Source: an uncultured archaeon | Lineage (GTDB): Archaea > Altiarchaeota > Altiarchaeia > IMC4 > SCGC-AAA252-I15 | Reading direction: 5' to 3' | NCBI GenBank assembly: GCA_964587725.1 | Contig: CAZPLO010000001.1 | Coordinates: 215,308 to 236,276 of the forward strand | DNA length: 20,969 bases | Shown: piece by piece, positions 1 to 20,969 of the stretch | Numbering within the stretch: position 1 is the first letter of the stretch | Layout: every line of letters starts with the position of its first letter | Program-made: the position numbers and the translations under genes | The notes under the pieces: model-generated | The model's input: the letters and a program-made list of their open reading frames with translations, nothing else | What the model was told of the DNA's origin: nothing | Databases searched by the model: none

Positions 1-1
1 G

Positions 2-1975
2 TGCTATGTAGGTTTTCCCGCAGCCGGGGGGGCCGTACAACAGTATGCCGCCGCCAGCCTTGTGGCCGTATTCCTCGCTCAATCCGGGATGCTGTATGGG
101 GTAGACGACCTTGTTTTTTATCTCCTCCTTGACCTCCGTCAGGTCGCCGACGTCGCTGAAGTCTATGTTCGGCTGCTGTATCATCTCTATGCCGCCGGCG
201 CGCTTGAACACGTAGTCCGACAGGTCTGGGAACAGCTCAGACTCCCCGCTCTCACGCAATTGTTTCTCGGCCAGCCGCAGCCACGGCGTGAGGGTGGAAT
301 CGCGTTCGTTCAACACGGTGAGGAAGTCGCCCATGGATATGCCGCGTCTCTCGCCTCCGCGCACGGACTCGCTCCACGGAATCTTCGCAGCCTCGTCGCA
401 TACCGCGGTCACGTCCGCGGAGGAATAGTTTTCAGTGAGTTCCGCCAGCCGCCGGAAGTCGACATCGGCTTCAATGGGCCTGCCTTTTGTGTGTATCCTG
501 AACAGCTCCAGCCGTGCCTCGTAGTCGGGCGGCGGAATGAATATCTGGGTGGTGAGTCTTCCAGCCCGTCGGAGTGCGGGGTCCAGGTCCCACGGCGCGT
601 TGGTGGAGCCCGTCACCAGCACACCCCGGTTGGACGCGCCCAACCCCTCCATGTTGGTTAGGAACTGGTTTATTATCCTCCTTTCCCCTCCGCCTTTGGA
701 GCCGCTGCGGCGGCCGCCCAGCGCGTCTATTTCGTCGAAGAACAGTATCGACGGCGCGCCTTCACGTGCTTCGTTGAATACTTCGTCGAGTCTGCGGGCG
801 CCGGCTTCAATGTCCTCCCCCACTATGTCCTGGACGCTGACGCTGAAGAAGTTCACGCCAGACTCCCCGACGGTAGCGCGCATAATGTAGGTTTTACCGC
901 AGCCTGGGGGGCCGTACAACAGCACCCCACCGCCGGCTTCGCGACCGAACTCCTCCGACAGCTCCGGATGCTGGAGTGGGTGGATGATGGCCTCGCGTAT
1001 GCGCTCCTTCACACCCTCCATGCCGGCGACGTTGTCGAAGGTTATGGCGACATCTTCCACGGGGGTAGCGTCGAGGCCATGGCCTTTCGTCCCCAACGTT
1101 ATGGTCTTCAGCTTAACCGGCTCCAGATACTTCCTCGGCTTCGAGGTTTTCAGGCACGGCACATGACGGATTTCTGCGGACTGCTTACCGCCCCACTTGA
1201 ACGTGCACTCCACGTAAGGCAGATACACTATCCGTTCCACACGTAGGCTGCAGTTGAACAGGGTGCCGAGGATGTAGATTATCTTCTCGGGGGCGTGGAC
1301 TATGCTTTCCAAGGAGACGTCGTCTTCGACCAGGTCGGTGAGGCGGAGCCCTGAGCTTATGTCGTATGAGTGGTGGGTGAAACGCGGCGCCGGCAGCATG
1401 GCCTTCACCTTGTAAAGCGGGGTGACACGATGGAAATTGAATATCTCCTTCACCACCGAAGTAATGTCGGACTCCCTGTCTTCCGGACGGTAGACGTCCG
1501 CGTATTTTCGACCCTGCAGCTCCTTGACGGCGTCCTGTTTGGGGCGGTCCAGGTTCATGAAGTTTAGTGTGCCGTGGTCGAGGAGGTAGCCGAGGGTTTG
1601 AAGCGCCTGGGGGGGCAGGGTCGCCAAATCCATTAGGATGTCTATGCGCTCCAGCTTAATCCCCGGAGACCGTATGAGAACCTCTTTTGCTGTCTCGCGG
1701 TAGCTTTTGTCTGCTAATACGTATATGCATCCGTCGTTCAACCCCACGTGGAACCGGTTTTCCATGCCGTGGATGAGGGTGCCCATCCCCTCCATGTCCT
1801 TTTTGACGGCGGAGACCACGAGGATGGGGGTGTAGCGGTGTTCTATGTTCACCAAGACCTTCTCCTTCGTCGACTTCTCTATTTCACGGGCCTTCCTCCT
1901 GAAATCCTTCAAGGCGGAATCCTCCGCCTCCCCAGAGATGTCGTAGGCCTTGGTTTCTATGCGGTTTATCCTCAT
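2..1975 (-). CDS. Multi-domain AAA+ ATPase (about 300-aa N-terminal region of unknown fold plus at least two classic AAA modules, Vps4/Cdc48 clade); 3' end runs off the window
   Basis: Not in the ORF track because no stop lies in the window. Hand translation gives an open frame from ATG 1975 (MRINRIETKAYD...) to base 2. Module 1 has TFDNVAGMEGVKERIREAIIHP, Walker A GPPGCGKT, Walker B ILFFDEIDALGGRR and SRH STNAPWDLDPALRRAGR. Module 2 begins DFSDVGDLTEVKEEIKNKVVYP...GILLYGPPGCGKTYIA. Confidence 0.9.
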   Translation of the reverse strand, partial: MRINRIETKAYDISGEAEDSALKDFRRKAREIEKSTKEKVLVNIEHRYTPILVVSAVKKDMEGMGTLIHGMENRFHVGLNDGCIYVLADKSYRETAKEVLIRSPGIKLERIDILMDLATLPPQALQTLGYLLDHGTLNFMNLDRPKQDAVKELQGRKYADVYRPEDRESDITSVVKEIFNFHRVTPLYKVKAMLPAPRFTHHSYDISSGLRLTDLVEDDVSLESIVHAPEKIIYILGTLFNCSLRVERIVYLPYVECTFKWGGKQSAEIRHVPCLKTSKPRKYLEPVKLKTITLGTKGHGLDATPVEDVAITFDNVAGMEGVKERIREAIIHPLQHPELSEEFGREAGGGVLLYGPPGCGKTYIMRATVGESGVNFFSVSVQDIVGEDIEAGARRLDEVFNEAREGAPSILFFDEIDALGGRRSGSKGGGERRIINQFLTNMEGLGASNRGVLVTGSTNAPWDLDPALRRAGRLTTQIFIPPPDYEARLELFRIHTKGRPIEADVDFRRLAELTENYSSADVTAVCDEAAKIPWSESVRGGERRGISMGDFLTVLNERDSTLTPWLRLAEKQLRESGESELFPDLSDYVFKRAGGIEMIQQPNIDFSDVGDLTEVKEEIKNKVVYPIQHPGLSEEYGHKAGGGILLYGPPGCGKTYIA

Positions 1976-2055
1976 CTTAGCCAGTAATCCATTGTCCTTA
2001 TTCAATTAAATGCCTGGAGCGTTTTTTACCGGGCAGACGTAATGGATAAGGCCAG

Positions 2056-2484
2056 ATGGAGTTCAAAGACATAGTTTTGCCGTCTATTGGGGTAGGAGTT
2101 GCTGTGGGCGTGTTAGCGGCGGTGCCTGTGGTGAGGCTCTGTAATGTGTGTTGCCTGTGGATTATAGCCGGGGGTTTCGCCGCAGCGTACCTGTCTGGGC
2201 GCCGCGGCCGGGTGGAAGTGTTGGACGGCGCACTCATAGGACTGTTGTTCGGGCTGACATATGGTTTCGTGGTCAACGTCGCGCTGCTGGTCGTTGGAGT
2301 GTTGTTGAATTTCCTGGGTTTGGGGGCCAACGTGAGCCAGGGTCTTCCGGGGCTGCAGGTGTCGGGCATCCTGGGGTCGGTGGTGAGGGGGGTGTTCAGG
2401 GTGGTGCTGGGAGTCTTCTTCGGAGCCGCCGGCGGAGTATTGTATGCGGCCTTCTCCAGCGGCGGCCAGGAGAAGGTGGAGTGA
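2056..2484 (+). CDS. Small Gly-rich multi-pass membrane protein with CNxCCxW motif (DUF5518-like, family uncertain); paralogue 1
   Basis: 142 aa, about 4 hydrophobic Gly-rich segments; collinear similarity to the next ORF. Confidence 0.8.
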   Translation: MEFKDIVLPSIGVGVAVGVLAAVPVVRLCNVCCLWIIAGGFAAAYLSGRRGRVEVLDGALIGLLFGLTYGFVVNVALLVVGVLLNFLGLGANVSQGLPGLQVSGILGSVVRGVFRVVLGVFFGAAGGVLYAAFSSGGQEKVE

Positions 2485-2530
2485 ATGTTTTTAATCCAAC
2501 GCATGTAATACATACCATAGAGGTGTTTTC

Positions 2531-2971
2531 ATGGACGTCAAAAACATGCTGCTGCCGGGCATAGGAACCGGATTGGTCGTTGGAGTAATAGCCGCCTTCC
2601 CATTCATAGGATGGTGCAACATCTGCTGCTTCTGGATTCTCGCGGGCGGTTTCGCCGCCGCCTTCTTCTACGGCCGGGGGAGAAGCGTTAAACTCGCGGA
2701 CGGCGCGGTCGTCGGCGTCATATTCGGTTTGGTGTACGGCGTAACCAACAGCGTAGCCAACTTCGTAATCAATTTCCTGCTGAATGCACTGGGTATGGCT
2801 GGCGCCTTGGCAGGCGGCGCGGGGGCTCAGAACGCCCTCGGCACCTTCGGAGTCACCGTGGGAGCCAACGTCATCGGGGCGGTGATCGGGGCCTTCATCA
2901 ATGTGTTCCTTGGCGTGCTGTTCGGGGCCGTCGGCGGGCTGATTTACGCGGCCGCCAGGGGGAAGAAATAA
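2531..2971 (+). CDS. Small Gly-rich multi-pass membrane protein with CNxCCxW motif; paralogue 2
   Basis: 146 aa; GAGGTG ribosome-binding site at 2520-2525; WCNICCFWILAGGFAAAF matches LCNVCCLWIIAGGFAAAY of the upstream ORF. Confidence 0.85.
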   Translation: MDVKNMLLPGIGTGLVVGVIAAFPFIGWCNICCFWILAGGFAAAFFYGRGRSVKLADGAVVGVIFGLVYGVTNSVANFVINFLLNALGMAGALAGGAGAQNALGTFGVTVGANVIGAVIGAFINVFLGVLFGAVGGLIYAAARGKK

Positions 2972-2995
2972 AACTTCCCCCTTCTTTATTATACC

Positions 2996-3493
2996 ATGGA
3001 AGCCGGGTACCTGTTTGTGTTGGCGGCTTCCACTTTATTGTTCACATTGACGTTCACGGCCCCGTATCTGGCGCACAGTGAAATGGATTTCTTGGCAGGG
3101 CTGAACTACGTGTTCTTCTCCGAAGTCTGCCATCAGCGCCCGGACAGGAGCTTCTTCCTGTGGGGGGAGAGGATGGGGGTGTGCGCCCGCTGCCTCGGCT
3201 TCTACGGTGGACTGCTGATGGGTTCGCTCGCCTACCCGCTGACGTGGAGGGAGAAGGATGGGCGGGGTCGGAATAACGCGGTTTATCCACCGGCTTGGCT
3301 GCTGCTGGCGGCTGCTGTTCCATTGACGGTGGATGGGGGAACGCAGCTGCTGGGGCTTAGGGAGAGCAGCAACGTCCTACGACTGGCCACAGGTCTTTTA
3401 CTGGGGTCGGCGGTCCCGCACTACCTTATACCAGCGTTTAACGACATTTTCAGGCAGGTGTGGGGTTTTTTATACGGAACCACCCATAACTAA
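2996..3493 (+). CDS. DUF2085-family predicted membrane protein
   Basis: Family motifs VCHQRPDRSF, GVCARCLGFYGG, PLTVDGGTQLLGLRESSNVLRLATG. Confidence 0.85.
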   Translation: MEAGYLFVLAASTLLFTLTFTAPYLAHSEMDFLAGLNYVFFSEVCHQRPDRSFFLWGERMGVCARCLGFYGGLLMGSLAYPLTWREKDGRGRNNAVYPPAWLLLAAAVPLTVDGGTQLLGLRESSNVLRLATGLLLGSAVPHYLIPAFNDIFRQVWGFLYGTTHN

Positions 3494-3496
3494 GAG

Positions 3497-3943
3497 GTGG
3501 TTTCTATGGCCGAAGAAGAAATCAAGGTTGAGTCCGCTGAGAAAACCCCTGAACCAGCCAAGCCGGAGATGAGGGTTGGTTCAGCAGCCAACAGACAGGG
3601 AGACGACAACGTCATAGCCGCACTGGCTCATGCACTCGTAATATTCGTACCCATACTGGCGCCGCTGGTTATATGGCTCGTCTACAAGGACAAGAGCAGG
3701 TACGTGAAGTATCAGAGCTTCCAGGCGCTGGCCTACCAGGTTGTCGGCAGCATAGTCGTGTTTGCGCTGTGGATGATGGCGATAATACTGTCGTTCTTCG
3801 TCATAGGGATTATACTGTTCCCGGTGGCGTTCATACTGATGGCGGTTTTCGTGGTATACGGCCTGTTCGCGGCATACAAGTGCTACGAAGGCGAGGACTT
3901 CAAATACGCCGTCATAGGGGACTGGGCCAGCAAACACAGCTGA
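3497..3943 (+). CDS. DUF4870 (Tic20-like) three-TM membrane protein
   Basis: AALAH...PLVIWLVYKDKSRYVKYQSFQAL...AAYKCYEGEDFKY pattern. The start may be ATG 3506, with GAGGTG upstream. Confidence 0.85.
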   Translation: MVSMAEEEIKVESAEKTPEPAKPEMRVGSAANRQGDDNVIAALAHALVIFVPILAPLVIWLVYKDKSRYVKYQSFQALAYQVVGSIVVFALWMMAIILSFFVIGIILFPVAFILMAVFVVYGLFAAYKCYEGEDFKYAVIGDWASKHS

Positions 3944-3954
3944 AGCCGTTCCGT

Positions 3955-4749
3955 CTATTTTCTTTTTATTTCGACCGTCTGCAGGCTGCCGCCACGGTCC
4001 GCCAGCGACGTGGAGATTATGTTCAAGGCCACGTCCACCGCCGTCTGATCCGTTCCTGTTAACTCGATGAACAGGTTTCTGGTGTGTTCGGTCAGTTTGG
4101 TGAGTTCCCCGTTTATTATCGGAGGGAAAGAGAGGACGTTGCCGTTTCGGTCGGTGAACAGCGGGTATTTTTTCTTGCCTTCCAGGGTCCACGCGTAGTC
4201 CCGGCCCTTCGGATGCCTTTCAAGTATCTCGGAAAGGGTGAGTTCCTCCATCATCTCCAATGGTATAAAGGACGCGGAGTCTGGTTTGACGGCCTTGTAG
4301 GTGAACGGCGGCTCCACCCTGTCCAGGTCGTGGACGCCTATGGCCACCTTCAACCGGTTGCGGCCGTGGGTGAGGTGGAGTTTCTCCTGCACGTCCATCA
4401 CCGACTTCACCGCGAAGTCGTCGAGTTCAACACCGCATACGGCGCCTGCCGAGACGGCGGGGCGGACGCCGTCTACCGACGGGTCCACATACAATACGAT
4501 GCCCGATTCCTTCAGCGGATACTCCGCAGGGCCCTTTTCGAACCCCAGGTAGCCGTTGAGGGCTCGGGCGAACCCTTCTATGCTGAGCATGTCGGGGCGG
4601 TTGGGGAACACCTCCAAAACCACTTTCTCCTCGTCCACGGACTCCACGTCCACACCCAGCATGGGCATCTTTTCACGGAGTTCCTGGAGGCCGACTTTCT
4701 TTTTGAGGAGGTGCATTAAATCCCCGGCGTCGTATTCGACAGAAGGCAT
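3955..4749 (-). CDS. pheT: Phenylalanyl-tRNA synthetase beta subunit, N-terminal half only (N-terminal domain plus B3/4 editing domain), archaeal type
   Basis: [49 protein letters not shown] and [11 protein letters not shown] match archaeal/eukaryotic PheRS-beta. Ends at 264 aa with no B5 or catalytic-like domain. Confidence 0.85.
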
Positions 4750-4798
4750 CTTTTATACCATCGTAGATAATTCTTAAGTAATCGGAGGTCTGGTTTAA

Positions 4799-5194
4799 AT
4801 GTATGTCCTTATAATAGGGGGCGGCACCATGGGGCGGCACATAGCCGCGGCTTTGCCCGAGCACGAGATAACGTTGATTGAACGAAACCCGGACAAATGC
4901 TACCGCATACGGGCTGAGATGGAGAACGTCAACGTCATAGAGGGGGACGCCAGCAAACTATACATACTCAAGAGGGCGGAGTTCGACCGCGCCGACGCCG
5001 TCATAGCGGTTACAAACAACGACGACGTGAACATGTTCATCAGCATGCTCGCCATAAAACGAGACAAGCAGGCTGTGTCGCGTGTCCACGAGCCAGAGTA
5101 CATACCAATATTCAACGAACTGGGCATAGAAAACATCATTTCGCCGGAGCACCGGGCCGCCATGGACATAGCCAAGAAGCTGGTCTGGGAGTGA
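4799..5194 (+). CDS. trkA: TrkA/KtrA-type potassium transport regulatory subunit, single RCK N-terminal (Rossmann) domain
   Basis: IIGGGTMGRHIA nucleotide-binding motif, EGDA, ADAVIAVTNNDDVN, LGIENIISPE; 13 nt upstream of trkH. Confidence 0.88.
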   Translation: MYVLIIGGGTMGRHIAAALPEHEITLIERNPDKCYRIRAEMENVNVIEGDASKLYILKRAEFDRADAVIAVTNNDDVNMFISMLAIKRDKQAVSRVHEPEYIPIFNELGIENIISPEHRAAMDIAKKLVWE

Positions 5195-5207
5195 CGCTCG
5201 TTCTACC

Positions 5208-6698
5208 ATGATTTACCTGGACTGGGATGACATCGAGGTAGCCTTAAGGGACGTCGCGGGGATACTGCAGGTTGTGGCGGTGGTGATGCTCACCCCCATA
5301 GTGGCGACGCTGATATACACGGAAAGCGAAACGCCCGCGGGCGTGTTCGTGGAGGCGCTGGCGTTCATAGTACCGAGCCTCACGCTATACCTGATGCACG
5401 TGTTCCTGAAGAAGTATTTCAGGAAAACCCAGGACACGCGGACCAAACACGCCATGCTTACGGTGGTGTTCGCGTGGATGATTATCGCGCTGGTGGGAGC
5501 GATGCCGTTCGTGATACGCGGCGAGCTGGGGCCGGTAGACGCGTTCTTCGAGAGCATGAGCGGGTGGGCGACCACAGGTATGACCATGATAGAGCAGCCG
5601 GAGTTGTCTCCAAAGGACATACTCATCTACCGGAGCGTCACCCACGAGGTCGGCGGCGTCGGAATAATAGCGTTGGGGCTGATTGTGCTGCTGCAGTCCG
5701 GCTCCGCGGCCATGGAATACTACAGCAGCGAAGTTGGGGCGCAGAAAATCAAGCCGGGCATCAAGAGCACGGTCATTGAGACGTGGAAGATTTACCTCCT
5801 TTACAGCGTCGCAGGTATAGTGTTGTTGTACATGGCTGGTATGACGCCGTTCGACGCAGTCAACCACTCCTTCGCCGCCATCGCCACCGGCGGGTTCTCC
5901 ACCCACGCGGACAGCATAGCCTACTTCAACAGCATCTGGATCGAGGTGGTGTGCATGTTCCTGATGCTGGCGGGCGCCATAAGCTTCTTGGTGCACTTCA
6001 AGATATTCAGCGGAGACGTGAAATCCTTTTTCAGGAACGTGGAAACCAAGTACATGTTCGGGTTGATAGCGGTGGCGACGGTCATCTGCTTCTGGGGGTT
6101 GTACGGGAACGACATACCCGGCGTCGACACAACCTCGGTGGCAGACACCCTCCGGAAGAGCGTGTTCCAGGTCATATCCAGCATAACCTGTACGGGCTTC
6201 GGAACATCCAACGCCGGCGAGTGGTCGGAGCTGTCGCAGACGGTGCTGATGATACTCATGTACACCGGAGGATTCTACGGCTCCACCGCCGGCGGCATAA
6301 AACTGCTGCGGCTGGTGGTGGTTGTTAAGGCTGTTCATTACACGGTGAAGAAGATGCTGCTGCCGAAGCATGCGATAGTGACCTTGCGTATCGGAGACCG
6401 GAACATAACCCAGTCGGAGATACTCTACGTCCTGGGGCTGTCGGTTGTTTACCTGATAGTGGCGATAATCGGGGCGATGATTATCATGGCCTTAGGCTAC
6501 ACCGGATACGAGAGCATTTCAGTCAGTCTGAGCGCCATGGGCAACGTCGGCATAGTATACATACAGGGTGCGCGGTGGTTCCACATGCACGAGGTGGGGA
6601 AGATAACCATCGCCCTGCTGATGTGGATAGGCCGGCTCGAAATATTCCCCCTACTGATGCTGCTGGCACCAATATACCGGAGGGGCAAAGGGAGATAA
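5208..6698 (+). CDS. trkH: TrkH potassium uptake membrane protein
   Basis: Four pore-loop motifs (FESMSGWATTG, AIATGGFS, SSITCTGF, SAMGNVG), GSTAGGIKLLR and MWIGRLEI. Confidence 0.95.
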   Translation: MIYLDWDDIEVALRDVAGILQVVAVVMLTPIVATLIYTESETPAGVFVEALAFIVPSLTLYLMHVFLKKYFRKTQDTRTKHAMLTVVFAWMIIALVGAMPFVIRGELGPVDAFFESMSGWATTGMTMIEQPELSPKDILIYRSVTHEVGGVGIIALGLIVLLQSGSAAMEYYSSEVGAQKIKPGIKSTVIETWKIYLLYSVAGIVLLYMAGMTPFDAVNHSFAAIATGGFSTHADSIAYFNSIWIEVVCMFLMLAGAISFLVHFKIFSGDVKSFFRNVETKYMFGLIAVATVICFWGLYGNDIPGVDTTSVADTLRKSVFQVISSITCTGFGTSNAGEWSELSQTVLMILMYTGGFYGSTAGGIKLLRLVVVVKAVHYTVKKMLLPKHAIVTLRIGDRNITQSEILYVLGLSVVYLIVAIIGAMIIMALGYTGYESISVSLSAMGNVGIVYIQGARWFHMHEVGKITIALLMWIGRLEIFPLLMLLAPIYRRGKGR

Positions 6699-6700
6699 CG

Positions 6701-6712
6701 TTCTTATATACA
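6701..6712 (+). promoter_or_regulatory. Putative archaeal TATA box of the archaellin-like gene
   Basis: TTCTTATATACA about 30 nt upstream of ATG 6737. Confidence 0.5.
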
Positions 6713-6736
6713 GTCTCAGATAGTTAACTGAGTGGG

Positions 6737-7369
6737 ATGGTCTATCGTTTCAGGCGGGGCCTCATCGGTATCGGCGTATTGATTATACTGATAGCAACCC
6801 TGCTGGTTGCTGCGGCGGCATCGGTTCTTCTACTGTCCACCACCGTCAACCTCCAGACCAAAAGCCTTGAAACCAGGCTGGAGACGGAGCAGAGCGTCAT
6901 AAACGGGGTTGAAGTGGTGTCTATTATGGCCACCGACGGCAGCGAAGGAGCAGACCTCGAACACTTCGAGATGGTGATGCGGCTGCAGTCCGGGTCTGAC
7001 ACCATAGGGTTGGTTAACAACACCTTGATTGTTTTCACCACACCCACCGGCAGCCAGAGCCTGAAATACAACGACACCATGGGCAACACTGACGCGCTAG
7101 CAGCCGGCACCGGAGACTACACGGTGGAGTGGCTGAAGACCGCATCGGACTACGAGACAGGGTATTTGAAGCGCGGAGATTTGATTAAGGTCCGGTGGAA
7201 CCACCACGACGTCACCCGCACATCCACGACAGGAGGCATAGGTGAGGAGGAGCGGGGCAAGGTGAAGGTTATACCGCACTTCGGCCAGGTCACGCAGATA
7301 GAGTTCAGCGTGCCCAAGCACTTGCACAACACCCGCGTCCAAGTGTATCCGAGGGAAGTTCGCATCTAG
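6737..7369 (+). CDS. Archaellin (archaeal flagellin)-like protein with class III signal peptide
   Basis: RRG/LIGIGVLIILIATLLVAAAASVLL resembles the archaellin N-terminus (K/R-G cleavage site, GIGxLIxxIAxxLVAA); downstream RLQSGSDTI and YLKRGDLIKV match archaellin-type patterns. Confidence 0.8.
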   Translation: MVYRFRRGLIGIGVLIILIATLLVAAAASVLLLSTTVNLQTKSLETRLETEQSVINGVEVVSIMATDGSEGADLEHFEMVMRLQSGSDTIGLVNNTLIVFTTPTGSQSLKYNDTMGNTDALAAGTGDYTVEWLKTASDYETGYLKRGDLIKVRWNHHDVTRTSTTGGIGEEERGKVKVIPHFGQVTQIEFSVPKHLHNTRVQVYPREVRI

Positions 7370-8625
7370 GTGTAGTCCGTTATCCTGCGCTGACGGAGTA
7401 TGTCCGAATTTTCAACATATTTACGTATAGGGACGGTGAGCCTGGTGGAGATGTCATTCAACGCCGCCTCCAATGTGTCGAATTTCACAGGCTTTTTTTC
7501 GAATGCTTTGCGGACGTTCTCGCGCACCTCCCACACACCCACCGGCATCACGTAGCTGTCGTATATTTCACGGAATACTATGACGCGGGCCTGCCTGCGC
7601 ATATTATTCAGCGCCTCCGCCGCTGCGAAACGGCCCGCATAGTATCCACCGCCCTCGTTGTAGGCGTACTCCCACCTGCCGCCGTGCCCCTCATGCTCCC
7701 GTAGGATGGTTGGTCCTGCATTGCCCATGGTCCACAGGGTCTCCGGTGACCATGCCTCGAACTGTTCGAACTCCCATGCGCCGGGCATCAATAGGATGTC
7801 GAAGTGGTTGCCCAAGTACGTGTTTTCGTAAACGAGTATGTCACGGAGTTCCGGGTAGTCGCGGATGCGCTGCATCAGCGCCTTACCGAGTATGTCGTCG
7901 ACCGCTGTTATGCTCCACCGTGTCGGCACCATTTTTTTATCGTCTTTCACGCCAAGTGAACCTGAAGAGAGGACGGTGGTTAAGTAGTAGACGTCCAGGT
8001 TCCGGTCGAATAGTTTCGAGACCTGATCCGCTGCCTTCAAGTCGTCCGACACTATGTAGTCTACGCGCCGCGGTATCACAGGGTTCTCGGTAACCCAGAA
8101 CTTACGCAAATCCCCGGAGGCCCCCATGGGCTGGTTGACGGGTGAGAATGAGAGGCTGAACGTAGGCTTGCGTTTATAGTGGGCTTCCACGTCAACAGGC
8201 TTGACAGACAAAGCAAGCTCCTGCATGAGGTCGATGAACCGGCTCCTGTCCTTCACCGGTCGTCGCTGCTTGCCCCGCACAACCAGTGACCGCATCCGGA
8301 CGATGTCGTCGAACCCCAGCCCGTACCATGCGCCGGGGTTGTCCAATACGTCGCTGCCGTCCTCCTGCAGGGAAGTCATCGGCCCCACAGAAACCGTCGG
8401 ATAACCCTTCCAACCCACAAATACACTCGGTGAGGGCCCGTACATCTCCGCCTTCAACTTCCCCTCCACGGGATTGCCCACCCGTATCCTGTCCAGCAGC
8501 GGACACGAGTCTCTGCCGCACAACAACCTGCCGCCCTTGCAGCGGAGACACTGCTGACGGCTCAAACCCATCGACGCCACGTTCTCATGTATCTCTGCCA
8601 CGGCTCCTCGTTTGTGTTTGCGCAT
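7366..8625 (-). CDS. nreA: Nre family DNA repair protein (NreA-like) with C-terminal PIP box
   Basis: N-terminal CLRCKGGRLLCGRDSCP, PSVFVGWKGYP, VPTRWSITAVDD, GGYYAGR, PVGVWEVRENVR and C-terminal QRRITDY. Start placed at ATG 8625 (alternatively 8571) rather than the track's 8808. Confidence 0.92.
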   Translation of the reverse strand: MRKHKRGAVAEIHENVASMGLSRQQCLRCKGGRLLCGRDSCPLLDRIRVGNPVEGKLKAEMYGPSPSVFVGWKGYPTVSVGPMTSLQEDGSDVLDNPGAWYGLGFDDIVRMRSLVVRGKQRRPVKDRSRFIDLMQELALSVKPVDVEAHYKRKPTFSLSFSPVNQPMGASGDLRKFWVTENPVIPRRVDYIVSDDLKAADQVSKLFDRNLDVYYLTTVLSSGSLGVKDDKKMVPTRWSITAVDDILGKALMQRIRDYPELRDILVYENTYLGNHFDILLMPGAWEFEQFEAWSPETLWTMGNAGPTILREHEGHGGRWEYAYNEGGGYYAGRFAAAEALNNMRRQARVIVFREIYDSYVMPVGVWEVRENVRKAFEKKPVKFDTLEAALNDISTRLTVPIRKYVENSDILRQRRITDYT

Positions 8626-8627
8626 GT

Positions 8628-10814
8628 TCAGTATTTTTTGAGTATTCTCTTGGGTTTTCGTTTGGGTTTTACGCCTTCGCCTTTGAGGTTGTAGCGGAAG
8701 TCGTCGAGGTATGCCTGGCGTTGGGCGGGGTTCCATGTGCGGACGTTTTCCAGGTGGCCTGTGTCGCGGCTCCACATGCTCACCCGGGGGCTCTTGCAGG
8801 CGGAGCATTTACCTTGGAAGCCTATCGTGACCCTGCCGCATTTGCTGCAGAATGTGAGGTCCCGGGACATGGTAAGGAAGCCGACTCCCTTCCGCCGGAG
8901 CACACGGTTTATGAGTTTGGAGAGGGATTCCACGTCGAATCCGGAGTCGGAAAGCCGGAGGTGCGTTATGGTTCGCCCGTTGACCAACCGGTTCAGCCGG
9001 CCCTCCACACGGAGCTTATGGTTCAACCGCCGGGTGTTCACGTAGTGGGTTTTGCTGTAGTAGGTTGTGTCGCCTCCCTGGGCTACAAACTTGTCCTTGT
9101 ACCTCAACGCGTCCAGTGCCGCGAATCTCGTGTAACAGACTCCCTTCGGCGCGCCGGTGAGTATGATGTCGAGCTCGCTCTCCCCCCTGAAGGTGTCGAC
9201 GGTCTTCATCATCGACTTCAGTATCTTGGATGCGAGTGCGCCGCCGGACTTGGATTTAAGGTCCGACCCCGACTGCTGCTTCACCAGCTCGTTTAAGCCG
9301 GTGTATGAGATGACATACAGTTGCTTGTTGGGGTTGTAGTATCTCACGCCCGCCGCCTTTTGCTTAAGGAACGGGAGCAGGTTGTGGCTGAGGTTCCTGG
9401 ACAGCACCTTCCGCTTCAGCAGAAGAACTTCCAACGACTTCTTCAGTCGGTTCTCCAGGACGTTGAACAAGTCCCTGCCCGGCTTGTATCCGAGTTGCGG
9501 TAGGTTTATGCTCACGTGCTGTGCTGTACCCCTGCGGAAGCCATAGTAGTGTCTGCCCGTGTCTAGGAAATACGGCAGGCCGAACTTGGACGCCAACGCA
9601 GCAGTCTTCTCCATGAGCTCGCCAGACGGTTTGCTTACCATATTCACCTTCAGCTTCGGGTATATGAACGGCTTCCCCAGGCTGTCGCCGTCGAGGCCCA
9701 CATCCAATATCGCGTTGAAGAGTGTTTCAGCCTCCTCGGCGAAGTCAGCATAGGTGTGCCTGGTGGTTCTGCCGTCTGGCTGCACCGCCTTCACATCCCG
9801 CAGGTGTTTCGGCACGGCGGTGTCACAGCAGAGCGTCGCGTAAATCGCCTGCCCCCCCTTCCCCACACCCGTCTGGTATATTTCGTAGAACAGCATCTGC
9901 ACCAGCTGCTTCACCTCTTCCAAATCCAGGCCGCGTATGTATGGTGCGAGAATAAAATTGAAGTCCTCTATGTACTGTTCCCGGGAGCACTCTGTCTGGC
10001 CGGCAATCAACACCTTCAGCGCGTGCATGAACGCGGATGTGGGGTGCTTGGCAGGACTCGCAACCGCGGTGTATTCGCCGGTGCCGTCCACCTTCAAGCC
10101 TTTGCGGAGGAAGAACCGGAGGTCATGTGAGAAGGTGGTGGGGCGGAGGGTGAAGTAGTTGAGGTCGTGTATGTGAATCTGCCCCGACAGGTGGGCGTCC
10201 GCCAGGTCTATGGGAAGGACGTTCATGAGTGCGTATTCGCGGGCTATCTGGTCGCTCATCACCTTATGCACGGCTTCGGGGCTGTACTGCGCTATTTCAC
10301 GGGAGCCCTCCTCCACCAGCTTCCGGACGTCGTACAACGGCATACCCAGTCGTGTGTAGCGGGCGCGGACGGACTCCATCCCGTGCTCCAACAATTTCAC
10401 GTTCACAATCTCCCGTATCAACGGTGCGGTGACGTAGTTCAACCGCATCCTCCCCAGCTCCTTAGCCACCTCCCTGGCAATCCTCTCCGCGAACGACCGG
10501 TCCACCCGAGTCTCCGCCATCAACGAGCCGACTATGCGTTCCTCCTGGAAGTATTCGAGGCTGCTACTGGAGGTCCGCACCTTCAGATTGGAGCGGTAAA
10601 CGTATTGTTCCGCTATCTCAGGGTTTATCTTCTTAAGTTTGATGTAGACTCGCATCCGGATTTCGTCTGTTGTGATGCCGTCGTATCCTTCCGCCTTCAC
10701 CTCCGAAGCAATCTTGGCCGCCAGCTTCAACGGGGCGCCGGCGGACATGCAGGTCTGGATTATCTTGTTGCGGTTGAACCCAACCAGCTGTTTGTTGCTT
10801 TTCTGAACCTTCAT
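8628..10814 (-). CDS. nrdD: Class III (anaerobic) ribonucleotide reductase NrdD homologue with two ATP cones; catalytic motifs degenerate
   Basis: Two ATP-cone-like repeats, TRLGMPLYDV, ADAHLSGQIHIHDL, GDSLGKPFIYPK, SINLP, GLNELV, C-terminal CSKC...CSAC zinc site and SRDTGH at the glycyl-radical loop position. The symbol indicates homology, not proven activity. Confidence 0.85.
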   Translation of the reverse strand: MKVQKSNKQLVGFNRNKIIQTCMSAGAPLKLAAKIASEVKAEGYDGITTDEIRMRVYIKLKKINPEIAEQYVYRSNLKVRTSSSSLEYFQEERIVGSLMAETRVDRSFAERIAREVAKELGRMRLNYVTAPLIREIVNVKLLEHGMESVRARYTRLGMPLYDVRKLVEEGSREIAQYSPEAVHKVMSDQIAREYALMNVLPIDLADAHLSGQIHIHDLNYFTLRPTTFSHDLRFFLRKGLKVDGTGEYTAVASPAKHPTSAFMHALKVLIAGQTECSREQYIEDFNFILAPYIRGLDLEEVKQLVQMLFYEIYQTGVGKGGQAIYATLCCDTAVPKHLRDVKAVQPDGRTTRHTYADFAEEAETLFNAILDVGLDGDSLGKPFIYPKLKVNMVSKPSGELMEKTAALASKFGLPYFLDTGRHYYGFRRGTAQHVSINLPQLGYKPGRDLFNVLENRLKKSLEVLLLKRKVLSRNLSHNLLPFLKQKAAGVRYYNPNKQLYVISYTGLNELVKQQSGSDLKSKSGGALASKILKSMMKTVDTFRGESELDIILTGAPKGVCYTRFAALDALRYKDKFVAQGGDTTYYSKTHYVNTRRLNHKLRVEGRLNRLVNGRTITHLRLSDSGFDVESLSKLINRVLRRKGVGFLTMSRDLTFCSKCGRVTIGFQGKCSACKSPRVSMWSRDTGHLENVRTWNPAQRQAYLDDFRYNLKGEGVKPKRKPKRILKKY

Positions 10815-10937
10815 AACTCACCCTCAACCGAAGAACCAGGGGGGATAACGTATTTGTTCTTGGACGGTAAAAAATGGGTGGTTGTCCACGGTTGGAGTGA
10901 GTGCTTATTAGTATGGACGGGGATAAGATTCAGGTAC

Positions 10938-11540
10938 ATGAGGGCCCACGCTTTGTTGATGGCTGTGCTGCTGTGCGGGTGCGTGCAGCAGACAGGCGAA
11001 ACAACCACCACGTTGGATGACGTGATGGTTTTACCGCCGGACACCTCGACCACGACTACTTCGACCACGACAAGCACCCTTTCCGCTCCGACCACAACAA
11101 CCCACCGCACAGCATCCACAACCCCCACAACCACGTTAAACCCCATCATAGAGACGTTCCAGGACGAAGGGGGGGGAATCTGCAGGGTGGACGGGAAGCC
11201 TGTGGTGCGGATGTACAGCAGAAGCGACTGCGACCACTGCAGGTGGAGCGATCCCATATTCGACCGGGTTGTTGAGGAATACGCCGACAGCGACCTCATT
11301 GTGGCACTGCACTGGGTGTTCGACCTCGAAGACGACAAGCTGACAGACGGTGTGGAGGGGGGCATACCTGACAGTGAATACGATATCTTCTTCGACGACC
11401 GGAACCCCACCAGGACAGTGCCTTATTTCAGCTTCGGATGCAGGTTCACCCGAGTAGGCAACGGCTACCAGCTGAGGAAAAGACCGGATTTGGAGGAACG
11501 GGAGTACCGGGCGGTCATAGAACATCTTCTTAGGGGGTGA
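10938..11540 (+). CDS. Predicted lipoprotein: lipobox, Thr-rich linker and thioredoxin-fold domain
   Basis: MRAHALLMAVLLCGC lipobox, poly-Thr linker, VRMYSRSDCDHCRW (CxxC) and TVPYF (cis-Pro-like). Start ATG 10938 lies within the track ORF 10167..11540. Confidence 0.8.
   Translation: MRAHALLMAVLLCGCVQQTGETTTTLDDVMVLPPDTSTTTTSTTTSTLSAPTTTTHRTASTTPTTTLNPIIETFQDEGGGICRVDGKPVVRMYSRSDCDHCRWSDPIFDRVVEEYADSDLIVALHWVFDLEDDKLTDGVEGGIPDSEYDIFFDDRNPTRTVPYFSFGCRFTRVGNGYQLRKRPDLEEREYRAVIEHLLRG
11001..11135 (+). repeat. Low-complexity ACN-rich tract encoding the Thr/Ser/Pro linker
   Basis: TTTT...TSTTTTSTTTST...PTTTT...STTPTTT. Confidence 0.7.
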
Positions 11541-11658
11541 ATGTGAGGGGCCGCGGATTCTCCGGCACCCGCCGGCCCCGGGTGTTTTACACATCCCATC
11601 CAACTGTCGGTCGCTCTCAGGACGTGTTGGGGGTTGGTTTCCTAGGACAAGGGATGCC
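11541..11658. ncRNA. Candidate structured RNA element or terminator (unclassified)
   Basis: Several complementary pairs in a non-coding gap, including GGGGCCG/CGGCCCC, CGGA/TCCG, CACCC/GGGTG, CATCCC/GGGATG and CCAAC/GTTGG. Confidence 0.3.
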
Positions 11659-11729
11659 TAGAATAAAAAAGGTACGGTAACAAAAGGAAAGCGTAGTTTT
11701 GATAAGCGTTCAGGGGGATTTCTAACCCG

Positions 11730-12935
11730 ATGCTTGAGTACGTCCTGCTCACGGTGGTCGGCTGTCTGCTGGGGGTGGTCACAGGCCTGACTCCGGGACT
11801 GCACGTCAACACCGTCTGCCTGATGGGGTTGGGCCTCTACGAGATGCTCGGGCTCGACCCCGTGGAGTTCGGAGTCGCCATGGTGGCGATGAGCGTCACC
11901 CACACGTTCCTCGACTTCATACCGGCGATATTCCTCGGCGTCCCGGAGGAGAGCACCGCTTTGAGTGTGCTCCCAACCCACAGACTCCTGCTGGAGGGCA
12001 GGGCGTTGGAGGCTGTTAAGCTGACCGCCTACGGCAGCATTCTGGGACTGGCGTTCGCGCTCCTGCTGCTGGCGCCCGCGGCGGTGGCGATACCGGTGGT
12101 GTACCGGGAGATGAGGGGGATTGTCGTCTATGTGGTGGGCGCGGCCGCAACCCTGCTCGTACTCAGGGAGAATGGGTGGATGCGTCGTCTGTGGGCGGCT
12201 GTGATATTCCTGACTGCCGGCACACTGGGGGCGGTGGTGTTGAACATCGACGGGATATCATCCACCCACGTGCTGTTTCCCGTGTTCTCGGGTCTGTTCG
12301 GTTTAAGCGGCATACTGTATTCCATGAAGACAGACCCTGTTAAGGTGCCGCAGCAGGAGTATGCGAGGGTCGCCTTCGACAGGAAACTGGCGGGGCCGGG
12401 GTTGGCGGGGGCGGTCGGAGGCATGTTGGTGGGCGTGCTGCCGGCGATGAGCCCCTCGCAGGTGGGCATTCTCATGTCAGGCCTCTACGGTTCCGGGGTG
12501 CGCAACTTCCTGATAGCCGTCAGCGCCATAAATACCAGCGACGCAGTGTACTCGCTGGCCGCCCTCTATACCATACGGAATCCGCGCAGCGGAGTGGCCA
12601 CCATGCTGGGACGCCTGTTCGAACTCAACCAGCCGACGATGCTGTTGTTCGTCGGCGTATTTGCCCTGACCGCGGCGCTGGCGTACGCGTTGCACATTGC
12701 AGCGGGTAAGATGGCTGTGAAATGGTTCGGGCGCGTGAACTACCGCCTGCTTTCTTCCATAGTGTTTGTTTTCGTGCTGACTCTTGCATATGCGTTCACC
12801 GGAGCAGCAGGGGTTGTGATATGTCTGACGGCAACGTCTGTGGGGCTGCTGCCCATACTGGCGGGAGTGAGCAGAACACACCTCATGGGTGTGTTGATTA
12901 TCCCCACCATGATGTATTTTATTGGACTGGGTTAA
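11730..12935 (+). CDS. TctA-family (tripartite tricarboxylate transporter) permease, archaeal DUF112 type
   Basis: GVVTGLTPGLHVNT, THTFLDFIPAIFLGVP, SVLPTHRLLLEGR, FPVFSGLFG, NPRSG; highly hydrophobic, with an internal repeat GVLPAMSPS. Confidence 0.88.
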   Translation: MLEYVLLTVVGCLLGVVTGLTPGLHVNTVCLMGLGLYEMLGLDPVEFGVAMVAMSVTHTFLDFIPAIFLGVPEESTALSVLPTHRLLLEGRALEAVKLTAYGSILGLAFALLLLAPAAVAIPVVYREMRGIVVYVVGAAATLLVLRENGWMRRLWAAVIFLTAGTLGAVVLNIDGISSTHVLFPVFSGLFGLSGILYSMKTDPVKVPQQEYARVAFDRKLAGPGLAGAVGGMLVGVLPAMSPSQVGILMSGLYGSGVRNFLIAVSAINTSDAVYSLAALYTIRNPRSGVATMLGRLFELNQPTMLLFVGVFALTAALAYALHIAAGKMAVKWFGRVNYRLLSSIVFVFVLTLAYAFTGAAGVVICLTATSVGLLPILAGVSRTHLMGVLIIPTMMYFIGLG

Positions 12936-13104
12936 GGGGGGTGAACTCGCTGCAGGTGCCGGGTATCTGGGATGCAGGCTCGGGGGGGAATCGTTTTCTG
13001 GACATTATCATGCGGTATTTGGTGCAGTAGCATTTCCCGTATACTGTGTTGACGAAGGAGGCATAGATGCAGTCCGGACAGTTTTGGTCGAACCCCTGGC
13101 GCAT
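12919..13104 (-). CDS. Small Cys-rich hypothetical protein (61 aa, possibly metal-binding)
   Basis: CPDC-x12-CYC-x23-C(SEF). Fills the tiaS-tctA gap; ATATTTAC lies about 30 nt upstream. Confidence 0.5.
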   Translation of the reverse strand: MRQGFDQNCPDCIYASFVNTVYGKCYCTKYRMIMSRKRFPPEPASQIPGTCSEFTPLNPVQ

Positions 13105-13161
13105 TTAAGTAAGAACTGGCCTTCACGACGTAAATATGTTTCACTTTCCAGCCGGAAAGGA

Positions 13162-14370
13162 TTAATCCAGGAAACCCGGCCTGCTGAGGTGGCGGCGGGC
13201 CCTCGGCGGCACATCATAGACGCACACATCCAGCTCTCTATCGGCCGGCTTCAGCGACTCCTCAGATGTTTTACCGCACACCCTGCATTTGACGGCCGAG
13301 CCCTTTCCCGCAGAAGTCATCTTCCTGCCGCAGCAGACCGGACGCTCTTTCTCATACGTTTCCGCCAGCGAGTCTACGCGGATTTTCTCCAGGTTCAGTG
13401 TCCCAGCGTATTTTCCTATGCCACCTTGCACGGTAGCCTCGTCGCCCAGGCGGAGACGCCTGACAACGTCTCTGAAGCTGCCGGTCGGCTTGTATGCCGC
13501 GCAGTCAATCGATGAATTATGGTCTGATAGGGTGAAGACTACGTGGCCGCCCTCAATCGTCTTGGGGGGGTTTGAAACCGTGCCGGACACAGTAACGCAG
13601 TCGTACGGCCTTATTTCGTCTATCTTCTTCCGGCGGAGGTGGGCGTCCGTGGCCTGGTTGGTTATGAACAGCTGGGTTGAATCCGCCGGCTCAGAGCACT
13701 CTATCACCCCCCAAGCAGACGCCAACACTTCAGGCCCCACCCCCCTTATGCCGCAGAGGACAGGGTCGTTTCCGCGGGGGGTGACGAGAACCTGATTGGT
13801 TTCCCTGTCCACGCTGTCGAATACCCGGGGGAAAAACCGTTCATCCATTCTGAACACGGAGTCTGCATTGACCCGGCGCGGCCTGCCGCAGTTTCGTGGA
13901 TTACGGTATGCTATCAACTCATATGTTACGTCTCCTGTGAAGCCTATCGCAGCCAACGCGCCGATGACGCCGCGACCATTCTTGAACTTGTGGACGCGCG
14001 CACCAACGCCGGCTGCAACGCGTTCAGCCTCCTCCAAGGACACAAGCTCAGACACAGCACGTCGATAGAAGTCCTCAACCTCTGGAGTCACGCGGTCGGA
14101 GTCAAATAATACGACGCCAGGGTTTGTGTTGTCGTCTCCCAGCATAGCGTATTTCTTGACGTACGACAACACTGTTTCTTCAACTCTTTCGGCGTCGCCT
14201 TCGGTTTCGAACGCGACCGCTCCGTTCCCCCTGGTCCGGTATGGTATGTTGGGGTTGAGGCGGATTAACCTGGGGTTTTTAGCGACACCCAGTTTGCTGC
14301 ACAGCTTCGAAGCCAGGTATGTGGTACACATGCCTGACAGGGCGTCTGTGTCGTCTATGCCTACAAACAT
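13162..14370 (-). CDS. tiaS: tRNA(Ile2) 2-agmatinylcytidine synthetase
   Basis: VGIDDTD..GMCTTY, RLIRLNPNIPYRTRGNGA, GRGVIGALAA, DPVLCGIRG, TNQATDAH, OB fold (GGHV...AAYKPT), zinc ribbon and RRHLSRP. Confidence 0.96.
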   Translation of the reverse strand: MFVGIDDTDALSGMCTTYLASKLCSKLGVAKNPRLIRLNPNIPYRTRGNGAVAFETEGDAERVEETVLSYVKKYAMLGDDNTNPGVVLFDSDRVTPEVEDFYRRAVSELVSLEEAERVAAGVGARVHKFKNGRGVIGALAAIGFTGDVTYELIAYRNPRNCGRPRRVNADSVFRMDERFFPRVFDSVDRETNQVLVTPRGNDPVLCGIRGVGPEVLASAWGVIECSEPADSTQLFITNQATDAHLRRKKIDEIRPYDCVTVSGTVSNPPKTIEGGHVVFTLSDHNSSIDCAAYKPTGSFRDVVRRLRLGDEATVQGGIGKYAGTLNLEKIRVDSLAETYEKERPVCCGRKMTSAGKGSAVKCRVCGKTSEESLKPADRELDVCVYDVPPRARRHLSRPGFLD

Positions 14371-14397
14371 TTTAGGTGTAGTATTATGTCCGTACAG

Positions 14398-14405
14398 GTT
14401 TAAAG
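14398..14405 (-). promoter_or_regulatory. Putative TATA box for tiaS
   Basis: TTTAAA about 30 nt upstream of the tiaS ATG (14370). Confidence 0.45.
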
Positions 14406-14456
14406 CGGTGTGACTCCCTTTTGTGAATGCTTTTTCGAATATAAAAACCAGTGTTT

Positions 14457-14603
14457 AAAGTAAGTCACACAAGTAAGTTATGTAAGTCAAATGTCGTGAC
14501 TTATTTGACTTATTTTTTGACTTATTTTTTGGCTTTTTTCAGGATTGTGAAAGGTTTTTAAACAACTAAGTCAATTTACTTAAAAGCTAAGTCATATGAC
14601 TTA
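14457..14603. repeat. Array of TAAGTCA/TGACTTA heptads in direct and inverted orientation (iteron- or operator-like)
   Basis: Exact TAAGTCA at 14461, 14483, 14567, 14588; exact TGACTTA at 14497, 14506, 14518, 14597; one-mismatch copies at 14474 and 14576; perfect 16-bp palindrome TAAGTCATATGACTTA at 14588-14603. Confidence 0.9.
14552..14563 (+). promoter_or_regulatory. Putative BRE/TATA of the AAA+/wHTH gene
   Basis: GAAAGG followed by TTTTTAAA, immediately upstream of two palindromic heptad pairs. Confidence 0.5.
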
Positions 14604-14613
14604 AATTGGCGGA

Positions 14614-15744
14614 ATGGAACGTGAGGAGTACTATAAACGGGTGGGCTGGCGGAAAAGCCCCTTCATCAAATCAACATCCCTTGACATACCAATAATAGAA
14701 CGCGTAGAGGAATACGAGGAGGTCTGCGAATGCATAGGCGGGTGGGACAGGATAATGGTCATAACAGCCCCCATCGGATACGGGAAAACGACATTCATGA
14801 ACCAACTGCTGATAAAAAAACCAAGGGGGATAGAATACGTAGTCGCATTCAACGCCTACGAACCTGTTGAAGAAGTCATGAAACGCATTAGGGGGGCGCT
14901 GCCATTCCTTAAAAGACTGTTCGCCGACGCAGACCGCACGTCTTTCGGTGAAATGATTCAGAGCCGCCTGGGGTCGGACAAGATGCTGCTCATATTCGAC
15001 GAGGCCCAAGACTACGACGAAGACCTGTTCAAGTGGCTGAGAATCCTCAACGACCGCGCAAACAACCTGTTCATGATATTCCTGGGCCTCCCGGGGCTGG
15101 AAGACACGATAACCGCCGAAAGCAGCTTCAGAGACCGTAAGTCAAAGTCTATCAGACTCAGGTCCTTTGAAGTCGAGGACCTTGCAGAAATGGTTAAGGA
15201 GAGAATACAGTGGGCTGGCGGCAGAGACAGCAAACCCTTCACAGAAGACGGACTGAAACGCCTCTGCGAGTCCTGCAACCACGTCCCACGACAGCTGCTA
15301 GAAAACGGGCAGCGTGTTATCGAGGCAGCAGCCAAGGAGGATTTGGACTCGATAGAGGGAGGGTTTGTTGAGCGCAGCCTGGGCGAGATACGCTCAAACG
15401 ACGTGAGAACATCAGAAACAGTGTTTTCAGAGGATTCGGAGAGGAAGAAGGTGTCTTATGACTTTATCGACGACCTCTCACCCACCCAGCAGGATATCGT
15501 GAAACTGCTGCTCACCCACGAGTCGCTGAGCATATCGGAGATTGGGGAGGAACTTGGAAAGGACATAAGGAGTGTGGGATCGTTGATACGGAAGCTCCGA
15601 GGCCTCAACAAACGGGAGGTCGAGAGAAAGCCGGACGTCCCCTATCCAGTGGTTGTCAGACTCGGGAAAGAGGCGCGTATGGGGCGTCTACAGTACGTTT
15701 ACAGCCTTTCCGACAACGCTAGGCGCATTCTCGCGAGAGATTAA
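14614..15744 (+). CDS. AAA+ ATPase (ExeA/AAA_22-like) fused to a C-terminal winged helix-turn-helix
   Basis: YYKRVGWRKSPF N-terminus, Walker A APIGYGKTT, Walker B LLIFDEAQD, arginine-finger region SFRDR, PFTEDGL...VPRQLL sensor II, then LSPTQQDIVKLL..LSISEIGEELGKDIRSVGSLIRKL...YVYSLS wHTH. Confidence 0.9.
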   Translation: MEREEYYKRVGWRKSPFIKSTSLDIPIIERVEEYEEVCECIGGWDRIMVITAPIGYGKTTFMNQLLIKKPRGIEYVVAFNAYEPVEEVMKRIRGALPFLKRLFADADRTSFGEMIQSRLGSDKMLLIFDEAQDYDEDLFKWLRILNDRANNLFMIFLGLPGLEDTITAESSFRDRKSKSIRLRSFEVEDLAEMVKERIQWAGGRDSKPFTEDGLKRLCESCNHVPRQLLENGQRVIEAAAKEDLDSIEGGFVERSLGEIRSNDVRTSETVFSEDSERKKVSYDFIDDLSPTQQDIVKLLLTHESLSISEIGEELGKDIRSVGSLIRKLRGLNKREVERKPDVPYPVVVRLGKEARMGRLQYVYSLSDNARRILARD

Positions 15745-15799
15745 AGTATGTCAGAAAAAACGTCTGAAACCGCCGTATGATGAACTCTCACATACCCGA

Positions 15800-15870
15800 C
15801 AAATTTATTGCTTGTTTATATTCTTTGAGATATATTATATATATGTTTAAATAACTCTGTGATATATTAT
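15800..15870. other. Very AT-rich tract (promoter of the RHH gene and/or DNA-unwinding element)
   Basis: AAATTTATTGCTTGTTTATATTCTTTGAGATATATTATATATATGTTTAAATAAC...GATATATTAT, in an otherwise GC-rich window. Confidence 0.6.
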
Positions 15871-16030
15871 GAGTAAGCGCATCTTGGTGACGTTGACGGA
15901 TGAACAGTATGAAAGACTGAAGGAATCACCCGCCCTGGGTGAAAGCGACGCCGAAAAACTCCGCAACAGCTTCCTCATATACGATAATTTGAAGGACCTC
16001 CTGGAAGTCATAAAGACCATGCGCAGATAG
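15869..16030 (+). CDS. Small ribbon-helix-helix (CopG-like) DNA-binding protein, 53 aa
   Basis: Below the ORF track cut-off. Hand translation: MSKRILVTLTDEQYERLKESPALGESDAEKLRNSFLIYDNLKDLLEVIKTMRR. Shows the alternating beta strand (KRILVTL), helix A, a G-x-S turn and helix B; TATA-like sequence upstream. Confidence 0.8.
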   Translation: MSKRILVTLTDEQYERLKESPALGESDAEKLRNSFLIYDNLKDLLEVIKTMRR

Positions 16031-16038
16031 AAAGTAAG

Positions 16039-17283
16039 TCACAGTATGGGTGTTCTGTCGTTTATTTCGCCCGCAAGGCTCGACCGCATCATCTCCGACA
16101 CCTTATCGCCGCTGGCGTGGGCTAGAACCCACATCAGCTTGACATACGCTGTTTCAGGCAGCATGTCACCACATGGTATGACGCCCATGTCCAGCATCTG
16201 ACGGCCTGTCGCGTAGACGTTCATGTTAACCCTGCCGTACAGTGTCTGAGTCGTCATAGCCACAGACACGCCGGAGGATATGGCCGCCTTTATAGAGTCG
16301 AATATGCGCTCAGACACGTGGCCCAGCCCCGTGCCCTCAAGAACAATACCCTCCACCCCGGATTTGACAACCGCATCGAACGTCTTCGGAGTGAGGCCGG
16401 GATAGTATTTGAGCAGTGAAACAGACTCCTCCAGTTTGGCGTCGAGTTCGAGCTTCTTTGAGCCTGGAAGGTGATTTATGCACAATTCCCCGCCTTCGAC
16501 GGTTCCGATTGGTTCTTCGTTGACAGTGTGGAATGCGTCGCGGCGGCTGGAATGCAGCTTCCTAACCCTGGTGCCCCGGTGTATGAGGGAGCATGTGTCG
16601 GACATGCCACCGTGCATGACAACACAGACCCCTGGATAACCGGACTTCGAAGCCACGAGGGCCGCGTCCACCAGGTTCTGGGCCGCATCCGAGGAGCCGC
16701 GGTCACTTGAGCGCTGTGCGCCCGTGAACACCACAGGCTTGGGAGTTTGGAGCATGAAGGACAGTGCCGCGGCGGAGTATCCCATGGTGTCCGTGCCGTG
16801 GGTTATGACCACCCCGTCTGAGGACTTGAGTTCAGAATATGCTTCCTCAGCCAGCTTCGCCCAGTCCGCAGGGACCATGTTTTCAGAGAACTTGTTGAAC
16901 ACCTGCTTGCCTTTCACATTCGCCACATCCTCCAATTCCGGGACGGCAGATATGAGCTCGTCTGCGCTGAAAGCTGAATGAACGCCACCAGTAAGGTAGT
17001 CGACCCTGCTGGCTATGGTGCCGCCGGTGGCAAGTATGGATATGGAAGGCTTGGAAGGGTCTCTGACGTGCTCTTTAAGAGTGAACTCCTCCTTCCCACA
17101 TTCATGAAAGAGAACTTTCATCGACTTTATGCGACCTTTTTCCACACCCACGTTGTAGCCGCTGTCCAGCTTCAACGTGACGTGTTTTTTGTCAGCCAGC
17201 TCCGGACGGGGCATGAGGATTCCGACATATTTTTTGTCCGCAGTCTCCACCTCTACCCGGTCTCCCGGCTTAGCTTCGCCCAT
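16039..17283 (-). CDS. gatD: Glu-tRNA(Gln) amidotransferase subunit D
   Basis: N-terminal LKLDSGYNVG domain, TGGTIASRVDYLTGGV, SENM, HGTDTM, GAQRSSDRGSSD, KLHSSRRDAF, GTGLGHV, MLPETAYVKLMW. Confidence 0.96.
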   Translation of the reverse strand: MGEAKPGDRVEVETADKKYVGILMPRPELADKKHVTLKLDSGYNVGVEKGRIKSMKVLFHECGKEEFTLKEHVRDPSKPSISILATGGTIASRVDYLTGGVHSAFSADELISAVPELEDVANVKGKQVFNKFSENMVPADWAKLAEEAYSELKSSDGVVITHGTDTMGYSAAALSFMLQTPKPVVFTGAQRSSDRGSSDAAQNLVDAALVASKSGYPGVCVVMHGGMSDTCSLIHRGTRVRKLHSSRRDAFHTVNEEPIGTVEGGELCINHLPGSKKLELDAKLEESVSLLKYYPGLTPKTFDAVVKSGVEGIVLEGTGLGHVSERIFDSIKAAISSGVSVAMTTQTLYGRVNMNVYATGRQMLDMGVIPCGDMLPETAYVKLMWVLAHASGDKVSEMMRSSLAGEINDRTPIL

Positions 17284-17759
17284 TTCCTGAAAGCCTCCGT
17301 TAACTCATCGTCGAACCCGACTAAATAAACAGTGAACGACGGGTTAAAATCAGTCACCCTCTCAACCATCGCACGTGCAGCGTCCGAGACGGGGACGCCG
17401 CCTACGCCACACCCCATGCCGGGGAACGCTAGTGATTCGACACCTAGCTCGGACGCCTTCTCCAACGCGGCAGCGGTTGCGAGCCGGACGTTTTCCAGGC
17501 CAATCTGTTCTGCCGGCTCAGTCATGGTGGGGGCGTGTATGACGTACCTGCATGACATACTGCCGCCGGTTGTTTCAACCGCCGAACCCACAGATATGGG
17601 AGCCTTTGAAACAGCCTCTTCCTCAACAACCCTGCCGCCGGCGCGTTTGAGGGCGTATGCGACTCCGCCACCCATCCACCCTTGGGAGTTCGCGGGGTTT
17701 ACCACCGCATCAGCCGTGGATTTGCTCAAGTCGCCTTTGACAACGATTATTCCAACCAT
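17253..17759 (-). CDS. Macro-domain (ADP-ribose binding/processing) protein, AF1521-like
   Basis: KGDLS, DAVVNPAN..MGGGVAYAL, YVIHAPT, AFPGMGCGVGG; overlaps the gatD start by 31 nt. Confidence 0.93.
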   Translation of the reverse strand: MVGIIVVKGDLSKSTADAVVNPANSQGWMGGGVAYALKRAGGRVVEEEAVSKAPISVGSAVETTGGSMSCRYVIHAPTMTEPAEQIGLENVRLATAAALEKASELGVESLAFPGMGCGVGGVPVSDAARAMVERVTDFNPSFTVYLVGFDDELTEAFRKWAKLSRETG

Positions 17760-17796
17760 ACAGTATTCTTATAGTGGAGTGGACATATATCTTGCC

Positions 17797-17955
17797 ATGG
17801 CTAAGAAATGCAGCAGCTGCGGGCGGGAGGTGAAGTCCAGGTACAGCGAGTTCAAGTGCCCGCAGTGCGGTGAGGAGAAAATCGTGCGTTGCGAGGACTG
17901 CCGCACCCTCGCCACCAAATACACCTGCGGCAAATGCGGCTTCACAGGACCGTGA
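17797..17955 (+). CDS. DUF1610/COG2888 (HVO_2753-like) zinc-finger protein, 52 aa
   Basis: MAKKCSSCG...FKCPQCGE..IVRCEDCR....YTCGKCGFTGP: four CxxC pairs and the terminal GFxGP. It is the C-terminal part of track ORF 17332..17955. Confidence 0.9.
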   Translation: MAKKCSSCGREVKSRYSEFKCPQCGEEKIVRCEDCRTLATKYTCGKCGFTGP

Positions 17956-17957
17956 AG

Positions 17958-18533
17958 ATGAACAAGGTTACGGTAGACCCTGAAAACCCCGCCGAAGAGG
18001 CGCTTTCGGAGGCGGCTAAGATAGTCTCCGGCGGCGGGCTGATAGTCTACCCCACAGACACGGTGTACGGCGTCGGGTGCGTACTCGACGAGGAGCCTGT
18101 GAAACGCGTTTACGCGTTGAAGGGTCGCGGCTGGGACACGCCGTTGAGTGTGGCGTTCTCCAACCTGGAGGAAGTTAGGCACTACACGTTTTTGTCGCAC
18201 GAGCAGGAAGAGTACGTCACAAAGGAGTTCATGAACGGCACCACCTTCATACTGAAGAAGAAGCACGTGCCGGACTACGTCACCGCCGGACTGGACACGG
18301 TGGCTGTCAGGATACCTGCCAGCAGGGTGTGCCTGGAGCTTCTTGAGAGGACGGGGCCGCTTGTTTCCACGAGCGCGAACCCCAGCGGCGGCCAGGCCGC
18401 GGCCTCTATAGAAGAAGTGGATGAACGCATACTGGAGGGTGTGGATGTGGTGTTGGATGCGGGCAGGTGCATGTACGGCAGGCCGTCCAGGATAATAGAC
18501 CTCACCCGCGGCGGGAGGGTGCTGCGGAACTAA
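17958..18533 (+). CDS. tsaC: L-threonylcarbamoyladenylate synthase (TsaC/YrdC domain only)
   Basis: YPTDTVYGVG, YALKGR, TVAVRIP, STSANPSG, PSRIIDL; ATG 17958; no C-terminal SUA5 domain. Confidence 0.92.
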   Translation: MNKVTVDPENPAEEALSEAAKIVSGGGLIVYPTDTVYGVGCVLDEEPVKRVYALKGRGWDTPLSVAFSNLEEVRHYTFLSHEQEEYVTKEFMNGTTFILKKKHVPDYVTAGLDTVAVRIPASRVCLELLERTGPLVSTSANPSGGQAAASIEEVDERILEGVDVVLDAGRCMYGRPSRIIDLTRGGRVLRN

Positions 18534-18615
18534 CCGCCGTGCATTGGCCTGTTTTTATGTCGTAGGCGATGCAGGATGAGTCACACTCCCTGCGGGGGTC
18601 AAGTTTGCACTTCAT
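18502..18615 (-). CDS. Putative 37-aa four-cysteine microprotein
   Basis: Hand translation: MKCKLDPRRECDSSCIAYDIKTGQCTAVSSAAPSRRG. Fills the tsaC-nadC gap. Confidence 0.5.
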   Translation of the reverse strand: MKCKLDPRRECDSSCIAYDIKTGQCTAVSSAAPSRRG

Positions 18616-18655
18616 CTTAGGGCATTCAGGGTAGGAAATTATTTGGGTTAATGGT

Positions 18656-19501
18656 TTAAATCTGAGTTTCGATGTTGAGGGACAGGTCGAACGCCGGCGC
18701 GGAATGGGTCAGCGCCCCCACGGAGATCCAGTCCACCACGGTTTTCCCGTAGAACCGGAGGTTGCGGAGGTTGACGCCTCCGGAGACCTCCAGGATGAGG
18801 GTTTTGCGAAGGCCTCGCTTCCTAAGCTCTTCCACCGCGGCTCGTATCTGTTTGGGCCGCATGTTGTCGAACATTATGACGTCCGCCCCCGCCTCCGCGG
18901 CCTCCACAGCCTCTTTGAGGGAAGTCACCTCCACTTCAACCTTGGAATTGGTCTTTGACTTCTGGACTGCGGCGACCGCCACCCCTATGCTGTCGAACAG
19001 CATCAGGTGGTTGTCTTTCAGGAGTATCATGTCGTACACGCCCATGCGGTGCGGCAGGCCCCCGCCCAATTCAACAGCCTTTTTCTCGAAGTATCGGAAT
19101 CCGGGGGTGGTTTTCCTGGTGGCGGTGACCCGAGCCTTCGACCGCATCTTCTTCAGCGTGTCCGCGTATTTCCGGGTTAAGGTTGTGACGCCGCTCATCA
19201 TGGACAGGACATTCAATGCCGTCCGTTCCACAGGCAACAAGTCATGTGACTTACCCTGCAGCGACATAATCTTCTGCCCGTATCTGACCCTGGTGCCGTC
19301 TTTCACGTGGGCTTTGACTTTGACATTGTGGTGTCTGAAGAGGAGAGCGGCCTCGTGGAGGCCGGAGACGCTGCCGGACTGTTTTGCAGTGATTGATGCT
19401 TTGACTTTAACGTTTGGTGTTACTGCGGTGGATATATCTCCTGAACCCACGTCTTCGCGCAGCATAGCCTCCAGGGTCTTCAGTAGTTCGCGTTCGTCCA
19501 T
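18656..19501 (-). CDS. nadC: Quinolinate phosphoribosyltransferase (nicotinate-nucleotide diphosphorylase, carboxylating)
   Basis: EDVGSGDIST, ERTALN, TRKTTPG, HRMG..D..LLKDNH, EVEV, IMFDNM, EVSGGV, ISVGALTHSA. Confidence 0.96.
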   Translation of the reverse strand: MDERELLKTLEAMLREDVGSGDISTAVTPNVKVKASITAKQSGSVSGLHEAALLFRHHNVKVKAHVKDGTRVRYGQKIMSLQGKSHDLLPVERTALNVLSMMSGVTTLTRKYADTLKKMRSKARVTATRKTTPGFRYFEKKAVELGGGLPHRMGVYDMILLKDNHLMLFDSIGVAVAAVQKSKTNSKVEVEVTSLKEAVEAAEAGADVIMFDNMRPKQIRAAVEELRKRGLRKTLILEVSGGVNLRNLRFYGKTVVDWISVGALTHSAPAFDLSLNIETQI

Positions 19502-19525
19502 CGTCGGAAAAAGAAGTCGGGTGAA

Positions 19526-19783
19526 TTATTTTTTGGGCATTGGGGGCTTGGACGTTAGGATTATGTCTCCTACTTCAACGACGTCGTCGTAGCTGATGCT
19601 CTGCTCCTGCAGGACACGCCTGACTTCATCGCTGGGCAGGCCGCCGCCCCTGAAGGACTTCAGACTCAAACGCATTACCTCGCCTTTATCGAGGTTTAAT
19701 ATGACGTCCTCAACCTTGCCGACGTACTGCGCCTTTTGAGTGTAGATGTCCATCCCGTATAATTCTGAAAGTCGCTTGCTCAT
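19526..19783 (-). CDS. PRC-barrel domain protein (archaeal CdpB-like family)
   Basis: LSELYGMDIYT...YVGKVEDVILN...ISYDDVVEVGDIIL; start at 19783 or 19792. Confidence 0.88.
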   Translation of the reverse strand: MSKRLSELYGMDIYTQKAQYVGKVEDVILNLDKGEVMRLSLKSFRGGGLPSDEVRRVLQEQSISYDDVVEVGDIILTSKPPMPKK

Positions 19784-19939
19784 GGTAATCACGTGAATTA
19801 GATAATAATATGAGGTGGGGCTTAAAAAAGAATCAGGGGACGCGGGGGAGGGGGGTAACTTCCAGTATTCTGGTGTATTTTCCTGTGGTGTGAAGGTGAG
19901 GGGGGATTTTAATGTGTGGAGGCCATATGTTTTATTAGG

Positions 19940-20941
19940 ATGGCTGCTGCTACACCGCCTGTGGAGCCGGAGATGCTGGCTTTCTTCCTCATAGCCGTGG
20001 TTGCCACAATCCTGGGTCTGAAGTCGATTGTCATCATCCGCCCGTTCGAACGCGGGGTGGTGGAGCGGTTCGGCCGCTACAACAGAACCTTGGGCGCGGG
20101 CCTGAACATCATCCTCCCCTTCATAGAAAACACCTACCGGGTGGACATGCGGGAGGCGTTGATTGACGTGCCCGCCCAGGACGTGATTACCAAGGACAAC
20201 GTCAACATAGCTGTGGACGCGGTAATCTATTTCAAGGTGACGGACCCGTTCCGTGTCATGTACAACGTCGCCGTCTTCGAGGACGCGATCAGCAAGCTGG
20301 CGCAGACAAACCTGCGTAACATCATCGGAGACATGAACCTCGACAACACTTTAGCGAGCAGGGATAGCATCAACATGGAATTGCGGAAGACCTTGGACGA
20401 AATAACCGACCGGTGGGGTGTGCGGGTGACGCGGGTAGAGATACAGGACATCCGGCCGCCGCAGGATATTGTGGAGGCGATGAGCCGCCAGATGAAGGCT
20501 GAGCGTATGAAACGCGCCTCTATCTTGGAGGCGGAGGGACTGAAGCAGTCCGAGATACTTAAGGCGGAGGGCCGGAAGGCGTCTGATATATTGGAGGCGG
20601 AGGGTGAGGCCCAGGCCATCGCCACAGTCGCGGACGCGGAGCGTAAAAAGAAGGTGCTGATAAGCGAGGGTGAAGCCCGCGCAATAGGAAAAGTCTTCGG
20701 CGCCATACACAAGGGCCGCGCCACAAAGGACATACTGATGATAAGGTACCTGGAGGCTTTGGAGAGGATGGCTGACGGTAAAGCCACCAAAATATTCCTG
20801 CCCGTTGAAACCAGCGGCGTATTAAGCGGCGCGGCCGCGTTGGGGGAGATGCTCCGCGGCGAAGGAGGCGTGAAAAAACTCCTCGGCGGCAAAGAAGAAA
20901 AAAAGGGAAAACTTGAAAACGCCGGCGAAGAAGAGGGATAA
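19940..20941 (+). CDS. SPFH/band-7 (stomatin/QmcA-like) membrane protein
   Basis: N-terminal TM, ERGVVERFGRY, QDVITKDNV, AQTNLRNIIG, WGVRVTRVEI, QMKAERMKRA and AEG coiled-coil repeats; start uncertain (19916/19940/19973). Confidence 0.93.
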   Translation: MAAATPPVEPEMLAFFLIAVVATILGLKSIVIIRPFERGVVERFGRYNRTLGAGLNIILPFIENTYRVDMREALIDVPAQDVITKDNVNIAVDAVIYFKVTDPFRVMYNVAVFEDAISKLAQTNLRNIIGDMNLDNTLASRDSINMELRKTLDEITDRWGVRVTRVEIQDIRPPQDIVEAMSRQMKAERMKRASILEAEGLKQSEILKAEGRKASDILEAEGEAQAIATVADAERKKKVLISEGEARAIGKVFGAIHKGRATKDILMIRYLEALERMADGKATKIFLPVETSGVLSGAAALGEMLRGEGGVKKLLGGKEEKKGKLENAGEEEG

Positions 20942-20969
20942 TGTCTAGATGGTAGGCCCTAGACAATAG

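Follow-up and report, generated by a model that had tools for sequence, protein, structure and literature searches.

An NrdD-derived protein of Altiarchaeota that has lost its radical machinery and may serve as a nucleotide-responsive regulator or adaptor

The window, meaning the whole stretch of 20,969 nucleotides analysed here, derives from an uncultured archaeon of the Altiarchaeota and contains an nrdD-like gene directly followed by nre, which encodes a protein with the archaeal Nre_N and Nre_C domains (Table 1). Given that the ATG of nre lies 2 nt behind the stop codon of the nrdD-like gene, the two genes are probably co-transcribed. A TATA-like element (CATTTTTTACC) was recognised by eye upstream of the nrdD-like start, and similar elements were seen in the same way upstream of five orthologues. 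An ORF at 10811-11410 of the minus strand, which overlaps the start codon, was considered as an upstream operon partner and rejected, its translation being of low complexity and without a Pfam match; it is read as the antisense shadow of a plus-strand gene. Scans of the window for tRNAs, Rfam families and repeats returned nothing relevant.

Table 1. Features of the nrdD-like locus (window coordinates)
Feature	Position	Strand	Remarks
nrdD-like ORF (P0001)	8628..10814	-	728 aa; TGA stop at 8628-8630
ATP-cone 1 (about aa 1-72)	10599..10814	-	PF03477; 37.2 bits in genome-wide cone search
ATP-cone 2 (about aa 78-154)	10353..10583	-	34.9 bits
Site of lost NxN flap, aa 173-178	10281..10298	-	EIAQYS vs ENANLQYN in catalytic relatives
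HIHD, retained HxHD triphosphate-binding motif, aa 214-217	10164..10175	-	From alignment
Thr227 codon, position of bottom-face catalytic Cys (E. coli C175)	10134..10136	-	From alignment
aa 417-428 (LDTGRHYYGFRR), short bridge replacing deleted finger loop	9531..9566	-	From alignment
APKG in place of TPAE, aa 555-558	9141..9152	-	Lys557 and Gly558 fixed in 26/26
Zn ribbon CxxC...CxxC, Cys656/659/670/673	8796..8849	-	Invariant in 26/26
RDTGH, remodelled glycyl-radical loop, aa 683-687	8754..8768	-	Gly686 kept; Ile to Asp684; Tyr to His687
Basic C-terminal tail, aa 708-728	8631..8693	-	Shortened form of the tail of catalytic relatives
nre, archaeal Nre_N + Nre_C	7366..8625	-	419 aa; ATG 2 nt past nrdD-like stop
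TATA-like element CATTTTTTACC	10866..10876	-	By eye; ~50 nt upstream of nrdD-like start

By homology and by its modelled fold, the nrdD-like protein (P0001) belongs to the NrdD proteins of class III ribonucleotide reductase (RNR). The Pfam family NRDD (PF13597) matches residues 176-700 with 283.7 bits, and PF03477 yields 60.8 bits for two stretches, each of which passes the cut-off of 25.8 singly (37.2 and 34.9 bits). The NCBIfam NrdD equivalog TIGR02487 scores 277.8 bits, below its cut-off of 326.35, in a match split at residues 419/427; the catalytic relative P0029 reaches 538.3 bits. An AlphaFold2 model of P0001 has a mean pLDDT of 91.6 and a pTM of 0.84, and its best Foldseek matches are class III RNRs. 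Aligned with VIA-align, the model superposes on Thermotoga maritima NrdD (4u3e) with a Z of 35.3 and an rmsd of 2.7 Å over 523 residues; this superposition extends through the C-terminal domain, and other glycyl radical enzymes stay at Z of about 20. The sequence-only reading of this DNA had described an intact frame of 728 residues with both ATP cones and a CxxC/CxxC Zn site, and Pfam together with the four Zn ligands, conserved in 26/26 proteins of the clade, agrees with it. Also retained are the specificity-site hairpin and the HxHD motif, HIHD being conserved in clade and catalytic relatives alike. In place of the consensus K-R-D-G, ATP-cone 1 has K-S-N-K, a position at which the catalytic relatives of the lineage diverge equally, and ATP-cone 2 is almost unchanged between the clade and these relatives.

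What has been lost is the apparatus for radical chemistry. We aligned 111 homologues, including 26 proteins of the close clade and 65 catalytic relatives, and anchored residue positions on the NrdD of E. coli K-12, taken from its genome record, whose C175, C384 and G681 we take to be catalytic residues. All 26 clade proteins carry a 26-column gap where the catalytic relatives have ...YQCCSFLMPL..., so that the thiyl-radical finger loop is gone and C384, the Cys at its tip (Cys416 in Prevotella copri), falls inside the deleted stretch; in P0001, 12 residues without a Cys (aa 417-428) lie between PYF (414-416) and GTAQHVSINLP (429-439). The position of C175, within RPTTFSHDL (224-232) downstream of HIHDL (214-218), is Thr in 23/26 clade proteins and Cys in 65/65 catalytic relatives, and G681 corresponds to Gly686. 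Further changes against the catalytic relatives are SREQ for SGGQ (277-280), PKG for PAE, with loss of the Glu of TPAE, and RDTGH for RITGY, in which the Gly is present, Asp stands at the Ile/Val position and His at that of Tyr; YYSKT occupies residues 585-589. These motif positions and substitutions are the ones given in the sequence-only reading. To them can be added the deletion of the NxN flap (ENANLQ aligned with E--IAQ) and a shift of charge across the whole protein. In the excerpts available from a study of a cone-bearing NrdD (PMC11226230), the NxN flap is assigned to substrate binding and HxHD to the triphosphate, roles are given for Glu581, Tyr712 and Cys416, and the Tyr following the radical Gly is described as highly conserved in NrdDs.

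Altogether, 21 positions are fixed differently from the 65 catalytic relatives and concentrate in active-site motifs, and 88 are conserved in both groups. Replacements fixed at former active-site positions include R278 and K557 (both 26/26), E279 and D684 (both 24/26) and H687 (23/26). P0001 has Cys residues at positions 22, 276, 329, 330, 560, 656, 659, 670 and 673, of which only the four Zn ligands are invariant in the clade, C276 being found in 23/26, C560 in 22/26, C330 in 13/26 and C329 in 5/26. In at least 13 of 60 long homologues, an insert sits precisely at the YQC|C site in the finger loop, a pattern suggestive of a possible origin of the deletion through imprecise intein loss. That P0001 performs no ribonucleotide reduction is, in our judgement, very probable.

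The altered form is shared by relatives and maintained. Its 26 relatives share 54-73% identity with P0001, all belong to Altiarchaeota, and all carry the deletion and the other catalytic changes. Among orthologues, pN is 0.19-0.34 at a pS of 0.57-1.0, synonymous divergence being saturated, and dN/dS, estimable in 16/36 pairs, is 0.04-0.23; in at least four genera, purifying selection acts on the protein. Orthologue identities of 56-70% fall inside the range of adjacent housekeeping genes. Contigs assembled separately from three DNA sequencing runs cross positions 8400-11000 and show 0 differences and 0 indels; in a fourth DNA run the region is covered in pieces. All four runs come from one study that is possibly the source of this DNA. 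Because the three contigs are identical and the deletion recurs in 26/26 orthologues, the loop deletion is not an assembly artefact. The case that the earlier reading had named against itself, namely close relatives with an intact loop and, in this copy, relaxed selection or a deletion made in assembly, is not what the data contain.

Degenerate NrdDs group together in a single clade (SH-aLRT 100), whose sister group is the catalytic NrdDs of Altiarchaeales. Degenerate and catalytic carriers have the TctA/nrdD(-like) arrangement in common, and the nrdD-like gene stands where sister families have their normal nrdD. Besides the form described here, the clade contains a second type of degenerate NrdD (type B, compared below), in which the C-terminal Zn/glycyl domain is absent. 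In the free tree our form falls, weakly supported (81-82), within type B, for which several independent domain losses were therefore considered; they were not adopted, as a tree holding type B together as one group was not rejected (p-AU 0.377), and the domain may have gone once or several times. A search for related loci with P0147, from another degenerate lineage, gave one distant match.

The nre gene lies directly downstream in 8/9 loci of this form, and 0.3-2.6 kb downstream of catalytic nrdD in 6/13 regions long enough to judge. Since the nrdD-nre neighbourhood is therefore ancestral, the adjacency is weak evidence of joint function. The Nre protein ends in ...QRRITDYT. A complex prediction for P0001 residues 176-728 with Nre returned a score of 0.00, which is no answer and speaks neither way.

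P0001 is strongly basic, with a net charge of +43 and a pI of 9.75; its catalytic relatives are at about -4. The net charge of this form is +21 to +43 in nine genomes, or +24 to +48 when all 26 proteins of the clade are counted, compared with -16 to +16 for catalytic relatives within the order, and the conserved charge changes in the clade comprise 17 gains of K/R and 18 losses of D/E. Among the 545 ORFs of at least 350 aa in the genome, whose median charge is -10, P0001 ranks 5th (top 1%). The sequence-only reading had seen an added basic tail: the C-terminus is indeed basic (716-728) but not added, given that 25/65 catalytic relatives have a tail of at least 15 residues, which ends in acidic ...NGWxSDLDF, and that this clade retains of it the basic helix alone. 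A PCNA-binding PIP box was also considered for these tails and rejected, the core Qxx[ILMV]xx[FYW] occurring in 0/25 and looser variants in 4/25 and 6/25.

The genomic setting agrees with a loss of class III chemistry in its supply of activase and of alternative reductase. In this genome, the NrdG model TIGR02491 has 0 matches and the NrdG model TIGR02495 a best score of 33.9 bits against a cut-off of 131.15; of the two weak matches, one is an AmmeMemoRadiSam radical SAM enzyme and the other a SPASM-type maturase, and AmmeMemoRadiSam-sized matches are present also in genomes with true NrdG. At 92% completeness, this genome by itself does not prove that nrdG is missing; across the phylum, NrdG exceeds the cut-off in 27/61 genomes and in 0/10 of those with this form, which extends to nine related genomes the absence first noted for the window. 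The Pfam family search found one NRDD match in this genome, and no second NrdD was detected in the 10 genomes with P0001 as the query. About 13 kb from the nrdD-like gene lies a complete B12-dependent class II RNR (NrdJ), with its own ATP cone, NPCGEQ and C-terminal cysteines, adjoining a corrinoid adenosyltransferase; this genome makes its dNTPs via that enzyme.

With the radical parts lost, the sensing parts kept and a strong positive charge acquired, the protein is most likely regulatory and not enzymatic. We favour the view, with a probability of about 0.55, that it is a pseudoenzyme descended from NrdD, which responds to nucleotides and has a non-catalytic job as regulator or adaptor; that it is such a regulator or adaptor, taken singly, is to us an evenly balanced proposition. 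The protein would still bind ATP/dATP and dNTPs, which may change its conformation or oligomeric state as in catalytic NrdDs, and it would be expressed along with the DNA-repair factor Nre. We further imagine that the signal could be passed to a polyanionic partner, either nucleic acid or an acidic replication or repair protein; nucleic acid as that partner is a tentative and somewhat unlikely choice. The central claim of the sequence-only reading, that selection keeps the fold and the cones and not the chemistry, is supported by the purifying selection, by the 21 fixed replacements centred on the active site, by the failure to find NrdG or a second NrdD in the genome and by the presence of a class II RNR. 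Its first proposed function, a (d)NTP sensor, remains the best candidate, whereas a regulatory subunit paired with an intact NrdD finds no second NrdD in 10/10 genomes, and the idea of new chemistry at Cys276, Cys329/330 or Cys560 fares poorly, none of these residues being invariant in the clade. A pure sensor would have no need of Gly686 and the Zn site, and their retention is a hint that this domain has a role, structural or otherwise. Type B is without the Zn/glycyl domain and includes two proteins that are not basic (G048 at -10, G043 at +9), so that a function common to both types would be independent of these features.

Alternatively, the NrdD relic might act in trans on class II RNR, binding NrdJ or its cone and modulating dNTP synthesis. 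Gene order lends this idea its interest: in both genomes of family f5, the class II RNR is immediately preceded, on its own strand and at gaps of 77 and 37 nt, by the related degenerate form, and a corrinoid adenosyltransferase comes next. The degenerate nrdD and the class II gene are 3 kb apart in G043 and 13-16 kb apart on one contig in G000 (this genome), G051 and G039, and the class II enzyme occurs in 8/10 genomes with our form. However, the two genes do not share an operon in the window, and the ATP cone of NrdJ is complete, so that there is no need for a borrowed one. NrdD moreover has a dimer interface unlike that of class I and II RNRs, and we regard such a partnership as distinctly unlikely.

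The charge of P0001 invites a different proposal, in which the cones read ATP/dATP while the basic body and the Zn ribbon bind DNA or RNA, making the protein a functional analogue of NrdR. Its net charge and pI, in the top 1% of long ORFs, its conserved charge gains, and its Zn ribbon and basic C-terminal helix are in line with this, and so is a similar TATA-proximal sequence seen by eye upstream of nrdD-like and nrdJ (n=2). An ATP-cone search of the genome gave four matches (NrdJ, the two cones of P0001 and a 92-aa stand-alone cone) and no NrdR-like protein. Yet no known DNA-binding domain was found in P0001, the sister type B is without Zn ribbon and tail, and charge by itself is no proof of nucleic-acid binding; nor can the other very basic long ORFs of the genome serve as calibration, since most of them match no Pfam family. 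A nucleic-acid-binding regulator of this kind is, on this evidence, quite improbable.

We also weighed whether the remodelled barrel might catalyse a new reaction without radicals; HxHD would still hold a nucleotide triphosphate there, and Arg278, Glu279, Lys557, Asp684, His687 and Arg614 would be candidate catalytic residues. The replacements at the old active-site positions are themselves fixed and HxHD is kept, but residues that just fill and stabilise the cavity left by the loop would be expected to show an identical pattern, and type B is without these replacements, which makes this possibility highly improbable. Exceedingly so is a protein that remains a ribonucleotide reductase by means of a different Cys and a different activase. 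P0001 retains Gly686 and the Zn site, and the PflA-like AmmeMemoRadiSam enzyme is at hand. Against this, AmmeMemoRadiSam-sized matches co-occur with true NrdG elsewhere, the sole invariant Cys residues are Zn ligands, there is no loop to carry the radical to the substrate, and the protein has lost the NxN flap, the Glu of TPAE and the Tyr that follows the Gly. According to the excerpts available of one article (PMC11528403), homologues of glycyl radical enzymes without the Gly proved to be active radical enzymes, and odd motifs are to that extent no proof of inactivity. Finally, a decaying pseudogene or assembly artefact, for which the lost motifs and nothing further speak, is refuted by intact frames in 26 proteins and nine genomes, a dN/dS of at most 0.23, a model pLDDT of 91.6 and the identical contigs of three runs.

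If P0001 is a non-catalytic regulator or adaptor, an allosteric machinery has outlived the chemistry it once controlled, providing a natural experiment that separates regulation by cones and specificity site from radical chemistry. To our knowledge, the allosteric machinery of RNRs has been thought to serve only its own catalysis, and we know of no NrdR in archaea; P0001 points to a possible missing regulator of archaeal dNTP metabolism. We found no description of a non-catalytic NrdD or class III pseudoenzyme in the literature outside subscription journals and supplements. Several sources name proteins of this form 'anaerobic ribonucleoside-triphosphate reductase', which would falsely credit these organisms with an oxygen-sensitive pathway to dNTPs. 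In a rough screen, 57 of the 88 NrdD-family rows near P0001 deviate at the catalytic Cys/Cys/Gly positions, and both the problem and the biology may therefore reach far beyond one clade. Non-radical NrdD derivatives could be widespread, unrecognised nucleotide-sensing regulators; here, the cones and specificity site would read ATP/dATP and dNTPs, and the basic surface would bind DNA, RNA or an acidic replication or repair factor, coupling dNTP status to repair (Nre) or RNR expression as a counterpart of NrdR built from an enzyme. Different catalytic parts having decayed independently in sister lineages, the active ancestor may already have had this second function. In this full extent the proposal is rather unlikely.

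Among known systems, the nearest to P0001 are the catalytic NrdDs of Altiarchaeales (e.g. P0029, 796 aa, 45% identity), which have in common with it two N-terminal cones, the barrel, HxHD, the specificity-site hairpin, the Zn ribbon, the Gly loop and the TctA-adjacent locus. Unlike P0001, they carry YQCC on a full loop, RPFC, ENAN, SGGQG, TPAE, YYTNS and RITGY, end in acidic ...NGWxSDLDF, are nearly neutral and co-occur with NrdG. Solved NrdDs, comprising the cone-bearing class III RNRs of P. copri (8p2s/8p23) and Streptococcus thermophilus (9dca/9d3x) as well as those of T. maritima (4u3e) and phage T4 (1hk8), align with Z of 30-35 at 16-20% identity; the active enzymes have the Cys loop (Cys416), the NxN flap, Glu581 and Tyr712, all four of which are missing in P0001. 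In P. copri NrdD, whether the flap and the glycyl domain are ordered or disordered is set by ATP or dATP bound at the cone, as stated in the excerpts available (PMC11226230), and switching of this type would be reused in the nrdD-like protein.

Type B (~690 aa; e.g. P0074, P0087, G048, G035, G043-G047, G008, G009) belongs to the same clade and locus as P0001; cones and barrel are kept, the loop Cys is lost, NrdG is absent and many members are basic. It differs in its full-length finger loop without the Cys pair, in ENAN-like and SGGQ motifs that are partly kept, and in the absence of the whole Zn/glycyl C-terminal domain. NrdR, a bacterial repressor of RNR genes of ~150 aa, resembles P0001 in joining an ATP cone to a Zn ribbon and in the proposed read-out of ATP/dATP, has its ribbon at the N-terminus and no barrel, and binds DNA in a manner that is hypothetical for P0001. 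Although they represent another RNR class, other organisms and other known roles, yeast Rnr4 and the R1 homologues of beta-herpesviruses are likewise proteins of RNR fold (class I) that have lost catalytic residues and persist in another role.

Ribonucleotide reduction is very probably absent from the nrdD-like protein of the window (roughly 0.9). Pfam finds two ATP-cone stretches and the NRDD barrel (283.7 bits over residues 176-700), and at 277.8 bits the NCBIfam NrdD equivalog stays below its cut-off of 326.35, with the match splitting at residues 419/427. The NrdD motifs named by a sequence-only reading were all located at the positions it gave on the translated ORF. A search of 5.8 billion proteins returned a close clade of 25 further proteins (~706-770 residues, 54-73% identity; Altiarchaeota in those sources that name them), beyond which identity drops to ~45% and proteins are ~760-800 residues long. 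That reading had also described a missing finger loop with the radical cysteine, which is borne out by an alignment of 111 homologues (640-830 residues): a 26-column gap is common to all 26 close-clade members where others have ...YQCCSFLMPL.... The clade further carries RPTT for RPFC, SREQ for SGGQ, PKG for PAE, YYSK for YYTN, GRT for GGA, RDTGH for RITGY, and E--IAQ for ENANLQ. Anchored on NrdD of E. coli K-12 (sequence from the genome record), the alignment places Thr227 at C175, the latter of the two cysteines in the deleted QCC at C384, and Gly686 at G681; we take these E. coli residues to be catalytic. The portion of the P. copri NrdD study considered here (PMC11226230) assigns triphosphate binding to HxHD, a bridge between substrate and flap to Glu581, radical initiation to Cys416 of the central loop, and a highly conserved position adjoining the radical Gly to Tyr712; of the motifs given roles in that portion, the nrdD-like protein keeps only HxHD (HIHD 214-217) and the Gly. 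The clade shares 88 conserved positions with 65 catalytic relatives, including HxHD, the four Zn cysteines, and D231-G246, which aligns with the specificity-site hairpin described in that portion.

Coordinates of the nrdD-like gene, its neighbours, and related loci
Feature	Location	Strand	Description
nrdD-like ORF	8628-10814	-	728 residues
nrdD-like upstream element	10840-10880	-	CCCATTTTTTACC, ~10 nt, then GAACAAATAC
ORF overlapping nrdD-like start codon	10811-11410	-	probably spurious
Divergent gene	10938-11540	+	200-aa lipoprotein-like protein; real neighbour of nrdD-like gene
AAA_22/STAND-like ATPase gene	14614-15744		376 aa
Class II RNR (nrdJ) with flanking genes	G000 (the window's genome) C1:237339-241739 (L002)		RNR of 712 aa; ATP cone, NPCGEQ, Cys-rich C-terminus; ~2.5 kb past window's end
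nrdJ upstream element	L002 3490-3535	-	CCCATTTATTTATTATC, then GAATCAAATAAC
Stand-alone ATP-cone ORF	G000 C13:5266-5487 (L078)		~92 aa; 39.4 bits
Type B loci, family f1	L050, L054, L055, L056, L051		
Type B loci, family f5	L052 6210-8105; L053 1450-3372		

The window's archaeal genome (1.56 Mb, 92% complete) holds a single NRDD match, and the second intact NrdD suggested as a heterodimer partner is not found in it. The activase gene nrdG, reported missing from the window, has no match over cut-off in this 92% complete genome: TIGR02491 gave zero matches and TIGR02495 at best 33.9 bits (cut-off, 131), its two weak matches being an AmmeMemoRadiSam radical SAM enzyme and a SPASM-type maturase. 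Among 61 Altiarchaeota genomes, the loop-deleted form occurs in ten, spread over four genera of the family to which the window belongs; none of the ten has a second NrdD match or NrdG over cut-off, compared with NrdG in 27/61 phylum-wide. The family's one genome with a true NrdG (G032 C94, L035; 234.5 bits) has it adjoining a distant NrdD, 30% identical to the window's protein, and shows no relic copy. Some 13 kb from the nrdD-like gene lies a class II RNR that is complete and has an ATP cone of its own; a small NifU-like ORF precedes it and a CobA/CobO/BtuR corrinoid adenosyltransferase follows it. Eight of the ten genomes encode class II RNR, the other two being 74% and 81% complete.

A second degenerate type, type B (~690 residues), is carried by other genera of the window's family and by both f5 genomes. 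Its finger loop is of full length without the Cys pair, its bottom Cys is mostly lost, and it stops before the Zn/glycyl domain. Both types and the catalytic nrdD of sister families occupy one locus, adjoining TctA. A quick maximum-likelihood tree (57 rows) joins the two types in a single clade (SH-aLRT 100) whose sister group is the catalytic Altiarchaeales NrdDs (95). Within this clade the loop-deleted type comes out as monophyletic (100) and may branch either inside or beside type B (support 81-82; p-AU 0.377 for type B held together). Given that the two types differ in the parts lost, the sub-lineages lost different catalytic parts while cones and barrel were conserved, which would fit a non-catalytic role already in their ancestor. 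In both f5 genomes, type B stands directly upstream of class II RNR, at distances of 77 and 37 nt, as the first gene of an operon that also includes a CobA-type corrinoid adenosyltransferase. This arrangement is the best hint of a tie to dNTP synthesis and speaks for a less probable rival explanation, the relic as a partner of class II RNR.

Degeneration may be more widespread. A rough automatic alignment (proteins P0121-P0264) had 88 rows: 84 cluster representatives from a search with the window's protein, three homologues, and E. coli NrdD. In this sample, biased to the degenerate query's neighbours, 57 rows differ from the canonical residues at one or more Cys/Cys/Gly positions, which suggests that many more non-canonical NrdD lineages exist, unrecognised; NCBIfam has no model for such lineages. 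Deviating rows include a ~750-770-aa group in which loops such as RSLAKY or RSSATY stand where RVxGY is expected. Of 60 long homologues (at least 900 aa), 13 or more carry a probable intein insert exactly at YQC|C of the finger loop, and other inserts recur at ~242, 290, 339, and 612 (numbering of P0029, a catalytic relative). The 26-residue deletion might thus go back to an intein that was lost imprecisely.

The relic is also strongly basic (net charge +43, pI 9.75), ranking fifth among 545 genome ORFs of at least 350 residues (median -10). Loop-deleted proteins range from +21 to +43 in nine genome copies and from +24 to +48 in the 26 clade proteins; catalytic NrdDs of the order span -16 to +16, and type B is mostly basic, with two exceptions. 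Conserved changes account for the shift, 17 of them gains of Lys/Arg and 18 losses of Asp/Glu, and it is strongest at residues 421-545. We regard a putative nucleotide-responsive regulator or adaptor as the most economical reading, as it best accounts for what is kept: cones and specificity site would still read ATP/dATP and dNTPs, and the basic surface would address a putative polyanionic partner. An NrdR-like nucleic-acid binder is a less probable rival that draws on the same cones and charge. Among 12 further long ORFs of very high net charge (at least +30) that were scanned, a Pfam family was found in three, including one ribosomal protein L3 and one protein with a PUA domain. A conserved acidic-aromatic end, ...G(V/K)NGWxS(D/E)(L/F/Y)DF, found in 25 of the 65 catalytic relatives (P0029, P0031, and P0033 among them) and lost in the relic, may be a docking motif for activase or reductant.

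Downstream, the DNA-repair gene nre (Nre_N and Nre_C, 419 aa) starts 2 nt past the nrdD-like stop codon and follows immediately at 8/9 loci of the loop-deleted form and 4/7 type B loci. Since in 6/13 regions long enough to judge catalytic nrdD, too, is followed by nre at 0.3-2.6 kb, this neighbourhood was inherited and tightened in the window's family. Upstream, the minus-strand ORF is probably spurious, as the plus strand there encodes a protein that combines a signal of lipoprotein type (…LLCGC…) with a Thr-rich linker and a CDHC motif and for which Pfam has no family. The upstream regions of the nrdD-like gene and nrdJ carry similar elements, and five orthologues show a similar ...TTTTTAC... 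ACAATAC arrangement; this may reflect ordinary promoter architecture or an operator that is shared. Elsewhere in the window, G+C falls to 0.47-0.50 at 14000-16000 (~0.56 elsewhere) around the ATPase gene, which is syntenic in relatives.

A new non-radical enzyme is an improbable rival. A still active reductase, for which the retained Gly686 might speak, is improbable too: of the nine cysteines (22, 276, 329, 330, 560, 656, 659, 670, and 673) only the Zn ligands are invariant in the clade. At 21 positions the clade and the 65 catalytic relatives have fixed different residues, many of them in catalytic motifs (T227, R278, E279, K557, G558, D684, and H687). The AlphaFold2 model (pLDDT 91.6, pTM 0.84) matches solved NrdDs at Z 30-35, C-terminal domain included, followed by other glycyl radical enzymes at ~20. 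The earlier proposal that selection keeps this fold agrees with dN/dS of 0.04-0.23 among nine orthologous coding sequences (computable in 16/36 pairs; pN 0.19-0.34, pS 0.57-1.0 and saturated), whose identity (56-70%) is mid-range for the genes around them in those genome pairs. Three sequencing runs (one study, possibly the source of this DNA) yield contigs with zero differences across 8400-11000. A decaying pseudogene or an artefact is ruled out by the low dN/dS, fixed switches, model quality, identical contigs, and clade-wide deletion.

Non-catalytic homologues are known for class I RNR. For NrdD, our full-text literature searches found no such account. The nearest case they returned, as far as the consulted part of that source goes, is the opposite one: homologues of glycyl radical enzymes in which the Gly is missing but the Cys and an activase are kept, and which proved active (PMC11528403), which cautions against inferring inactivity from motifs alone.
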